Positions 1 to 64,000 of a stretch of 64,000 nt of DNA are shown piece after piece. The notes under the pieces were generated by a model, which searched no databases, was not told the DNA's origin, and saw nothing but the letters and a program-made list of their open reading frames with translations. Origin of the DNA: a virus (lineage: Duplodnaviria > Caudoviricetes). The stretch lies in IMG/VR virus record IMGVR_UViG_3300031853_000006, positions 52,897 through 116,896 of that record; one strand, 5' to 3'. The translations under genes were made by a program, and so were the position numbers. Each line of letters begins with the position of its first letter. The stretch's first letter is position 1.

Positions 1-2
1 CT

Positions 3-407
3 TATTCAGAGCCGATTGAAACTAGCATATTCTTTGAAGGTAATCCTAAAGTAAGGACATTCAAAAGGCTCGGATGGGTAGTTGAAAACGCACAGGACTT
101 ACCTGCCCTAATACATTGTAGTTTCAACTTACCGCATGTACAGCGTGACAGTATCTTCAGGATCGCAGGGCAGTATTCCGAATTACCTGATAGGATATTC
201 CGAGTAACTGAAATAACATATGATGCACAAAGTCCTGATCACTTGGTGTGCCAGATTGTTCCCATAAACGGAACAGAAGAACAGATAGTAGGCCGTACAA
301 AAGTAGAAGTAAAGAAAACATTCAATACTTCAAACCATTTCTTGAAGTCCGAACTAGATTACAGAGGTAATCAGCATATGACTGTAGAAGAAACAGAGGA
401 GAGATAA
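3..407 (+). CDS. 5'-truncated virion neck/head-completion-like protein
   Basis: Open frame from position 3 (YSEPIETSIFFEGNPKVRTFKRLGW...) to TAA 405-407; lies directly upstream of the terminator-like and sheath genes. Confidence 0.55.
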   Translation, partial: YSEPIETSIFFEGNPKVRTFKRLGWVVENAQDLPALIHCSFNLPHVQRDSIFRIAGQYSELPDRIFRVTEITYDAQSPDHLVCQIVPINGTEEQIVGRTKVEVKKTFNTSNHFLKSELDYRGNQHMTVEETEER

Positions 408-411
408 TTCT

Positions 412-1032
412 ATGTTATGGGCATATGATGACGCAATTGTCAAAGACTTATCAGATTGTATAGACCCTTCGGGAGAAGCAAACAACACTGTCCGAGTGAT
501 GGGTGAAGAAGGCATCATGGGAGTAATGGGTCAGCTGCAAGACGATAGAATTACTTTTCCCGCTATATTTCTAGATCGACATGCAGATACTCCGCTTGAT
601 CCTAGCAGATACAACTTTACTCGTATGAAGAAAGGAGTACCTGCTGTATTTGATCCAGAAGAGAATAACATCTATCTAGAGAAGTCAGTGCCCATTTCAC
701 TCAAATATGATTTGCATGTGTTAACAACTAATACTGTTGACATGGACGAGCTAATGCGAGAGATTCTATTTCGGTACAGTTCTCTCTATTATATAACAAT
801 GGAAGTGCCATATGAATCTAAACGTAAGATCAGATTCGGTGTTGCAATCAATCCTGATACTTCTATCTCTCGCAAGTCAGGCACTGCAGAGTATCTTGAA
901 AACGGCAGACTTTACGAATCAATCATGGAACTAGAGTGCCAAGGGGCAGTGTTAATACACTATACTCCTAGGCATATGGAACGGGTTGTTCTGGATCATA
1001 ATATCCAGATCAAGAACCCCGAAGAACCTTAA
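412..1032 (+). CDS. putative tail terminator / sheath stabiliser (T4 gp15-like position)
   Basis: 206 aa; 'ITFPAIFLDR' and 'VPISLKYDLHVLT...DELMREIL' resemble tail-completion proteins; upstream of sheath. Confidence 0.55.
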   Translation: MLWAYDDAIVKDLSDCIDPSGEANNTVRVMGEEGIMGVMGQLQDDRITFPAIFLDRHADTPLDPSRYNFTRMKKGVPAVFDPEENNIYLEKSVPISLKYDLHVLTTNTVDMDELMREILFRYSSLYYITMEVPYESKRKIRFGVAINPDTSISRKSGTAEYLENGRLYESIMELECQGAVLIHYTPRHMERVVLDHNIQIKNPEEP

Positions 1033-1054
1033 ATAAAAAGGAAGAGGTGATTCA

Positions 1055-1351
1055 ATGTTATACAAAAATGTATCCAGCTCCGTTAAAACTTTTCACGGAA
1101 AAGAATTTCAACCTGGACAGATTCAAGAAGTAGACAAGTATATCAATAACAAATTCATGATATTGGTAGACGAACAGCAGAACACCCAAAAGGAAAACAA
1201 ACCGCAGAAGGAACCGTCTTCTGAACAGTCTAAGAAGGACACTCCTAAGAAAGAAGATCCTAAGCCCGATGTGTCAACAGAGGCTAAAGAAGAGTCAAAA
1301 GATAATCAGAAAGAGAATCAAAAAGACTCTAAAGACTCGAAGAAGGCGTAA
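1055..1351 (+). CDS. hypothetical protein with K/E/Q-rich tail
   Basis: ORF with RBS GAGGTG; ACCTTAAATA motif upstream. Confidence 0.7.
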   Translation: MLYKNVSSSVKTFHGKEFQPGQIQEVDKYINNKFMILVDEQQNTQKENKPQKEPSSEQSKKDTPKKEDPKPDVSTEAKEESKDNQKENQKDSKDSKKA

Positions 1352-1425
1352 CGATTAGCAATCAGACGAGTGTTTGTCTTAAACAAAACGTAACATATTA
1401 ACTACAGTATTAAGGAGGAAGGTTC

Positions 1426-3252
1426 ATGGCTAAGATAACCATCAATGAAATCTCCAAGAACTATACTTACTCTAGCGGTACTAGTTCATTTTGCTCAGTA
1501 GCTCTGCCAATGACGGCAAGCTGGGGACCTGCATTTGAGGATCCCAAAGCAGCAGGACAGGATCTTGCAACAATGCTAGAGACTACTGCATTCCAGCATT
1601 TCGCATCTACTCAGGAAGGTCTGGAAGCATTTACAGCAACTTATAGAGGACCCGCTGCTAACTACAGATCAGCAAAGGATTACTCATACCAGATTGCGCT
1701 CACGTTGCTTACAATAGGATATGATCTTGATGTATGCCGTGTATGTGCAGGATCACACGCGTCAGGAAGATTTGATGCAACAATCGGATCATCAGCTGGA
1801 TCGCTTACACTTAGAGCAAAGTACCCAGGATCATTTGGTAATAACCTGATCGGTGCTTTTTCAAAAGTAAACGGAAGAAACTACTGGAACCTTATCACTT
1901 ATGTTGTTGATTCAACAGGTGCTAAGTCCGCAGTAGAGAATCTCGTGTTTGTGTTCGACATCGAGAACTCAACAGACACTATTCCGCATGTTTCTGAGAT
2001 TGAGTCAGCATTCTTTGATCTGATTGTAGACGGAATTGACACAGACGACGATGTAGTATTCAACGCCGAAACAGTTACACTTGAAGGTGGATCCGATCGT
2101 CTTGCAGATGACGCCGCGGACGTAATGATGGATAGCGCTATTGCGCTTGCAACAACACGTTACGGACTTGTTTCTGCATCAGATCCGACTGATTACCTTG
2201 CAACACTCAACAATGTAAAAGCATCAAACCCGTCGGTATCAAAAGCATCAACAATCCGCTACATGGAGTGGAACTACAATGCAGCTTATTACGTACTTGA
2301 GATACTTACAGATAAGCTTGCATACAATCATAAGAGAATGATCCTTCCCGGATGGGATGACCAGAACTTCGAGTTCCTAACAGGTGAACAGGTAGCAAGA
2401 ATCGGAAGCATTTCACCGCTTCACGCAAGAATGATGAATGTAGCAGCACAGACCAGATGCGCATGTGCATTGCTTGATATTCCGAAATCACTTCTTAGAT
2501 CCGGCGTATGGAACGACTCAACAGTTCCTACACAGGAAGGCTACGCACAGAAGATCGGCAGATACGTTCCTGATTCATCGATCAGCTCAGACGGATTGTT
2601 CCAGACACACAGTGCATTGTTTGCACCTTGGTGCCAGTACAAATACGTAGGCACAGCAAGAAATAATCCGGCTCCGCCGGCATTCCTCGCACTGATGCTT
2701 CAGATCTCAATGCTCAAGAATCAGTCACTTCAGTACGAGTGGGCTATGCCGACAACAAGAAAACATAATCTTGTAATCGGCGCACCTGATTACAAAGTGC
2801 CGAAGAAGCTGTTGGATCAGTGGCAGGGAGAAAGTGGAGTAAGCCTAAACATCATAACACCTATCCCGGATCAGGGCATGACCTTATGGGGCAACAGTAC
2901 GGTTTTCGACCTCCCCGTAGCAACTTATCAGGCGCTTGCAAACCTGTCATCTAGATATCTTCTCGACGCCGTCGAAGATGTCGTTTACAGATGTGGTATC
3001 GGGATTACCTTCCAGTATAACAACGAGGAAGCATACAGCAAGTTCTACGCGGGGGTATCTCCTTTATGCGATACTATGAAAGCAGTTGGTGCTATCACGT
3101 CTTATAATATTACAATGTCCAAAGATATCAACGGATTGGATTCAGTCAATTTGAATTCTGTAGTTGGTGTCGTGGAACTTTATGTAGAAGGTATTATTAC
3201 ATCGATTACTTGCGACCTGGTAGTACTCCCCGCAGGTACAGAAGGGGCTTAA
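1426..3252 (+). CDS. contractile tail sheath protein
   Basis: 608 aa; sheath motifs 'LRAKYPGSFGNNL', 'ALFAPW', 'LWGNST', 'LSSRYL...FQYN'; RBS AAGGAGG. Confidence 0.9.
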   Translation: MAKITINEISKNYTYSSGTSSFCSVALPMTASWGPAFEDPKAAGQDLATMLETTAFQHFASTQEGLEAFTATYRGPAANYRSAKDYSYQIALTLLTIGYDLDVCRVCAGSHASGRFDATIGSSAGSLTLRAKYPGSFGNNLIGAFSKVNGRNYWNLITYVVDSTGAKSAVENLVFVFDIENSTDTIPHVSEIESAFFDLIVDGIDTDDDVVFNAETVTLEGGSDRLADDAADVMMDSAIALATTRYGLVSASDPTDYLATLNNVKASNPSVSKASTIRYMEWNYNAAYYVLEILTDKLAYNHKRMILPGWDDQNFEFLTGEQVARIGSISPLHARMMNVAAQTRCACALLDIPKSLLRSGVWNDSTVPTQEGYAQKIGRYVPDSSISSDGLFQTHSALFAPWCQYKYVGTARNNPAPPAFLALMLQISMLKNQSLQYEWAMPTTRKHNLVIGAPDYKVPKKLLDQWQGESGVSLNIITPIPDQGMTLWGNSTVFDLPVATYQALANLSSRYLLDAVEDVVYRCGIGITFQYNNEEAYSKFYAGVSPLCDTMKAVGAITSYNITMSKDINGLDSVNLNSVVGVVELYVEGIITSITCDLVVLPAGTEGA

Positions 3253-3285
3253 GTAACCTACAACGTACTTCAAGTTAATTCAATC

Positions 3286-3322
3286 AGAGCGAAGCTTATA
3301 AAAGAGCTTCGCTCTTTTTTTT
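3286..3322 (+). terminator. intrinsic terminator after sheath gene
   Basis: AGAGCGAAGCT / AGCTTCGCTCT stem followed by a T run. Confidence 0.85.
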
Positions 3323-3332
3323 GAAAAAACAG

Positions 3333-3361
3333 TTGACAAAATTGCAAATACATATTATAAT
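3333..3361 (+). promoter_or_regulatory. sigmaA/sigma70-type promoter
   Basis: TTGACA-17 nt-TATAAT. Confidence 0.8.
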
Positions 3362-3416
3362 TCTTACACAATGTTAACTAGTCCTACTATTCTGTTAAAG
3401 TAAGGAGGAATATAAT

Positions 3417-5672
3417 ATGCCTAAAGCAATCAATCTAACTAGCACACAAGTAGAAGAACTGAAACAGCTAATTGCAGACGGCACTACACAGCAAAACGCT
3501 TGCAAACATTTTGGAATCTCCGAAAGTAAGTTAGCAGCTATTTGCAAAGAGAATAACATTGAACGCAAGTGGGTTAGAGAATATACTTGTGTTCTGTGCG
3601 GAAAGGTCTTCAAGGCATCTCATAAATCTGCTATATGTCCTGAATGCAAAGCTACTCCGAATGTGTGTGTAATCTGCGGAAAAGCATTCCCAAAGAAGTA
3701 TTTCCCTTACAATCAAAAGACGTGTTCCGCTAAATGTCGAGGAGCATACAGAGCTCAATCCGGCACCGCAAAAGCAGGAGCACAGAAAATGAAAGAAACT
3801 AAAATGGAGCGCTACGGCACGCTAGATCCTGCGGAAGTAACTAAGAAGAAAAAGGGAGGAGAACTTGATCCCAAGATCTGCCCATTGTGTGGAAAAGAAT
3901 TTGTACCGGATACTCCTAGACAAGTCTACTGCAAAGATGTTCATTATGTTCCCTGTCCGGTCTGTGGCAAGATGACAGAACTCAAAGATATTTCTATAGG
4001 CCCTCAGGCTTGCTCAGAAGGATGTAGAATGGCAAGGATCAATCAAACTTGCCTAGAGCGATACGGGAATAAGGACGCAGTCAATTCGGAGCACGCGAAG
4101 AAACTGGGAAAGCAAACATCGCTTAGAAAGTATGGCAAAGAATATTACATGCAGACTGATAAAGCGAAGCAGCATTACAAAGATGTTATCCAAGAGAGAT
4201 ATGGAGTCACAGCTCCTATAGCATATCCAGAATTCAAGGAGAAGGCTAAGCGGACTAATCTGGAGAAGTATGGAACAGAGTATGCTTCACAGTCTGAAGA
4301 GATAAAAGAAAAGGTTAGACAGACTAATCAAGAGCTCTATGGTGGGGCAGGCTTCGCTTCGCCTATATTACGCAAGCGCATAACAGAAACAAACAAAGAG
4401 CGGTATGGAGTAGAATTTCCAGTGAGCAGCCCAGAAATCCGACAGAAGATATCTCAGTCCCTTCGTGATAATTATGGAGTAGATAACTTCTGGAAAACCA
4501 AAGAAGACTTAGCAAGACGGATCAAAGATCCAAGAAAGATTGACGATTACTACGCATTTAAGCAAGATCCTAGAGGGTATGTAGAAAGCCATTACGAAGA
4601 TAAACCTCCAATCTATGTACTAGCAGATGATCTGGGAGTCACAGATACGCCCATTTATGATATACTCATCAACGCGAAATGTCAAGATGTAATAGATAGA
4701 ACTAAACAGTCTAGCATGGAGTATGAAATCGAGCACTTATTGCGAAAGCTGGTGCCCGATGCAGAGATATGGGTCAATTGTAGACGAGTTCTTCCTGAAA
4801 ATAAAGAGATTGATTTCTACTTGCCAGAATACAAATTCGGCATTGAATGTAATCCAACTATCACGCATAATTCTACAGTGTCTGCATGGAACCCTGGAGT
4901 AGATCCCGCGCTGCCCGTCAGTTATCATAAACAGAAATCAGAACAAGCCATGCAGGTAGGCGTGTTCCTATTTCATATATTTGGATATGAATGGACAAAC
5001 AAACGAGCCATAATAGAATCAATGATTGCAAATATCTTAGGCAAAAATACAAATAAGGTCTATGCGAGGAATACACAGATAATACAAGTAGACGCGCCGA
5101 CGGCTAAGAAGTTTCTAGACGATAATCACCGCCAAGGAGGGACTAACGCACCTATCAGATTAGGGCTCAAAGATAAGATTACTAACGAATTAGTGAGCCT
5201 CATGACCTTTGGAAAAACACGTCCTAGTATCGGAAAGGAGCAAGATGCATTAGATACAGATTACGAATTGATACGATTCTGCAACAAATTGGGTACATCT
5301 GTAGTCGGAGGAGCGTCGAAGTTATTTAAGCATTTCTTATCAGAATATGCCCCAACAAAAGTGATATCATTTTCTGACATAGCACATACTAAAGGAGGAC
5401 TGTACCGGACACTAGGGTTCAAGGATGTAAGTCATTCTGATCCCGGATATGTATGGGTGAAACATTACACTGACGAATACCGAAACCGTGTATCCTGCCA
5501 GAAGGCGAACCTTCTAAAAATGTTTGACGATGTGACAGAAGAGGATATTGAAACAAAGTCAGAACGAAAAATCATGATAGACCACAAATACGTACAGGTT
5601 TACGATAGCGGAGTCATACGATGGGAGTATACTCCAGTATCGTTAAATAGTGCAGAAGATGGAGGTGAATGA
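3417..5672 (+). CDS. Hef-like free-standing homing endonuclease (HTH, CxxC zinc ribbons, TxxERYG repeats, PD-(D/E)xK-like domain)
   Basis: 'EIDFYLPEYKFGIECNP..THNS..YH', 'YARNT..FLDDNHRQG..LVSLMTF..ELIRFC..VVGGASKLF' match the large-phage Hef-like family. Confidence 0.75.
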   Translation: MPKAINLTSTQVEELKQLIADGTTQQNACKHFGISESKLAAICKENNIERKWVREYTCVLCGKVFKASHKSAICPECKATPNVCVICGKAFPKKYFPYNQKTCSAKCRGAYRAQSGTAKAGAQKMKETKMERYGTLDPAEVTKKKKGGELDPKICPLCGKEFVPDTPRQVYCKDVHYVPCPVCGKMTELKDISIGPQACSEGCRMARINQTCLERYGNKDAVNSEHAKKLGKQTSLRKYGKEYYMQTDKAKQHYKDVIQERYGVTAPIAYPEFKEKAKRTNLEKYGTEYASQSEEIKEKVRQTNQELYGGAGFASPILRKRITETNKERYGVEFPVSSPEIRQKISQSLRDNYGVDNFWKTKEDLARRIKDPRKIDDYYAFKQDPRGYVESHYEDKPPIYVLADDLGVTDTPIYDILINAKCQDVIDRTKQSSMEYEIEHLLRKLVPDAEIWVNCRRVLPENKEIDFYLPEYKFGIECNPTITHNSTVSAWNPGVDPALPVSYHKQKSEQAMQVGVFLFHIFGYEWTNKRAIIESMIANILGKNTNKVYARNTQIIQVDAPTAKKFLDDNHRQGGTNAPIRLGLKDKITNELVSLMTFGKTRPSIGKEQDALDTDYELIRFCNKLGTSVVGGASKLFKHFLSEYAPTKVISFSDIAHTKGGLYRTLGFKDVSHSDPGYVWVKHYTDEYRNRVSCQKANLLKMFDDVTEEDIETKSERKIMIDHKYVQVYDSGVIRWEYTPVSLNSAEDGGE

Positions 5673-5673
5673 C

Positions 5674-7686
5674 ATGGCAACTTACACCTGCAAACGGTGC
5701 GGAAAACAGTTTGACCTAAGAGGTTTCAGCAAGTATTGCAAAGAATGTCGTGATTACTACACACCTTGCGTTATTTGCGGAACTCCAGTGCACCAGACGA
5801 ATCCGGAAAATGAAGCTAAAACATGTTCAAGAAAGTGTGCAGGGCTGTATAGAAAACAATCTGGAATAAGTAAAGCTACTGCGGAGAAATCGATAGCGAC
5901 TAAGAATAAGAAGTACGGCAACGGGTCAGGGGCTAAGTACAAGCCGAGGAAGTGTAAGCTCTGCGGAAAAGAGTTTATCCCAAATGGTTCAAAACAAGTT
6001 TACTGCAAGAATCCACATTACGGTCCGTGCCCTGTTTGCGGTAAGCAAACACTTATAAGGGAATTAAGCAAAGGACCGAACGCTTGTTCAGAAGAGTGTA
6101 GAATAGCTCTTATTACTAAGTTAGCGAGAGAGCGCGATAATACCGAGTCGCTGAAGAAGAACCGGCAGACTTGCTTAGAAAGGTACGGAGTTGAATATTA
6201 TTCCCAGACTAAAGAGTGGCGTGACAAAGTAGCCGAAACGTCAATGGAACATTACGGAACTACTTGCCCGCTAGCTAGCCCCGAAATTCATGAACAACTT
6301 GTTAAAACTAATATAGAGAAATATGGCTATGCTAATCCTGCGCAAGCTCCTGAAATAATTGAAAAGATTTCAAAGACTTTAGAAGAGCGTCATGGAGGTT
6401 GCGGAATGGCATCTGACGCAACACGTGAAAAGATATATGCAACTAACAAAGAACGCTACGGAGATATCCACCCTGCAAGGACTTTACAATGTAAGGAGAA
6501 GGGGAAGCAAACATCGTTGGCTCGTTACGGATACGAAAGCTATGCAAGTACTAAGGAAAGCATTGCACGTAGTATGCTAGATCCTAGCAAAATTGATGAC
6601 TTCTGGAGCTTTCGCGCAGATCCTGAAACGTATGTAACATCTCATTACAAAGTGAAACCATATGCAGATGAATTAGCTGCCGATCTAGGATTCAATGAAA
6701 CATCTGTATATGACATATTGATCAACTTCAACTGCAAAGATGTAATCAATCGTAGCAAAACTTCTATTATAGAAAGAGAGATGTACGAGTTCCTGACTAC
6801 ATTAGTCCCCGAATCTGAAATCAGAAAATGTGACAAACGGACAATCACCCCACTAGAATTAGATTTCTATCTGCCGAACTATAATTTTGCAATTGAATGC
6901 AATCCAACATATACTCACAATTCCTCATTCAAGTCCTTCGGAGAGGGTGAGCCTAAAACAACAGTGTACCACAGAAACAAAACAGATAAAGCAGAAGAAG
7001 CTGGGATATTTCTGATGCATGTTTTCGGGTATGATTGGCTTTATAAACAGGACATCATTAAATCGATGATACGCAACGCCTTAGGAAAATGTGATACTAC
7101 AATTTACGCCCGGAATACAGAAGTAAAAGAGCTAGATGCAAAAACTACTCGTGAGTTTCTCAACACTAATCACAGACAAGGTGATGCATCATCTCCTATC
7201 AGATTAGGTCTAATAGATAAGCAGACGAAAGAGCTTGTTTCAGTAATGACGTTTAGCAAACCTCGTACAACTATCGGAAGTAGTGCAGATGATCCTGAAG
7301 GATCTTATGAGCTTGTCAGATTCTGTAGTTTGCTAAATACTTCTGTAGTAGGAGGGGCTTCAAAACTATTCAAGTGGTTTAGTAGTAACTATAATCCTAC
7401 AAAGATAATATCATTCTCAGATAGAGCGCATACTCGAGGAAACTTATACAGCTCCTTAGGTTTTCACGAAGTTCGAAGATCTGATCCCGGTTACGCATGG
7501 GTCAACGTATACACAGAAGACTACAAGAGCCGTGTAGCCTGCCAAAAACACAAACTCCCTCAGCTATTTGACGACGTAACTGAAGAAGATATGAGCAATA
7601 AGTCAGAACGAATCATAATGATGGAACATAATTACGCGCAAGTTTATGACAGCGGGACAATACGATGGGAGCTAGAACCCCGTTGA
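5674..7686 (+). CDS. Hef-like free-standing homing endonuclease (paralog)
   Basis: Same architecture as 3417-5672; start moved to ATG 5674 after GGAGGTG. Confidence 0.75.
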   Translation: MATYTCKRCGKQFDLRGFSKYCKECRDYYTPCVICGTPVHQTNPENEAKTCSRKCAGLYRKQSGISKATAEKSIATKNKKYGNGSGAKYKPRKCKLCGKEFIPNGSKQVYCKNPHYGPCPVCGKQTLIRELSKGPNACSEECRIALITKLARERDNTESLKKNRQTCLERYGVEYYSQTKEWRDKVAETSMEHYGTTCPLASPEIHEQLVKTNIEKYGYANPAQAPEIIEKISKTLEERHGGCGMASDATREKIYATNKERYGDIHPARTLQCKEKGKQTSLARYGYESYASTKESIARSMLDPSKIDDFWSFRADPETYVTSHYKVKPYADELAADLGFNETSVYDILINFNCKDVINRSKTSIIEREMYEFLTTLVPESEIRKCDKRTITPLELDFYLPNYNFAIECNPTYTHNSSFKSFGEGEPKTTVYHRNKTDKAEEAGIFLMHVFGYDWLYKQDIIKSMIRNALGKCDTTIYARNTEVKELDAKTTREFLNTNHRQGDASSPIRLGLIDKQTKELVSVMTFSKPRTTIGSSADDPEGSYELVRFCSLLNTSVVGGASKLFKWFSSNYNPTKIISFSDRAHTRGNLYSSLGFHEVRRSDPGYAWVNVYTEDYKSRVACQKHKLPQLFDDVTEEDMSNKSERIIMMEHNYAQVYDSGTIRWELEPR

Positions 7687-7696
7687 TAACACAACG

Positions 7697-7733
7697 AAAA
7701 AGGTTGTATCTCTAATTGAGGTACAACCTTCTT
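7697..7733. terminator. probable bidirectional terminator
   Basis: AAGGTTGTATCTC / GAGGTACAACCTT stem between convergent genes. Confidence 0.65.
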
Positions 7734-7838
7734 GATATTTATGTAGAATGTGAATCTAGTGGAGTTTCGAGGTTAGATCAGTGTGTTAATTGGCCTTGCG
7801 TGTCATGACTCCTATTGCATGCTCTAAACTACTTGTTA

Positions 7839-8405
7839 CTATCGGCTAGCAACTTCTACAGCGCGTTTGATTACTTTCTTAGCATAGTCGAAAGCCTCTT
7901 CGTAAGATCCATATTTCTCTCCGTTTACAGTTATAATTCTTGTATAAGTTTCTAAATTTTCTATCTGCTCATCAGTCAAATATTCTTTAAGTTTTTCAGA
8001 TTTCAGCTCCTGATCTTTGTTATATTTCTGTGAAGCGCTGCGCTTGGGACTATGATTAGATATGCGCAATCTGATCCTGATATTAGCTATGACATTTCCA
8101 TCTGCGTCTGTTGCTAAGTAGTTATAGTAGTGTGAATGATCTGGACTAACATTTTTATATGTCCCAATCAATCCGTAGTTAACTTCGCACAGCCATTCTA
8201 TGTCCTCCATGAATGCTTCGAAATCATCTATCATCCATTGCTTAATCTTCTTCTTATGCCTCGAAATTACGGGCCTGGAGGGGAGTTTAGGATGCGGAAT
8301 ACGTTCAGCTGCAGCTATAGTTCGAGGGTCAATCGAATAACCTGCGTCTACTACTATGTCAATGATTGCAGGATTAGTTTGATTACCCCTAACAAATATC
8401 TTCAT
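7839..8405 (-). CDS. LRIS[DN]H-motif protein, paralog of 46485-47000 (possible RNase-like effector)
   Basis: Shares S-x-YY...LRISNH...I-x-V-x-G..Y..A motifs with 46485; RBS AGGAAGGAG. Confidence 0.75.
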   Translation of the reverse strand: MKIFVRGNQTNPAIIDIVVDAGYSIDPRTIAAAERIPHPKLPSRPVISRHKKKIKQWMIDDFEAFMEDIEWLCEVNYGLIGTYKNVSPDHSHYYNYLATDADGNVIANIRIRLRISNHSPKRSASQKYNKDQELKSEKLKEYLTDEQIENLETYTRIITVNGEKYGSYEEAFDYAKKVIKRAVEVASR

Positions 8406-8421
8406 ATCTATACTCCTTCCT

Positions 8422-8586
8422 AAAATATAAAAGCATCACTAGAAGTAGAACAGTATGTTCTCGGCCAAGACAACAATACCCACGATTCTCTAGTGATGCT
8501 AATATTCATAACGATTTACATCGTTGGGTACTTATCTCTATGTCTTGGCTTAATTTTATTATAAGCCCTGATAGGTGAAAAGTCAA
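8422..8586 (-). promoter_or_regulatory. sigmaA promoter plus structured leader RNA with internal ATCGTTA motif
   Basis: TTGACT(8586-8581)-17-TATAAT(8563-8558); stems 8549-8541/8472-8464, 8530-8520/8486-8477, 8500-8489/8443-8432; U tract before RBS. Confidence 0.7.
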
Positions 8587-8725
8587 GACTTTTCTTAATA
8601 TTTTCCAAATTACACAACGATTGCATATGAAAATCGTTAAATAATTCAAGAAGGGCACTTGACCCCTCACACGACGTAATGAGCAAATTACTTGAATCAG
8701 GATTCTAAAAGGAGAAGAACCGCCT

Positions 8726-9034
8726 ATGGATCACAGAGATAACAAAAAGAAAGTACTAAGTTCCGGAGGAAGCCGAAGATTATCGAATCAGCTGAATCCG
8801 TCGTTTACAACAGAACGAAGAAAAGATGAATGGTTGATTGATAGTTGCATTTACAAAGCCGATCAAAAGTTTTCTAATTCGCACTGCGGTAAGAGGTGTA
8901 AGAATAGGAATGTTAGCGCTCTTAAGTGCCGAGGCGGATGCGGTTGTGAATACTACTTGTCGACGAAAGAATGGCGTCTTTCAAAGAAGGGCAAAGCGAT
9001 TAACCTGAAGGAGGAGTTAGGTCATGCCAGATGA
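8726..9034 (+). CDS. hypothetical Cys-rich protein
   Basis: ORF with AAGGAG RBS; several Cys residues. Confidence 0.55.
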   Translation: MDHRDNKKKVLSSGGSRRLSNQLNPSFTTERRKDEWLIDSCIYKADQKFSNSHCGKRCKNRNVSALKCRGGCGCEYYLSTKEWRLSKKGKAINLKEELGHAR

Positions 9035-9389
9035 TAACTACGACAGCTCTATAATTGTCCAAAATTGGCTCAAAGATCACAACATTCCTTTCACTACAGA
9101 ACAGACATTCGAAGGACTTGTAGGACAGAGCGGAGCTCACTTGAGATTCGACATTTACCTAGAACAGCACAAAATGTGTATAGAAGTGGACGGGCAGCAG
9201 CATTATCGAGCGTGCAAAAATGTCAATATGAAAACTTTTCTCAAAAAGAGAAATCATGACAGGCGTAAAGAATGGTACTGTTATACACACGGGCTGTTCT
9301 TGTTGAGACTAGTCTGGGACGAACTCGCTTACTTAGATCAAATTCTCGGTTTCCTACTAAAATGGGAAGCGACGCTAGTACAAAGCTGA
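9024..9389 (+). CDS. PD-(D/E)xK (Vsr/DUF559-like) endonuclease
   Basis: 'EQTF..L....LRFDIYL....CIEVDGQQHY...HD..K..YC..HG..LLR' motif. Confidence 0.75.
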   Translation: MPDDNYDSSIIVQNWLKDHNIPFTTEQTFEGLVGQSGAHLRFDIYLEQHKMCIEVDGQQHYRACKNVNMKTFLKKRNHDRRKEWYCYTHGLFLLRLVWDELAYLDQILGFLLKWEATLVQS

Positions 9390-9426
9390 GAAACTAGACT
9401 AATTTTGTTTTCATTATAAAAAAGTC

Positions 9427-9455
9427 TTGACAAATTCATATATTTATCATATAAT
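9427..9455 (+). promoter_or_regulatory. conserved sigmaA-type early promoter repeat
   Basis: AAAGTCTTGACAAATTCATA...ATCATATAAT; TTGACA-17-TATAAT. Confidence 0.85.
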
Positions 9456-9502
9456 ATAATTGTATCGATCATTAAACACTTTATCAGGTAGGAGGCGTAA
9501 TC

Positions 9503-10066
9503 ATGAAAGTATTCAGAGAGATGGAAACAGATACAAATACCTTCAAAATAGGAGACAGGATCGAAGTACAGTTCGGGAATGAATCTCACTACGCAACAGC
9601 CATCCAGCAAAGAGGCTATGAAATGCTCTTTCTAACCGATGATTACCTCGACGATGCAATGCCTATGAATCCAACACCCTTGACTGAGGGAGGATGGGCA
9701 GAGAGTGAACTCAGGAAAAGACTGCAGAGTGTAGCAGAAACCGTCGACATCAAAGATCAGCTAGTGCCCTTTGAAAACGGGGACCTTTTGACTCTCTTAA
9801 GTATTCAAGAGATGTTCGGACTTGACAAGAGCTTCAATGAATGCGAAGGGCAGATTGAGTGGCTGAAAGATCGCAGACACAGAATCACAGAAAGAAAGGG
9901 CGATCCTTACGAATGGGGATGGCTGCGCTCAGTCGTATCCGCGTCGAGTTTCGCGATTGTCGACAGTGACGGCTGTGCGGACCGTGGGGGTGCGTCCTAC
10001 GCTCATGGCGTCTGCCCAGCTTTCCTGATCAAGAATACTATCACAGAAAGCGAGGTAGAGGAATGA
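9503..10066 (+). CDS. DUF6273-like (CLec-fold) protein, candidate DGR target
   Basis: 'GW..SELR..L' and C-terminal 'WGWLRS....F..V...G......A....GVCPAF'. Confidence 0.7.
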   Translation: MKVFREMETDTNTFKIGDRIEVQFGNESHYATAIQQRGYEMLFLTDDYLDDAMPMNPTPLTEGGWAESELRKRLQSVAETVDIKDQLVPFENGDLLTLLSIQEMFGLDKSFNECEGQIEWLKDRRHRITERKGDPYEWGWLRSVVSASSFAIVDSDGCADRGGASYAHGVCPAFLIKNTITESEVEE

Positions 10067-10611
10067 AGAACTCAATGGAGGTATTAAGAGAGATCGAGAC
10101 AAAAACAGATCGTTTGCAGGTCGGGGATAGAATAAAAGTTAGCTTTTCAGGAGAAGAGCACTATGCAACGGCTATTCAGCAAAGAGGCGATGTGATGCTC
10201 TTTCTGACTGACGACTACCTCGATGACGCTATGCAGATGAACCCTACAGACACGACTGAGAGAGGATGGGCAGGGAGTGAGCTCAGAAAAAGACTGCAGG
10301 ATATAGCGGACAACACAGATATAAATGATCAGCTGATACCCTTCGAGAACGGAGATCTTCTGACTCTTCTGAGCATCCGGGAGATGTTTGGACTCGATGA
10401 AAATTTTGATGAGTGTGACGGTCAGATTGAATGGCTAAAGGATCGCAGACACAGGATCGCATTAAGAAAAGGAGAATCCAACGAATGGGGGTGGCTTCGC
10501 TCCGTCATGTCGGCGACGCATTTCGCTAATGTCTACAACAATGGGTTAGTGAACTACTACTACGCGGGGAGTGCTATTGGCGTCCGTCCAGCTTTCCTGC
10601 TTAAGTTATAG
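10063..10611 (+). CDS. DUF6273-like (CLec-fold) protein, tandem paralog, candidate DGR target
   Basis: Highly similar to 9503 except in the C-terminal WLRS...GVRPAF segment. Confidence 0.7.
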   Translation: MKNSMEVLREIETKTDRLQVGDRIKVSFSGEEHYATAIQQRGDVMLFLTDDYLDDAMQMNPTDTTERGWAGSELRKRLQDIADNTDINDQLIPFENGDLLTLLSIREMFGLDENFDECDGQIEWLKDRRHRIALRKGESNEWGWLRSVMSATHFANVYNNGLVNYYYAGSAIGVRPAFLLKL

Positions 10612-10686
10612 AAAGTGAGGTAGAAGAATGAAGATAGCAATTGGTACACCTGACGAAATCCATGAGAAGACAGGAGGAGATGACAA

Positions 10687-10962
10687 ATGCTAGAAATCTA
10701 CCAGAAAGAACTGTTAAAGTTAGCCGAAGGCCTTATTAAGAGGGCTGTACCGTTCAAATTCATCCCGCTAGAGGGAGGTGGGCAGATACGAACAGCTACC
10801 TGGGACGCTGTGTGTCATAAGTACAGCTATGGAGGAGAATCAGGTAAGCTAGAAGTAGCTGGCAGCATAGTAAACACTCATAAGACCGATGACACAGTCG
10901 AAGGAGACTTAACTGCAGAAGAAGTGCTTTCAAGAATTGATAAAGGCGCGCTATCGGAATAA
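10687..10962 (+). CDS. hypothetical phage protein
   Basis: ORF with AGGAGG RBS; 'WDAVCHKYSYGGE.G.LE' motif. Confidence 0.7.
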   Translation: MLEIYQKELLKLAEGLIKRAVPFKFIPLEGGGQIRTATWDAVCHKYSYGGESGKLEVAGSIVNTHKTDDTVEGDLTAEEVLSRIDKGALSE

Positions 10963-11050
10963 TAAAACAGCCACTAGTTGCACAGAAGAAAGCTGATGCA
11001 ATGCACAGTGGCTGTTTTTCTTTGTATGTTAATGCTTTTAAGGAACTTGG

Positions 11051-11764
11051 TTATCGATAAAGCACGCCTGAATAATTAGGAGTGCTGATATTTGTTACGC
11101 CGTCCATTCGGTCTGCTATCCACATATTGGAATTCAAGTCTGTTATCACATCACTACATTGCCATTGAGGATAAGCTCCGTATATCTGTGACCCTGTTGT
11201 GATGCCTATACGGTAAGTGCTTACTTTGAATGATGATCCTGGATTATCATGATTGTATATCTTAGTACTGGAGCTCGTCTGATTTGCAAGCAATGTAAGG
11301 CTTGACGAGCTATTGAAAGTTGCCCAATCTACAAAACTAAGAGGAACCTCAGTCTTACTAGCAGTGCTTAACTCTCCCGTCAAGTAAAGTGATCCTGTAA
11401 TGGGACGTATTACTGACACATAGCTTGTATAATCAGTGTTGTAATTACAACCAAACTGCACAGAATCAGCATCTTCTATGAATCTGTATGCTACGTCCCG
11501 ATCGGGTGAGAGAGATATGCAGGTCTGCCCATACCAAATCATCGAAGTATGCAGATCTAATGGTTGGTAAGCAGATGAGGCGATCGTCACTGAAGGTGTT
11601 ATCGACGTATTAAAGTGTATGATAAGTAGGTCACCCTTATGCAAGTTTGTGAGCGTACAACTAGCCCCTCCTGGCCTAATTATCGCTGACGCAATCGGGA
11701 GCGCAAGCGTTATTATTCCGCCCCCTCCTGAAGAGCTATCTTGGTTTGAAATAATTGTACTCAT
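11051..11764 (-). CDS. MS[TCS]xx...GGG family, S/T/Y-rich adhesin-like protein
   Basis: MSTIIS...GGGG N-terminus; AAGGAGG RBS; GTCGACCTT motif upstream. Confidence 0.7.
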   Translation of the reverse strand: MSTIISNQDSSSGGGGIITLALPIASAIIRPGGASCTLTNLHKGDLLIIHFNTSITPSVTIASSAYQPLDLHTSMIWYGQTCISLSPDRDVAYRFIEDADSVQFGCNYNTDYTSYVSVIRPITGSLYLTGELSTASKTEVPLSFVDWATFNSSSSLTLLANQTSSSTKIYNHDNPGSSFKVSTYRIGITTGSQIYGAYPQWQCSDVITDLNSNMWIADRMDGVTNISTPNYSGVLYR

Positions 11765-11823
11765 AATATATTTGTTTCCTCCTTTACTTGAAAAATAAAT
11801 AAAGTGTTTCTCCTACTTGACAC

Positions 11824-11845
11824 TATTTAAGGTCGACCTTAAATA
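11824..11845. promoter_or_regulatory. 22-bp perfect palindrome; two back-to-back ACCTTnnATA motifs
   Basis: TATTTAAGGTCGACCTTAAATA centred between divergent paralogs. Confidence 0.75.
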
Positions 11846-11897
11846 CTTTTAAGTAGGAAAACACTATACTTTTTCTTTGTAAGGAGGAACATATATT

Positions 11898-12641
11898 ATG
11901 AGTACAATAGTTGAATCAATCGGCGGCGGATCTGCGTTGGACATACTAGACGAAAATGTAACTGTAACTCAACTCTGGTCGTCTACCGATCAACGATGGC
12001 AGGAAATATCGGCATACATGCAAGACGATGGCTTATATGTATATACTAACATAGGTAATGCGACCTATCCACAATTCACTGTGAGGATAATGTTACTGAA
12101 GAAGGAAGCAAAGATATACCCAGTTATCATTCAAGGGTGTGCAGGCTCTAGCGACTATTATGCTCAATTTGTTGCGGAATCGCTTGACTCATTCCATGTG
12201 TATCCTTCCGGTAACGGTGCAACAGCTAGGCTATACAAGTTAGCTGATTCTAAATTATCATCTCATATCGAGTATAAAGGGTTATTGAGTGCGAACAACT
12301 ATAACATATACATACCTAAATCATATGGAAGCGGGATGTATATTGTTGTGGGGTTCAATAAAGATGCAACAAAAAGTTATATAGGGGCCTCGTCGGTGTC
12401 ATTAACTGGATTATGCGTGTCCATTCCTTCCGATGATTATCTGATGTGGTTGCCCGTTTCGCATGTTGTCACATCAGCTGCTATTCAATCTTACTCACCT
12501 TATGGGTACAGCGCGATAGCGAGCTATAACGGAGGTCATGGCGAACTTTATAACGGAAGTTTCTTCGATCGTCTGACCACTTATTATAACAACAGTAATC
12601 CAGGTAAGGCAAATACAGCATTGCTATATAAGATAGTATAA
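11898..12641 (+). CDS. MS[TCS]xx...GGG family, S/T/Y-rich adhesin-like protein
   Basis: MSTIVESIGGG N-terminus; AAGGAGG RBS. Confidence 0.7.
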   Translation: MSTIVESIGGGSALDILDENVTVTQLWSSTDQRWQEISAYMQDDGLYVYTNIGNATYPQFTVRIMLLKKEAKIYPVIIQGCAGSSDYYAQFVAESLDSFHVYPSGNGATARLYKLADSKLSSHIEYKGLLSANNYNIYIPKSYGSGMYIVVGFNKDATKSYIGASSVSLTGLCVSIPSDDYLMWLPVSHVVTSAAIQSYSPYGYSAIASYNGGHGELYNGSFFDRLTTYYNNSNPGKANTALLYKIV

Positions 12642-12660
12642 GTTTTAATTTTAACTATAC

Positions 12661-12699
12661 GCAAAAGAAGGACTAGCTTATTGCTTGCCCTTCTTTTGC
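12661..12699. terminator. bidirectional terminator
   Basis: GCAAAAGAAGG / CCTTCTTTTGC stem between convergent genes. Confidence 0.7.
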
Positions 12700-12734
12700 T
12701 ATATGTGTTTAAGGAGATAGAATGAAAGCTTTAA

Positions 12735-13547
12735 TTACTTGATGTAAGTTTTTCCTTGATACTGTGCCGCAAGCCATCCGGAAGAACATTGGATCCAATA
12801 ATCCTTTCCTGACTTCTTTACAGCCTTACATTTTACTCTAGATCCCTTATCAAGCGCTCCGTCTTTATCTTTGTCTTTTTTCTTGTCAGCAGACGAAAGA
12901 TCAGAATACTTCAACTTGCCGTATTTAGTGCCCGGACCTTTTCTAACATTCAATTCAACCTGTAGAGTATAAGCCTTGCCTACCTCGTAAGGATCTTTCT
13001 TCTTGTTATCATCGTCATCGTCTGCGCCTAATAACTTGTTGACCTGAGAAACTATATCAGAGTGTTTATCAACAAGATACTTCCCAGGACAAGCTGTATC
13101 GCTAAACCATCTGTGAAGCGTCATATTTTGCTTATCTACTTTACCAATAAGGCTCTTATCGTTCTTCCACAAGAGCTTCTTGATCTTGTTTCTTTTGCAA
13201 ATATCTGCAACCAATTTAATTAGCGTCTTATACGCTGCAGGCTTTACAGCATAAGGTGCATTCTTGTCCGAAGCAACTTCAATAGTAACTGCTCTGCTAT
13301 CGTTAGCTCTGTTAGACGATGTCCAAGCCCGATCCTTCTCTTCTACATACATGCCGACTCTTCCGTCCGGTCCTATTCCGTAGTTAGAAGAAGCCTGGCG
13401 GCTCGGATTAGCAAATATCTCTCCGCATGTTTCAACTGAGCACTGACCTGCCATGCAGTGAATTGTGATGGTATCAATCTTTTTATTAGTCATCACCGTC
13501 TTATTTGGGGAAATCTTTTTGTAATTAACTAAGCTTGAATTACTCAT
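12735..13547 (-). CDS. N-acetylmuramoyl-L-alanine amidase (Amidase_2) with C-terminal SH3b-like domain; endolysin
   Basis: 'ITIHCMAG', 'ASSNYGIG', 'RAWTS', 'TIEVA', 'HRWF..TACPG'; 'LNVRKGPGT.Y' SH3b. Confidence 0.9.
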   Translation of the reverse strand: MSNSSLVNYKKISPNKTVMTNKKIDTITIHCMAGQCSVETCGEIFANPSRQASSNYGIGPDGRVGMYVEEKDRAWTSSNRANDSRAVTIEVASDKNAPYAVKPAAYKTLIKLVADICKRNKIKKLLWKNDKSLIGKVDKQNMTLHRWFSDTACPGKYLVDKHSDIVSQVNKLLGADDDDDNKKKDPYEVGKAYTLQVELNVRKGPGTKYGKLKYSDLSSADKKKDKDKDGALDKGSRVKCKAVKKSGKDYWIQCSSGWLAAQYQGKTYIK

Positions 13548-13678
13548 TTGATATTTTCTCCTTCCTCATTATTGTTTGAAAGGTTCGCAAGAGTTTCTTC
13601 TGGTACGTCTTTGATGCTTTTGATCTCCTCGTCGAACGCGTCTTCTTTAGTTTCGTCAAATACATCATCTTTAGCCAT
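13544..13678 (-). CDS. 44-aa acidic peptide translationally coupled to the endolysin
   Basis: AAGGAGGT RBS; MAKDDVFDETKEDAFDEEIK...; its TGA overlaps the amidase ATG (ATGA); below the ORF-track size limit. Confidence 0.6.
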   Translation of the reverse strand: MAKDDVFDETKEDAFDEEIKSIKDVPEETLANLSNNNEEGENIK

Positions 13679-13806
13679 GTGTGTTACCTCCTTTAGATAT
13701 TCAGAACAATACCAATCTACCCATATAAAAGGTGAGCCTCCGTGAAATCGTTAAGTAAAATGAGAGAGGTGACAGTTCAAATCAATCACCACGGAGGTAA
13801 AGAAAC

Positions 13807-14904
13807 ATGATTAAAGTAGAAAACATTGATGTATGGGGGTTCGAACATGCTATAAGAGGAATGCGGAACCCAATGAATTCATGGGACAAAAGTGATAGTG
13901 GGGTAGGGTGCTCCTCTGCAGACGGCAACACGTCATTCTGCTTGCATTGCACAGAGAACTCAGAATGTGTTGCCGGATTTCACAACTACTGTGTAGGCGA
14001 AGCTGATCTCGGTTTGATGCAAAGGCTATTCAGAGCGAGCAAGGATGGTAACAACGCTCACAGAAAGTACCTTAGGCAAATCTTTGTGTCGATGGATATC
14101 ACGGCTCCGCTATACTGGTGGAAGGAGTTTGACACATACAAAGTAGGCACAGTTTCCAATTCGTGTTCGACCATGCACAAGATCCATGCAAATAAATTCA
14201 CTCCAGATGATTTCAGCATTGAGCATCTAGATGCGATTCCGAGAATCCGCATGCTTGACTTAATTGATACACTCAATAATTGTCGAGAGACTTATCTCAA
14301 GTCTAAGGATAAGCACGACTGGTGGCAAATGATACAGCTTCTGCCCTCGTCCTACAATCAAAGACGCACCCTCACGTTTGATTATGAAAATGTATACGCA
14401 ATGATACAGCAGCGAGAGGGTCACAAGTTAGACGAATGGCGAGAGTTCGTCAAAGTGCTCAGAGACCTGCCGTATGTCAAGGAAATAGCAGGTTGGGCTA
14501 CTAGCAAATCCAAAGAAACTTGCTCAGAATCCGAAGAAACTCGTACTGAATCCAAAGAAGTCCTGATGTATGTGGGTACTTTTGAATATGATCACTCTGA
14601 GGGCATCACTAATATTAAAAAGGTGCCGGTGTCGAAATCTGATATTGAACCCGACGTAATTTCGATTACTTCGATTAAAGCGGAATTCGACACTGAAGTC
14701 CCTGGCATAGCTGGGCAGTGCAGCGTAAGGTATGACGGAGAAGCAGGAAAGATATTAGTCATTTATCCTGTGGGATTTCCGCTGAGCCTCAGAAATACTA
14801 TCGCACGTGAATTCGAATTGGACAAAGACTGCACAGTATTCCTATCAGGATTGCGCTACGCCACTAGCCCATTCATTGAACATTTTGGAGGTAAGTTCGA
14901 TTAA
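13807..14904 (+). CDS. conserved phage protein (ThyX-fold-like) with C-terminal extension
   Basis: 'AIRGMRNPMNSW', 'HRKYLRQI', 'APLYWWKEFDTYKVGT..NSCSTMHK', 'HKLDEW'. Confidence 0.6.
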   Translation: MIKVENIDVWGFEHAIRGMRNPMNSWDKSDSGVGCSSADGNTSFCLHCTENSECVAGFHNYCVGEADLGLMQRLFRASKDGNNAHRKYLRQIFVSMDITAPLYWWKEFDTYKVGTVSNSCSTMHKIHANKFTPDDFSIEHLDAIPRIRMLDLIDTLNNCRETYLKSKDKHDWWQMIQLLPSSYNQRRTLTFDYENVYAMIQQREGHKLDEWREFVKVLRDLPYVKEIAGWATSKSKETCSESEETRTESKEVLMYVGTFEYDHSEGITNIKKVPVSKSDIEPDVISITSIKAEFDTEVPGIAGQCSVRYDGEAGKILVIYPVGFPLSLRNTIAREFELDKDCTVFLSGLRYATSPFIEHFGGKFD

Positions 14905-14914
14905 AAAAAAAGTC

Positions 14915-14943
14915 TTGACAAATTCATATAAATATCATATAAT
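14915..14943 (+). promoter_or_regulatory. conserved sigmaA-type early promoter repeat
   Basis: TTGACA-17-TATAAT with the conserved spacer. Confidence 0.85.
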
Positions 14944-14989
14944 ATACTTGTACCGCTTAAATTCTTCCGTTATGAAAGGAGAGATTAAA

Positions 14990-15517
14990 ATGATGGAACA
15001 CAATTTCCCAGAATCGACAGTTAGAGGAGAAGACCTCCCAACGTACGAAGATTACATGGAACAAGAACGTGAGAAGAAACGTCAAGAACGTATCGAGAAG
15101 ATGAAAGAAAGCGAATCTAAAGAGTGCTACCTGATGTATTACTACAAAGACGAGATGAAGATTCAGGAAGGGCTCTTAACTCCAAGCGGAGGTCATGTTT
15201 GGTCAGATGGAGTTCGTGGTTATGGTATATTCAGAGAAAACGGAAGCCGGAATTACAAGTGTAAAGTCCCTCTTGTGCCATTTGAAGTCAAAAGAAATAA
15301 GATCATCTGCTTCAACGAAAAAGATATCCCGAAGGCTAAAGAGGTACTTGCATCTACAAGGCAATCCAACCAGAGAGCACGCGACTCAAAGAATAAGACG
15401 TTAGCAGTAACTAGGACGTCAGTCAGAGAAGTAGCCGACGAACTTTTCGAACAGTATGCGGAAGATCCACATATCGTCGCAATGGCAAATAGACTGCTCA
15501 AGATAATACAGGAGTAG
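14990..15517 (+). CDS. hypothetical protein
   Basis: Start moved to ATG 14990 after AAAGGAG, downstream of the promoter. Confidence 0.7.
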   Translation: MMEHNFPESTVRGEDLPTYEDYMEQEREKKRQERIEKMKESESKECYLMYYYKDEMKIQEGLLTPSGGHVWSDGVRGYGIFRENGSRNYKCKVPLVPFEVKRNKIICFNEKDIPKAKEVLASTRQSNQRARDSKNKTLAVTRTSVREVADELFEQYAEDPHIVAMANRLLKIIQE

Positions 15518-15532
15518 TAAAGGAGGTAGAAA

Positions 15533-17653
15533 ATGATGGAAACAATGGAAGAACTTGTAGAGCAACTTAATAAAGCGTCAGACGCGTATTATAACCTAGG
15601 TAGACCGATCATGACTGACTTCGAGTTTGACGAACTGATCAACAAACTTCTCTATTTAGAAGAAAAAGAAAAGAGAGTCCTGCCTAACAGCCCGACACAG
15701 ACAGTTGGTGCTCCAGTAGTAGATACTCTTGAAAAGTTTGAGCATCCTTATCCTGCACTCTCACTAGATAAAACAAAAGACAAAAAGTTAATCGAGCAGA
15801 AATTCAGAAACGGTTTAGGGGCGTCTGATCCGCCGGACAGCAGACTCGTTGTGATGTATAAAGAGGACGGAGCAACAATCCAGGCCTATTACAATAACGG
15901 AACACTTGATAAACTCGTCACTCGTGGAGATGGGCATATTGGAAGCGTCATAACGCACAACGCAAAGTGTATCAAAGGACTCCCAGTAAGAATAGCCTAC
16001 AGGGGTCACTTAGTAGTGCGAGGCGAAGCACTGATGTCTTACAAAGAGTTCGAGCGGATCAATGAAAAGCTTCCAGACGAGGAGAAGTATCGAAATCCGA
16101 GAAACCTTGCAGCGGCAACACTCACAATGCTCGACAGTAATGAAGCAGCCGAAAGGCAGTTAGTCCTGAAAGCATTCAACTTAGTCCACATCGATATGGA
16201 CGATGAGACTAATGCAAATGCATCGAAGGAAGCCATTGTTCTTCAGAATAGTTTCAACGAACGTCTGAACTATCTGAATGCACTCGGCTTCTCAACCGTT
16301 GATAGAGAACTGACACCCCTCAGCGGCCTGCCGGAAGTAATGGATAAGTTTAGCGATAATGTTAAAGTTTATCCATATCCGGTTGACGGATTAGTGATCG
16401 CAATGAATAGTTACTCAACAACAAAAGATCTTACGGGAACAGAACATCACCCTAATATACTGTCAGGATATGCTTTCAAGTGGGCAGATGAAGAAGTAGA
16501 AACAGTCTTAAGAGAAATCGAATGGTCGCCTTCTAGGACAGGTCTGTTGAATCCGGTGGCGATTTTCGATCCAGTTGAGATTGACGGAACTATCGTCCAA
16601 AGAGCATCGCTTCATAACTTTTCAATCATGCGGGAGATGAACATCATGGTAGGCGATCGTGTTAACGTCATAAAAAGCAACCAGATAATTCCACAGATCA
16701 CAAAGAACCTGGATAAGGGCAATCATCCTAACTTCTATGATTCATGGGATTGGATTGTGAGAGAACTTATCGGCAAATGTCCGACTTGTGGCTGCACTGC
16801 AACAATTCAGAGATCGCCGGAAGGCGTTGAAACAGTCTACTGCCCCAATCAGGATTGCCCGGAAAAACTTCTTGGCAAGTTTGAGCATTTCTGCTCAAGA
16901 GAGTGTATGAACATTGACGGAATGTCCTACGAAACAATCAAAAAGTTGTACGATAAGGGCTTCATAAAAGAGTATTCCGATTTCTTCAGGTTAGAGAATG
17001 AACCGGCAATATCATTACTTCCCGGTTTTGGCAAACAGAGTTGGAAGAAAATGTACCAAGCAGCTGAGAAAGCAAAAACAACTGACTTTGTTCGGTTCTT
17101 CACTGCTCTTGGTATTCCGGACATCGGAAAAGGTCAGTTGAAGATCTTGAAGAAACATATCAACGAGAATTACGAAAGCATTGCAAACCAAGTTGGAGTT
17201 GACCCTGAAGGTTATAACTTAGGTGTCTTGTTATCTGCGATGGGCAGGACTAACTACGCATTTGAGAAGATCGACGGCTTTGGATCAATTCTTGCCAATA
17301 ATCTCAGGACTTGGCTCCAGGAAAGATTTGACTTCGAGGGAACTTGGACACCCGAAATTAACGTCTACGGCTGCCTGACATTCACAGATAAGCCTGCAAC
17401 GGCTGCGAAAGACAGTGCAATTTCCGGTCAGTCCTTCTGCATAACAGGTAAACTAGTTTCCTATAAGAATCGACAAGCTCTCGTGGATGTAATTGAAGCG
17501 AACGGGGGCAAGTGGGTAGATAGTGTGTCAAGTAAGACTAACTACCTTATCAACAACGATACAGAAAGTAGTTCGGGAAAGAATAAAAAAGCAAAAGAGC
17601 TTAATATTCCTATAATAAGTGAAGAAGAATTCAATCAAATGATAGGAGGGTGA
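15533..17653 (+). CDS. ligA: NAD-dependent DNA ligase
   Basis: KEDG adenylation motif, TRGDG, RGE, NPRNLAA, DGLV, AFKW, SRTG, zinc finger, HhH, C-terminal BRCT. Confidence 0.95.
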   Translation: MMETMEELVEQLNKASDAYYNLGRPIMTDFEFDELINKLLYLEEKEKRVLPNSPTQTVGAPVVDTLEKFEHPYPALSLDKTKDKKLIEQKFRNGLGASDPPDSRLVVMYKEDGATIQAYYNNGTLDKLVTRGDGHIGSVITHNAKCIKGLPVRIAYRGHLVVRGEALMSYKEFERINEKLPDEEKYRNPRNLAAATLTMLDSNEAAERQLVLKAFNLVHIDMDDETNANASKEAIVLQNSFNERLNYLNALGFSTVDRELTPLSGLPEVMDKFSDNVKVYPYPVDGLVIAMNSYSTTKDLTGTEHHPNILSGYAFKWADEEVETVLREIEWSPSRTGLLNPVAIFDPVEIDGTIVQRASLHNFSIMREMNIMVGDRVNVIKSNQIIPQITKNLDKGNHPNFYDSWDWIVRELIGKCPTCGCTATIQRSPEGVETVYCPNQDCPEKLLGKFEHFCSRECMNIDGMSYETIKKLYDKGFIKEYSDFFRLENEPAISLLPGFGKQSWKKMYQAAEKAKTTDFVRFFTALGIPDIGKGQLKILKKHINENYESIANQVGVDPEGYNLGVLLSAMGRTNYAFEKIDGFGSILANNLRTWLQERFDFEGTWTPEINVYGCLTFTDKPATAAKDSAISGQSFCITGKLVSYKNRQALVDVIEANGGKWVDSVSSKTNYLINNDTESSSGKNKKAKELNIPIISEEEFNQMIGG

Positions 17654-17659
17654 GAATAG

Positions 17660-17776
17660 ATGCATTCAAAATTAGACGCAGCTCATCGAATAGTAGATGC
17701 CCTTATCTTGCTCACATTGACCGGCATTTTAATTCTGGTGCTGTATGCAGGAGTTGATGTCATAACTAGGATGTAG
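17660..17776 (+). CDS. small single-TM protein
   Basis: MHSKLDAAHRIVDALILLTLTGILILVLYAG...; AGGAGG upstream. Confidence 0.45.
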   Translation: MHSKLDAAHRIVDALILLTLTGILILVLYAGVDVITRM

Positions 17777-17828
17777 TGATGAACCTTTCATATGATATGA
17801 GATATTACTTGAAAGGAATAGATGCAAC

Positions 17829-18158
17829 TTGAAAAGCAAAATTAAGCTGGAGGGGATTACGTGTTATTGCAGTGAAGATGCAATAATAATTAAATATTCG
17901 CACCTCATTGACTGTAAAGATGCAAAACAGTTTTGCAGGAAGCTCAAGCAAGTAACAGATGGCTACTACGCAAGGAGTGCTAGCTCGTGGACTGCAGAAT
18001 TGGTTGCACACAATATTCTGTATCATGCAAACCTTTTCCACGTGCACGTTGTAGATACAGATCTAGAAGAAAATGAAAAATTACACAGACGTATCGCTTA
18101 TCGCATTATTTACCTGGGTTACCTGATAACGTCTGTGTTCCAGAGGAGATCTAACTAA
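17829..18158 (+). CDS. hypothetical protein
   Basis: ORF with TTG start after AAAGGA; ACCTTTCATA motif upstream. Confidence 0.55.
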   Translation: MKSKIKLEGITCYCSEDAIIIKYSHLIDCKDAKQFCRKLKQVTDGYYARSASSWTAELVAHNILYHANLFHVHVVDTDLEENEKLHRRIAYRIIYLGYLITSVFQRRSN

Positions 18159-18159
18159 C

Positions 18160-18645
18160 ATGGGAGACATTAGCAACTTAGGTAAGAAAGCAGAAGGGAA
18201 GATCAGAGAATGGCTTGACAGGCCAGAAGACGGATTCTGTTTCATGCGAATACCTGATCAGCAGACAGGCTTTTGGGGGTCGACTAACATCTGCGATTTC
18301 ATACTATATAAAAAGCCTAACTTCTATCATTTAGAGAGCAAAGCTACTTACCAGGATAACTTTCCGCTAGGCCGAGGAGTAGCAATCAGTGAAGTGCAGT
18401 ACGACGGAATGCTCAAGAAATCTGAAATAGAAGGAGTTAAGTCTTACATAGTTGTTTTATTTGCGTCGTATCAACGAGCATTTCTATTTGATATACGAGA
18501 TATCGACAAGCAGATTAAAGAAGGCGGGCCTAAATCAGTAAACATCAAGAAAATTGATAAATGGACTATTCCATATATTGAAATAAAAACAATTCCTAGT
18601 AGGAAACAATTACTTGACTACGATCCTGAACAGGATATTTTCTAA
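18160..18645 (+). CDS. RecU-like Holliday junction resolvase
   Basis: 'GKKAE', 'RIPD', 'CDFI.Y....YHLESKAT', 'ISEVQ' RecU/PD-(D/E)xK pattern. Confidence 0.7.
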   Translation: MGDISNLGKKAEGKIREWLDRPEDGFCFMRIPDQQTGFWGSTNICDFILYKKPNFYHLESKATYQDNFPLGRGVAISEVQYDGMLKKSEIEGVKSYIVVLFASYQRAFLFDIRDIDKQIKEGGPKSVNIKKIDKWTIPYIEIKTIPSRKQLLDYDPEQDIF

Positions 18646-18820
18646 CTAATCAGCTTACTAGCCAATTTTGGTCATTCATATACTCCTCGAAAAGCAGCCT
18701 GTAACAAGGTTGCTTTTCTAATTTAACATGAACTACCTTATATATCATCAGGTCCAGAAATAAAATAACTAATCTATGTGACAGCTGTTTGTGTAGATTG
18801 GGTAAAAAAGGTGGATAATT

Positions 18821-19276
18821 ATGTCTTTTCAAGAAATATTAGAAGCAATTGTAAGAGATAGAGAACCAATACTGCTAACAATCTTATTAGTTGGCACAGT
18901 GGTACAGATAGCCCCGATTAAACTTAATCCGTGGGGCGCGATTTTCAAATGGCTTGGCCGTCAATTGAACCGAGAGGTAATAGATAAAATTGATACCCTA
19001 GAGACTCAGCTCGATGATCACATCAGAGAATCAGGAGAAGCCGAACTCAGGGCAAGACGTGTTAGCATTCTAGATTTCAGTTCTAGTATCATTCAAGGAG
19101 TAAATTATCATAAAGAAAAATTCGACTTCATGATTGCTGAATGTGATAGCTACGAAAAGTATTGCCAAGATAACAACATAAAGAATGGTGTTGCGGAAGC
19201 GTCAATTGCAGAAATCAGACGCGTATATAAAGAAAAGCTACATAACAACAGTTTCCTTAGCGAGGGAGGAGAGTGA
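18821..19276 (+). CDS. membrane-anchored protein (holin-like)
   Basis: N-terminal TM segment, 'QIAPIKLNPW', coiled coil, 'YEKYC...KNG'. Confidence 0.55.
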   Translation: MSFQEILEAIVRDREPILLTILLVGTVVQIAPIKLNPWGAIFKWLGRQLNREVIDKIDTLETQLDDHIRESGEAELRARRVSILDFSSSIIQGVNYHKEKFDFMIAECDSYEKYCQDNNIKNGVAEASIAEIRRVYKEKLHNNSFLSEGGE

Positions 19277-19280
19277 AGTT

Positions 19281-19691
19281 ATGGCTAAGCAAAGCTTAAT
19301 AATGAATCTACTAATATTAGGCCTATTTATGCTATACATAGGATTAGGTAACCTCTACATCTACGGAGCAGTAGATGAATATCCTGTTTTTGCACGAAGT
19401 ATGCTAGTAACTACGCTAATATATGTCATTCAAGGGCCTATAACAGAGTCACTTGGATTCTACCGAGTATCTATTGGTGTCGGAATTACTGCATTCATTG
19501 CACTTTGTATCTTGCTATTTTACTCAAGCCATTGGTACGACTTACTTGTATTTGCCCCTTGTGTTACAGTCATGCTGCTGCACAGATCGTTCAACATGTA
19601 TGATGACCTTAAGGATCAGTATAAGCAACGCAAAGCATGGAAGGCAGCACATCCGCATAGATTTACAAGTCCCAGATCTCGCAATAACTAA
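19281..19691 (+). CDS. multi-pass membrane protein
   Basis: About 4 hydrophobic segments; start at ATG 19281 after GGAGGAG. Confidence 0.65.
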   Translation: MAKQSLIMNLLILGLFMLYIGLGNLYIYGAVDEYPVFARSMLVTTLIYVIQGPITESLGFYRVSIGVGITAFIALCILLFYSSHWYDLLVFAPCVTVMLLHRSFNMYDDLKDQYKQRKAWKAAHPHRFTSPRSRNN

Positions 19692-19813
19692 CACACGGTT
19701 TTCAAATATCTCTTCCTACGTTCCGAGCCCTGCACGTTTTGTGTGAGGCTTGATTTTAAGTTGGAATCGTTAAGTAATATAGAAAGATTTGCTACATGAT
19801 AGGAGGAATCAAT

Positions 19814-20527
19814 ATGTATGATTACAATTCAGTAACTGACGGTATTAAAGACCTAGTAGGTTCTCACGTAGACATAGCCGGAAAGAACATGGAGGAGCTG
19901 GTTGAAAGTTATGAGAAGCTACTTATTGGAGTGTACCTTCTCAATAAACCCGATGAAGCCATCCGGAACGACGGATCTAATGGATACTGTAAAATGCTAG
20001 ATTGGCTACGCACTACTGATTTCTATACATGCCCAGCATCGACTAGGTACCATGAAGCATATCCGAGCGGGCTATTGGTACATTCCTTGCGGGTGTATAA
20101 CATTGCAGTATCGCTAACTGCAACACCAGAATTCGCTAATACAGATCTCAAATCAGCAGCACTTGCAGCATTAGTTCATGATTGGTGCAAGATCGGACTG
20201 TATGAAGTTTATTATCGGAACGTCAAAGATGAGCAGACTGGGCAATGGACTAAGCAAGCTGCATATAAGCATAACCAGAAGGGAATACCTTTAGGGCACG
20301 GAGCAACTTCTATGTTTCTGGCCCAGAAGTTCTTTCATCTATCTGCGGAAGAAGCATTAGCAATCAGATGGCATCAAGGTAGATGGAACGTCTGTGATGC
20401 TGAGGTCAATGAATTCCAACTTGCTAATGAAAAATATCCGCTTGTCCATCTACTGCAGTTTGCAGATCAGTTATCTATTACTGACTACTGCACAGCACTG
20501 GATGCAGAACAGGAAGCAACCAGTTAA
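19814..20527 (+). CDS. HD-domain phosphohydrolase
   Basis: 'PASTRYH....GL..HSL.V', 'HDWCK', 'GHG', 'AIRWH', 'AD'. Confidence 0.85.
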   Translation: MYDYNSVTDGIKDLVGSHVDIAGKNMEELVESYEKLLIGVYLLNKPDEAIRNDGSNGYCKMLDWLRTTDFYTCPASTRYHEAYPSGLLVHSLRVYNIAVSLTATPEFANTDLKSAALAALVHDWCKIGLYEVYYRNVKDEQTGQWTKQAAYKHNQKGIPLGHGATSMFLAQKFFHLSAEEALAIRWHQGRWNVCDAEVNEFQLANEKYPLVHLLQFADQLSITDYCTALDAEQEATS

Positions 20528-20592
20528 TGAACCTTCTATACTATTCGATGAAATAACTAATTATATTCCTATTTTCAAAGGAGAGTTAGAAC

Positions 20593-20985
20593 ATGAAAAA
20601 GAAAGTTGTAATCACGTCATCTAAACATCAGAAGAATCTTGAGAACTACCGCAAAAAGTATGTTCGTGCCGCTGAGGGCGACCTGGATGATTTTGACATG
20701 GATGATGCAGACGTAGATGGTGTTCTAGATGCAATAGATGATGTTGCAGATAACGTAGACGATCTCCAGGATGCTATCGACAGCATTGACGAAGATGATC
20801 TAGACATTGCGATGAATAACAATATTGCAAATCACTACATCGCAGAATGTGGCAAATGCTACGGAGTGTTTATCTCTGCAGTAGTTGAGTCTGATCAGAA
20901 GATCGAATACGTTTCAGGACAGTGCCCTATCTGCCATAAAGATACTGAACAGTATCTGAAATGGGTCATAAAGGAGGTGGACTAA
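20593..20985 (+). CDS. acidic zinc-ribbon protein with MKK..ITSS N-tag
   Basis: Two CxxC pairs; ACCTTCTATA motif upstream. Confidence 0.7.
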   Translation: MKKKVVITSSKHQKNLENYRKKYVRAAEGDLDDFDMDDADVDGVLDAIDDVADNVDDLQDAIDSIDEDDLDIAMNNNIANHYIAECGKCYGVFISAVVESDQKIEYVSGQCPICHKDTEQYLKWVIKEVD

Positions 20986-21381
20986 ATGAAACGAGTTATC
21001 AGAGCTTCTGAATCAACTGCAGATACTAACCCATCTGAATGGGAAGATGTTAAGTGGAAAATAGATTATAAAGGCATTGGCAATCGGTATATGTTTAAGG
21101 GCAAGGCCAATAACGATCGTGGTATCTTTATTGGAGATGTAGTTAAGCTAGCAGCTTATGACGACGCCGATTACTACTGGGCTCGAGTTAGAGGTAGCGG
21201 ATTAGTAGAATTCATTCACAATGGTCGTGTTCAGGATAAGATGCAACTTCCTAATTATCTTGATTTTGCAGAGGATTATGAGACTGTTGCTGAGTATTTC
21301 GAAGTAGAGGTAATGGATCCAATCCTGGATGTGCTTGTTGATTACAATAAGAGCATCAAGCCTCGCATGATGTATGACTGA
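20986..21381 (+). CDS. MKRxIxAS-tagged hypothetical protein
   Basis: MKRVIRASE N-terminus; AGGAGG RBS. Confidence 0.7.
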   Translation: MKRVIRASESTADTNPSEWEDVKWKIDYKGIGNRYMFKGKANNDRGIFIGDVVKLAAYDDADYYWARVRGSGLVEFIHNGRVQDKMQLPNYLDFAEDYETVAEYFEVEVMDPILDVLVDYNKSIKPRMMYD

Positions 21382-21398
21382 GAAAGGAGAAGTCAGCA

Positions 21399-23435
21399 AT
21401 GAAGATTACGCGAAGAAAGATCACCGCTGCTACTAGAGTAGCCGAAGTTCCTGCGCCTTTCAACAAGTATTATAGGCTGATGTCAGATGCTGAATTTGAA
21501 GATGAATTTGATGTACCCGCTCACCCGTCACCCTGCGAAGAGCAAAAAGGTTATGATGTTGAATTCATTTCATACATTACAGCGAAGCCTAATGTAGCTG
21601 GAGTTTTAGAAGACGAAGGCCTAGACGTGCTGGAATTGATAAAAGAAGGCGGGAGAATTTTTCCAGCATACACAGTACATGATCGTATCATTCCGCTTTC
21701 AGAGTCAGAACTTCCTGAATTGTACGATTGGGATGACGACGAATATGTAGAATCTACTACAGAAGTTGAAAGCGCTGTAGATACTGGATTAACTTACTGG
21801 TATTACAGCCGTCATGGTATGGGTCCGGGAACAATACCAACTAATGTAACGGTCTTGGATACAGTAGAAGAAGGATGGAAGACCTGGATGCTACTCGATA
21901 AGATGCTCACAACAGAAGAGCTTGATTTCTACGATCTCAAAGAGGAACAGCCGCCGGAAGGATCTGTAACTCATAACGGTGACACAATCGAGGGATATGA
22001 CGAAGTAACTGCTTCGAGTTGCGAGAAGGTTAGCGAAACAGACGATACAATAAGCTATGTTGTTACATCTTCTCAAGCAGAAGGAGATGTAGAAGCAACA
22101 AGCCTTGTTAACTACAAGGGGTACAAGATACTCCCGGATCGACATGCGTTCTGCTGGAATGTCCTTGACAAAGATGCTTCGCTCATAGAAACAGGTTTCC
22201 AGAACGAGCGTGCAGCAAAAGAATACATTGACGTCAATCTGTCAACTGAAGCAGATGGTGAAAGCATTACAGCTGCAATAGACGTTGACAGTATCGACTT
22301 AGATGCACTCAAGCGTGAGATTGAAGAAGCAATCGTAGAATACTTTAAGAGTCCGGAAGCCGGATGGTCAGAAGATGAAGCTGAACAGGCTGCAAGAGAC
22401 TACTCCGTTGTAGAGGTAGAAAAATACGACGACAATTCCATCAAAGTAGAAGTAAGAACCGATCTTTCATTTGACAGCATGATGAATCTTTCGCAGTTGC
22501 TTGATCCGATTGTTGAACAGTACGACGAAGATGCATATTTCGATATGGAAGATGCAGGCATCATGAATGCCTTCTTAACTAACGAGGTTGATACCTCTAC
22601 CGAAATAGAAGCTGCCCATAGCGATTTTCAGAGTGATCGGTCAGCAGCACTTGATAGACATAACGAGCGCATGATAGGTCAATACGACAGATACCATGGC
22701 GAGCCTGGCGAGGGCAAAGAAATACCTGAACCGGATCCAATCTATTCTGAGTTCGACTTCAACTATTTAGTATCTGTAGACTCTGAGGGTAACGTGATAC
22801 ACTTAGACGATGACGCCCTCATGCATGCATCACTGCTCGATGAGGAAGGTGTTTCAGAAGAATCAATGCTCGAAAGTTTCGATGAATTGATGCTATGGTA
22901 CATTCCGGATAGGCCAGGTAACTATCGAGTAAAGGGTCACATCAAGATGGTGTATGCTCCTGAATGGAACAGCTTCGATGTTGATTATGACTACGATCTC
23001 GATCCAGAAGCAACTGCTGTAACAGATGTTCAAGTAACTAACGCCGGAAACCGAGTAGAGTCTTCAATTGCATCAGAAGGTACTGCAGTAGAAGCTGCAA
23101 TGACGGAGGACGAACTCGACAATGCGATCTTAGAAGGCAAACCATTCAGTCTTCAAGACTTCAAGAAATACAAGTCTTTCGACACTGATGAATACGTAAT
23201 GCCAGAAGACCTGAAAGTCGGAGACATTATCGTCAACGACGCAACAGCAGATCAGATGGAGTGGGGCACACGTTACGAAGTAATCAGCATCAACGATCCG
23301 GCAGACACAATGTTCGATTACACGGTACGCGTTAGGCTCCTGACGGATCCGAGAGTCAAGGGCAAGAAAGAAGGCGATATCATGACGCTTTACTTCTACC
23401 AAGACGATCCTGTAGGCAGTTACTACGAAGGTTGA
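21399..23435 (+). CDS. acidic multi-domain protein with DarA_C-like module; candidate polyprotein
   Basis: 'YWYYSRHGMGPGTIP...LTTEELDFYDLKE' resembles DarA C-terminal domain; repeated [VI]x[AS][AST] linkers. Confidence 0.7.
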   Translation: MKITRRKITAATRVAEVPAPFNKYYRLMSDAEFEDEFDVPAHPSPCEEQKGYDVEFISYITAKPNVAGVLEDEGLDVLELIKEGGRIFPAYTVHDRIIPLSESELPELYDWDDDEYVESTTEVESAVDTGLTYWYYSRHGMGPGTIPTNVTVLDTVEEGWKTWMLLDKMLTTEELDFYDLKEEQPPEGSVTHNGDTIEGYDEVTASSCEKVSETDDTISYVVTSSQAEGDVEATSLVNYKGYKILPDRHAFCWNVLDKDASLIETGFQNERAAKEYIDVNLSTEADGESITAAIDVDSIDLDALKREIEEAIVEYFKSPEAGWSEDEAEQAARDYSVVEVEKYDDNSIKVEVRTDLSFDSMMNLSQLLDPIVEQYDEDAYFDMEDAGIMNAFLTNEVDTSTEIEAAHSDFQSDRSAALDRHNERMIGQYDRYHGEPGEGKEIPEPDPIYSEFDFNYLVSVDSEGNVIHLDDDALMHASLLDEEGVSEESMLESFDELMLWYIPDRPGNYRVKGHIKMVYAPEWNSFDVDYDYDLDPEATAVTDVQVTNAGNRVESSIASEGTAVEAAMTEDELDNAILEGKPFSLQDFKKYKSFDTDEYVMPEDLKVGDIIVNDATADQMEWGTRYEVISINDPADTMFDYTVRVRLLTDPRVKGKKEGDIMTLYFYQDDPVGSYYEG

Positions 23436-23612
23436 GATTACAGAATCTCACGGTTTCGCACATAGAAAAACACAACGCTTACTACTTATATCAGAGTCTC
23501 CAATATATTTCCACGGTACTTCGAGGGGCTGTCCTCACACACAGCCCCTCAAGTGCTGTATTGAAGAACAATCAAAACTCTTATAAGTAACTGAAAGTCG
23601 GGTGACGGGCTG

Positions 23613-24632
23613 TTACTCGACTTCATTGGTGTATTCGTATTCATCTAAATAATCCGTCGTGATATAATCATACCTCTTTTTCATCTCAATCACGTTGTCT
23701 CTTGAATTGACTTTCCGCAACCCCTCTTCCAATCTCCAATATACGTCATACATGCCCTCTTTCACAAGTTTCACAGACAGCGACTTAAGAAGTTCTGGAC
23801 TAGCTAATGACCTCGGGACTACACATTTGAAAGAATCAATTCCAATTGTATTCAAAGCCTCGCCCATCAACTTAGAATAATAATTTGGATTCATATAGTT
23901 GCCTCTCGTGCCGAAGTCCGCAAGATAAATAACACCTTGCTTCCGTTCAAACCGCAAAACTTGATATAATATCCCATCATCGACTAATCCAACAGAAGTA
24001 TGAATCTTCCCGAATTTAGGACAAACACGTTGCCCATATCGCTTCAAAAACTCAACACTCGCCCTTTCTTTCAATACGTAGACCTGCATGTGTTCTTCTT
24101 CAATTCTAAATAAAGGGCCATCTGGGTTCGGCAAAGTCTTGAGAGGGAATTCAGTCAGTATCGTCTGTGTGAACTTATCCTTAATTGTAGTTGATAAACT
24201 TTCAGATTTCTTGAGTTTCTTTATATTGTCTACTCCATACTTACGCTGTAAGGTTTCAACTCCTTTCCGATAGATTTCAGGAGATTGCATCGCGTAGTCA
24301 ACTCCGAATTTCTTTTGCATTGTCGCTTTTGCTTTCTCTCTTGCTTCTGGATTATTACCAGGGGCCTTCATTCCATATTTCTTCATACTAGTTTCCTGCG
24401 TACGCTTAACTCTGCAAGCATACGAACACGCAACCGGAGGCCGCTTCAAGTTATCATCATTAGTAACTAAGTATCTCTTACCACAAACAGGACAGTTCAT
24501 ATAGTGAGGTTCCTTACAGTATTTTTGAGAAGCTGTTTTAGGTATGAAAGGCTTTCCGCAGAATTCACAAATCTTCTCCTTTTTGAAATCATCTTCCATG
24601 TGGTCACACTTCCTTTCCGGTTTTAGAGCCAT
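23613..24632 (-). CDS. degenerate Hef-like protein (zinc ribbon and KYG repeats; nuclease motif missing)
   Basis: N-terminus matches the Hef-like paralogs; no D..E.NP/DP motif; C-terminus weakly similar. Confidence 0.65.
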   Translation of the reverse strand: MALKPERKCDHMEDDFKKEKICEFCGKPFIPKTASQKYCKEPHYMNCPVCGKRYLVTNDDNLKRPPVACSYACRVKRTQETSMKKYGMKAPGNNPEAREKAKATMQKKFGVDYAMQSPEIYRKGVETLQRKYGVDNIKKLKKSESLSTTIKDKFTQTILTEFPLKTLPNPDGPLFRIEEEHMQVYVLKERASVEFLKRYGQRVCPKFGKIHTSVGLVDDGILYQVLRFERKQGVIYLADFGTRGNYMNPNYYSKLMGEALNTIGIDSFKCVVPRSLASPELLKSLSVKLVKEGMYDVYWRLEEGLRKVNSRDNVIEMKKRYDYITTDYLDEYEYTNEVE

Positions 24633-24661
24633 GTGGTGCTGTCATGTGATTAGTTGTTTTC

Positions 24662-24690
24662 ATTATAATATAGTTTAGTCGAAAAGTCAA
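24662..24690 (-). promoter_or_regulatory. sigmaA-type promoter for 24632(-)
   Basis: TTGACT-17-TATAAT on the minus strand. Confidence 0.7.
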
Positions 24691-24751
24691 TATGTAATCT
24701 TAAATATTTTCGTAACATCAACATAAATCAAACACCGAAAGGAGAAATCAT

Positions 24752-26126
24752 ATGTTTACACCTTTACACATGGGTGAGGGTGCCCCGCATATTCAGTGAT
24801 GAGTGTGTGCTACTCGGGTTAACTGCTTTGAATTCCTAAGAGCCTCAGTCGCTACAACGTAGATTGAAAAGTCAAGCGTGAATGCCGCGAAAGCAGAAAG
24901 AAGAATTGAGGATGGCCTAAGGTGAAACAAAAGCCTTGCAGAATTTAAGCATAGTTCTACAAGGTCCTAAGGGTCAATCAACAATGGATGTTTAGCAGCG
25001 AAAGTCCTAAGTTCGTATCACGAATAAGGAACACGTTCAACGATCAGCCCCTTGAGGGGGATGTAGAACCGCAAGCCAATGGCGGAAGAAAAATCCGAGC
25101 TCCTTAGGTATTAAGGATGACGAAATGATCTGAGCTTCACTGAAAGGTGAAGTTGCTCTAAGAGCAGAATACTTCTTGCGAAAGTATTTGAACAATTAAC
25201 AAAGTGTACCAATCATATGCTCGGCGTGGATTAACATACCGGTCCCTTCACATAGTAATATGTGTCGACTAACTACATAGAATTGCTGGAACAACCGTAA
25301 AGCCTACTCAGCCACAACGCAGAGATGAAATATGCTCAGACGTGATGGCGGCGAAAGCAGAAAAAATCGAGTAGGATAGGCCAAGGTGAAATACAAGCCA
25401 GAAAAAGTAATCCTGGTCCTAAAGTCCATCTAACAATCGGAAATCAGCAGCCAAGCTCCGAACAGGAGAAGGTTCAACGAGTAAGCAGCCTCGAAATCGC
25501 GAGGACAGTAATGTAGGTCCTAAGCCTCCGGCAGGACATTATGTACTCTGGTCTATCAAGAAATTGATAGCGGCTCTTGAAAAGGGCGGTGGGAACCTTG
25601 CGAAGTCCCATGAACAATAACGGCATATGTACCTTTAACAACTAACAACTTTGAGATCCGTATCTACGGACTTGACGGAGGCGCTCCAACAGAAAACGCA
25701 GACCTCTTAACACTCTCTACATCAGAAATCGGAGAGATTCAGGAGGAACAAGACGTAATCACCGTACACTACGGAAACGGCATTGTTAAGTTCCCGAGCA
25801 AAGTAACATTTGCAGATGTTGACTGGACACTTAACTGCTATTGCGAGCCGAATGTGCTCGGAGCTCTGAGAGATTGGAGAAAGCAGGTGTATGATCCTGA
25901 TACGGAACGTATGGGATTGCCTACATCGTACATGCGTACTGTATACTTCATCCGTTATGATGCTTCTGGCCGTCAGGCAAGGGACATCATCAAGTGCCCG
26001 GGTACCTGGATCAGGGGATTAAAGAACGGAAACATGAACCAGGAAGGTGGCTCGATTGTTCAGGCCTCCGTAACGCTGGTCATCTCAAAAGCAACTTACA
26101 TGACAGGATCACAGATTCCGTCATAA
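24752..26126 (+). CDS. tail tube protein (T4 gp19-like), spliced from 3 exons: 24752-24775, about 25208-25231, 25623-26126
   Basis: AAAGGAG RBS and ATG 24752; joined frame MFTPLHMG-TNHMLGVD-AYVPLTTNNFEIRI...ITVHYGNGIVKFPSKVTFADVDWTL...W..QVYDP.T, about 183 aa; tube-like motifs. Confidence 0.8.
24776..25206 (+). mobile_element. group I intron 1 (IA-like, no internal ORF)
   Basis: P1 GGGU/GCCC; P3 CTCGGGTT(24813)/AATCCGAG(25092); P AACTGCTTTGAA; Q TTTAGCAGCG; R GTTCAACGATCA; P7 GATCA/TGATC; GNRA-capped P2 and P9; 3' end uncertain (25204-25207). Confidence 0.9.
25232..25622 (+). mobile_element. group I intron 2 (IA-like, no internal ORF)
   Basis: P1 GGAU/GUCC with U.G; P AATTGCTGGAA(25281); Q AATCAGCAGCC(25442); R GTTCAACGAGTA(25472); P7 GAGTA/TACTC; P3 CTACAT/ATGTAG; terminal G 25622 restores the frame. 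Confidence 0.9.
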
Positions 26127-26146
26127 TAAGCTCTTCCTACCACAGC

Positions 26147-26181
26147 AAAGGCCTGACTCGAAACAGAGCCAGGCCTTTTCT
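26147..26181. terminator. bidirectional terminator after tube gene
   Basis: AAAGGCCTG...CAGGCCTTTT stem. Confidence 0.7.
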
Positions 26182-26182
26182 A

Positions 26183-27844
26183 TTATCTTTTCCATTCAAA
26201 AACCATCTGGCCGCAGTCATAAACGGATCGCCAACCGGATCTAATCATCAGTGCTTCATTAGAAGTACCTTTTCCGTAGTTTGTATGAAAAAGTTGATCA
26301 AAACCTCGTTGACGCAATAAATTATCAGTTACGTATTCAACACCTCTTGACCAGACCTTTGCGGGACTTGATGTATGATGTAAGGACATACCAATCTTTT
26401 CATATACTTCTCCATTGAATTTTGCTCTATCGCAATAACTGATGATAGATTCAGGATTTACTTCTTTCAAGAACTTTTGGAACATTTTAGAAGCTCCCCC
26501 TACGACTTGATGCTTAGAGTCTGTACACAGTCGTAAAAGTTCCCATTCATAATTTTTATTATATCGAGGTTTGCCAAAAGTCATTACGCTCAGTAACTCA
26601 CCTTGATAGAATAGTGCGTAGGCGTACTTAGCACCTCTCGCATCTCCTTGAATATGGTTACGTTGAATGAATTCAGTAACATCTTTAGGATCCACAGATT
26701 TAACTTCACATCTCCTAGCATATATTTTTTCTTTTGGCAACACTAAGTTAAGAACTTTTTCTCTTTCATCCCAATCAAATACATGAATACATCTATAGCC
26801 ATTGTCCTGTGCTAACCTTGATCTCTCAATGTGATACCTAGGATCTTTTCCTACAGACTCCCAGTGGTTAGGCAGGTCTGAATGAGTATAGGACGGATCA
26901 ATCTCAACTACTATATTAGTTCCAAGCACTCGCATATCAAACCATTTACCATCAATATATTCTTCTTCCTTCACTTTAACTCCATTACTTTCCAAGAATT
27001 CCATGAATTCTTGATTGACCTTTGATGACCTACCTGTTCTGTTTTCTAGCATAGCTTGTCGTGCCTTTTCTTGACTTTCAGGAAGTTGCAAAGTGCATTT
27101 TACTCCATATCTTTCTTCGCAAGTCTGCATTGCTTTCTCTCGTGATTCGGGTATCATTCCAGAATAAGGGACGCCATGGTTAGCCATAAGTGTTTCCATC
27201 ATAGCAATCTGAACGATTTCGCTCTGTGCCGGATAATTCGTTCCATATTTTTCACGACACGTATCAATGTGCTTTTGTCGTACTTCTTTGCTCTTTTGTA
27301 CTTCACTCATCTTCTTGCGTAGTTCAGGAGATTCATCCGGATTAGTAACTCCGTACCGTTCCATCATAGTTGCTTCTATTTTCTGCCGGAGCACTGGAGA
27401 AGCAGTACCGATACCTCCGTACTTGGATTCTAGAGTTGCTCTTGCCTTCTTATTGGTCTCAGGAATCTTGGCCTTGATCTTCTCAACAGCCTTGTCGTGA
27501 AACTCCTTGACTTGACTCGGATTGCGTACTCCGTATTTCGCTTCTAATGTATCCTGTGCTTTCTGTATTTTTAATTTAGATTCGCACTCTTTGGAACATG
27601 TGTAACGGACAGCACCGTATTTCTCACTCGGCACTTTCATAGCTATGGGTCTTCCGCAGACTAAGCAATCCAGATAATGAGTGCGTTTGCAATAGCGCTG
27701 TCTGCTCCCGTTACGTCCTTCTCCTACAAACAACTTCTTACAAAGCGGACACTCTTTGACTTTCGGAGTATCTTTAGTAACTCCAGAATAGTTATAATCA
27801 TCAGCAGAATATACTTTTTGCATAATTTCTTCGTGAGATAGCAT
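26183..27844 (-). CDS. Hef-like free-standing homing endonuclease
   Basis: Zinc ribbon, KYG repeats, 'FDMRV...VVEIDPSYTHS..YH', 'IYARRC..NHIQG..VVGGASK'; start probably ATG 27844 after AAAGGA and the ATCGTTA motif. Confidence 0.75.
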   Translation of the reverse strand: MLSHEEIMQKVYSADDYNYSGVTKDTPKVKECPLCKKLFVGEGRNGSRQRYCKRTHYLDCLVCGRPIAMKVPSEKYGAVRYTCSKECESKLKIQKAQDTLEAKYGVRNPSQVKEFHDKAVEKIKAKIPETNKKARATLESKYGGIGTASPVLRQKIEATMMERYGVTNPDESPELRKKMSEVQKSKEVRQKHIDTCREKYGTNYPAQSEIVQIAMMETLMANHGVPYSGMIPESREKAMQTCEERYGVKCTLQLPESQEKARQAMLENRTGRSSKVNQEFMEFLESNGVKVKEEEYIDGKWFDMRVLGTNIVVEIDPSYTHSDLPNHWESVGKDPRYHIERSRLAQDNGYRCIHVFDWDEREKVLNLVLPKEKIYARRCEVKSVDPKDVTEFIQRNHIQGDARGAKYAYALFYQGELLSVMTFGKPRYNKNYEWELLRLCTDSKHQVVGGASKMFQKFLKEVNPESIISYCDRAKFNGEVYEKIGMSLHHTSSPAKVWSRGVEYVTDNLLRQRGFDQLFHTNYGKGTSNEALMIRSGWRSVYDCGQMVFEWKR

Positions 27845-27976
27845 GCTTTGCACCAATCCTTTCTGATAATTATATAACGATTTTAGTATGGTTGACCTAA
27901 TTACGCGGTACACCTTACATCTATACGAACCTTCAATAAGTATACAAAATACCTAACTAAAGGAGGATCAGTACGC

Positions 27977-28765
27977 ATGTTTGATTTCTTGAAGAAAAAT
28001 GCAGCTATTGACCCGACTCAGTTTACCGGAGGAGTCATCAAGAAAAAAGAGGTCAATCCGACTAACTGGAACTATTCGGATCATAAGTCATGCAAAGCTG
28101 TAGCAGAGAAATCTCTGCCTGAAAGATTCAGTATCAAGGACAAGTTCGGAAAAGTATACTGCCAGCGATATGGTAACTGCACATCTAACGCTGTTTTAGC
28201 ATGTGATGCTTACTATTATCATGACCCAAACGGCACTTGGGAACCGTCAACTGTTTTTACCTATTATAATCAGCGAAAAGCTGACGGAGCATTGAAGGAT
28301 CCGGATGATGGTAGTAATGTAGAATGTGCTCTTGAAGTTACTCGTAAGCTTGGAGCTTGTAACGCAAAAGTATGGCCAAATACAAAACCATACACCAAGA
28401 AGCCGAGTAAGGCTGCTTATGCTAACGGACTTAAAGGCAAAGAGCTTACCAAGTATTATAGAGTTAAATCACTCCTTCAGATTAAGAAGGCACTGGTTGC
28501 TGGGTATCCGGTAGCTATCGCAATGGCGTGGGCATTTGATTACATCGATGAAAATCATGTGCTCAACGATCCGACAGATGAAGCAATCGAGGATTGCGTA
28601 TCAGGACACGCAGTAGTAATTGTCGGATATGATGACGAGAAGAAACTCTTCGAGATCAGGAACAGCTGGGGAGAAGGATGGGGCGACCACGGATACGGAT
28701 TCGTCACCTATAAAACAATGAAAAAAGCTATCTGGTTCGACGATAGCTACGCTGTAGTCAAGTAG
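27977..28765 (+). CDS. papain-like (C1 family) cysteine peptidase
   Basis: Q...GNCTSNA (catalytic Cys), GHAVVIVGYDD (His), RNSWG..WGD.GY (Asn). Confidence 0.9.
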   Translation: MFDFLKKNAAIDPTQFTGGVIKKKEVNPTNWNYSDHKSCKAVAEKSLPERFSIKDKFGKVYCQRYGNCTSNAVLACDAYYYHDPNGTWEPSTVFTYYNQRKADGALKDPDDGSNVECALEVTRKLGACNAKVWPNTKPYTKKPSKAAYANGLKGKELTKYYRVKSLLQIKKALVAGYPVAIAMAWAFDYIDENHVLNDPTDEAIEDCVSGHAVVIVGYDDEKKLFEIRNSWGEGWGDHGYGFVTYKTMKKAIWFDDSYAVVK

Positions 28766-29016
28766 TAACTTCATATTATAATAAGTAAGCAGACTAAAAT
28801 ATTATATCACATGTTGAAGAACCGCAGCTAATTGCAGCGAGATTCAACACGGATCGGGGATCAGTACACGTGGCTGATTCCCGATTTTTGTTGTAATTTT
28901 GTGAGATTTTTAGTAATTTTTAGAAAATCTTAAAAATATTTTTGTTCAGCGTCTTCCATGATCAGGCTATTCTATTAGAAAATTCGAAAGTTTACTAAAA
29001 ATATTATAAAAAAGTC

Positions 29017-29045
29017 TTGACAAATTCTAAGAAATATCATATAAT
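29017..29045 (+). promoter_or_regulatory. conserved sigmaA-type early promoter repeat
   Basis: TTGACA-17-TATAAT. Confidence 0.85.
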
Positions 29046-29125
29046 ATACTTGTAAGATAATCAAGTAGTAAATTCAAGTACTACAACAGACCCTATTCTA
29101 TCATATACCAAAGGAGGTATTCGTT

Positions 29126-30451
29126 ATGAAAAACAAACTTTTCAAAAAAGCGGTAGCGGTAGCAGCCGCAGCAGCAATGATTTTAGCATCAGCACCTGCA
29201 GTAGATTCAAAAGCAGCAGTAGCAATAACAGACAGCTACCCAATCACATCAGGAATTGATTCACTCAGCACAACAAGTTACTCATGCAAAGCAGCTAACA
29301 ACGTATCTTACGCAGGCAGCGCAGAAAACGTCATCAAGATTCACTTGAAAGAGCACAACGACTTAACCAGCACCGGAAAGCACGTAGAAGCTTTTACAGT
29401 ATTCACCGACGATCCATCTTGGATCAGCATCGTAGCCGTAGACAGCGGAGTAGATTGCAGCACTGCTCACATAGTAGACGATCAAAATTATCCGAATAGC
29501 CGATACACATCCGGTAGGAACATAACCGTCAGCAATCATCGTGCAGAGGAAGATGCATTCGGCAGGATCACATACGAAGGAGGAGCTTACGTCTACTTGG
29601 TAGCAAATAGTTACGCAGGGGGAGATGAAACAGATAGACGAGTTGGAGTAACTATCGTATCTAAAGCCAAGAGAGGTTCAACCGCATTTGAAGATTTGAC
29701 AAATATCACAATCGACATTGATGCAAAAGATCCTGAGCCAGAGCCAGCGCCGGAAGTTGAGCCAGAGCCTGAGACGGATCCCGAGTCTGAAGTTCTTAGA
29801 GGACCTGCTCCTGCACCGTCAGAAGCACCTGTAGCTGACAAGCAGGAAGACGAAAATGCTAAAGAGCCTGAAGCATCTAAAGAGCCAGAAGCATCTAAAG
29901 CACCTGAAGCATCTAAAGCACCTGAAAAGACTCCTGAGCCAGACGACAAGGACAAGGTAGAGGAAGAGAACGATGATCTCGAAGACACCGACAGCGCTGT
30001 CACATACGACGTAGGAGACGAAATAGAATCTCCGACAGCTATCTACACCGTAACAGCTGCAGACGACGGCAACTACGAATTAGAGTACTCAGATGTAGAC
30101 GATGAAGACTCAGAGGTGATCAACATTCCTAAGGTAGTTAAGTCAGACGGATTAACTTTCAAAGTAACATCCATCGGAGACGGGGCTTTCAAAGGTAACA
30201 CAACAGTAAAAGAAATAACAATCGGATCAAACATCGCTGAAATCGGAGATAAAGCCTTCTGGGGCTGCAAAGGTCTTCGAGTACTCAAGATAGTCAGCAC
30301 TAAACTTAAGCTGTCAAATATCGGCAGCCAGGCCTTCAAGAAGCTGAGCAGCAAGCTAGTAATCAAAGTACCTAAGTCAAAGATCAAATCATACAAAAAG
30401 ATCTTCCAGAAGAAAGGCCTCAGCAAGAAGGTTAAATTCAAAGCTATCTGA
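29126..30451 (+). CDS. secreted/surface protein with Pro/Glu linker and BspA-type leucine-rich repeats
   Basis: Sec signal peptide MKNKLFKKAVAVAAAAAMILASAPA; 'IPKVV....FKVTSIGDGAFKG...ITIGSNIAEIGDKAFWGC'. Confidence 0.8.
   Translation: MKNKLFKKAVAVAAAAAMILASAPAVDSKAAVAITDSYPITSGIDSLSTTSYSCKAANNVSYAGSAENVIKIHLKEHNDLTSTGKHVEAFTVFTDDPSWISIVAVDSGVDCSTAHIVDDQNYPNSRYTSGRNITVSNHRAEEDAFGRITYEGGAYVYLVANSYAGGDETDRRVGVTIVSKAKRGSTAFEDLTNITIDIDAKDPEPEPAPEVEPEPETDPESEVLRGPAPAPSEAPVADKQEDENAKEPEASKEPEASKAPEASKAPEKTPEPDDKDKVEEENDDLEDTDSAVTYDVGDEIESPTAIYTVTAADDGNYELEYSDVDDEDSEVINIPKVVKSDGLTFKVTSIGDGAFKGNTTVKEITIGSNIAEIGDKAFWGCKGLRVLKIVSTKLKLSNIGSQAFKKLSSKLVIKVPKSKIKSYKKIFQKKGLSKKVKFKAI
29861..29928 (+). repeat. 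18-bp in-frame tandem repeat (K[EA]PEAS)
   Basis: AAAG(AG/CA)CC(T/A)GAAGCATCT, about 3.7 copies. Confidence 0.85.
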
Positions 30452-30607
30452 TACAATAGGGTCTAGATAGATGCAGGAGAGTCCCGAATCGTTCGGGGCT
30501 CTTTTGCCGATTGAATGTCAAACTACGGAAAATCAATGAACACAGAACAGCTGAACCTTCAATAATATTGATAACAAGGAAGTTCAGAAAGCGAGGTAGC
30601 TAGTATC

Positions 30608-31006
30608 ATGAAAAGGGTCATATACGCAACTGCAACATACAGCACAAACAGCGAAGTCAAGGACTGTGCGAAATATGTACGCGACCTTATCAAGCAAACT
30701 AAAACTCCATTTACAGTGACGCTGGTAGATCCGTATTCGGACAAGAAGATGAATCAGAGAGTTAAACTCAATGCGCAAGTTTCGCAAAAGGGCAAGAATA
30801 ACTACTTCGTGAACGTCGAATACAATATGATGATCGACGAAGCCGATGAGGAAGAAAGCAATGACTTTCTGAATAACACAATAGATGACGTCATTGATGC
30901 AGCAATCGACAAGTATCCGATGCTTTCTATCGGTAGCAAGACAATATCCATCGGCGGATATCGTGGTCGAGTAGTTACTGGAATAACTGTCCGATCAGAG
31001 GGGTGA
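30608..31006 (+). CDS. MKRxIxA-tagged hypothetical protein
   Basis: MKRVIYATA; ACCTTCAATA motif at 30555. Confidence 0.7.
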   Translation: MKRVIYATATYSTNSEVKDCAKYVRDLIKQTKTPFTVTLVDPYSDKKMNQRVKLNAQVSQKGKNNYFVNVEYNMMIDEADEEESNDFLNNTIDDVIDAAIDKYPMLSIGSKTISIGGYRGRVVTGITVRSEG

Positions 31007-31012
31007 AACATA

Positions 31013-31216
31013 ATGAAAAGATGGATCCATGCAAAATCCACGATAATAGACGCAGCGTCAAACATAGGGACCTATAGGGGCGTGTCTTATGGAATGGAAG
31101 ATTCAGGCGATCAGCTTTATTACTTTGTAAAACGCAACGGTGAAGTAGAGTACGCTGAACTAGAAGACGAACTCTTCACACTAATAGATGAATACATCGA
31201 AAGGGGATACAAATGA
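31013..31216 (+). CDS. MKRxIxA-tagged small protein
   Basis: MKRWIHAKS...IIDAAS. Confidence 0.65.
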   Translation: MKRWIHAKSTIIDAASNIGTYRGVSYGMEDSGDQLYYFVKRNGEVEYAELEDELFTLIDEYIERGYK

Positions 31217-31554
31217 AACGATACATCCACTCATCACACGACTCAGAGAAAACATTCAAATACGAGATCTGGCAGATCAGTCACACACGTGAAGTTGATT
31301 ACGCATTCATGAGATGGAGTTATGCAGAGGATAATGGTTTCGACTTTGATGATTACAGCTTCGTTTACGAAGGAGAAATCGAAGAGAGCTCGGTAGAATG
31401 GGCATTGGAGAAACTTTTCACGAAGTTCAATTTACATCATCCGGCAGACTTCAGAGGTCATTCACTTAGTGTCAGCGATATAATCAAGCTAGACAACAAG
31501 TTCTACTACTGTGATTCCTTCGGGTTTGAAGATATCACAGATGTAATCCGATAA
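31213..31554 (+). CDS. YodL-like domain protein with MKRxIxSS tag
   Basis: 'YEIWQI', 'VYEG', 'LEKLFTKFN..HPADFRGHSLSVSDII', 'YYCDSFGF' YodL signature. Confidence 0.85.
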   Translation: MKRYIHSSHDSEKTFKYEIWQISHTREVDYAFMRWSYAEDNGFDFDDYSFVYEGEIEESSVEWALEKLFTKFNLHHPADFRGHSLSVSDIIKLDNKFYYCDSFGFEDITDVIR

Positions 31555-31667
31555 ACTAATAAGCTCACGTAGCTACATTAGTTATAGAAGAATCGAGTGC
31601 TGACCGAAGCGCCAGTGCTCTTTTTCTATGAAACCTAGAAGGGGAAATTAAGGGGAGGTCAAGCGAC

Positions 31668-32084
31668 ATGAACATATCAATACTTACTTGCAATGTTCAA
31701 CCCAGGATGCTCAGCGACACCGACGTAATGATTGAGAGTGCTACGATCATTATTGTAGTGTTTGTCGTTTTAGCAGTTATTGTCAACGCTCGCCTTGCTG
31801 TATCCAGAGATAGAGTTATTTATTTTGACACCTGGCTCTCAATAATCTGGGCCAAAGTAGCTGCGATGCATCTGAAGTATAACAATACCTCTCGAGTTAC
31901 CGCAGAACTTGAAGAAGCCAAATGCAAAACTTGGTTCTACTTAAATAGATCACAGATCAAACAACAGCTGACTGACGAAGGCGTATTAGAAGACGGTTGG
32001 GGAGTTAAGTCAGTGATCATTGAAGCAGTTTACAACATGTATTGCGAAGCAAGAGATTCAGCTGATGAAGAAATCGTTAAATAG
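31668..32084 (+). CDS. hypothetical membrane protein
   Basis: ORF with GGAGG RBS and one TM segment. Confidence 0.55.
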   Translation: MNISILTCNVQPRMLSDTDVMIESATIIIVVFVVLAVIVNARLAVSRDRVIYFDTWLSIIWAKVAAMHLKYNNTSRVTAELEEAKCKTWFYLNRSQIKQQLTDEGVLEDGWGVKSVIIEAVYNMYCEARDSADEEIVK

Positions 32085-32147
32085 AGTGTAGGCATCTAGT
32101 TCTTGTATAATTGCTGCAAGAACTAAGCATTGCAAAGGAGTACACTC

Positions 32148-32420
32148 ATGAACAAGGCTGAACGAATAATTGAACGAGCTGTAAGCAGCACATTTGCAAG
32201 ATTTCACAAGATCTCAAATGACGAACTCAGAAAAACATTCTGTTACAGCGATCTTTTCTTTCTGATTGAAAGGATGTTACGTGAAACCGCACAACTAGTT
32301 CTTACAGAGGACTACACTCCAGAAGAGCTTGCCAATGCTATCGCAGAGTACAGATGGGATCTCGTTTCATATCCGAGCGAGGTCAAATCGGACAACCGAT
32401 GGGCAAGTCTTTTGCAATGA
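32148..32420 (+). CDS. hypothetical protein
   Basis: ATG after AAAGGAG. Confidence 0.6.
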   Translation: MNKAERIIERAVSSTFARFHKISNDELRKTFCYSDLFFLIERMLRETAQLVLTEDYTPEELANAIAEYRWDLVSYPSEVKSDNRWASLLQ

Positions 32421-32436
32421 GGTGAAACTTAGAAAG

Positions 32437-32757
32437 ATGGAAACAAATCAGATAACACTGCAAGAAGAGCTTACACAGCTACTAGCTGATCCGGCTATTC
32501 AGCATGCGTTCAACGAAGCTTCTAAACGCGCACAGCAGCAGAACTTAGTAAGCCCAAAGGCAGAAGGTCGAGTATTAACACAGCCTGAAGCAGATCTAGT
32601 CATCTCAACAGTAGAACAAGTTCTGCAGAATGTGGAAATAATCAGATACACCGAACCAGAATTACGCAAAGCTTACATGGAAGGCTACCAAGAAGCGTGT
32701 AAGAATATAACAGAGATGATCAAGATCTCTGAAGCCGCAGAGGAAAGCAAATACTAA
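32437..32757 (+). CDS. hypothetical protein
   Basis: ATG after GAGGTG. Confidence 0.6.
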   Translation: METNQITLQEELTQLLADPAIQHAFNEASKRAQQQNLVSPKAEGRVLTQPEADLVISTVEQVLQNVEIIRYTEPELRKAYMEGYQEACKNITEMIKISEAAEESKY

Positions 32758-32779
32758 CAGAGAGGAGCCCTAACCTACA

Positions 32780-33055
32780 ATGAAAAGACCATTTGAAGCA
32801 TTTAGTTATATCGGACCATTCCAGAATGACGACGGAATGTGGACTGCAGAAGCACTCGGCAAGCTCGGAGTACATGTAGACATCGATACAGAAGCAGATT
32901 CTGTAAAAGATATCTGCACGGTTCTCAAGAAAGAAAAAATCATTCCATCCGCAGATATGCGGAGAGTCAACGCCACTATTGGCACCGACATAATCGAAGT
33001 ACACGAGAAAAAGGGCATGAAGCCGCTTTGTAGACTAGTAATCAAGCGCATCTGA
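32780..33055 (+). CDS. hypothetical protein
   Basis: ORF with GAGGAG RBS. Confidence 0.65.
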   Translation: MKRPFEAFSYIGPFQNDDGMWTAEALGKLGVHVDIDTEADSVKDICTVLKKEKIIPSADMRRVNATIGTDIIEVHEKKGMKPLCRLVIKRI

Positions 33056-33071
33056 AATAAAGGAGAACACT

Positions 33072-33320
33072 ATGCGAGCTTTTGTCAAAAGCCCTAAGCA
33101 GACTGAAAGATGTATTGTCGATAATTTCGGCATCCGCGAAAGCGATCGAGCAATCATGATGCCGGTCTACAGAGACGACGGGGCATATATAAGAGATATC
33201 TGGGTTCCGAAATCATTGATTGTTTCCAGAAGGCCTCATGGCGTAGGCTGCACAGCTTTTGAGATTAAGTCATGGTTCTTGCAGAAAGAATTAGAACCTG
33301 ACCAGACAATCGGAGAGTAA
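33072..33320 (+). CDS. hypothetical protein
   Basis: ORF with AAGGAG RBS; 'IWVPKS' motif. Confidence 0.65.
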   Translation: MRAFVKSPKQTERCIVDNFGIRESDRAIMMPVYRDDGAYIRDIWVPKSLIVSRRPHGVGCTAFEIKSWFLQKELEPDQTIGE

Positions 33321-33359
33321 TTCTAAAACATTTTCAATACACATTCACATTACAAAAAT

Positions 33360-33412
33360 GCAGAAAAAGGCCACTTGCTGATCAATACGATCGGCTTGTA
33401 GGCCTTTTCTGC
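33360..33412. terminator. bidirectional terminator-like stem
   Basis: GCAGAAAAAGGCC...GGCCTTTTCTGC between convergent genes. Confidence 0.6.
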
Positions 33413-33444
33413 AACTTATGAGTACAATTGTTAGTTAAGTAGGC

Positions 33445-33885
33445 TTATCTGGCGTAAATAGTTCCATTCCGAGCAAACTGCCAATGTGTGCAATAGTATC
33501 TGTATTGGCTTCCTTCCTGTTCGAGGTAACCCCTGACCATCATGATCCAAGCAGTAGGCCCTCCGTTATAATATGAAGTATATTGAAGATAACACGTGAG
33601 TGTGGTTTGTAGACTAGCTAGGAACTCATCTACTGCTGATTTAGTAGCTATTCCACTGCATCCAAAATAAATATCATTTGTTTCAGGTAGCTTCTGTTGC
33701 AGCATCCACTCGTTATACGAATCATATCCTAATTGCTGTTTTATAGCAGCGGTTACAACGCTTGTATATTCGTCCCAGCTACTTGCACTGTGCGATTCAT
33801 TTGGAAGAGGATTGCTCACAGTTACTGGTAACATTGTCCATTCTCTACTACCTGATCCGCCACATCCGTTCACATATGTTGACAT
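33445..33885 (-). CDS. MS[TCS]xx...GGG family adhesin-like protein
   Basis: Start MSTYVNGCGGSG at 33885 after GGAGG; GTCGACCTT upstream (about 33957-33949). Confidence 0.7.
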   Translation of the reverse strand: MSTYVNGCGGSGSREWTMLPVTVSNPLPNESHSASSWDEYTSVVTAAIKQQLGYDSYNEWMLQQKLPETNDIYFGCSGIATKSAVDEFLASLQTTLTCYLQYTSYYNGGPTAWIMMVRGYLEQEGSQYRYYCTHWQFARNGTIYAR

Positions 33886-33984
33886 ATTTTCTATGTACCT
33901 CCATTTTCGATAAATAATCACGTCATTACAACGTGTCGTCGAAAATATAAGGTCGACAGGTGTGCGCGGAGAATCTAATATTAA

Positions 33985-34701
33985 CTATCTATGTTTAGTC
34001 ATATATCCAAAAGTTGTATTCATAGAAACTGAAGTACATGGTTTTACGCCGCTACCTTTTTGTATGCAGAATCCAGCTAATATCTGATATGGATATAGCT
34101 TGAAAAAATAATCAGCGTAATATTCAATTATCAATTGATAAGGTAATTGAAAATCCTTGTCAGAATAAGAAGTTCCCGCAAACTTGTAAGTTAATTCTGT
34201 GTTTCCTGTCCAGCCTGCACTTGCACTTCGATGATCTATGAAGTTAGCACCTTGATTAAATTCTTGAGGTGGCAATTCAACTAAGGTAGTAAGGGCAGAT
34301 TGCTGTATGCCTTGTGAACATGAATAGTAAGTATCCGCTTGGATTCTCTTATACACTGTAAATACAGGATAAACAACACTACCCGTTAATTTCATAGTTA
34401 GCGGGACAGGAGCACCGCTTGCTTTAGACACACGGTACGCATAGTGATACGAATAGGTAGCATTCGGTTGAAACATTGCGTTTCCGACCTTAATGTATCC
34501 GTCGTTACCTAACTCTTCTACTACTACGCTGCCTGTGCTGTCCTGGAACGTTATTGGATATCCAGATAATATCAGATCTCCTTCTTGCCAGTTTGCAGTT
34601 ACGGATTCATTAAAGCCGGTTAAGTAACCAATGAATGCACACGCAAGCCCCATCTTTGGTACAGAACTCGGCGTCAGCTGACTACTCACATAACAACTCA
34701 T
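33985..34701 (-). CDS. MS[TCS]xx family adhesin-like protein
   Basis: MSCYVSSQL; AAGGAGG; GTCGACCTT upstream. Confidence 0.7.
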   Translation of the reverse strand: MSCYVSSQLTPSSVPKMGLACAFIGYLTGFNESVTANWQEGDLILSGYPITFQDSTGSVVVEELGNDGYIKVGNAMFQPNATYSYHYAYRVSKASGAPVPLTMKLTGSVVYPVFTVYKRIQADTYYSCSQGIQQSALTTLVELPPQEFNQGANFIDHRSASAGWTGNTELTYKFAGTSYSDKDFQLPYQLIIEYYADYFFKLYPYQILAGFCIQKGSGVKPCTSVSMNTTFGYMTKHR

Positions 34702-34872
34702 ATTTCTATATAACCTCCTTAAAAAGAAATTTCAACTTCATGACAAGAAAAATATAAGGTCGACACCATTTTCTCAGTCGAAACAAGGCTTCGCATACAC
34801 TCGACCTTTAATATGTCCGTCACACGAAACACATGAGAAAAGCTTTTTAATATAAAGGAGGAAAAAGAATAA

Positions 34873-35550
34873 ATGAGTTGTTATGTCAGCAGTCAGCTTA
34901 GCCCAAGTTTAGGCGGAGCATCCGGTAATTGGGAATATAAGTTCATCGGAGGAGTACAGTCAGGTCAAACAGGTTATGCAGAGTTACCTAATTTGAAAGT
35001 AGGGGATGTAATAGCATTTGGACCCAGTAACACCTCATATTTAAGCAATACTACTGTGCAAATGCAGAATGCAAGTTACAAAATAGTAGGGAATGTGCTT
35101 AGTGGAGGAGTAGGGGTGTATTCAAGAGCATCTATAGATGGTAGCCCTTCATTTTATATAACTTCTATATCAGGTACACCTACTATATCTATATCTAGTA
35201 ATTCAGGTTATCGATACATGTGCGTTATTAGCCAATCTAGTACTAAGCATACCGTGTTAAAAACAAACATCTCAGATAATCAGAATATTGGATTAGTATA
35301 TCAACCGGAGTTAGCTTCGGCTGACTACGCATACTGGACATTTGATAGTTCTGGTTCAAGTACTTTCTACTTGAATTTTTCTAATCAAAATGAGGTATCT
35401 TTCGAACATTATATCTCGCAGTCAGTATATGGATATAGGTCATATCCAGGAACATTGATACAAGATTATGCAGTTAATCTATCCAATATGTCACTTGCTA
35501 CTCAACTTAACACTTCTACTAATTATGTCAAAAAATACATAAGCATTTAA
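34873..35550 (+). CDS. MS[TCS]xx...GG family adhesin-like protein
   Basis: MSCYVSSQLSPSLGG; TCGACCTTTAATA at 34801. Confidence 0.7.
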   Translation: MSCYVSSQLSPSLGGASGNWEYKFIGGVQSGQTGYAELPNLKVGDVIAFGPSNTSYLSNTTVQMQNASYKIVGNVLSGGVGVYSRASIDGSPSFYITSISGTPTISISSNSGYRYMCVISQSSTKHTVLKTNISDNQNIGLVYQPELASADYAYWTFDSSGSSTFYLNFSNQNEVSFEHYISQSVYGYRSYPGTLIQDYAVNLSNMSLATQLNTSTNYVKKYISI

Positions 35551-35662
35551 GTAGTCCGACGCCATCGCAACCCCTCGACCTTTAATACTACACAACAGTA
35601 CGAAACACATTTGAAGTGTTTCGCATACAACTAATTGAGTATTAAAGGAGGTACATTAACTT

Positions 35663-36160
35663 ATGAGTAGTTATGTTGGATCAACAGGTACGAGTGGAGG
35701 CGGAGAGTTAAAAGACCCTCTCATGATATATCAGAAAACATCAGGCACCACCGAAAACGTGTATATTAGCTTTAGCGATACTCAAAGTTATATTCAGCAG
35801 GGATACACCTACATGTTTTTTGCGTTAAACGGAGAGTATAAATCAGGGGACACATATCGAGGCGGAGGGTTAGTAGGTAATTCGTTTTTGCCTTTACAAA
35901 TCATAGTAAAATTGTACGAGTTGCAGCGGCAAGATGCTGGAGGGAGCGGAGGTAACGGGTATTACTTCTGGGAGCGGTTATCTGAGTCTTCAACAACTAT
36001 GACGGCTCATCCATTCGGCGTATACTACTGTTATAACGCATCGAACACTGCATATGCGTATCCGAACTACATTAGCGGTAGCGGGCAGTTAGAAGTGGCA
36101 GTTCGGCGTAGCAGTACAGATAATGGCCGATATGTGTCACCCACAATTTATGTTATGTAA
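35663..36160 (+). CDS. MS[TCS]xx...GGG family adhesin-like protein
   Basis: MSSYVGSTGTSGGG; TCGACCTTTAATA at about 35575. Confidence 0.7.
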   Translation: MSSYVGSTGTSGGGELKDPLMIYQKTSGTTENVYISFSDTQSYIQQGYTYMFFALNGEYKSGDTYRGGGLVGNSFLPLQIIVKLYELQRQDAGGSGGNGYYFWERLSESSTTMTAHPFGVYYCYNASNTAYAYPNYISGSGQLEVAVRRSSTDNGRYVSPTIYVM

Positions 36161-36321
36161 TTAGTGTCGCAAGTACATTATCACATAATTGTACTCATAA
36201 TAAAAGAAAAAGCTCCTTTCTTCTTGGGAGCTTTTTCTATGTATTGTTATAGGAAATCTTTTAAGCCCTTACCTGCAAGCACTGAGGGCTTATTTTTTTT
36301 TGAATAATTTTAAGAAAAGTC

Positions 36322-36350
36322 TTGACTTTTTCATATAGATATCATATAAT
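36322..36350 (+). promoter_or_regulatory. conserved sigmaA-type early promoter repeat
   Basis: TTGACT-17-TATAAT. Confidence 0.8.
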
Positions 36351-36398
36351 ATACTTGTACCAGATAACATAGTACCTACACCGAAGGAGGTAACACTT

Positions 36399-36560
36399 AT
36401 GGAAAGAAGATACTTAGTAACAACTCAGGTACCCGAAACAGAAAGCACTTACACAAACTACATCGAGGCACATAGCGCTCAGGAAGCTGTAGATAAGGTT
36501 AGAGTATTTGATCCAGCTCCTGTCATCGAAGTATCAGTCATCGTTAAGGATTGGAAATGA
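36399..36560 (+). CDS. 53-aa hypothetical protein
   Basis: AAGGAGG RBS; MERRYLVTTQ...IEAHSAQEAV; not in ORF track. Confidence 0.6.
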   Translation: MERRYLVTTQVPETESTYTNYIEAHSAQEAVDKVRVFDPAPVIEVSVIVKDWK

Positions 36561-36590
36561 TACAAAGGACTTGAAAGGAGTGTAACGCAT

Positions 36591-37364
36591 ATGACGATAG
36601 AGACCTTAGAGAAGAGAATAGCCGGAAAAGAAAAAGCAATAGCTACGTTGGAGAAAAAGATACAGCGAATAGAAGCAGCTAAAGCAACTAATTGGGAAAA
36701 GAACCCATACTATTATGATGAGCAAGATCTTAAATGGGCTAAAGAAGAACTCGCATCTGAGATGAATGTTTTAGTTAAGTATCGGGAGCAGCTTAAACAG
36801 GAGCAGGAAAAAGTAGCAAGCAGAAATGTAGAAGCTCTTGTAACATTCTTAGAGACCTGGAAGGAGGATTGCATTAGTTACTTTTTAGAGGAGCATCAAA
36901 AGTACCTAGAGGCTCGCAAAGAATACTACGCAGCTGGTAAGCAGTTTTGCGAAAGATTTAATTCACGCAGGGCATTAGGGCTTACAACAGATGAGATCAA
37001 CAAGCTTGAAGCAGACTACAAAAAGTTGAGAGAAACGTTTAAGCAGAGATGGAGACACGTAATACAATTTGATCAGGGAAGCCTCTCTTGGGAAGAAACC
37101 ATGAGGAAACATCTTGAGATAGAGAAAAATCGCAAGTACGATGATATTATCAAGAGGACTAACAAGGTTGTCGGAAAGATAGCAGACGCCTCAGGCCTAC
37201 ACGTAGGTGCAAAAGGAGACCTCAACGGCATTATAATCGGCACAGAAGGGAAGGCTAAAGTAGAAACAATTGGCGCCGGAGGGTACAACGAAGACGTAAT
37301 TCTTGAAAGCGGACGTCACGGTCAGTGTTATCATTTCAGGACACTTATTCACGAGATCAACTAA
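36591..37364 (+). CDS. conserved coiled-coil phage protein
   Basis: C-terminal 'LNGIIIG..G.AKVETIGAGGYN...QCYHFRTL'. Confidence 0.7.
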   Translation: MTIETLEKRIAGKEKAIATLEKKIQRIEAAKATNWEKNPYYYDEQDLKWAKEELASEMNVLVKYREQLKQEQEKVASRNVEALVTFLETWKEDCISYFLEEHQKYLEARKEYYAAGKQFCERFNSRRALGLTTDEINKLEADYKKLRETFKQRWRHVIQFDQGSLSWEETMRKHLEIEKNRKYDDIIKRTNKVVGKIADASGLHVGAKGDLNGIIIGTEGKAKVETIGAGGYNEDVILESGRHGQCYHFRTLIHEIN

Positions 37365-37377
37365 AGGAGGATAACAT

Positions 37378-37671
37378 ATGGATCAGAAAGTAACATTAAG
37401 AGGAAATACTCGCACAGAATGCAAGAACTGTAACTTCTGTGAGCATATTATGCAGACAACTGATCTATCGACTGAACTGGGCTTGCAGAAATTCTTCACA
37501 GGACTGATTGTCGTATCGTTATATAAGAAGGGAGGATGTCCTCTTAACACTGAACTCAACTTGTTAGGGCTCATCACTCCTGAAGATCGTACACAGTCAT
37601 TCATATCAGCCTATCGACAAACAGTTAATAGTGCTGAAATCATCGAGAAGGAGAACAGAATCCATGACTAA
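37378..37671 (+). CDS. hypothetical protein
   Basis: AAGGAGG RBS; CxxCxxC. Confidence 0.6.
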   Translation: MDQKVTLRGNTRTECKNCNFCEHIMQTTDLSTELGLQKFFTGLIVVSLYKKGGCPLNTELNLLGLITPEDRTQSFISAYRQTVNSAEIIEKENRIHD

Positions 37672-37849
37672 TCTTTCTAAGCTGGATGAAACTAATTCAG
37701 CAAAACCTAATTCCGCCTATCTGAGCGAGCAGGAATACAGAGCGTTGCTCAGTCAGCGGATGAAACAATACAGAGAATACTTGTCGAAACGCGAAAAATT
37801 CGCAAACACTCGAATGACCGAAAAGGGGGACAACAGTAACCATGACTGA
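37664..37849 (+). CDS. hypothetical protein
   Basis: ATG after AAGGAG. Confidence 0.5.
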   Translation: MTNLSKLDETNSAKPNSAYLSEQEYRALLSQRMKQYREYLSKREKFANTRMTEKGDNSNHD

Positions 37850-38090
37850 AGTTAACACTATTGAGATTGCTGACGCACCGCTGAAGTGCGAGATTGTATT
37901 TCAGCCCGATGAATTGCTCAAGCTGCAAGCTATCGGAGCACACAGAGGAGAATCCATTGGTGAAGTAGTATCAGATGCCTTATACTCAAGGTATCAATCA
38001 CTGCGTAGCGTAGGTGCGTTTGAAGAAATAACAGATGAAAACATGCAGTTAAGAAAAATCAAAGTCCTGCGGTTCTGGAAAGATAACTGA
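37842..38090 (+). CDS. hypothetical protein (possible ribbon-helix-helix)
   Basis: ORF; short strand followed by two helices. Confidence 0.55.
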   Translation: MTEVNTIEIADAPLKCEIVFQPDELLKLQAIGAHRGESIGEVVSDALYSRYQSLRSVGAFEEITDENMQLRKIKVLRFWKDN

Positions 38091-38122
38091 TCCGCCGGTA
38101 TCGTTATGTACTGATGTAGGAG

Positions 38123-38797
38123 GTGTATTTAATGAATGTTGTGATAACAGGATCGTCTGAAGGAATGGGACACGCAACTGCTGCTAAGTTTGTCAATGAA
38201 GGTCACTCAGTGATCGGCATAGACATCATGCCTTGTCCTCCTGACTTAAAAGATTGCCCCTTATATAAGCATTGTAGAGCAAACATTGCAGATCCTAACG
38301 AGCTGCCCGATATTCCTAATGTAAACATATTGATAAACAATGCCGGAGTTACCGGTACGGGAATGGATATTGATACAAATCTGAAAGGTCTCATGGAAGT
38401 TACTCGTAAGTATGCACTTGACAATCCGGCAATCAAGTCAGTCCTTAATCAAGCAGCAGCATCGGCACATATGGGAACAGAGTACGATGAGTATGTTGCA
38501 TCCAAAGGCGGAGTTATCGCTTATACTAAATGGGTTGCTAAAGAGATTGCAAAATATGGCGCAACTTGTAACAGCTTGTCATTCGGAGGAGTATTGTCAG
38601 CTGCTAACAGGCCCGTTATAGAGAACGATGATTTGTGGCAGCAGATCATGGACTTAACACCGCTCAAGAAATGGACAACTACTGAAGAAGCAGCCGAATG
38701 GATCTATTTTATGACCGTGATTAACAAATCCTGTTCAGGTACCGACATAATAATAGACAACTTGGAAAGCTTGAACGGAGTGTTTGTCTGGGAGTGA
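38123..38797 (+). CDS. short-chain dehydrogenase/reductase (SDR)
   Basis: ITGSSEGMG Rossmann motif, NNAG, YVASK catalytic motif. Confidence 0.9.
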   Translation: MYLMNVVITGSSEGMGHATAAKFVNEGHSVIGIDIMPCPPDLKDCPLYKHCRANIADPNELPDIPNVNILINNAGVTGTGMDIDTNLKGLMEVTRKYALDNPAIKSVLNQAAASAHMGTEYDEYVASKGGVIAYTKWVAKEIAKYGATCNSLSFGGVLSAANRPVIENDDLWQQIMDLTPLKKWTTTEEAAEWIYFMTVINKSCSGTDIIIDNLESLNGVFVWE

Positions 38798-38814
38798 AAG
38801 GAGCAACAATAGTA

Positions 38815-39183
38815 ATGCAACCGAAGAAAGCAAATTCGTACACTGTGAAAGTGAAGAATAAGCTTAGCAAGAAAGATCTTAAAAAGCGGAAGAAAGCTAG
38901 GAAGCCGAAATACTCTGCATACATGTACACGGTGGCGGAGCCAGCTCACGGCGGCATCATGTATTCGACATTTGTAATGCTCTGTGACGGTAAGTATCCA
39001 TCCATGGAGGATATACTCGAAATCTCTCGTAATATCGGGCCTATAGTCTGCATACAGCGTCTTTCGCTTGAGGGCATGGAAGAGCAGATCAAAGATCAAG
39101 AAGCAATTCGGAGAGGTGACTTAATCTTTCCAAGTCTGGACGACTACAACGATGATGACGAAGATTTTGACCCGTTCAGTTAA
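38815..39183 (+). CDS. hypothetical protein
   Basis: ATG after AAAGGAG. Confidence 0.6.
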   Translation: MQPKKANSYTVKVKNKLSKKDLKKRKKARKPKYSAYMYTVAEPAHGGIMYSTFVMLCDGKYPSMEDILEISRNIGPIVCIQRLSLEGMEEQIKDQEAIRRGDLIFPSLDDYNDDDEDFDPFS

Positions 39184-39214
39184 TCAAAAGCGTATAACAT
39201 GGAGGAGTTGAATA

Positions 39215-39919
39215 ATGAAAAAGATTATAGTAACAGCTTTGTTGCTTTTTGTAGCAACGGTAGTTGTCAGTAGTAACTCTGCGGCCAAAGAAGTCAAAGA
39301 GCCATTAGGTAAATGGTACATTTCGAGCTACAAGCCGAGTGATAACACTCCGGCAGGCAGCTATCAAACATCATCAGGAGCCCGTGCTATTCCGTGGGCT
39401 ACTTGTGCTGTTGACCAGAGAGACCCGCTTGTGCCCATAGGGACAACAATTGAAATTGAGGGACTAGGCAGATTCAAGGTCAACGATTATGGTGGCTTCG
39501 GAAGTTACAACGGAGGCCGACGAGCAGTTGACGTATTCATCAATGACAGCGATGCGGGATTCTTAGTAGAGAGGAAAGTGTACCTTATTCGTGAAGAAAC
39601 ACCTCTCGAAAAGACAAACAGAGTACTCAAGGAACGACGAGAAGCACAGGCTAAACCATTCAAAGTACTTCATGATCCTCGATTGCTTCCTTGGCAAGTA
39701 ATTACAGATCCAAAGATTGTACCGTCGGGTAACATCACTATACAGTGGAAGATGGATAAGTTTCAGCCGTTCCAAGTTCTCGAAGTAGTTGATACTAAGA
39801 AGAATATTGGTAATGTCATCTATGTAGGTGATTTCCATAGAGCATCTGTATACAGAGAGGTATCATTACACGAGGTACACGAGAAAGAGTCAGGATATGG
39901 TCAAGCAGATCGGACTTAA
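39215..39919 (+). CDS. secreted 3D-domain (lytic transglycosylase-like) protein
   Basis: Signal peptide; 'TSSG...CAVD...PIGT.I.IEG.G...V.DYGG......VDVF'. Confidence 0.8.
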   Translation: MKKIIVTALLLFVATVVVSSNSAAKEVKEPLGKWYISSYKPSDNTPAGSYQTSSGARAIPWATCAVDQRDPLVPIGTTIEIEGLGRFKVNDYGGFGSYNGGRRAVDVFINDSDAGFLVERKVYLIREETPLEKTNRVLKERREAQAKPFKVLHDPRLLPWQVITDPKIVPSGNITIQWKMDKFQPFQVLEVVDTKKNIGNVIYVGDFHRASVYREVSLHEVHEKESGYGQADRT

Positions 39920-40009
39920 AGCCAATCTTTTATAAGATAAGATGTATTGTTCATCTGTGTTAGCATTTCCCGACTAGGTCCGAGCAGCAGAAAGGAGCAA
40001 CAAACTAAT

Positions 40010-40924
40010 ATGAAACAGGTAACTGATAACGACATCACAATTTGTGGACACGGAGGCGGAAGGCCTTCTGTCAAGAATCTAAGAGTGTATTCTCAGAATC
40101 GCTACAATCAGCGAGCTGCTAATCGTGTCCATAAGGGCATCGTAGAAGTGAGACGGTTGAAGCTCATGACAGATGCAGATCGTAAGAAGTTTGTAAAAGC
40201 GTATAAGACGATTCTAGGTAGAAACTTCTATAGTCAGATATTAAGAGCTCACGTATACAAGAAGTATAAAGATGGAAGATACTACAGCGATTGTAGTTCA
40301 TCCGGGATGGCAGCATTCAACAAGATTGGTCTTAGCACCGGCGGGTTGCTTAGCACTGCGGGAATTCACAGTAGCTCTAAGTTCAAAACCGTTCCGGTCA
40401 CAATCAAAGCTGGCCACATTATGGATCCTTGGAAACTCCAAGTAGGAGACTGCATACTGTTTGCAGGATCTGATCCATCTAGACCTAAACAGATTGGCCA
40501 TGTAGAATACGTATATAAAGTTCCAGGAGTAGAGTGCACCGTATCTACTAAGTGCTCAATCCGTCAGAAGAAAGATCAGCTTGCAAAGCGTCTGAAGACA
40601 CATTTTGCAAGTGATCGCATCAGAATCTTAGAAGATTGTAAAGACGGATGGAGCCTATGCACAGACGGGAGCGTACTTGGCTACGTTAAGAACCGTGCAA
40701 TTAAACGAGTAGGCAAGTCGAATTATCCAGTAGGGTCTGTCACTCATGATTGCAAGTTGCACATGAAACCGAGTTCTACATCGAAAGCAACTGGAACGAT
40801 CAATTCAGAAACTGCAATCAAGATTGTTACAATGCGCAAGAAGTGGACCTATGTCAACTTAACTGACACTAAGGGAGCTAAACTTAGCGGATGGATCCCG
40901 ACGAAGCATGTGTCTTATAAATAA
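40010..40924 (+). CDS. NlpC/P60-like cell-wall hydrolase with SH3b-like domains
   Basis: 'YSQ..R', 'YSDCSS', 'GDCILF', 'GHVEY'; C-terminal 'GYV' and 'GWIP' SH3b-like. Confidence 0.7.
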   Translation: MKQVTDNDITICGHGGGRPSVKNLRVYSQNRYNQRAANRVHKGIVEVRRLKLMTDADRKKFVKAYKTILGRNFYSQILRAHVYKKYKDGRYYSDCSSSGMAAFNKIGLSTGGLLSTAGIHSSSKFKTVPVTIKAGHIMDPWKLQVGDCILFAGSDPSRPKQIGHVEYVYKVPGVECTVSTKCSIRQKKDQLAKRLKTHFASDRIRILEDCKDGWSLCTDGSVLGYVKNRAIKRVGKSNYPVGSVTHDCKLHMKPSSTSKATGTINSETAIKIVTMRKKWTYVNLTDTKGAKLSGWIPTKHVSYK

Positions 40925-40945
40925 TCACGCGGAGGACGCTTAACA

Positions 40946-41185
40946 ATGGAAAGAATATGCTGCATAGCTATTAAAAGCTCTACAAAGATATCGTATGTAT
41001 CGTTCGGAAACTATGCAACAGTCGCAGACATCATAGAAGTACTAGATGAGGAGGTTGCTGATCTGAATGGGACATCTTATCAAATTGTTGGAGTAGGCTT
41101 CTTCTCTAATTCAGATTCAAAAGCCCTCTTTAAGATGATCTCAGATTGGGAAGAGGAGATTGCAAAGCGACTTGAAGCTGATTAG
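40946..41185 (+). CDS. hypothetical protein
   Basis: ORF with GGAGG RBS. Confidence 0.6.
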   Translation: MERICCIAIKSSTKISYVSFGNYATVADIIEVLDEEVADLNGTSYQIVGVGFFSNSDSKALFKMISDWEEEIAKRLEAD

Positions 41186-41244
41186 GTACAAATCGTTAAA
41201 TAAACTGAAGCCTAATATTCACTTTACTTACAATGCTTAGTACG

Positions 41245-41416
41245 GGTGCGCCTGACAAGCTTTGTAGATATTTCCGCTAGCGCAAATTGTCCTGTGCAAA
41301 GTCTGATAACGCACGTTGCACCGCCTTTCTTTTTCCGAAGATTAAACCCACATGCGCTAGCGGTATTATCAGCTAATCCTGGCGGCATAGCTCTGATTAA
41401 TCAGGTCTAGCCGCCA
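41245..41416 (+). ncRNA. candidate pseudoknotted non-coding RNA
   Basis: Intergenic; ATCGTTAAATA motif at 41192; CCGCTAGCGCA(41274)/TGCGCTAGCGG(41353), CTGATAA/TTATCAG, GGTGCG/TGCACC, terminal TGGCGGC/GCCGCCA hairpin. Confidence 0.5.
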
Positions 41417-41446
41417 TTGAATTGTTCCGTACAAAGGAGACTAGCC

Positions 41447-41653
41447 ATGACGACAAAGAATGTTACAAGACTCGATGAACTAGAAAACGGAGAAAGATTC
41501 AACTACAACGGCAGCACGTTTGTACGTATTAAAAAGATCTCTACTCACTCTAAGTACGAAAAAGACGTGTATCTCTGCAAAGGGCCAACTGGAGAGATGC
41601 TTTTTAGTGCCGACGCGGAAGTAGATCCGTATCAGCATCGATTGAAACTGTAA
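41447..41653 (+). CDS. small hypothetical protein
   Basis: ATG after AAAGGAG. Confidence 0.6.
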   Translation: MTTKNVTRLDELENGERFNYNGSTFVRIKKISTHSKYEKDVYLCKGPTGEMLFSADAEVDPYQHRLKL

Positions 41654-41672
41654 AAAGGAGCAACAATAGCCA

Positions 41673-41855
41673 ATGGACGAAGAAACAACATTAAGATGTG
41701 CTAACTGCGGAAGAGTCTTGGATCACAACGTCTCAGATGACAAAAGGGTATGCAGGGACTGCAGTGCTAAACTTGCGTGTGCATACAAGAAGCCAATGCA
41801 ACTTAAGAAAGACAACGATGACAAGACGCGTATTCGCATCAATTGTTTGAGGTAG
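41673..41855 (+). CDS. small zinc-finger protein
   Basis: CxxC...CxxC. Confidence 0.55.
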   Translation: MDEETTLRCANCGRVLDHNVSDDKRVCRDCSAKLACAYKKPMQLKKDNDDKTRIRINCLR

Positions 41856-41867
41856 GAGGGTGTAGCA

Positions 41868-42140
41868 ATGACAGAAAATGAACAAAAATGTTATATGTGC
41901 GGCGCCGAACATCCTCCGTATCCGTACCACGGTAAGATGTTGTGTCCTAACTGCCTGGCCACATTGGTAAGTCTCAGCAAAGCTTATGGGTACTCAGTTG
42001 ATGATCTGATCGAATACTTTGAGCCGCAGCGGGAAGAGATAGAGGCCCATCGTGCATATTGGCAAAACGCCATGAGGATTATTGAAGAATGTGCAGACTA
42101 CGTCTACGACGACGTAGTGTACAGTGACGTCTGGGAGTGA
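41868..42140 (+). CDS. small zinc-finger protein
   Basis: CxxC...CxxC; AGGAGG. Confidence 0.6.
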   Translation: MTENEQKCYMCGAEHPPYPYHGKMLCPNCLATLVSLSKAYGYSVDDLIEYFEPQREEIEAHRAYWQNAMRIIEECADYVYDDVVYSDVWE

Positions 42141-42196
42141 GGTAAGAATGTAAACTCGCTCCTATCGCTATGTTATCTAATCTTTCAAAAAAAGTC

Positions 42197-42225
42197 TTGA
42201 CAAACTCATATAAATATCATATAAT
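42197..42225 (+). promoter_or_regulatory. conserved sigmaA-type early promoter repeat
   Basis: TTGACA-17-TATAAT. Confidence 0.85.
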
Positions 42226-42292
42226 ATAAGTGAACCTACTCCTAAATCGTTAAGTATTTTGCTACCTAACAAAGATTGGAGGACAATAACAG

Positions 42293-42550
42293 TTGGACAA
42301 TACTAATGAAGCACCGCTCCGTCCCGAAGAAATTACACTTGGGTTCTTTTATCTAATGTGGTCACGCGATCCAGATGCAACACAACGTATTCGTGTACAT
42401 ACACAAGAGGGAGGTAAGTGGAAATTACTCCCGCCTATACTCTCTGCGATAGAAACACACGGCCATCTGCATTTGAAAAACGTACAGTGCAGTGAAGATG
42501 TGCTCGACATTTACTTGCTACAGGAGGACACAGCCTATGGCTCTAATTGA
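42293..42550 (+). CDS. hypothetical protein
   Basis: TTG start after GGAGG. Confidence 0.55.
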   Translation: MDNTNEAPLRPEEITLGFFYLMWSRDPDATQRIRVHTQEGGKWKLLPPILSAIETHGHLHLKNVQCSEDVLDIYLLQEDTAYGSN

Positions 42551-42827
42551 ATTCATCTTTTCTAGTTTCTGGACATTCTTGGGAACATTGTTGTTACTTG
42601 GTGTCCTGTTAGATGGAGTTGTTTCAATCATTGCAGCAGTGCGTGATTCGTCTAAGAAGGTCAATCGCAAGCTAGACCATTCAGATAAAGCGTGGAGCCA
42701 GCTGATCGAAGAAATTGAACGGCTACCGGTAACCAATAATAACGAAGCGGAGTTCAAGAAACTGGTAATGAACACAGTAGTTTACTACTACGGATATTCA
42801 AGGAGGTATGATCATGAGGAGAGCTAG
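42537..42827 (+). CDS. small membrane protein
   Basis: MALIEFIFSSFWTFLG... TM segment; AGGAGG. Confidence 0.6.
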   Translation: MALIEFIFSSFWTFLGTLLLLGVLLDGVVSIIAAVRDSSKKVNRKLDHSDKAWSQLIEEIERLPVTNNNEAEFKKLVMNTVVYYYGYSRRYDHEES

Positions 42828-43206
42828 AAGACGTAACACAAGTGGCAGGCCGATAGACAGGTCAAAGCGGTCTAATCACCGATGTCTTAATTGCACTCAT
42901 TTTTGCTATGTAGATGGGACCATTGGGAAGACCTGCTGCGAGCTGACAGGTGACCCTAAGACATTCTACAACAGTTGTGCGAAGTTAGAATGGGATCCGG
43001 AGCTCATCTATACGGAGCCGCTTGAGCAGGAACCCGAAATCGTAGAAGAATGGAGTTGTGAAGTAGATGATTTCTACGACACTGACCCGTATACAGCTGC
43101 TGTTAATACGTCACTTCAGAAATCAACCGCAGTTGCAGTCGGAGCCTTCATTCTTGGTATTACTTCGATAGTTGCGGCAGTAGTGCTGAAAAGGAGATCA
43201 GCGTGA
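42808..43206 (+). CDS. Cys-rich protein with C-terminal TM anchor
   Basis: CxxC..C..C; hydrophobic C-terminus. Confidence 0.6.
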   Translation: MIMRRARRRNTSGRPIDRSKRSNHRCLNCTHFCYVDGTIGKTCCELTGDPKTFYNSCAKLEWDPELIYTEPLEQEPEIVEEWSCEVDDFYDTDPYTAAVNTSLQKSTAVAVGAFILGITSIVAAVVLKRRSA

Positions 43207-43412
43207 CTCGTCAGGAAGCTGAAGGCAACCTTATTCGTAAACCTTGCCTTCATTGCCGTACTGCAAAATATCTAGATTACAGGATTTCGTTTATAGGTAT
43301 CATCAATAATAAGCATATACGGTCTTCGGAGCTTTGGTGCATTCGATGCCGTAGCGTAATAGGGGCTGTAAATTGGGATTCAGAGGAGGAACCAAATGAA
43401 CGGGACTCATAA
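43203..43412 (+). CDS. small zinc-ribbon protein
   Basis: Two CxxC. Confidence 0.5.
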   Translation: MTRQEAEGNLIRKPCLHCRTAKYLDYRISFIGIINNKHIRSSELWCIRCRSVIGAVNWDSEEEPNERDS

Positions 43413-43683
43413 TAGGGTAAGAGTATTCGGAGTGAGAACTGCGCATGACAAGATGCTTTTCACCGAACTGCTTTACAACGAGTTAAGTGATTGCAGTTAT
43501 GTAGGCGAAAGCAGGGTGCCTGTAAGATGGCAAGCGGCAGTAGATGACCCTAGATTTGAAAATGGCATCAAGTTCTGCGTACTATATGTGCCGACTGATC
43601 GGACAGAGGAAGTAATCACACTACTCGAACAACGGTCAGACAACGAATTCATCGCAGAGATTTGGTATAGCGACGATCAGTAA
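43396..43683 (+). CDS. hypothetical protein
   Basis: GAGGAGG RBS. Confidence 0.6.
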   Translation: MNGTHNRVRVFGVRTAHDKMLFTELLYNELSDCSYVGESRVPVRWQAAVDDPRFENGIKFCVLYVPTDRTEEVITLLEQRSDNEFIAEIWYSDDQ

Positions 43684-43768
43684 ATCAACTAGATAAACCA
43701 GAATCAAGGTAAGTTGAACCGTGTATATACTAAGGGGAACACCATAGGGATATACAGGAGGTCGACTA

Positions 43769-44053
43769 GTGATTACTTTAGACGAAGCGTTACAGTCAGC
43801 AGTAGACGAAAACACAGTTAAAGCTTACCAAGAGGGATATGATGCAGGCATCAAAGATGCATGGGAAGCCGCTCGTGAAATATTGTGCGAATTCACCAAA
43901 AGCACAATGGTAGAAGAACTTGGCTTTCCGGACTACGGGAGCTATACACCGTTCATGAATTCAGAATACGGATACGCTATTTCAGTGATAGCAAACGCTT
44001 CTCCTGAATTAGCAGTTCGATTAGTAAAGAATTGCAACGCAACATCAGAATAA
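43769..44053 (+). CDS. hypothetical protein
   Basis: 'AYQEGY..G..DAWEAAREI' motif common in Firmicute phages. Confidence 0.6.
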   Translation: MITLDEALQSAVDENTVKAYQEGYDAGIKDAWEAAREILCEFTKSTMVEELGFPDYGSYTPFMNSEYGYAISVIANASPELAVRLVKNCNATSE

Positions 44054-44078
44054 TAGAATTGATAGGGAGGATCGTTAA

Positions 44079-44474
44079 ATGAAACAATACCAGCTTACAT
44101 TTGGAGTCCCTGACGACTTTAATCCGGAAGAGCTTGAAATCAATGTGACCTATAAAGATGATATAGAGATCATTGACGAAGGTTACAGAGACTTCTACAA
44201 AAAGATAGAGGACTTAATAACTGAGAAAGTTTCATTACTGACTAAGAACACTGAGGGAGATAACGTAGTAATCTTCAAGTTCCCGGGTGAGCTTACTCAA
44301 TTCCCTCAATACATAACCCATCTTAAAGAGGTTCTTGAGCTTAAAACAGACAAGACGGTTATCGGAGTACTCGACAATGTAGATATTCTTGTTCAGAACG
44401 CCGATGACGCAATTGAAATGCTCGAAGGGATGATCGGAAAGATCAAAGCAAGGGCATTGATATTAAGGAAGTGA
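44079..44474 (+). CDS. hypothetical protein
   Basis: GGAGG RBS. Confidence 0.65.
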   Translation: MKQYQLTFGVPDDFNPEELEINVTYKDDIEIIDEGYRDFYKKIEDLITEKVSLLTKNTEGDNVVIFKFPGELTQFPQYITHLKEVLELKTDKTVIGVLDNVDILVQNADDAIEMLEGMIGKIKARALILRK

Positions 44475-44484
44475 GGAATCAACA

Positions 44485-45087
44485 ATGGCAGAAATGAGGA
44501 TGTGCAAAGAATGCGGAAAGCTATTCCTACCAAAAGGAAGAGAGAAATACTGTCCAGATACTCACTATAGACCTTGCCCTATATGCGGAACACCTGTAGT
44601 GAATATTTATTTAAGCGACCCGCCTAGAAAATGCGACAACTGCAGGGGCAGGCGAAATCTCAAGCCTGCTACAAATCATTCTAAACTCTTCAATGACAAA
44701 AAGTTCGGATTTGATGATAACAAGTTCAAGTTCGCTCCGAAGCCTGCCGCAGAATCTGCAAAACCAGAAAGCACTCCAAAAGTAGCACAAGTTACTTATA
44801 CAGCTCCTAAAATCAAGACTCAGGACATCATAACAGAGATACCCGAAACAATTGATCAGAAAGAGTTCTGTGATGAGGTAACTGGTACAGTAAGAAGATA
44901 TGTCGGACCTGTAATCAAAAACGCCTTTATTCCGGGTCACGACTATGAGCTAACAATAAATCACAACGACCAAACATACGGAGTAAAATCGGATCTAGAT
45001 GTAACTGATCATAAAGAGGTCAACATTTTTCTACATTTCACAAGTCAAATAAGTATCAATCAGAATTTCGCTCGAATTAAAGAGTGA
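44485..45087 (+). CDS. protein with the Hef-family zinc-ribbon N-terminus and an unrelated C-terminus
   Basis: 'CKECGKLFLP....KYC...HY.PCPICG' shared with 3417, 5674, 24632 and 27844. Confidence 0.7.
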   Translation: MAEMRMCKECGKLFLPKGREKYCPDTHYRPCPICGTPVVNIYLSDPPRKCDNCRGRRNLKPATNHSKLFNDKKFGFDDNKFKFAPKPAAESAKPESTPKVAQVTYTAPKIKTQDIITEIPETIDQKEFCDEVTGTVRRYVGPVIKNAFIPGHDYELTINHNDQTYGVKSDLDVTDHKEVNIFLHFTSQISINQNFARIKE

Positions 45088-45221
45088 CAACAAAAGTAAA
45101 GTTATAATTCAGTTAAAGGCGAATTAACTTCTCTGACTGCAGCATGAAATAGCCTCTAAACGGCGACCTTTAATATCGGCATCATATTCACCATAACAAG
45201 ATAAACAGGAGGCGAAGAACG

Positions 45222-45481
45222 ATGTCGACAATGGTTACTTTGAGGCGAGTATAGAATATAGAGACAGCCCCTATCTAAATATGCGCAACACTTATGCGAG
45301 CAATTCCAACTGGAGTAGTCAGAATTTTACAAGTTTCAAATTAGGTACAGCTTTTACGCCTAGCGGATCTGAGTTAATATCTCGAATGACTGTAACAACT
45401 CCGTCAAATCTATATCGCACAACTTCCTTAGTTATTAACGTCGGCATTGATCAAGAGCTTATCCTAGCGATTGTGGGATAA
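45222..45481 (+). pseudogene. frameshifted short member of the MS[TCS]xx family
   Basis: GCGACCTTTAATA motif, AGGAGG, ATG 45222 MSTMVT; stop at 45252, but the -1 frame continues (EASIEYRDSPYLNMRNTY...) to 45481. Confidence 0.5.
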
Positions 45482-45567
45482 TCTACAGTGCTTCATTACA
45501 AGATAAGCAGCACCAAACCTTGAATAGTGGTAACAATCATACTACTCAAGGAAGGAGTTGACTACTA

Positions 45568-46212
45568 TTGAAACGGCAACAGTCTGATAAAGAAACAATG
45601 CAGTGGCAACGCAAGATGCTAGCGCTGTACGGAGTATTGTTACCGATACTTGCACCGCTTGTAGGGTTCATCGCGTATAGCAAGAACGGACCTACATTCT
45701 GGTACAGTATTTCGGCTACATTCTATGCAACGAGTAACATATTCATGATCGGCTCACTTGCAGTATTTGCTTTCTTCTTGTGGACCTACAGAGGATACGA
45801 TCTAGGCGATTTCTTTACATGTAAGTTTTCGGCAGCTATGGCAATAGGAATTCTTGTATTCCCTTGTGAATGCGATGCCGCAGGAGTTACCACAGGAGTT
45901 CTAAATCTACCTACTGCAGTAAGTAATGTGTTCCATTGTATTATTGCAGCACTGCTTTTTGGATCATTTGCATACATGATTGGCTTTAGATTCACTAAGT
46001 CGGGAGCAGATTCAAAAACTTCCGGAAAGGAAAAACGAAACAAAGCCTACATCATATGTGCAATCATAATTGCAGCCTTTATGCTTAATCAAGTAATCAC
46101 ATCTGTTCTTGACATCAAATGGATGACTATCGTCAATGAAGCTTTTATGCTCTGGGCATTCTCGTTTGCATGGGCAGTAAAAGCAGGAATGTTCGAACAG
46201 TTTGAAGACTGA
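45568..46212 (+). CDS. multi-pass membrane protein (DUF998-like)
   Basis: About 6 TM segments; 'SISATFY', 'YRGYD..D', 'H...A.L.F'. Confidence 0.65.
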   Translation: MKRQQSDKETMQWQRKMLALYGVLLPILAPLVGFIAYSKNGPTFWYSISATFYATSNIFMIGSLAVFAFFLWTYRGYDLGDFFTCKFSAAMAIGILVFPCECDAAGVTTGVLNLPTAVSNVFHCIIAALLFGSFAYMIGFRFTKSGADSKTSGKEKRNKAYIICAIIIAAFMLNQVITSVLDIKWMTIVNEAFMLWAFSFAWAVKAGMFEQFED

Positions 46213-46277
46213 CCACTGAATGTTGCAGGTAATGCGGAGGTTCTATGCCTCCGCTTATTTTTTTTTTTTGAAAAGTC

Positions 46278-46470
46278 TTGACAAATTCATAGAAATATCA
46301 TATAATATACTTACACGCTACATTAAACCTATTATATCATTGCTAGAGGAAGTTACAAATACGTAAATCGTTATATTAAAGCGTAATCCGCCGTCTATTT
46401 CGTATTTGTAATTCTGTTTTCCTCTAGCAAGAAAAACACGATTCCAAACAATAGGCGGCGTTTTATATTT
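46278..46470 (+). promoter_or_regulatory. sigmaA promoter plus structured leader RNA with internal ATCGTTA motif
   Basis: TTGACA(46278)-17-TATAAT(46301); stems 46340-46351/46419-46430, 46352-46363/46401-46412, 46389-46399/46450-46460; TTTTATATTT before RBS. Confidence 0.7.
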
Positions 46471-46484
46471 CAGGAGGAGCATCC

Positions 46485-47000
46485 ATGAAAAGATTCATTA
46501 AATCATCGCAAACAGCTGAAGGAGTAAACAGAATTGAAATTGATTTCTACGGAGTTGATCTTGAAGAGGAGGTCGAAGCTGCCAGAAATAATCCAAGGAA
46601 GGTATTCAAGAATGCTGATGTAGTCATTCGAGATGTTAAGGCTTACTTAGAAGACAAAGGATTGAAAATTTTGCGAACTTCTAGAAGTAATCATAAGAAT
46701 TCAGACTCTACATACTACGATGTCGATATTAAAGTAACTAACAATAAGGGTAAGTATGAATTCATTTACCTTCGTATATCTGATCATCCTGAATCAAGTT
46801 TGAATGATCTTCCGAGAAAGAACTATCATGATAGAATAACTCGTTCGTACAAAGGGCTAAAAGATACTGATAATGTTGACGGCTTGTATCACTACGCATC
46901 TATTGAAGTAACAGGAAAGCAATTTAATAACTACGACAGAGCAATGAATCGAGTCAAAGAGCGTATTGATGAGATTCTGAAAGGAGTTGGTTTAGAATGA
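46485..47000 (+). CDS. LRIS[DN]H-motif protein with MKRxIxSS tag, paralog of 7839-8405
   Basis: 'SDSTYY...YLRISDH...IEVTGKQFNNYDRAM'. Confidence 0.75.
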   Translation: MKRFIKSSQTAEGVNRIEIDFYGVDLEEEVEAARNNPRKVFKNADVVIRDVKAYLEDKGLKILRTSRSNHKNSDSTYYDVDIKVTNNKGKYEFIYLRISDHPESSLNDLPRKNYHDRITRSYKGLKDTDNVDGLYHYASIEVTGKQFNNYDRAMNRVKERIDEILKGVGLE

Positions 47001-47458
47001 GGACTTTGAACTACACTTTCACATTTCACTTATATCCTGCAGATCTTAGATTAACTAATCCAGGATACGATGAAAACGGAGACGAAGATACTGAATTCAA
47101 CGGTAACTATCGAGACAGTGCAAGGCGTGCAGCGGCATATGCGTTACTCCAATCTGTTCCCAATCTGGTTTATGACCCGGAAGAAGAAGTCCATACACCT
47201 CAGGAAGTAACAGTAGCATATAAAACTAGAGATTCAAAATATATTTTACGAATAGTAACAGATATTAACGCATGGCCACAGAAAGATCCCGAGATCTGTA
47301 AACAAAGAAAAGCACAGGCTGATCGTAATGAATTAGGACAGAAGTGGTGGATCCACCATTTGAGCTTTCCAGATGGTACTACATTAGACTGCGATACAAT
47401 TACATGTCCAGAAGAAGAGGCTATTGCAAGTTACGTAAAGGCTCACTTGTGTGATTAA
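46997..47458 (+). CDS. hypothetical protein
   Basis: Overlapping start (ATGA) after AAGGAG. Confidence 0.6.
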   Translation: MRTLNYTFTFHLYPADLRLTNPGYDENGDEDTEFNGNYRDSARRAAAYALLQSVPNLVYDPEEEVHTPQEVTVAYKTRDSKYILRIVTDINAWPQKDPEICKQRKAQADRNELGQKWWIHHLSFPDGTTLDCDTITCPEEEAIASYVKAHLCD

Positions 47459-47480
47459 GATTTGTTAGGAGGAGGAAATT

Positions 47481-47918
47481 ATGAAGCGATACGTCAAAGC
47501 ATCTTTAACATCTGGGCTAATCGGCATCTGGTGGGTCTACAACGATACTGTAATTGCAGATTACAAAACACTGGATGACGGATACAACGATGGAAACTTC
47601 ATTAACTATGACGAAAAGAAAAACCATGCAACGGAGTGGAATAAGCTAATCAAGGAGTACTTTCCCGAACAGGCAGAAGAGATCATTGCATTTGGTTATA
47701 AAGGAATAGAAAGAGGTCGAGTAATCTACAATCTCAGAACACAAGCTTACGAAGTAACGTGCAGTCAAGAAGTTTACAAGGACTCGAAACAGCGTAAGCT
47801 TATTGTTGATGCGTTCGAACTCAACGATTGCAGATATGACTTCTTCGTTCTGAGGCACTATTATGTAGCGAAGCTCACCGGAAATCCTGCACTTGATCAG
47901 TTTGAATATGGTATATAG
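47481..47918 (+). CDS. MKRxVxAS-tagged hypothetical protein
   Basis: 'GIWW...H...W...Y...ERGRVIY...I..AF.L'. Confidence 0.7.
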   Translation: MKRYVKASLTSGLIGIWWVYNDTVIADYKTLDDGYNDGNFINYDEKKNHATEWNKLIKEYFPEQAEEIIAFGYKGIERGRVIYNLRTQAYEVTCSQEVYKDSKQRKLIVDAFELNDCRYDFFVLRHYYVAKLTGNPALDQFEYGI

Positions 47919-47936
47919 AAACTTTTTGAAAAAGTC

Positions 47937-47965
47937 TTGACAAACTCATATAAATATCATATAAT
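47937..47965 (+). promoter_or_regulatory. conserved sigmaA-type early promoter repeat
   Basis: TTGACA-17-TATAAT. Confidence 0.85.
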
Positions 47966-48012
47966 ATACTTGTAGGAATAAAACATATCAATTTAGATAG
48001 GAGGTCCTGCTT

Positions 48013-49323
48013 ATGTCAACATTTCTTATTCACGAATCTAATTGGGAGCGTTTCGAGAAGAAAATCTACTCTCTGAGAGCAAAGGCTGAGAAGAGTCATT
48101 GCATCATTTGCTATCTTCCACAGGGGTATGAATTCAAAGCTTGCAAAGATGCAGACGGTAACGAGTACATCGCCAAATACTACGTTGTAGAAGTTTCCGG
48201 CGAAGCTAAATACAATGGGTGGCGATTTGTCGCAACTCTTGATCATCACGAAGAAGGTAACGTAGTAAGAGCTTACGATACCGATCTTGTTATTCCAGAC
48301 AAGTATAAGACTTGCGGTCCAACTTGTGAGCATTGTAACAAGATCCGTTCTCGTAAGGATACTTATCTCATTTACAATGAAGAGTCTAAAGAATTCAAGC
48401 AGGTAGGTAAATCTTGCCTTCAGGAATTCACCAACGGCCTTTCAGCCGAAAACATTGCATTTTTCTGCTCAATATACGAACAGTCAGAATCTTACGGATC
48501 ATATTCAGGTCCTAATTTCAATCGTTATATAGAAGTGGAGGGGATCCTCCGTTACGCTTTTGAGTGCTATAAGCATTGGGGCTATCAGAAATCAGAAGCT
48601 ACTTACGCAGATGATAACGGATATGTTCCAAGCAATTATCGCTCTACAAAAGACCGAGTATTAAGCTACTACTTCATCAATCGCTGCCTTGAGAAAGATA
48701 GAGAAAGATACCGTAACGAGATGGAGGAGGTAAGCTTCAATGCTGATAGCGAATATGCAAAGGAGTCAGCTGAGAAAGCTCTCGAGTGGATAAGAGGATT
48801 AGCAGATAAAGATATCACAAGCGAGTATATCAGAAATCTTCATGTAATATGCTCAGACAGCTATACAGACTTCAGAAGTCTCGGCATCTTAGTTTCTCTT
48901 ACCGTCGCATATGCTCGTCACCTGAAGCAGCTGGAAGAGTATAAAGAGAAGGAAAAGGCACAGGAGGAAATGAAAAAGTCAGAATTCGTTGGATCTGAAG
49001 GCGATAGGATAGACATTACAACAGACGACTTCACACTTGTATCCTCCTGGGAAGGTAAATACGGAATGACCTATCTATACAAGTTCTCAGATGGGTCTAG
49101 TATCTTCTCATGGTTCTCTAGTAAACCCATCAACGATCCTGAACGTGTTGTGGCAGTTACAGGAACAGTGAAGTCACATAATGAATATAAAGCAATCAAA
49201 GAAACTATACTTACTAGGTGCAAAGTAACTTACAAGCCCGAAGAGCCCAAGGAGGCTCCGGCTGCTGCTAGCAACGACGTAGAGGAGGCAGTATCTCAGT
49301 TTCTCGATTACTGCAACGGGTGA
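48013..49323 (+). CDS. conserved large-phage protein with zinc site and C-terminal OB-like fold
   Basis: 'CEHCN..R.RK.TY...QVGKSCL..F'; 'S.FVG..G.RI...GTVKSH.EY...ETILTRCK'. Confidence 0.7.
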   Translation: MSTFLIHESNWERFEKKIYSLRAKAEKSHCIICYLPQGYEFKACKDADGNEYIAKYYVVEVSGEAKYNGWRFVATLDHHEEGNVVRAYDTDLVIPDKYKTCGPTCEHCNKIRSRKDTYLIYNEESKEFKQVGKSCLQEFTNGLSAENIAFFCSIYEQSESYGSYSGPNFNRYIEVEGILRYAFECYKHWGYQKSEATYADDNGYVPSNYRSTKDRVLSYYFINRCLEKDRERYRNEMEEVSFNADSEYAKESAEKALEWIRGLADKDITSEYIRNLHVICSDSYTDFRSLGILVSLTVAYARHLKQLEEYKEKEKAQEEMKKSEFVGSEGDRIDITTDDFTLVSSWEGKYGMTYLYKFSDGSSIFSWFSSKPINDPERVVAVTGTVKSHNEYKAIKETILTRCKVTYKPEEPKEAPAAASNDVEEAVSQFLDYCNG

Positions 49324-49337
49324 AAGGAGGATGCCCT

Positions 49338-49565
49338 ATGCTAGACAAAATCAAGCTTACTGAAAAGAATCTACTCAGGTACGGAGAGATAGTGCTCGAA
49401 AAAACTCGCAAGACGCCAGGAGGGTCTATAGTCACTGAACGATACATCATCTGGGACACAGATAAGATGAACGGGATAGAAGATGACCGGTACAATCCTA
49501 ACAAGCGCAAGATGTACTGGTTAGTAATGTCAAACGGCGAATCAATAATTATGAAACAAGTGTGA
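49338..49565 (+). CDS. hypothetical protein
   Basis: ATG after AGGAGG. Confidence 0.6.
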   Translation: MLDKIKLTEKNLLRYGEIVLEKTRKTPGGSIVTERYIIWDTDKMNGIEDDRYNPNKRKMYWLVMSNGESIIMKQV

Positions 49566-49575
49566 AAAGGAGGTT

Positions 49576-49965
49576 GTGATTATGGAAAATACTTATTGGA
49601 AGGGTCACGGAAAGGAAACACATAGAAGAGTTGCGATTGTGATGTACGACGATCCTCGCGACGATTTGTTCCAGTCCGGGTACAAAGTAACCGCTGAAGT
49701 AAAGTACCTAGATGACGGGAGCATCACTGAGATCTACGAAGACGACAACATCGCTGATAGATTTCACATCGACAAAGAGATCTCCAAAGAAGAACACACA
49801 TTTTACACGCTGGCATCACGGATGGTCTCTGAGATTTACCATGACAAACATGCCGAAATACTCACACGTAGCCGTAACGAAACAATAGTTCACTTAGCTC
49901 AAGAAATCCGCACACTTGTACCTATTGTGTTAGGAAAACAGTCTACAAAGGAGGATATACAATGA
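49576..49965 (+). CDS. hypothetical protein
   Basis: AGGAGG RBS. Confidence 0.6.
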   Translation: MIMENTYWKGHGKETHRRVAIVMYDDPRDDLFQSGYKVTAEVKYLDDGSITEIYEDDNIADRFHIDKEISKEEHTFYTLASRMVSEIYHDKHAEILTRSRNETIVHLAQEIRTLVPIVLGKQSTKEDIQ

Positions 49966-50213
49966 AACGATTAGACGCAGCTGCACAGTATTTAGAATTA
50001 CTCGAGGAGCGGTTACACCCGCTACTGATCACAATGTCAGACAGAGATCTGGCTGAAAAGTCATTAAAGATCGCAACTCAAAGTTTGAGAGCGTGGTCAG
50101 AGATCTTAGAGGGGCTGAAGCCAGAAGAGATGAGCGAGAACGAGTGGACTGAATCGACATTGTATGCAAACATCGTTAAGTATATTGAGAAAGTAGTTTC
50201 AATAGAAGAATAG
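49962..50213 (+). CDS. hypothetical protein
   Basis: AGGAGG RBS. Confidence 0.6.
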   Translation: MKRLDAAAQYLELLEERLHPLLITMSDRDLAEKSLKIATQSLRAWSEILEGLKPEEMSENEWTESTLYANIVKYIEKVVSIEE

Positions 50214-50231
50214 AGTAGGAGGTTAGCTAAT

Positions 50232-50411
50232 ATGACAAACGAGGAGAAGATTTTGACAATAAAGGAGTTACTCAGCGAGCTCAAAGAGGAGACAGTTACA
50301 GTAGGAGAAGTCTACAACGAGATCGATGGAAAGGATCAGGTAGCCGTGTCCTCAGAAATGCTCACACTCATTGAACTATTACAAGAGATCAAAAAGGTAG
50401 CAAACAAGTGA
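50232..50411 (+). CDS. 59-aa hypothetical protein
   Basis: AGGAGG RBS; MTNEEKILTIKELL...; not in ORF track. Confidence 0.55.
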   Translation: MTNEEKILTIKELLSELKEETVTVGEVYNEIDGKDQVAVSSEMLTLIELLQEIKKVANK

Positions 50412-50464
50412 TGGACACATTCTCCTTCGGCAAAAAAAAAAATTGAAAAAATTATAAAAAAGTC

Positions 50465-50493
50465 TTGACTTTTTCATAGAATTGTCATATAAT
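50465..50493 (+). promoter_or_regulatory. conserved sigmaA-type early promoter repeat
   Basis: TTGACT-17-TATAAT. Confidence 0.8.
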
Positions 50494-50531
50494 ATACTTG
50501 TAAGCCAATAACATCGAAAATCCAATAGGAG

Positions 50532-50828
50532 GTGGCTATTATGATGACCAACGAACTAATTAACGCAAAGGTAGAGGAAATCCGGAAGATCAATGAGAGC
50601 ATTAACTTACTCCGTGATCAGAAAGCACAGCTTGAGCAGGAACTCAAAGATGAGTGTGATGCACGCAAGGTAGACGAAATAGTTACTGCTCTGCATAAGA
50701 TCATTTACAACTGCTACGAGCGTAGCGGGGTAGACACAGATAGGCTTAGACAAGATGGCTTGTATGATAAATACAAGAAGACAAGCGTATGCACACAGTT
50801 CAAAATCACCGACATCAAATCAGCCTAA
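50532..50828 (+). CDS. small coiled-coil protein
   Basis: 'R..VDT.RL....LY.KY.K.S....F.I'. Confidence 0.65.
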   Translation: MAIMMTNELINAKVEEIRKINESINLLRDQKAQLEQELKDECDARKVDEIVTALHKIIYNCYERSGVDTDRLRQDGLYDKYKKTSVCTQFKITDIKSA

Positions 50829-50848
50829 GAGGGTAGGAGGATACTAAC

Positions 50849-51091
50849 ATGAGAACATATATCGAAGACATGGTAGATGTATTAGCATTTGTATTGAGCG
50901 TAATCATCGGAGCAGTAGTAACTGCAGTAATTCAGGACGGATTAACAGAGTCACTTTATGAGGCTAGAGGTAAGCAGGCCTTCGGAGGTGAATTCATTCT
51001 ATACATTGCAGTTTTTGCAATAGTAACAATCTTAGCCTATCAGGTTACTTCGTTCATCGGACATAAACTCGACAGTGCTGCCGATAAGTAA
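50849..51091 (+). CDS. small two-TM membrane protein
   Basis: 'Y..RG..AFGGE' loop between two TM segments. Confidence 0.65.
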   Translation: MRTYIEDMVDVLAFVLSVIIGAVVTAVIQDGLTESLYEARGKQAFGGEFILYIAVFAIVTILAYQVTSFIGHKLDSAADK

Positions 51092-51392
51092 ATAACTGTA
51101 CAGGCTAAAGATCAGATTAACAATCGCAAATAAGTTAAGTTTGGGTTACAAACTCCTTTCATGAGGCGGGCAGGGTGCATCCTTGCCCGTCTTTAATGGT
51201 TTGATAACGATTGTATATCTATATGAAATATTAAGAAAGTATTAAAAGATTTTAAGAAATTATTAAAAAACAGTTGACTTTTTCGTAAAAATATCTTAAA
51301 ATATAAATGTAACTTGATAATAGGAACCAGGTAGGAGCAGGAAGTTTCTAGAAATAAGTTCTTATTATCTCAACTTGCCCGAAAGGAGTTTT

Positions 51393-52163
51393 ATGAGTAA
51401 CAAGTCACAGAGTAACTTCGTGCCAGGAGTAATAATAGGTACGACGGCAATCGTAGGACTACTAATCATGATACTTGCATCAACAAGTTTAACTTCAGAA
51501 GGAAAGGTAACAGAAACTAACAACTACATATCTTACTATGCAGGTAGCGTAGTATCAGGATCATCTGCATCAGGTGCAGCTGTATCAGGTACTGCAGTAA
51601 CAGGAACCGCAGTAGACTCAGCCGTTCCGAAACCGGCATACCCGATCAAAAAATTATCTCGCGTTCGTTACGCAACTAAAACAATTCTAATCAAGAAAGA
51701 GCCCAGAAAGAAATCAAAAACACTTAAGAAGATCAAAAAAGCAACTAAGATCAAAATTACTGGTAAGGTTATCGGTACGAAGTATTGCAGGATAAGGTAC
51801 GGAAAGAAGAAAGTTGGATACATCAAGATTAAGAAAAATGTTTCCAAGACGAAACCCTGGATGGGTGCAGTGCTCAATCGAAGCAACGGTACTGTAATGG
51901 GACCGAGTGGAAAGGAGACTTACTACAATCTGCCAATGGGCGGAGTAGTAAGAATTCTTAGAAATCACGGCTGTAAAGGTAAGTATTGGGTGCGATCAGA
52001 CGGCATGAAGATGTTCGGAAAGTACATTATAGTAGCAGCTAATCAGAAACTTCGTCCTGTCGGGACTGTTGTAAGGACGTCCAGGGGGCTAGGAATCGTT
52101 GGTGATACAGGTACCTTCGCTAGTTACAACAGACGTCAGCTTGATCTTGCAGTTGCATGGTAA
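51393..52163 (+). CDS. membrane-anchored SH3b plus 3D-like cell-wall protein
   Basis: TM segment, AVSG/AVTG repeats, SH3b-like domain, 'ETYYN...VAA...GIV.DTG...LDLAV.W'. Confidence 0.7.
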   Translation: MSNKSQSNFVPGVIIGTTAIVGLLIMILASTSLTSEGKVTETNNYISYYAGSVVSGSSASGAAVSGTAVTGTAVDSAVPKPAYPIKKLSRVRYATKTILIKKEPRKKSKTLKKIKKATKIKITGKVIGTKYCRIRYGKKKVGYIKIKKNVSKTKPWMGAVLNRSNGTVMGPSGKETYYNLPMGGVVRILRNHGCKGKYWVRSDGMKMFGKYIIVAANQKLRPVGTVVRTSRGLGIVGDTGTFASYNRRQLDLAVAW

Positions 52164-52366
52164 GTTAAAAACTGCAAAGAGCTCTAAAACATATTTAGAA
52201 GGTGGGTTGTCCGCACAGATGACTCACCTTTTATATTTGCAGAATTATTTGAAAGCACTGGAGTGCCGATAGTATACTTTACAATCGGTAGCAGAGGCTT
52301 CAATGTAGACAGTAATTCGTGTTACATCAATAAATATATTCTTAAACCGTAAGGAGGAAATCGACT

Positions 52367-53179
52367 ATGATGTCAGAAAAAGTCGAGCTGCTCGGAAAAG
52401 GTCTGTATGCAGATATTCCCGACCAGCTTACACTCAAAGCAATTCCAACTGTTTCCGAACTGGACTACGTAGGTTCAGAAGATTTTGAGGAAACAATGCT
52501 CAATGTTATTTTCCCAGAAGCTATCGAAGAAAAGATCAACTTTCATAACCTACTGGAAATCGACTTCCAGTGGATTTGTCGTTGTTTGAGATTTCTCAAC
52601 TATGGACCGTATTTCACAACGAATACTATTTTATGCGAAAACTGTGGCCCGGTTCGTATTGAGTCTCAAGTTGATCTTAGAACAATTGATTGTAAAGCCC
52701 TGCCTGAGAATTTCAAGAACGAGCTTATAATCAAGAAAGGCGAGCTGATTGATTACAAAGAAGAGATCCATCTTCATATGTTAACTATTCAGGAGTCCCT
52801 CAATCTCAGAAAGGACAACCTGTTCAAGCGCGTCAATGGAGAGATCAATACAGACCTAGGAAGAATCTGCTATTCCATATCTTCGATGGGCATGGATGCA
52901 CATTCAACTCCGATCAGTGCGAAACTTGAAATAGAGAAGAATATGAGCCCCGCAGACTATAAAGTGCTCAGGAGTAGAGTTCAGGAACTTACAGATTATG
53001 GATTGAGGGGAGGTGGCAGATGCCAGTGTCCGCAGTGTAAATCGAATAACGCTGCATTTATTGCACTAGCAGATGACCGCTTTTTTCGTCCGACCGTGGG
53101 AGATCTCCGGAAAGGGCGAGATGATAGAAGTCTCAGGGGAGTTAAAGACCCCACAGGAAATAAGGCAGAGGCTGTATGA
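52367..53179 (+). CDS. baseplate hub assembly chaperone (T4 gp26-like)
   Basis: 'L..ID.Q.I...LR..NYG', CxxC, C-terminal CPQC...FF; precedes the tape measure gene. Confidence 0.7.
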   Translation: MMSEKVELLGKGLYADIPDQLTLKAIPTVSELDYVGSEDFEETMLNVIFPEAIEEKINFHNLLEIDFQWICRCLRFLNYGPYFTTNTILCENCGPVRIESQVDLRTIDCKALPENFKNELIIKKGELIDYKEEIHLHMLTIQESLNLRKDNLFKRVNGEINTDLGRICYSISSMGMDAHSTPISAKLEIEKNMSPADYKVLRSRVQELTDYGLRGGGRCQCPQCKSNNAAFIALADDRFFRPTVGDLRKGRDDRSLRGVKDPTGNKAEAV

Positions 53180-53345
53180 GAACATAATCGATGAAGCAAT
53201 GTTCATTACTCGAGGGTCTGAAGGTTCTGTTTCTCTTGAATGGCTGATGCAACAACCTATATTCATCCGAAAGAAATATATGAAGATGATGGAAGAGGAA
53301 ATAGATGAACGAAAACGGATACTTAATGAACGAAAGAATAAGTAG
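53121..53345 (+). CDS. small hub/tail assembly protein (gp51-like position)
   Basis: 'LYENIIDE..FI......LMQQPIF.RK.Y'; between gp26-like and tape measure genes. Confidence 0.55.
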   Translation: MIEVSGELKTPQEIRQRLYENIIDEAMFITRGSEGSVSLEWLMQQPIFIRKKYMKMMEEEIDERKRILNERKNK

Positions 53346-53366
53346 ACTGAAGGGAGGTGAGTCCGG

Positions 53367-56300
53367 ATGGCAGAGCAAAAGATGCCTGATAGCGGAGTAA
53401 ACAACTCAATAGCTGATTATATAGAAGCGATGTCCCTCGATACCGAAGGCACGCTGAAATCAATTGACCTTACTCTGAGATCTATTGCTAAAAGCGACGG
53501 ACTCCTCATTTCTCAGTCTAGTTTGAAAGATCTTGCAGAACAAGAACGAATGTCTGCAAGAGCAGATGCAAGACGTCCCGGTAATAGATATTCATCTGAC
53601 TCTCAGCGTAATCAGGGAGGTCCCAGAGGTCAGAATGCGTATACACGCGGTCAAGATAATTGGAGCAACACTACTAAGCGTGATGCGAAGCTAACTACAG
53701 ACAAGATAAGCAACGACTTCGAGAAAGCCTTCAAAGAAGCTCTTTTCGGCACTCGCAACCCATTCAAAGATGTGCTTAACAAATCGGTATCTGAATTTGC
53801 TAAGAGCTTAGGTACTGATGTTAAAGGGCTGAGTGGCGAGTTAGGTAAACGCCTTGGTACGATGATCAAGGATTCAAGTCTCGGTAAGCCATTGAAAGAC
53901 ACAATGGATTACTTCCAGACTAAAGCCTCATCTATTCTCAATAGCGGACTTGCACAAGCTAGCAAGGCGATGGGTGGAACCGGTGACATCGACTTGAAGA
54001 ATGCATTCTCTCAGACAACTACCCAGGATCTCAAAGATGCAGTAGATTCTAGCACGTCTGAAGCATATGCAAATATGCAAGCAAGTCAGCAAACATTCCA
54101 GAACGACATGAATGTCGGATTTGACAATGTTGACATTCGATTACAAGAGCTTATCGCAGCCGCAAGGCAGCGAGCGATGAGCACTAATCAGTCTGACACA
54201 GATATTACTGATCTTGTAGATAATGTAGTTGATGTACCCGTTCCAGAACTTCCTGCAACTTCTGGTGCAGGCGAGTTAACTGATGTAGTTGATTCGTTGT
54301 TAGGGCTTCCTGGCCCTGTAGAAGAAGCAGGAACTGCCCTTGTAGAATCTACAGCAACAGCTTCGACCGAAGTAATGGCGTTAGGTGAGACGGGACTGAT
54401 TGCAGGAGAAGGGATGGCAGCTGCAGGAGCAGGAGCAACAGCGGCCTCGGCAGCGTTCCCGCCGCTTGCAATAGCATTACTTGCAGCACCTCTTGTTATA
54501 GAAGCATTTACAGCAGCTTTTGGACCCGCAATAGAAGGTTTCAAAGAATTTCATAAAGCGCTCAGTAATGCAGCTAGCAGAACTCAGACACAGAACACCA
54601 AAAACTTAGACCTATGGAAAACTCGAATTACTGAAGATGTTAAGTCTGCAACTACTGCAGCATTTGACGTAATCAAAGAATCAGCGCAGTCTGCATTAGA
54701 TGCATGGGATGCCGTTTCTGGAACAATTGCAGCTACTCAGGGATATACTAAGGAAGGTGTCCAAGATCTATTCGGCAGCTATGCTGAAAGGTTACGTGCA
54801 AACGGCTTAGATCTATATGTGTCATCTGCCGATATTATGAAGAACTTGGAATCAGTTCTTCAGCAGGGCTTATATGGTGAAGCAGCAGAAGAATTTGCAT
54901 GGATGGCAACCGTCCTTAACAAAGCAGTTCCTAATCAAGATTTCTTCCAATATGCTTCTTCGTACGCATCGATAGCGGCCAATGCAATGAAGGGAGGGCT
55001 TTCACAGAAAGAAGCGCTCCAGGTTGCTAATGATGAGTTAGAAGCATTCGCTAGTAACTTACTATACGCAAGTCGAGAAATATCAGGAGGCTTCTCTACT
55101 AGCTTACAGAATGGCTCACAGCTGTTTGCAGATGCAGCGAAGATAGCCCTTTCAAGTCAGCTAGAAAGCGCGGATGTATCTGATATTTCAGGAGTCCTTA
55201 CATCAGTATCTGCGATAGTAAGTGCAACTGCTCCAGACCTTGCAGATTCAATTGTATCAGCAGTCGTAAACGCTGCTACAGGCGGTAATTCTTCTTCAAT
55301 AACTGCCTTACGATCTATGGCAGGGACAGGTGCATCAAATACTGCATTCTTGCAAGCACTTGCAAAAGATCCGCAGAAGGTATTCAGCACATTATTTAGT
55401 AACTTATCACAATTGCAGAATATGTCCTCAAGCAACTACATGGAGGTTGCAGAAGGACTTTCAGAAGTATTCGGAATGTCCATGGAGGCATTCACTCGTG
55501 TTGACTTTGGATATCTTGCAGATGCAATCAATGCGATGAGCCTCAATAATAATGCATTAGCACAGAACATGGAGCTGATGAAAGCCGGTCAGACAACTAG
55601 TACGGCAGAGCAGCTCAGGATGCAGAAAATCAACGAATACATGGTAGAAGAAGGTCTTGCATATGTACTTGACAGTGAAGTTGGTAGAGCTGTTCAGGAA
55701 CACATGTGGGAAGAGCAGTTGATGCGAGAAATCGAGGAGAACACATTTGCAGTAGACCTGCAAGGAGGGGCACTCGAATTCTTGCAAGGCATTTTCCAGA
55801 CTGTTGAAAATATCATCAATTTCTTGAACCCATTATCTTGGTTAAAAGGCATTGGCAACGTATTATTCACTGCACTTGAAGCCGCAGAGATCAATCAGGA
55901 CATTGTCGATATTGTCTCGTCAGGAGTTGTGGGTAGTGCAAATCAGAAAGCACTTTCAACATTGTTCCCGTCAGGCCCTACCGATTACAGAGAGCAAGGA
56001 TTGCTAGACCTTGACTATCATAGATGGGTAACAGGAGAAACTTCCAATACAGAAGAATTACGACAGGGAGCCTTCAGCTTCTGGAAGGGCATAACAGGAC
56101 AAGTTGCGCTCAACGATTTAACATCAGCCCTGACAGGTGCAATAAGCAAATCCGGAGTAGCTGATCAAGGTTCCAAGAATAAACGCTCGAATGCTTACTA
56201 CCAGACGAAATTAGTAAGCAAGAGTGCAGCAGGTGCTTACACCTATTCAGGAGATTGGCGCGATAATTATAACTACAACGCAATATATCAGCCAGAGCAG

Positions 56301-57227
56301 CAGAAGACCCGTGTGCTCAAAATGAAAGTAGGCGACCGGTTAGTCGACGACACAGGTACTCAGAAAGGTGCAACAGCAGCACAAAAAGAAGCACATGCAA
56401 TGGCTATTCAGTCGGCACTTAGCGAATCTATGTCAGATTACTTAGCAACGGCAGATAAGAGTAAAGACCTTACAGCAAAATTCATGGAGACTGATGTCAA
56501 GCTTCAGAAAGAATATGCTGACCTGGCGAAGTATGCTAGGATAGAAGATATCACTACTAAGAGTAAGACCGGCGATAAGACTTTCATGACTCAGCAGGAG
56601 ATCGAGAAAGAATTAGCGAAAACTAGCGCAGACATCGCATCAAAGAACTTAGAGCCGAGCTTCGAGCAATGGGCTAAGGAAGTATACGGAATGTCCGTGC
56701 AAGAACTTTCAGAAGCCCTTCTCAATTATGGTACTGACATAAATACTATAATGGCCAAGTTCGACGAGATGCAATCAAAAGAAGCATCTAAGCAACAGAA
56801 AGCTAGAGACCTTCACGAAGTGCAGTTCTGGGAGGATATGCAGAGATTTGCAACCGATCTCTTCCCTGAATATTTGAATGAATGGAAGAAATACTACATA
56901 CTCAACACAGCATATACAGATGCAACCAGAATTGCATACGACGAAGCAATGAGGGCTGCTGAAGCTAATAAAACAAAAACAGAAGATGCAGTTCTGGAAC
57001 TTGCAAATCATCTTACAGGTGATGATATATGGCAAGGGCTTGCGAAAGAAATTGCAAACCCGACAGTTCAGACAAACATGCTGTTATCGCAGATACTCTT
57101 ATATGTACATGCAATCATGCAGCAGAACAACGAAACAAGCATCGTGTCAGTTCCCACGGCATTATCGAGCTTGGGTTTGGGATTGACCACCACAGGAACC
57201 TCCAATTCAAGTGAAAAACAGAAGTAA
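53367..57227 (+). CDS. tail tape measure protein
   Basis: 1286 aa, A/S/L-rich and helical, hydrophobic Ala/Gly segment; position in tail module. Confidence 0.8.
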   Translation: MAEQKMPDSGVNNSIADYIEAMSLDTEGTLKSIDLTLRSIAKSDGLLISQSSLKDLAEQERMSARADARRPGNRYSSDSQRNQGGPRGQNAYTRGQDNWSNTTKRDAKLTTDKISNDFEKAFKEALFGTRNPFKDVLNKSVSEFAKSLGTDVKGLSGELGKRLGTMIKDSSLGKPLKDTMDYFQTKASSILNSGLAQASKAMGGTGDIDLKNAFSQTTTQDLKDAVDSSTSEAYANMQASQQTFQNDMNVGFDNVDIRLQELIAAARQRAMSTNQSDTDITDLVDNVVDVPVPELPATSGAGELTDVVDSLLGLPGPVEEAGTALVESTATASTEVMALGETGLIAGEGMAAAGAGATAASAAFPPLAIALLAAPLVIEAFTAAFGPAIEGFKEFHKALSNAASRTQTQNTKNLDLWKTRITEDVKSATTAAFDVIKESAQSALDAWDAVSGTIAATQGYTKEGVQDLFGSYAERLRANGLDLYVSSADIMKNLESVLQQGLYGEAAEEFAWMATVLNKAVPNQDFFQYASSYASIAANAMKGGLSQKEALQVANDELEAFASNLLYASREISGGFSTSLQNGSQLFADAAKIALSSQLESADVSDISGVLTSVSAIVSATAPDLADSIVSAVVNAATGGNSSSITALRSMAGTGASNTAFLQALAKDPQKVFSTLFSNLSQLQNMSSSNYMEVAEGLSEVFGMSMEAFTRVDFGYLADAINAMSLNNNALAQNMELMKAGQTTSTAEQLRMQKINEYMVEEGLAYVLDSEVGRAVQEHMWEEQLMREIEENTFAVDLQGGALEFLQGIFQTVENIINFLNPLSWLKGIGNVLFTALEAAEINQDIVDIVSSGVVGSANQKALSTLFPSGPTDYREQGLLDLDYHRWVTGETSNTEELRQGAFSFWKGITGQVALNDLTSALTGAISKSGVADQGSKNKRSNAYYQTKLVSKSAAGAYTYSGDWRDNYNYNAIYQPEQQKTRVLKMKVGDRLVDDTGTQKGATAAQKEAHAMAIQSALSESMSDYLATADKSKDLTAKFMETDVKLQKEYADLAKYARIEDITTKSKTGDKTFMTQQEIEKELAKTSADIASKNLEPSFEQWAKEVYGMSVQELSEALLNYGTDINTIMAKFDEMQSKEASKQQKARDLHEVQFWEDMQRFATDLFPEYLNEWKKYYILNTAYTDATRIAYDEAMRAAEANKTKTEDAVLELANHLTGDDIWQGLAKEIANPTVQTNMLLSQILLYVHAIMQQNNETSIVSVPTALSSLGLGLTTTGTSNSSEKQK

Positions 57228-57285
57228 AACCTTAAGCAGAATTGTAACACCGAACAATTTTCCTACAGTTCTAAGAGGTGATTAA

Positions 57286-57386
57286 ACGAAGCTAGCAGAA
57301 AAAGAGAGAAGTGGAGACCTATATCTACATTTGAAGAATACTACGAAGTTTCAAGCATGGGTCGAGTTTATAGTATCAAGAATTAG
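57286..57386 (+). pseudogene. NUMOD4 (HNH homing endonuclease) remnant
   Basis: 'EKWRPISTFEEYYEVSSMGRVYS' NUMOD4 motif, then TAG; ACG in place of ATG after GAGGTG. Confidence 0.7.
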
Positions 57387-57493
57387 TAGCTACAGCTACG
57401 TGAAAATACACGGAAGTTAGCACAGCCACTTGATCACCTTGTATAGCACATATAGATACATTAGTTCAAACTTTGAGCGAAGGAGAAACAGAG

Positions 57494-60193
57494 ATGAATT
57501 TCATTACTTTTTCATCGGCAACAACAAACATCTTCCCTGCAGCTAATTCGACAACAGGTAGTCAGTTAGTGACAGAATACAACATTCGGTCAAGGGAAAC
57601 TGTAGCGACAAATTCAGAAGTAACTTATACAATAGGCCCATCGTATGTTCATGGAGAGCCAGACTTTGAAGTAAATATCCTGATGGATGCGGGCGGAGCT
57701 TACATAAACGGCTACACACTGCAGATTGCCGAAGGACGAGGTGTCATCAACGGACATTACGTTGAAACACTAGCACCGATGACAATCGACCTTGTTGAAG
57801 CTAATGCGAAGCTTCAGTCAGAGGCTAGGCCGGTACTTAAAGGAGATCTTGCAATCGGCATTAGGACATTCTATTCTACTGATCAAACAGTAGCTGGATC
57901 CATCTTGGTAGAAGATGAAGATGAAATGTTCTTAGGTATTCAGCTTGTAATACTGCCACAAGAAGAATTCATAACTCCTGCACAGTCACCGCTTGATAAG
58001 ACGAAAGTAACTGCAGATCTTCTGCTTGCTACGTTCACATTTATTAACAACAATATATCTAACTTGAAGAACTCTACCAAGAAGTTAGAGTATCTGAATT
58101 CTGACCGTATCGCTAATCTTGATAACTGGATTTCAGATAGGTATGTTACTAAATATGGACTCAACTCGAAAAAGATATATGCGTTTGCAGGAAAGGGAGC
58201 AAATCCTGCTACCGGTTATGATACATGGGAGGATGCAACAGACAGCTTGATGGTTTGGGATGCTGACCCAGTTAGGACATTAGAGAAGCCTAGCCTGAAG
58301 CAAGCTGAATTCACTGTATCAAACGATAGAAATTATCTTGTGCTTCCTCATAAGCAGATAACAGGAATGACAGATGAAGACGGTAACGACGAATATTATG
58401 CTCCTAGAATACTTGCAATGCCGATGGCAGATTATGGTGATAATACACCTGGTATGGTCAACAAAGCTTACACACAGCAGATCAAGTCATTAGCAAGTAA
58501 AGTCAATGATTTCAGAACAGACCTTACGGGTAAGCAAATCTACTTTATGGACACCAGGACGTCAACTGATGAACTTCCTGAAATCAACGATGCTTGGGAC
58601 ACAGGTGATTACATACTCGTTAAATACGATGAACATTTCAACGGTGACTCAAGTGATACAGCAAGCCCGCCGGCAACTAAATATGTAGTGCTGCCTGGCC
58701 AAGTAGATCAGATTAAGTTTGTAGCCCAAGTTGACGGAGATGCAGGACATCCTGCACCCATCCCCTCAGACATTGTGGGCTATCCGCTTGTAGTGCTGGA
58801 ATGGATGGAGGAAGCAGGGCAAGAAAGGCCCGATACGGAATATCCTGAATACTATCCGATATTCTTCGGATCAGGCGATACAATGAGAGGTACCCCATAC
58901 GATGCAGGCACATCTACATGGTATGATTACTTCAAGGTAAGATATTATCCCGAATATACTGGATCAGGTACAGATCCACATGCTTACACAGATTATTATT
59001 ACGGAGTGCTTACTGCAGGACCGCGTCAGTGGTCAGACGCCGTGATGGTGACTGGGCAAGTAGCATTTGCAACAGAAGATGAAATAGGCGGATTCTTGAA
59101 TGCGTCAGAAGATGCAGTCGATTACGGATATGTGAGACTTGACGATACGGGTCACTTAGTGCTTACAGATTACGAAATTCTAAGATCAGGTACGCTTGCA
59201 TATCAGATTGCTGCAGATGCAACAATTCCGGATGCAAGTGATTACGATACATTGCAAGGTTACTTCGATGATTACATCAATGAACGTGTAGCATTCCCGA
59301 AAGTGCCTAATACAGCTGCTACGCCGTCTATACTTAACATATATGTGAACCTTCCAGAAGTAGATGAGGGAGGGACACTTAACATACACGGTATTGATTC
59401 GCGATTTAATACAGCGGTGTGCTTCCATTTTATGGGGGCAGAGGTAACGAACAATGTCACAATTAACATATCAGACTGCGAGAAGATAATCATTGATTCA
59501 CACATAGAGGGGACACCTGTAATCAATGTAGTCAGAACCTGCCTATACTACGATCCAGTTATCTTCAACTATATCAGGACATGTGCTCGTGACGCATCTG
59601 TGTACGGCGACTTCACAGGTTTTCAAGACTTGTCAATATGGCATGTAAGAAGAACAACCGAAGATCCTGCACTTGTAGTTGACGGAATGACCGTCAGCGA
59701 GTTACAGGCACAAGTTATTTCAACTGAGATAGATTACTGGAAGGAACTCGGAACAGCTGCTAATGATAATAACTACTTAGTAGCTCTTAAGAGCATTACT
59801 TTTGCAGGAAACGGGGACATCGTAGGTTGCGAAGTACTCGCTGCTAATAACTCAACTGACAACGTAGAGCCCGGTGAGAAGATGGTTGTAGGTGACTTTG
59901 TACTTCCTCAAGGAGCAACATTGACATATCCGTTAGCGTGCCTCGTCAGGAAACTTAAAATCACAGGAACATTCACTTCGGCATACTGCTCGGATGCAAC
60001 TTGGTATGTAAGTAACAATTCATTTACACTGCTTACCGGAACTTACGATCCATACAGTTTAGCAGAATCAATGACAGGAACGATTGCATTCCATTCGTCA
60101 ACTGTATTGATCCCGTCAACAATTTCTCAGACGTCCATCGAACCTTGGGAGCCTGATACCTACAACATATTTAGGGGAGGTGCTATCAGCTAA
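57494..60193 (+). CDS. large acidic virion (baseplate/tail) protein
   Basis: About 900 aa; 'I..GRGVINGHYVE' typical of structural N-domains; ACCTTGTATA motif upstream. Confidence 0.65.
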   Translation: MNFITFSSATTNIFPAANSTTGSQLVTEYNIRSRETVATNSEVTYTIGPSYVHGEPDFEVNILMDAGGAYINGYTLQIAEGRGVINGHYVETLAPMTIDLVEANAKLQSEARPVLKGDLAIGIRTFYSTDQTVAGSILVEDEDEMFLGIQLVILPQEEFITPAQSPLDKTKVTADLLLATFTFINNNISNLKNSTKKLEYLNSDRIANLDNWISDRYVTKYGLNSKKIYAFAGKGANPATGYDTWEDATDSLMVWDADPVRTLEKPSLKQAEFTVSNDRNYLVLPHKQITGMTDEDGNDEYYAPRILAMPMADYGDNTPGMVNKAYTQQIKSLASKVNDFRTDLTGKQIYFMDTRTSTDELPEINDAWDTGDYILVKYDEHFNGDSSDTASPPATKYVVLPGQVDQIKFVAQVDGDAGHPAPIPSDIVGYPLVVLEWMEEAGQERPDTEYPEYYPIFFGSGDTMRGTPYDAGTSTWYDYFKVRYYPEYTGSGTDPHAYTDYYYGVLTAGPRQWSDAVMVTGQVAFATEDEIGGFLNASEDAVDYGYVRLDDTGHLVLTDYEILRSGTLAYQIAADATIPDASDYDTLQGYFDDYINERVAFPKVPNTAATPSILNIYVNLPEVDEGGTLNIHGIDSRFNTAVCFHFMGAEVTNNVTINISDCEKIIIDSHIEGTPVINVVRTCLYYDPVIFNYIRTCARDASVYGDFTGFQDLSIWHVRRTTEDPALVVDGMTVSELQAQVISTEIDYWKELGTAANDNNYLVALKSITFAGNGDIVGCEVLAANNSTDNVEPGEKMVVGDFVLPQGATLTYPLACLVRKLKITGTFTSAYCSDATWYVSNNSFTLLTGTYDPYSLAESMTGTIAFHSSTVLIPSTISQTSIEPWEPDTYNIFRGGAIS

Positions 60194-60717
60194 TGTTCAT
60201 TCACGATACTATTAAAATAATGTATGTGAATATCGGATATCTTCCTAACTATCCTTACTATCTGACTTCAGATGCAGAAATGATTGATGCTTTCAGAAAG
60301 GAAGACGGATTCTTCAACGATTACTATCCGTGTCCGTCAGAGGATTTGGAAGAAGATTACAACACGCTGAAGCTTGCAATATGGGAGAGGTTAGATGATT
60401 ACCTTAAATCGGGAGGGACTATCAAGATACCCGATTGGGTCTACTCTTACATGTTGATGCGTCCTATAACATATGAATCAGACGAACTTGACATCGCTTA
60501 CTTGTATGAATTAACAGGAGTAGATCCAGTAGTGGTACCACTCACAGAGTTCTCACCCGAATTAGCAAGAGCTTGTCTTGCTACAAGTATCGAATGGATG
60601 AAGAAAAGGCCATCTCAGTACAGGGATAGGCCCCCGACAATGTTCGGAGAAACACACGTAACCAAGTGCTTGCGACTCAAGCAAGCTAACATATTGATTG
60701 AAGCGGAAGGTGCATAA
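60193..60717 (+). CDS. hypothetical virion-module protein
   Basis: Translationally coupled within the structural operon. Confidence 0.6.
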   Translation: MFIHDTIKIMYVNIGYLPNYPYYLTSDAEMIDAFRKEDGFFNDYYPCPSEDLEEDYNTLKLAIWERLDDYLKSGGTIKIPDWVYSYMLMRPITYESDELDIAYLYELTGVDPVVVPLTEFSPELARACLATSIEWMKKRPSQYRDRPPTMFGETHVTKCLRLKQANILIEAEGA

Positions 60718-61823
60718 TGCAATTTCTAATAATAGGTAAAAACGATACGCTACAAACAATATCCAGAATAATCGGCTCGCAGAACATAGACCTACTCCTT
60801 GCAGAGAATGGCCTTAAACGCGAGCCTAAAATTGGTAAACAATGGAATAAAAAGTGTGATGATCTTCTAGCTACGCAACCTAACGAAATATCTGCTGCTA
60901 GAAAGTCAACACTCTTAAACGCAGTAACTGACAGCCAAGAGGTATTTGAGAAGTGCTGCTTACTAGACGAAGATGGATGGAAGATTTTTTCAGCTTTCCA
61001 AGCCTTCAGAGATGCACTTAGGATACCTGAAGCAATACGCTTGCCGTATTCTGCTAAGGTTATTGGTTCGTCAGCAGGGGCTGTATCAACTGCTCGAATA
61101 GGTGTTCAGTCAAAAAGGTCAGCTAGACCATCGCCTTCACCTGTTTCACAATCGGGGCAGACAGATCCTATCAGCTCTAACACTTATCGAACAGTAATGA
61201 ACGAGCTCAAGAATTCAGGAACAATACAGCCCGAAGTATTTAATAAAGTGAATACATCGTTCCCTGTCAGCTTAGATAGTTCTAAGGGAACTCGGATCAG
61301 TGTCAAGTTACCTCAATATTCTTACTCGCTTCCGTGGGGAAAGATTCAGATGTACTCAACGCTTATCGACGAAGTCATGGACTTTCCAGTTTACCCTGAA
61401 GAAGTTAACACGAGCAGATCGGCAAGCTACGCAGCTATGCCTGACATCATTTATCAATACGAGCCCTGGGTCATGTACGAAGGCTCAGGTCCTCGTGAAC
61501 AGGATTTAACATTCCACATGCATCGTGATCTTTGGACAGGAAATCACCTTGACGGGCAAGCGAATAAGCTGATCAGATTCTGCGAAGCAAATACTTTCCC
61601 AAAGATAACAGGGTCGACTGTAGAATCGCCTACAGTTAGATTCTACATTGACGGTGCGTTGTTTATCGCAGGAGTGCTTACTCGTACCGACGTCAAGTGG
61701 TCAGGCCCCATTGGATTAGACAACTGGTACTTAGATTTCGAGTTAACGCTGTCCATACAGGAAGTTTCCCCAATGCAGCTGAATATAGACACAGTGCAGA
61801 AGATAGGAATAATAGGAGTGTGA
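60717..61823 (+). CDS. baseplate tube-initiator-like protein with N-terminal LysM-like segment
   Basis: 'DTLQTIS...LL.ENGL'; 'FPVYPEEV..S.SA.Y....EP...Y.GSGPR...F'. Confidence 0.6.
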   Translation: MQFLIIGKNDTLQTISRIIGSQNIDLLLAENGLKREPKIGKQWNKKCDDLLATQPNEISAARKSTLLNAVTDSQEVFEKCCLLDEDGWKIFSAFQAFRDALRIPEAIRLPYSAKVIGSSAGAVSTARIGVQSKRSARPSPSPVSQSGQTDPISSNTYRTVMNELKNSGTIQPEVFNKVNTSFPVSLDSSKGTRISVKLPQYSYSLPWGKIQMYSTLIDEVMDFPVYPEEVNTSRSASYAAMPDIIYQYEPWVMYEGSGPREQDLTFHMHRDLWTGNHLDGQANKLIRFCEANTFPKITGSTVESPTVRFYIDGALFIAGVLTRTDVKWSGPIGLDNWYLDFELTLSIQEVSPMQLNIDTVQKIGIIGV

Positions 61824-61830
61824 CAAGATT

Positions 61831-62256
61831 ATGCAATTTCTTAATACAAATACGCCATACAAAGTTGTTGAAAGAGATCCAATTCAATACACATACTGCG
61901 TAGACTTTAATCATGTTTCTCGCTACAGGTGCTTGCGTCAAGTGATACATCAAGGCAAGTCAGAAGACCGATTTATCGCACTTGAAACATCTAATCCGTT
62001 TACAACTTCGATTAAGACTAAGTATTATACAGTGCCGTATCACCTCGAGAATCGGTTAGACCTTATAGCGGAGGAACAATTAGGGTCAGCTAGTTACGCC
62101 TGGGTTATCGCCTATTTCAACAACATACAGGATGGTTATACCGTGTTAGAAGGAACAAGACTTGCGATACCTACTTCAATATCGTCATTATTTGAAGCAG
62201 GAGAAATACTGCAGAGCGTAACAGCTAACAAGCTGAATCTCGGAAGCGAGCCCTGA
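61831..62256 (+). CDS. baseplate wedge LysM-like protein (gp53/GpX-like)
   Basis: 'RLDLIA...LG...AWVIA.FN.I.D...V..G..L.IP'. Confidence 0.75.
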   Translation: MQFLNTNTPYKVVERDPIQYTYCVDFNHVSRYRCLRQVIHQGKSEDRFIALETSNPFTTSIKTKYYTVPYHLENRLDLIAEEQLGSASYAWVIAYFNNIQDGYTVLEGTRLAIPTSISSLFEAGEILQSVTANKLNLGSEP

Positions 62257-62276
62257 TGTGTAGGAGGAGATCATAA

Positions 62277-63725
62277 ATGAAGAAGCAACCCTTCGTGACT
62301 TGCACACTTGCAGGACTGAATATCACTTCGTTCGGGATGAAGATTCCGAGCCCATTTTGCTCTCTAACACTGAATAATTCAGAAACAGACAGCTATACCA
62401 GCTGGGAGTTATCAGTAACCGTAGGAGGAGATTCAACTCGCCAAGTTAATATTGCAGCGTTTGAAGCACTTATCTATTCAGCTGCACAGACATCTGGCTA
62501 TGCGAATGCTAGTGGTGTTCCAGTAACATTCATGTTAGGGTGGTTAAACGATGCAGGCGAAATTGAAACCTACTTATCTTATCAGGGATGGACAATGAAG
62601 TATAACGCCAGAACTTCTGGAATGTTCATGACGTATTCGTTGACCGGATATGCTTCGCAGATAGTCAATGCTAACACTCCTGTATTCAACATTCCAAGAA
62701 CTGAAGGAATCGTACAGCCTTCTGCCGTTTTAGAAGGGCTTGCTAAGAGCTTGAAAGCAACCGATTACTATGAACTAGATATTGACCATTGCGATGCTCC
62801 TACGCTTGTCAGTCATAATGCAATGACTACAAGCCTTACAACGTACGTTAGAGGAGATCGAACAGGCGAAGACGATTATGACTCATTTCCTGGTCTGTTG
62901 TCACTTTCTAAGTCGTACAATTCATCTAGAGATGCAGCAGGCCTAACTCCTGGATCAGGAAAGCTTTCGACATTGATGAATAATGTTGGATCTGAGAATA
63001 TTGGAAATTATCTGAGCTCAAGTATCACAGATAAAACCCCGCAAAGCTCGACGTTTTCCTTCTGGGTAGACGAGCCGACTATGACACAGCCAGGTGTTAT
63101 CCATTACAAATGCACTAGTACGATCATGACAACAAAGGATAGCCGAGTGCTTAAGTACGGAACACCTGATAGTAATATCCTGAGCCTTTCGGGATCTTAT
63201 GACGGTATCGCGTACAATATGTCAGATATGAGCTTCTCTACTCTTGGCTTCACATTAGATGATACAGGCACAACTATTGTTAATCCTTACACGGTAACTA
63301 ATAGCTGGAGTAATTCGCTTTCGAGTGTTTATCAAACCGCTAACATTATAAACGATATCAACGCGTTGTCGACTCAGTTTAGTGGAGACTTTACTGTTAC
63401 CATTCCAGGAGCTACTCGAGGTTATACTATATGCGAGCCAATAACGCTTCTTGTAATGGCAGGTAACACAGTGTCACCGGTAACTGGGATATACAATATC
63501 AAGTCAGTTAGCCATACAATTTCGACAACCTTTGTAACTACAATTAAGCTGCAGAGACTTTCAATTAGTTCTGCAAACCAAGTTGCGACAAGTGCCGGCA
63601 TTTATGCAGCCGGTTCGCGTAATGGATCGCAATCGAGTTATGAAACTACAAGCAACATCATATCCACTAGTAAAGTTGACTTTGGGACGCTTTACCCGAC
63701 GTGGGCAGATGTTCAAACAATGTAA
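62277..63725 (+). CDS. baseplate hub protein (gp27/GpD-like)
   Basis: C-terminal 'TVTIPG...TG.Y.IKSVSHTI...FVTTIKLQR'. Confidence 0.65.
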   Translation: MKKQPFVTCTLAGLNITSFGMKIPSPFCSLTLNNSETDSYTSWELSVTVGGDSTRQVNIAAFEALIYSAAQTSGYANASGVPVTFMLGWLNDAGEIETYLSYQGWTMKYNARTSGMFMTYSLTGYASQIVNANTPVFNIPRTEGIVQPSAVLEGLAKSLKATDYYELDIDHCDAPTLVSHNAMTTSLTTYVRGDRTGEDDYDSFPGLLSLSKSYNSSRDAAGLTPGSGKLSTLMNNVGSENIGNYLSSSITDKTPQSSTFSFWVDEPTMTQPGVIHYKCTSTIMTTKDSRVLKYGTPDSNILSLSGSYDGIAYNMSDMSFSTLGFTLDDTGTTIVNPYTVTNSWSNSLSSVYQTANIINDINALSTQFSGDFTVTIPGATRGYTICEPITLLVMAGNTVSPVTGIYNIKSVSHTISTTFVTTIKLQRLSISSANQVATSAGIYAAGSRNGSQSSYETTSNIISTSKVDFGTLYPTWADVQTM

Positions 63726-63757
63726 CAGAATATTTAATTAAGATAGGAGTTCAAACC

Positions 63758-64000
63758 GTGGACAAGAATCTTGCTACTCGACTCACCTTCGGAGGAACCT
63801 GCAAGGTAACTAATGAAGCTAATCTGAAGAGTGATAACCCAACTTCGTTCACTGCCTCTATATCAGGAGTAAGCGGAGTTTTTAATTTATTTCTAGGGGA
63901 GATGGAGTATATTGACCGAGCCGATGGTTATTTTGCAGTTAATATCATGCCAAATCCTCAAGAAGTGATCAGATACTGCAATCTTACTTCAGTTATAAAC
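63758..64000 (+). CDS. 3'-truncated baseplate-region protein
   Basis: GTG after AGGAG; open to the window end. Confidence 0.5.
   Translation, partial: MDKNLATRLTFGGTCKVTNEANLKSDNPTSFTASISGVSGVFNLFLGEMEYIDRADGYFAVNIMPNPQEVIRYCNLTSVIN

What the first reader, a model, noticed from the sequence alone, without database searches (positions are those of the whole stretch)
46278..47000. Conserved dual-promoter, alternatively folding leader RNA in front of LRIS[DN]H genes (locus B; partner at 7839-8586)
Seen: two distant paralogous genes have the same upstream layout. It runs sigmaA promoter, arms A-B, identical GTAAATCGTTAT, arm C, arms B'-A', arm C', identical TTTTATATTT, AGGA(A)GGAG, ATG. The stem sequences are unrelated between the loci yet all pair (here 12, 12 and 11 bp), so structure is conserved by covariation. 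ATCGTTA is a promoter-like motif recurring across the window. Inference: the long transcript folds A-B/B'-A', traps C in a loop and reads through. A transcript from the internal promoter folds C/C' plus U tract (terminator-like), giving an sRNA of about 75 nt whose loop (B'-A') is antisense to A-B. That would be a self-silencing attenuation circuit analogous to P4 CI / P1 C4 RNAs. Alternatively it is a pseudoknotted RNA antitoxin upstream of an RNase, as in type III TA layout. I do not recognise this RNA or its pairing with this protein family.
Basis: partly seen in the sequence, partly recalled or inferred. Interest (0 to 1): 0.85.

Follow-up and report, generated by a model that had tools for sequence, protein, structure and literature searches.

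The report
Two-fold leader RNA before phage genes
An uncultured cattle-gut phage puts a folded, roughly 150-180-base RNA leader that matches no Rfam family in front of all three copies of one unknown early gene; the leader can fold in two ways, one of which looks like a transcription stop signal, so it probably decides which transcripts reach the gene.

Summary
Both loci have the stated layout at the stated coordinates. A third paralog outside the window (G000:C1:16532-17416) has it too, and so do eight metagenomic homolog loci.

In all 11 leaders a long 5' hairpin (A-B/B'-A') holds strand C in its loop. C's partner C' lies downstream, followed by a U tract, a Shine-Dalgarno site and the ATG. 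Stem sequences differ between leaders but still pair. In the 7-member B family, 6 of 11 C:C' pairs show changes on both sides. Wobble pairs fit the sense RNA (24 G-U against 1 A-C). Rfam has no match.

Energy calculations give two folds of similar stability that cannot coexist in a nested structure. Transcripts from the strong early promoter fold A-B/B'-A'. Transcripts that would start at the internal ATCGTTA motif fold C:C' plus the U tract, which looks like a terminator. ATCGTTA behaves like a phage-specific promoter: it is enriched, strand-biased and lies upstream of genes.

My best reading is a transcription attenuator whose outcome depends on which promoter was used. The sRNA self-silencing circuit is possible but untested. 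The RNase and type III toxin-antitoxin idea found no support. No RNA end data exist.

The parts
46234..46269 (+). Ordinary intrinsic terminator of the upstream gene. It isolates the unit from read-through.
   Evidence: 8-bp GC-rich stem, 5-nt loop, T run; sequence
46278..46306 (+). Consensus early promoter of locus B (TTGACA, 17 nt, TATAAT). One of 15 near-identical promoters in the genome.
   Evidence: 12 of 12 matches
46325..46339 (+). Conserved 5' tail block (AACCTAWTATAT) of the B-family leaders. 5-6 nt of it are complementary to the 5' half of C'.
   Evidence: the MFE pairs it with C'
46340..46350 (+). Arm A (pairs with A')
46352..46363 (+). Arm B (pairs with B')
46363..46374 (+). GTAAATCGTTAT, identical in both loci. 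ATCGTTA is a phage-specific promoter-like motif sitting in the apical loop of the A-B hairpin.
46389..46399 (+). Arm C, the 5' strand of the split terminator-like stem. It lies inside the A-B hairpin loop, 1 nt before B'.
46401..46412 (+). Arm B'
46420..46430 (+). Arm A'. Its UUCCU is also complementary to the Shine-Dalgarno site.
46431..46449 (+). 19-nt linker. ACGATT (46438-46443) is the reverse complement of the AATCGT core of the motif.
46450..46460 (+). Arm C', the 3' strand of the terminator-like stem
46461..46470 (+). U tract (TTTTATATTT)
46472..46479 (+). Shine-Dalgarno site (AGGAGGAG)
46485..47000 (+). LRISDH-family gene, 171 aa, function unknown
8558..8586 (-). Early promoter of locus A (TTGACT, 17 nt, TATAAT)
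   Evidence: 11 of 12 matches
8541..8549 (-). Arm A of locus A. It starts a few bases after the expected transcript start.
8520..8531 (-). Arm B of locus A. Its 3' end (AACGAT) can also pair with the ATCGTT of the motif as a GTAA-loop mini-hairpin.
8508..8519 (-). GTAAATCGTTAT motif of locus A
8488..8500 (-). Arm C of locus A
   Evidence: 13 bp
8476..8486 (-). Arm B' of locus A
8464..8472 (-). Arm A' of locus A
8432..8444 (-). Arm C' of locus A
8422..8431 (-). U tract of locus A
8413..8421 (-). Shine-Dalgarno site (AGGAAGGAG)
7839..8405 (-). LRISNH-family gene, 188 aa, function unknown

Best explanation
The stretch is a cis-acting 5' leader RNA of about 150-180 nt that works as a two-fold transcription attenuator. 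Its outcome depends on whether the transcript carries the 5' arm A-B.

Host RNA polymerase starts at the strong early promoter. Arms A and B pair with B' and A' as soon as these are made, about 20 nt before C' emerges. Strand C is then held in the loop of a helix of about 17-29 bp. C' could reach C only through a pseudoknot, so the C:C' plus U-tract terminator does not form in time. Polymerase runs on into the LRIS[DN]H gene, and the gene is on early.

Any RNA that lacks a free A-B arm folds C:C' plus the U tract instead and should stop about 25 nt before the start codon. That includes a transcript started at the internal ATCGTTA promoter, in the leaders that have one there, and a nascent leader whose A-B arm is bound by something.

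Shown here: the helices, their conservation, the two alternative folds and their energies, and the promoter-like behaviour of the motifs.

Inferred: that C:C' plus the U tract terminates, that A-B blocks it, and what throws the switch in vivo.
For: 1. Same topology in 11 leaders from at least 3 deeply diverged lineages, always before a member of this protein family.
2. 3 of 4 genome-wide scan hits lie before the 3 paralogs, against 1.17 hits expected in all.
3. Every A-B hairpin is far more stable than its shuffles: z -3.1 to -11.3, with 0-1 of 200 shuffles as stable.
4. C:C' covaries. 6 of 11 pairs change on both sides and 94.7% of cells pair. The three counted helices together pair in 93.8% of cells, against 37-58% when the partner is slid.
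5. Single non-Watson-Crick positions inside helices are 24 G-U against 1 A-C, so the sense RNA is the folded strand.
6. C' is GC-rich at its base and is always followed directly by a T-rich run.
7. In 8 of the 9 leaders with valid figures the long-isoform MFE is the A-B hairpin, and forcing C:C' costs only +1.2 to +8.4 kcal/mol (0 in locus A, where C:C' is the MFE). The short isoform folds C:C' in all 9. L002's C coordinates were mis-set in that script, so its figures are not used, and L026 was not included.
8. In L006 and L008 the linker is only 9-13 nt for a 24-25 bp helix. There the two folds can hardly coexist.
9. Of the genome's 15 consensus early promoters, the three paralogs are the only genes with leaders of 152-196 nt; 11 others have 26-90 nt.
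10. Homologs without the leader have the same strong promoter directly before the Shine-Dalgarno site, so this is an early gene family.
Against: - There are no RNA 5' or 3' end data. The only RNA run found gives two small contigs outside the leader.
- ViennaRNA cannot model pseudoknots. With linkers of 17-28 nt in most leaders, both helices might form at once.
- C almost always abuts B' (0-5 nt), which is what a true H-type pseudoknot with stacked stems would look like.
- The trigger is unknown. The ATCGTTA motif lies between B and C in only 8 of 11 leaders, which is two independent lineages.
- The terminator stem closes a loop of 35-61 nt (43-61 in ten of the eleven), unusually large for an intrinsic terminator, and the loop interior is not significantly structured (mean z -0.66).
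- Predicted Shine-Dalgarno accessibility does not separate the two isoforms.
Confidence: 0.45

Rival explanations
1. Pseudoknot terminator with the opposite logic. On early transcripts A-B/B'-A' and C:C' form together as a stacked H-type pseudoknot that terminates efficiently. The strong early promoter then mainly makes a leader RNA of about 160 nt. Transcripts from the ATCGTTA promoter lack A-B, have only a floppy large-loop C:C', read through, and express the gene later. This is the logic of T4 gene e and I-TevI.
For: - C lies 0-5 nt from B' in 9-10 of 11 leaders, L1 is at least 24 nt, and the linker is about as long as the helix in most leaders. This is H-type geometry.
- The same genome places ATCGTTA motifs in loops of hairpins whose 3' arm covers the Shine-Dalgarno site, at window 13727-13825 and G000 21975-22015. 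That is the T4 gene e arrangement (PMC3014915).
- Other family members carry an ATCGTTA motif placed so that it would express the gene (L010, L011, L015).
Against: - L006 and L008 have linkers of 9-13 nt for 24-25 bp helices.
- The short isoform folds C:C' stably at about -23 to -31 kcal/mol, so it should terminate too.
- Leaderless homologs are plainly early genes. A leader that silences early expression behind the strongest early promoter type would be odd.
Confidence: 0.2
2. A static structured 5' UTR with no termination decision. The 5'-terminal hairpin and the second helix protect the mRNA from 5' exonuclease or endonuclease attack, or form an RNase III processing site. The U-rich run acts as a translation enhancer.
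For: - In locus A and the third paralog, arm A starts within a few bases of the expected transcript start. That is the design of known 5' stabilisers.
- The helix of about 17-29 bp is long enough for RNase III.
- The early mRNAs come from very strong promoters.
Against: - This does not explain a conserved GC-rich stem immediately followed by a T run in all 11 leaders.
- It does not explain why C is always placed inside the hairpin loop.
- B-family leaders have a single-stranded 5' tail of about 26 nt before arm A.
Confidence: 0.12
3. The leader is a binding site for a protein, for example autoregulation by the LRIS[DN]H protein itself. Or it is an RNA partner or antitoxin of that protein in a type III toxin-antitoxin-like layout (strong promoter, structured RNA, leaky terminator, protein gene).
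For: - The gene order matches the ToxIN layout.
- Each paralog has its own stem sequences, which would allow cognate pairs.
- The leader is found only with this protein family.
Against: - There are no tandem RNA repeats.
- No loop or junction nucleotides are conserved across the three lineages.
- The protein matches no ToxN, AbiE or other PADLOC model and no Pfam family.
- No RNase-like or other fold was found: Foldseek E > 0.01, best VIA Z 5.5, which is below the noise level stated by the tool.
- About half of the homologs have no leader.
Confidence: 0.08

Closest known systems
Classical terminator/antiterminator leaders (attenuators, riboswitch expression platforms)
   Same: A promoter-proximal leader with two alternative folds of similar energy. 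One is a GC-rich stem plus a U tract just before the ribosome site. The earlier-made helix pre-empts the terminator.
   Different: The antiterminator and terminator share no nucleotides. Exclusion would come from topology, because the terminator's 5' strand sits in the loop of the antiterminator hairpin. There is no conserved ligand pocket, no leader peptide and no known effector.
Antisense-RNA-driven transcription attenuation of Gram-positive plasmids (pT181, pIP501), and RnaG/icsA (PMC2879508, title and abstract seen; the plasmid details are from my own knowledge)
   Same: A 'preemptor' hairpin in the nascent leader prevents a terminator just upstream of the gene. An RNA that binds the 5' arm would free the terminator.
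   Different: In those systems the regulator is a countertranscript from the opposite strand. Here the candidate regulator would be a sense RNA made from an internal promoter and ended by the same terminator. No such RNA has been shown.
Phage P4 CI RNA and P1/P7 C4 RNA immunity (from my own knowledge; the search found no primary paper)
   Same: A small sense-strand RNA derived from the leader pairs with complementary leader sequences of the same operon and causes premature termination.
   Different: CI and C4 are cut out of the long transcript by RNase P or other processing. They act in lysogenic immunity of temperate elements of enterobacteria. Here the RNA would have its own promoter, in a virulent-type myovirus of Firmicutes.
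T4 gene e, soc and I-TevI control: a late promoter inside a hairpin (PMC3014915, section 29)
   Same: A phage-specific promoter lies within a hairpin-forming region, so transcripts from upstream and from the internal promoter fold differently. The same genome has plain examples of this type that sequester the Shine-Dalgarno site.
   Different: In T4 the hairpin's 3' arm hides the ribosome site and the control is translational. Here the 3' arm does not cover the site, and the second element looks like a terminator.
Type III toxin-antitoxin systems (ToxIN)
   Same: The order is promoter, structured and pseudoknot-capable RNA, terminator, protein gene.
   Different: There are no 36-nt tandem repeats, the protein is not ToxN-like, and no toxicity is known.

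Membership tests
Intrinsic-terminator attenuator (antiterminator/terminator leader) | GC-rich stem directly followed by a U tract, located between the promoter and the ribosome site | tested here: met
   All 11 leaders: stems of 7-13 bp, a T-rich tail, and 22-29 nt to the ATG in most. The loop of 35-61 nt is atypically large.
Intrinsic-terminator attenuator (antiterminator/terminator leader) | An alternative fold that excludes the terminator and has comparable energy | tested here: met
   the difference between the folds is 0 to +8.4 kcal/mol in a nested model. Exclusion rests on topology. Coexistence as a pseudoknot could not be computed.
Intrinsic-terminator attenuator (antiterminator/terminator leader) | Transcripts actually end at the U tract, conditionally | not testable with these tools
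   The only RNA run does not cover the leader.
Antisense/sRNA-driven attenuation (pT181, pIP501, P4 CI type) | A separate small RNA complementary to the 5' arm of the preemptor helix | tested here: inconclusive
   A promoter-like ATCGTTA motif lies 4-15 nt upstream of C in 8 of 11 leaders, so a 75-90 nt RNA carrying B'-A' is encodable. No transcript evidence exists. L015, L026 and the third paralog have no clean motif in that position.
H-type pseudoknot | Order S1-L1-S2-S1'-L3-S2', with both stems supported | tested here: met
   Order A/B, loop, C, B'/A', linker, C' in all 11 leaders. Both stems are supported.
H-type pseudoknot | Both stems present at the same time (loops long enough to span the stems) | tested here: inconclusive
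   The linker is 17-28 nt for about 17-29 bp in most leaders, but only 9-13 nt for 24-25 bp in L006 and L008. No 3D or probing data.
Type III toxin-antitoxin (ToxIN-like) | RNA antitoxin made of tandem direct repeats processed by the toxin | tested here: not met
   The leader has no tandem repeats (sequence). Its structure is built from inverted repeats.
Type III toxin-antitoxin (ToxIN-like) | ToxN/AbiQ-type endoribonuclease | tested here: inconclusive
   No PADLOC, Pfam or PHROG match and no significant fold match. A missing match does not exclude a divergent nuclease.
T4 gene e-type control (late promoter inside an SD-sequestering hairpin) | The 3' arm of the hairpin that spans the promoter covers the Shine-Dalgarno site | tested here: not met
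   B'-A' ends 41-54 nt before the SD in the two window loci. Only a weak 5-bp A':SD complementarity exists, and predicted SD accessibility does not differ between isoforms. The feature is met at other loci of the genome (window 13727-13825).
Any Rfam family | Score at or above a family's gathering threshold | tested here: not met
   no match in the 64-kb window on either strand.

The most novel reading that the evidence does not exclude
A self-contained timer made only of RNA. The phage-specific promoter in the hairpin loop and the shared terminator produce a sense-strand sRNA of about 75-90 nt, consisting of the C:C' stem with B'-A' exposed in its loop. This sRNA pairs with the A-B arm of nascent early leaders. 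That keeps the antiterminator from forming and flips the strong early transcription unit to termination once middle or late transcription begins. Each of the three paralogs would have its own orthogonal stem sequences.
Probability: 0.2. Interest if true: 0.8.

Novelty: new variant of a known kind. Interest (0 to 1): 0.6.

Why it matters
If the reading holds, the leader shows a way to gate an intrinsic terminator without shared nucleotides. The terminator's 5' strand is simply locked inside the loop of an earlier hairpin.

It also ties the decision to promoter choice during the phage's early-to-later switch. Very little is known about how gene timing is controlled in uncultured rumen phages of Firmicutes.

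The leader gives a compact, portable part of about 150 nt that could be tested in Bacillus. It also marks an abundant early protein family of unknown function as tightly dosed or timed.

If the sense-sRNA version were true, it would be a new kind of phage timing circuit, related to P4 and P1 immunity RNAs but with its own promoter.

Tried and rejected
- **RNA evidence.** The look-up of sequencing runs gave one bovine-gut metatranscriptome with 7% of the sampled words. Laying it gave two contigs, at 45678-45934 and from 47936, and nothing on the leader. This says nothing either way.
- **Public phage records.** No DNA match.
- **Rfam.** No family.
- **Single-protein scans of viral contigs.** Nothing found. 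The 40-sequence alignment was too diverse for pattern search.
- **DNA pattern search.** The pattern AATCGTTA..ACGAT..GCGTTTT in IMG/VR gave 52 matches, about what chance predicts. The ones inspected were coding or unrelated.
- **Topology scan of three related phage genomes** (G001-G003, about 380 kb). Only chance-level, AT-rich hits, none before a family member.
- **Covariance model R1.** It recovered all 7 B-family leaders (E <= 3e-6) but not locus A, the third paralog or L015. It also mis-aligned arm A in L004, L006 and L007. I therefore could not get a tool count of A/B covariation. Support for A/B rests on the per-sequence results.
- **Anti-SD idea** (A' UUCCU with the SD). The columns pair, but predicted SD accessibility does not separate the isoforms.
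- **Extended terminator hairpin idea.** I asked whether the C:C' loop folds into an extended hairpin. It is not more structured than shuffles (mean z -0.66).
- **General ACGAT enrichment near ATCGTTA.** None (9 against 7.8 expected).
- **Strict 11-nt motif with up to 1 mismatch.** The look-alikes in the third paralog's linker and after the U tract of L026 do not pass, so I dropped the claim that every leader has an internal promoter.
- **Protein function.** Pfam, PHROGs, PADLOC, Foldseek (PDB, BFVD), VIA-align and the ESM Atlas gave nothing reliable.
- **Phage sigma factor or RNA polymerase.** None found among 107 ORFs at E <= 1e-5. The record is only 78% complete.

Full report
**Where the window lies**

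The window is the last 64 kb of a 116,896-bp IMG/VR virus record, estimated 78% complete. GC content is 41.7%. The record has a T4-type portal, RecU, YodL, an amidase_2 lysin, homing endonucleases and an NAD ligase. It is therefore a large myovirus, probably of a Firmicutes host. Its relatives come from rumen and bovine-gut samples. It matches no deposited phage record and no Rfam family.

At locus B a canonical terminator (46234-46254) is followed by a perfect TTGACA-17-TATAAT promoter (46278-46306). The elements then come in this order: A 46340-46350, B 46352-46363, the 12-mer GTAAATCGTTAT 46363-46374, C 46389-46399, B' 46401-46412, A' 46420-46430, a 19-nt linker, C' 46450-46460, TTTTATATTT, AGGAGGAG and the ATG at 46485.

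Locus A on the minus strand has the same order with unrelated stem sequences and the same 12-mer. The two proteins share 25% identity (E 7e-4). Both leaders fold far better than shuffles, with z -3.65 and -3.23.

**The observation extends**

- A blind scan of the whole genome for the topology returned four hits, against a mean of 1.17 in 30 dinucleotide shuffles. The scan asked for a stem of at least 9 bp followed by a T-rich run, closing a 30-95 nt loop, plus a helix of at least 9 bp that joins that loop to sequence upstream of the stem. Three of the four hits are the two window loci and a third unit at G000:C1:16532-16756.
- That third unit precedes a 219-aa protein carrying HLRFSDH, which is related to the locus B protein (E 1e-4).
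- Protein searches found 7 relatives of the locus B protein and 50 cluster representatives for the locus A protein.
- All six distinct loci that encode locus B relatives (L002, L003, L004/L005, L006, L007, L008) keep the layout with different stems.
- Among locus A relatives, L015 and the first gene of L026 keep it. The L026 gene is a divergent member (hhalign 93%).
- About half of the homologs have no leader. They follow another gene directly, or have the same strong promoter placed right before the Shine-Dalgarno site (L023, L025).
- Three related phage genomes contain no further copies.
- The genome has 15 near-identical consensus early promoters. The three paralogs are the only genes with 152-196 nt between the -10 element and the start codon; 11 others have 26-90 nt and one has no called start.

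**Evidence that the helices are real RNA helices**

- Every one of the 11 A-B hairpin regions is much more stable than its shuffles: z -3.1 to -11.3, with 0-1 of 200 shuffles as stable.
- On a plain MAFFT alignment of the seven B-family leaders, a blind search for stacked pairing columns recovered C:C' as the top helix.
- The pair count for C:C' gives 94.7% of cells paired and 6 of 11 pairs with changes on both sides. For the three helices counted together, 93.8% of cells pair, no shuffle reached the observed covariation, and pairing falls to 37-58% when the partner is slid. The structure was picked on that same alignment, which flatters these numbers.
- Between the three lineages the stems share no sequence at all.
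- Single non-Watson-Crick positions inside the helices are 24 G-U against 1 A-C. The folded molecule is therefore the sense RNA, not DNA and not an antisense transcript. The starting helices for A-B were found with G-U allowed, so only the C helix part (7 against 0) is free of that bias.

**The ATCGTTA motif**

- AAATCGTTA occurs 8 times in the window against 0.74 expected.
- Genome-wide, most matches to the extended forms of the motif lie in intergenic DNA, in the sense orientation and tens of bases before start codons.
- It is followed by a -10-like TAWRTA.
- In related phages it is strongly strand-biased: 23 against 1 in G001, 9 against 1 in G003, 5 against 0 in G002, with controls of 0-4.
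- It precedes homing endonucleases, an HD hydrolase, a FabG-like reductase and unknown genes.
- These features fit a promoter for a phage-directed form of RNA polymerase. No phage sigma factor was found in the incomplete record.
- At window 13727-13825 and at G000 21975-22015 the motif sits in the loop of a hairpin whose 3' arm covers the Shine-Dalgarno site. That is the arrangement known from T4 gene e and I-TevI, where upstream transcripts are silent and late transcripts are translated (PMC3014915).
- So this phage does use hairpins that span such motifs to tell transcript isoforms apart.

**Two folds**

For nine leaders ViennaRNA gives usable figures. L002's C coordinates were mis-set in that script, so its numbers are discarded, and L026 was not included.

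| Transcript | Preferred fold | Detail |
|---|---|---|
| Long, from the early promoter | A-B/B'-A' hairpin in 8 of 9 | Forcing C:C' costs only +1.2 to +8.4 kcal/mol. In locus A the C:C' fold is the MFE (cost 0). |
| Short, starting 8 nt before C | C:C' followed by the U tract, in all 9 | About -23 to -31 kcal/mol |

The two folds share no nucleotides. They exclude each other only because C lies inside the A-B loop.

Whether both can form together as an H-type pseudoknot cannot be computed with these tools.

- For coexistence: C abuts B' (0-5 nt in 9-10 of 11 leaders), and the linker is roughly as long as the helix in most leaders.
- Against coexistence: L006 and L008 have linkers of 9-13 nt for helices of 24-25 bp, and linker length does not track helix length.

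**Most likely mechanism**

I take the leader to be an attenuator in which the 5' arm A-B acts as the antiterminator. A-B/B'-A' is complete about 20 nt before C' is made. No strand exchange can displace it, so early transcripts should read through. This fits the family's status as early genes in the phages that lack the leader.

RNAs without a free A-B arm should end at the U tract. In 8 of 11 leaders the ATCGTTA motif lies 4-15 nt upstream of C. That is where a promoter would need to be to make an RNA of about 75-90 nt that is one stem-loop ending in the terminator, with B'-A' in its loop.

Such an sRNA could bind A-B of nascent early leaders and switch them to termination. This resembles countertranscript-driven attenuation (pT181 and pIP501, as cited with RnaG in PMC2879508). 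It also resembles the P4 CI and P1 C4 RNAs, which I know from memory only.

I keep this as the bold reading (probability 0.2), for three reasons.

- The motif position is not conserved outside two lineages. In L015 it is upstream of A. The third paralog and L026 have only imperfect look-alikes elsewhere.
- There is no transcript evidence.
- An opposite logic cannot be excluded: a pseudoknot that terminates early transcripts, with the internal promoter expressing the gene.

**Other features of the B-family leaders, role open**

- The linker carries ACGAT(T), the reverse complement of the motif core. This pairing was the best loop-to-linker match in all seven leaders. It extends differently in L004 (about 10-12 bp), L006 (9 bp) and L007 (9 bp). 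In L002, where the motif reads ATCTT, the linker reads AAGAT, which is a compensatory pair. This pairing crosses both A:A' and C:C'.
- A conserved 5' block (AACCTAWTATAT) can pair with 5-6 nt of C'.
- A' contains UUCCU, which is complementary to the Shine-Dalgarno site. Predicted accessibility does not support a translational effect.

**The proteins**

The family has about 170-220 residues, with nearly invariant S, Y, R-x-S-x-H and a C-terminal Y-x-x-A. It has no Pfam, PADLOC or informative PHROG match.

An AlphaFold2 model has mean pLDDT 76 and an alpha/beta sandwich fold. It has no significant neighbour: Foldseek E >= 0.017 and best VIA-align Z 5.5, below the tool's stated noise level. Nothing supports an RNase.

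**Verdict**

This is a real leader RNA with no Rfam match, confined so far to one gene family in a small clade of uncultured rumen phages. It has an unusual terminator design with pseudoknot topology. The mechanism class is known, while the wiring is unusual and untested.

Noticed in passing
window 13727-13825 (+); also G000:C1:21975-22015: The ATCGTTA motif sits in the loop of a hairpin whose 3' arm covers the Shine-Dalgarno site (CCTCCGTG ... CACGGAGG at 13745; TCCTT ... AAGGA before an HNH endonuclease gene). This is the T4 gene e / I-TevI arrangement: upstream transcripts silent, internal-promoter transcripts translatable.
   Followed up: partly
G000:C1:16532-17416 (outside the window; loci L079/L080): Third promoter-leader-gene unit of the same kind, before a 219-aa HLRFSDH protein. 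Its arm A shares the core CAAGACA with arm A of locus A, and its A' resembles the -35 region of the early promoters.
   Followed up: yes
window 46438-46443 with 46366-46371; same columns in L002-L008: The linker ACGATT is the reverse complement of the motif core AATCGT in all seven B-family leaders, with a compensatory double change in L002 and different extensions in L004, L006 and L007. The pairing crosses both main helices, and no model here explains it.
   Followed up: partly
window 8611-8640 (+): AACGATT-N9-AATCGTT inverted repeat around the ATCGTTA motif upstream of the gene at 8726. Locus A has AACGAT-GTAA-ATCGTT. There is no general ACGAT enrichment near the motif (9 against 7.8 expected).
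   Followed up: partly
whole genome; in the window at 3333, 8586(-), 9427, 14915, 24690(-), 29017, 36322, 42197, 46278, 47937, 50465, 51274: Fifteen almost identical consensus early promoters (AAAAAGTCTTGACAAATTCATATAAATATCATATAAT type). This is an unusually uniform promoter set.
   Followed up: partly
L010, L011, L018 (relatives in IMG/VR and JGI contigs): In more distant phages the LRISxH homolog is preceded not by the leader but by a small ribbon-helix-helix-like gene. That gene has an ATCGTTA motif plus a sigma-A-type promoter upstream.
   Followed up: no
L014, L019, L026: Family members occur as tandem pairs of diverged paralogs in several contigs.
   Followed up: no
window 3417-7686 (+): Two adjacent large paralogs (751 and 678 aa) with many CxxC pairs. 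Four proteins in the genome match DUF7487 and seven match DUF6273, though I did not map these matches to particular genes.
   Followed up: no
N-termini of the family (window 46485, 8405; alignment A1): Most members start MK(R/K)xI and many have a conserved I-AA(S/A) motif about 30 residues in, within the low-confidence part of the model. Another reader of this genome suggested a capsid-targeting leader. I did not test this.
   Followed up: no
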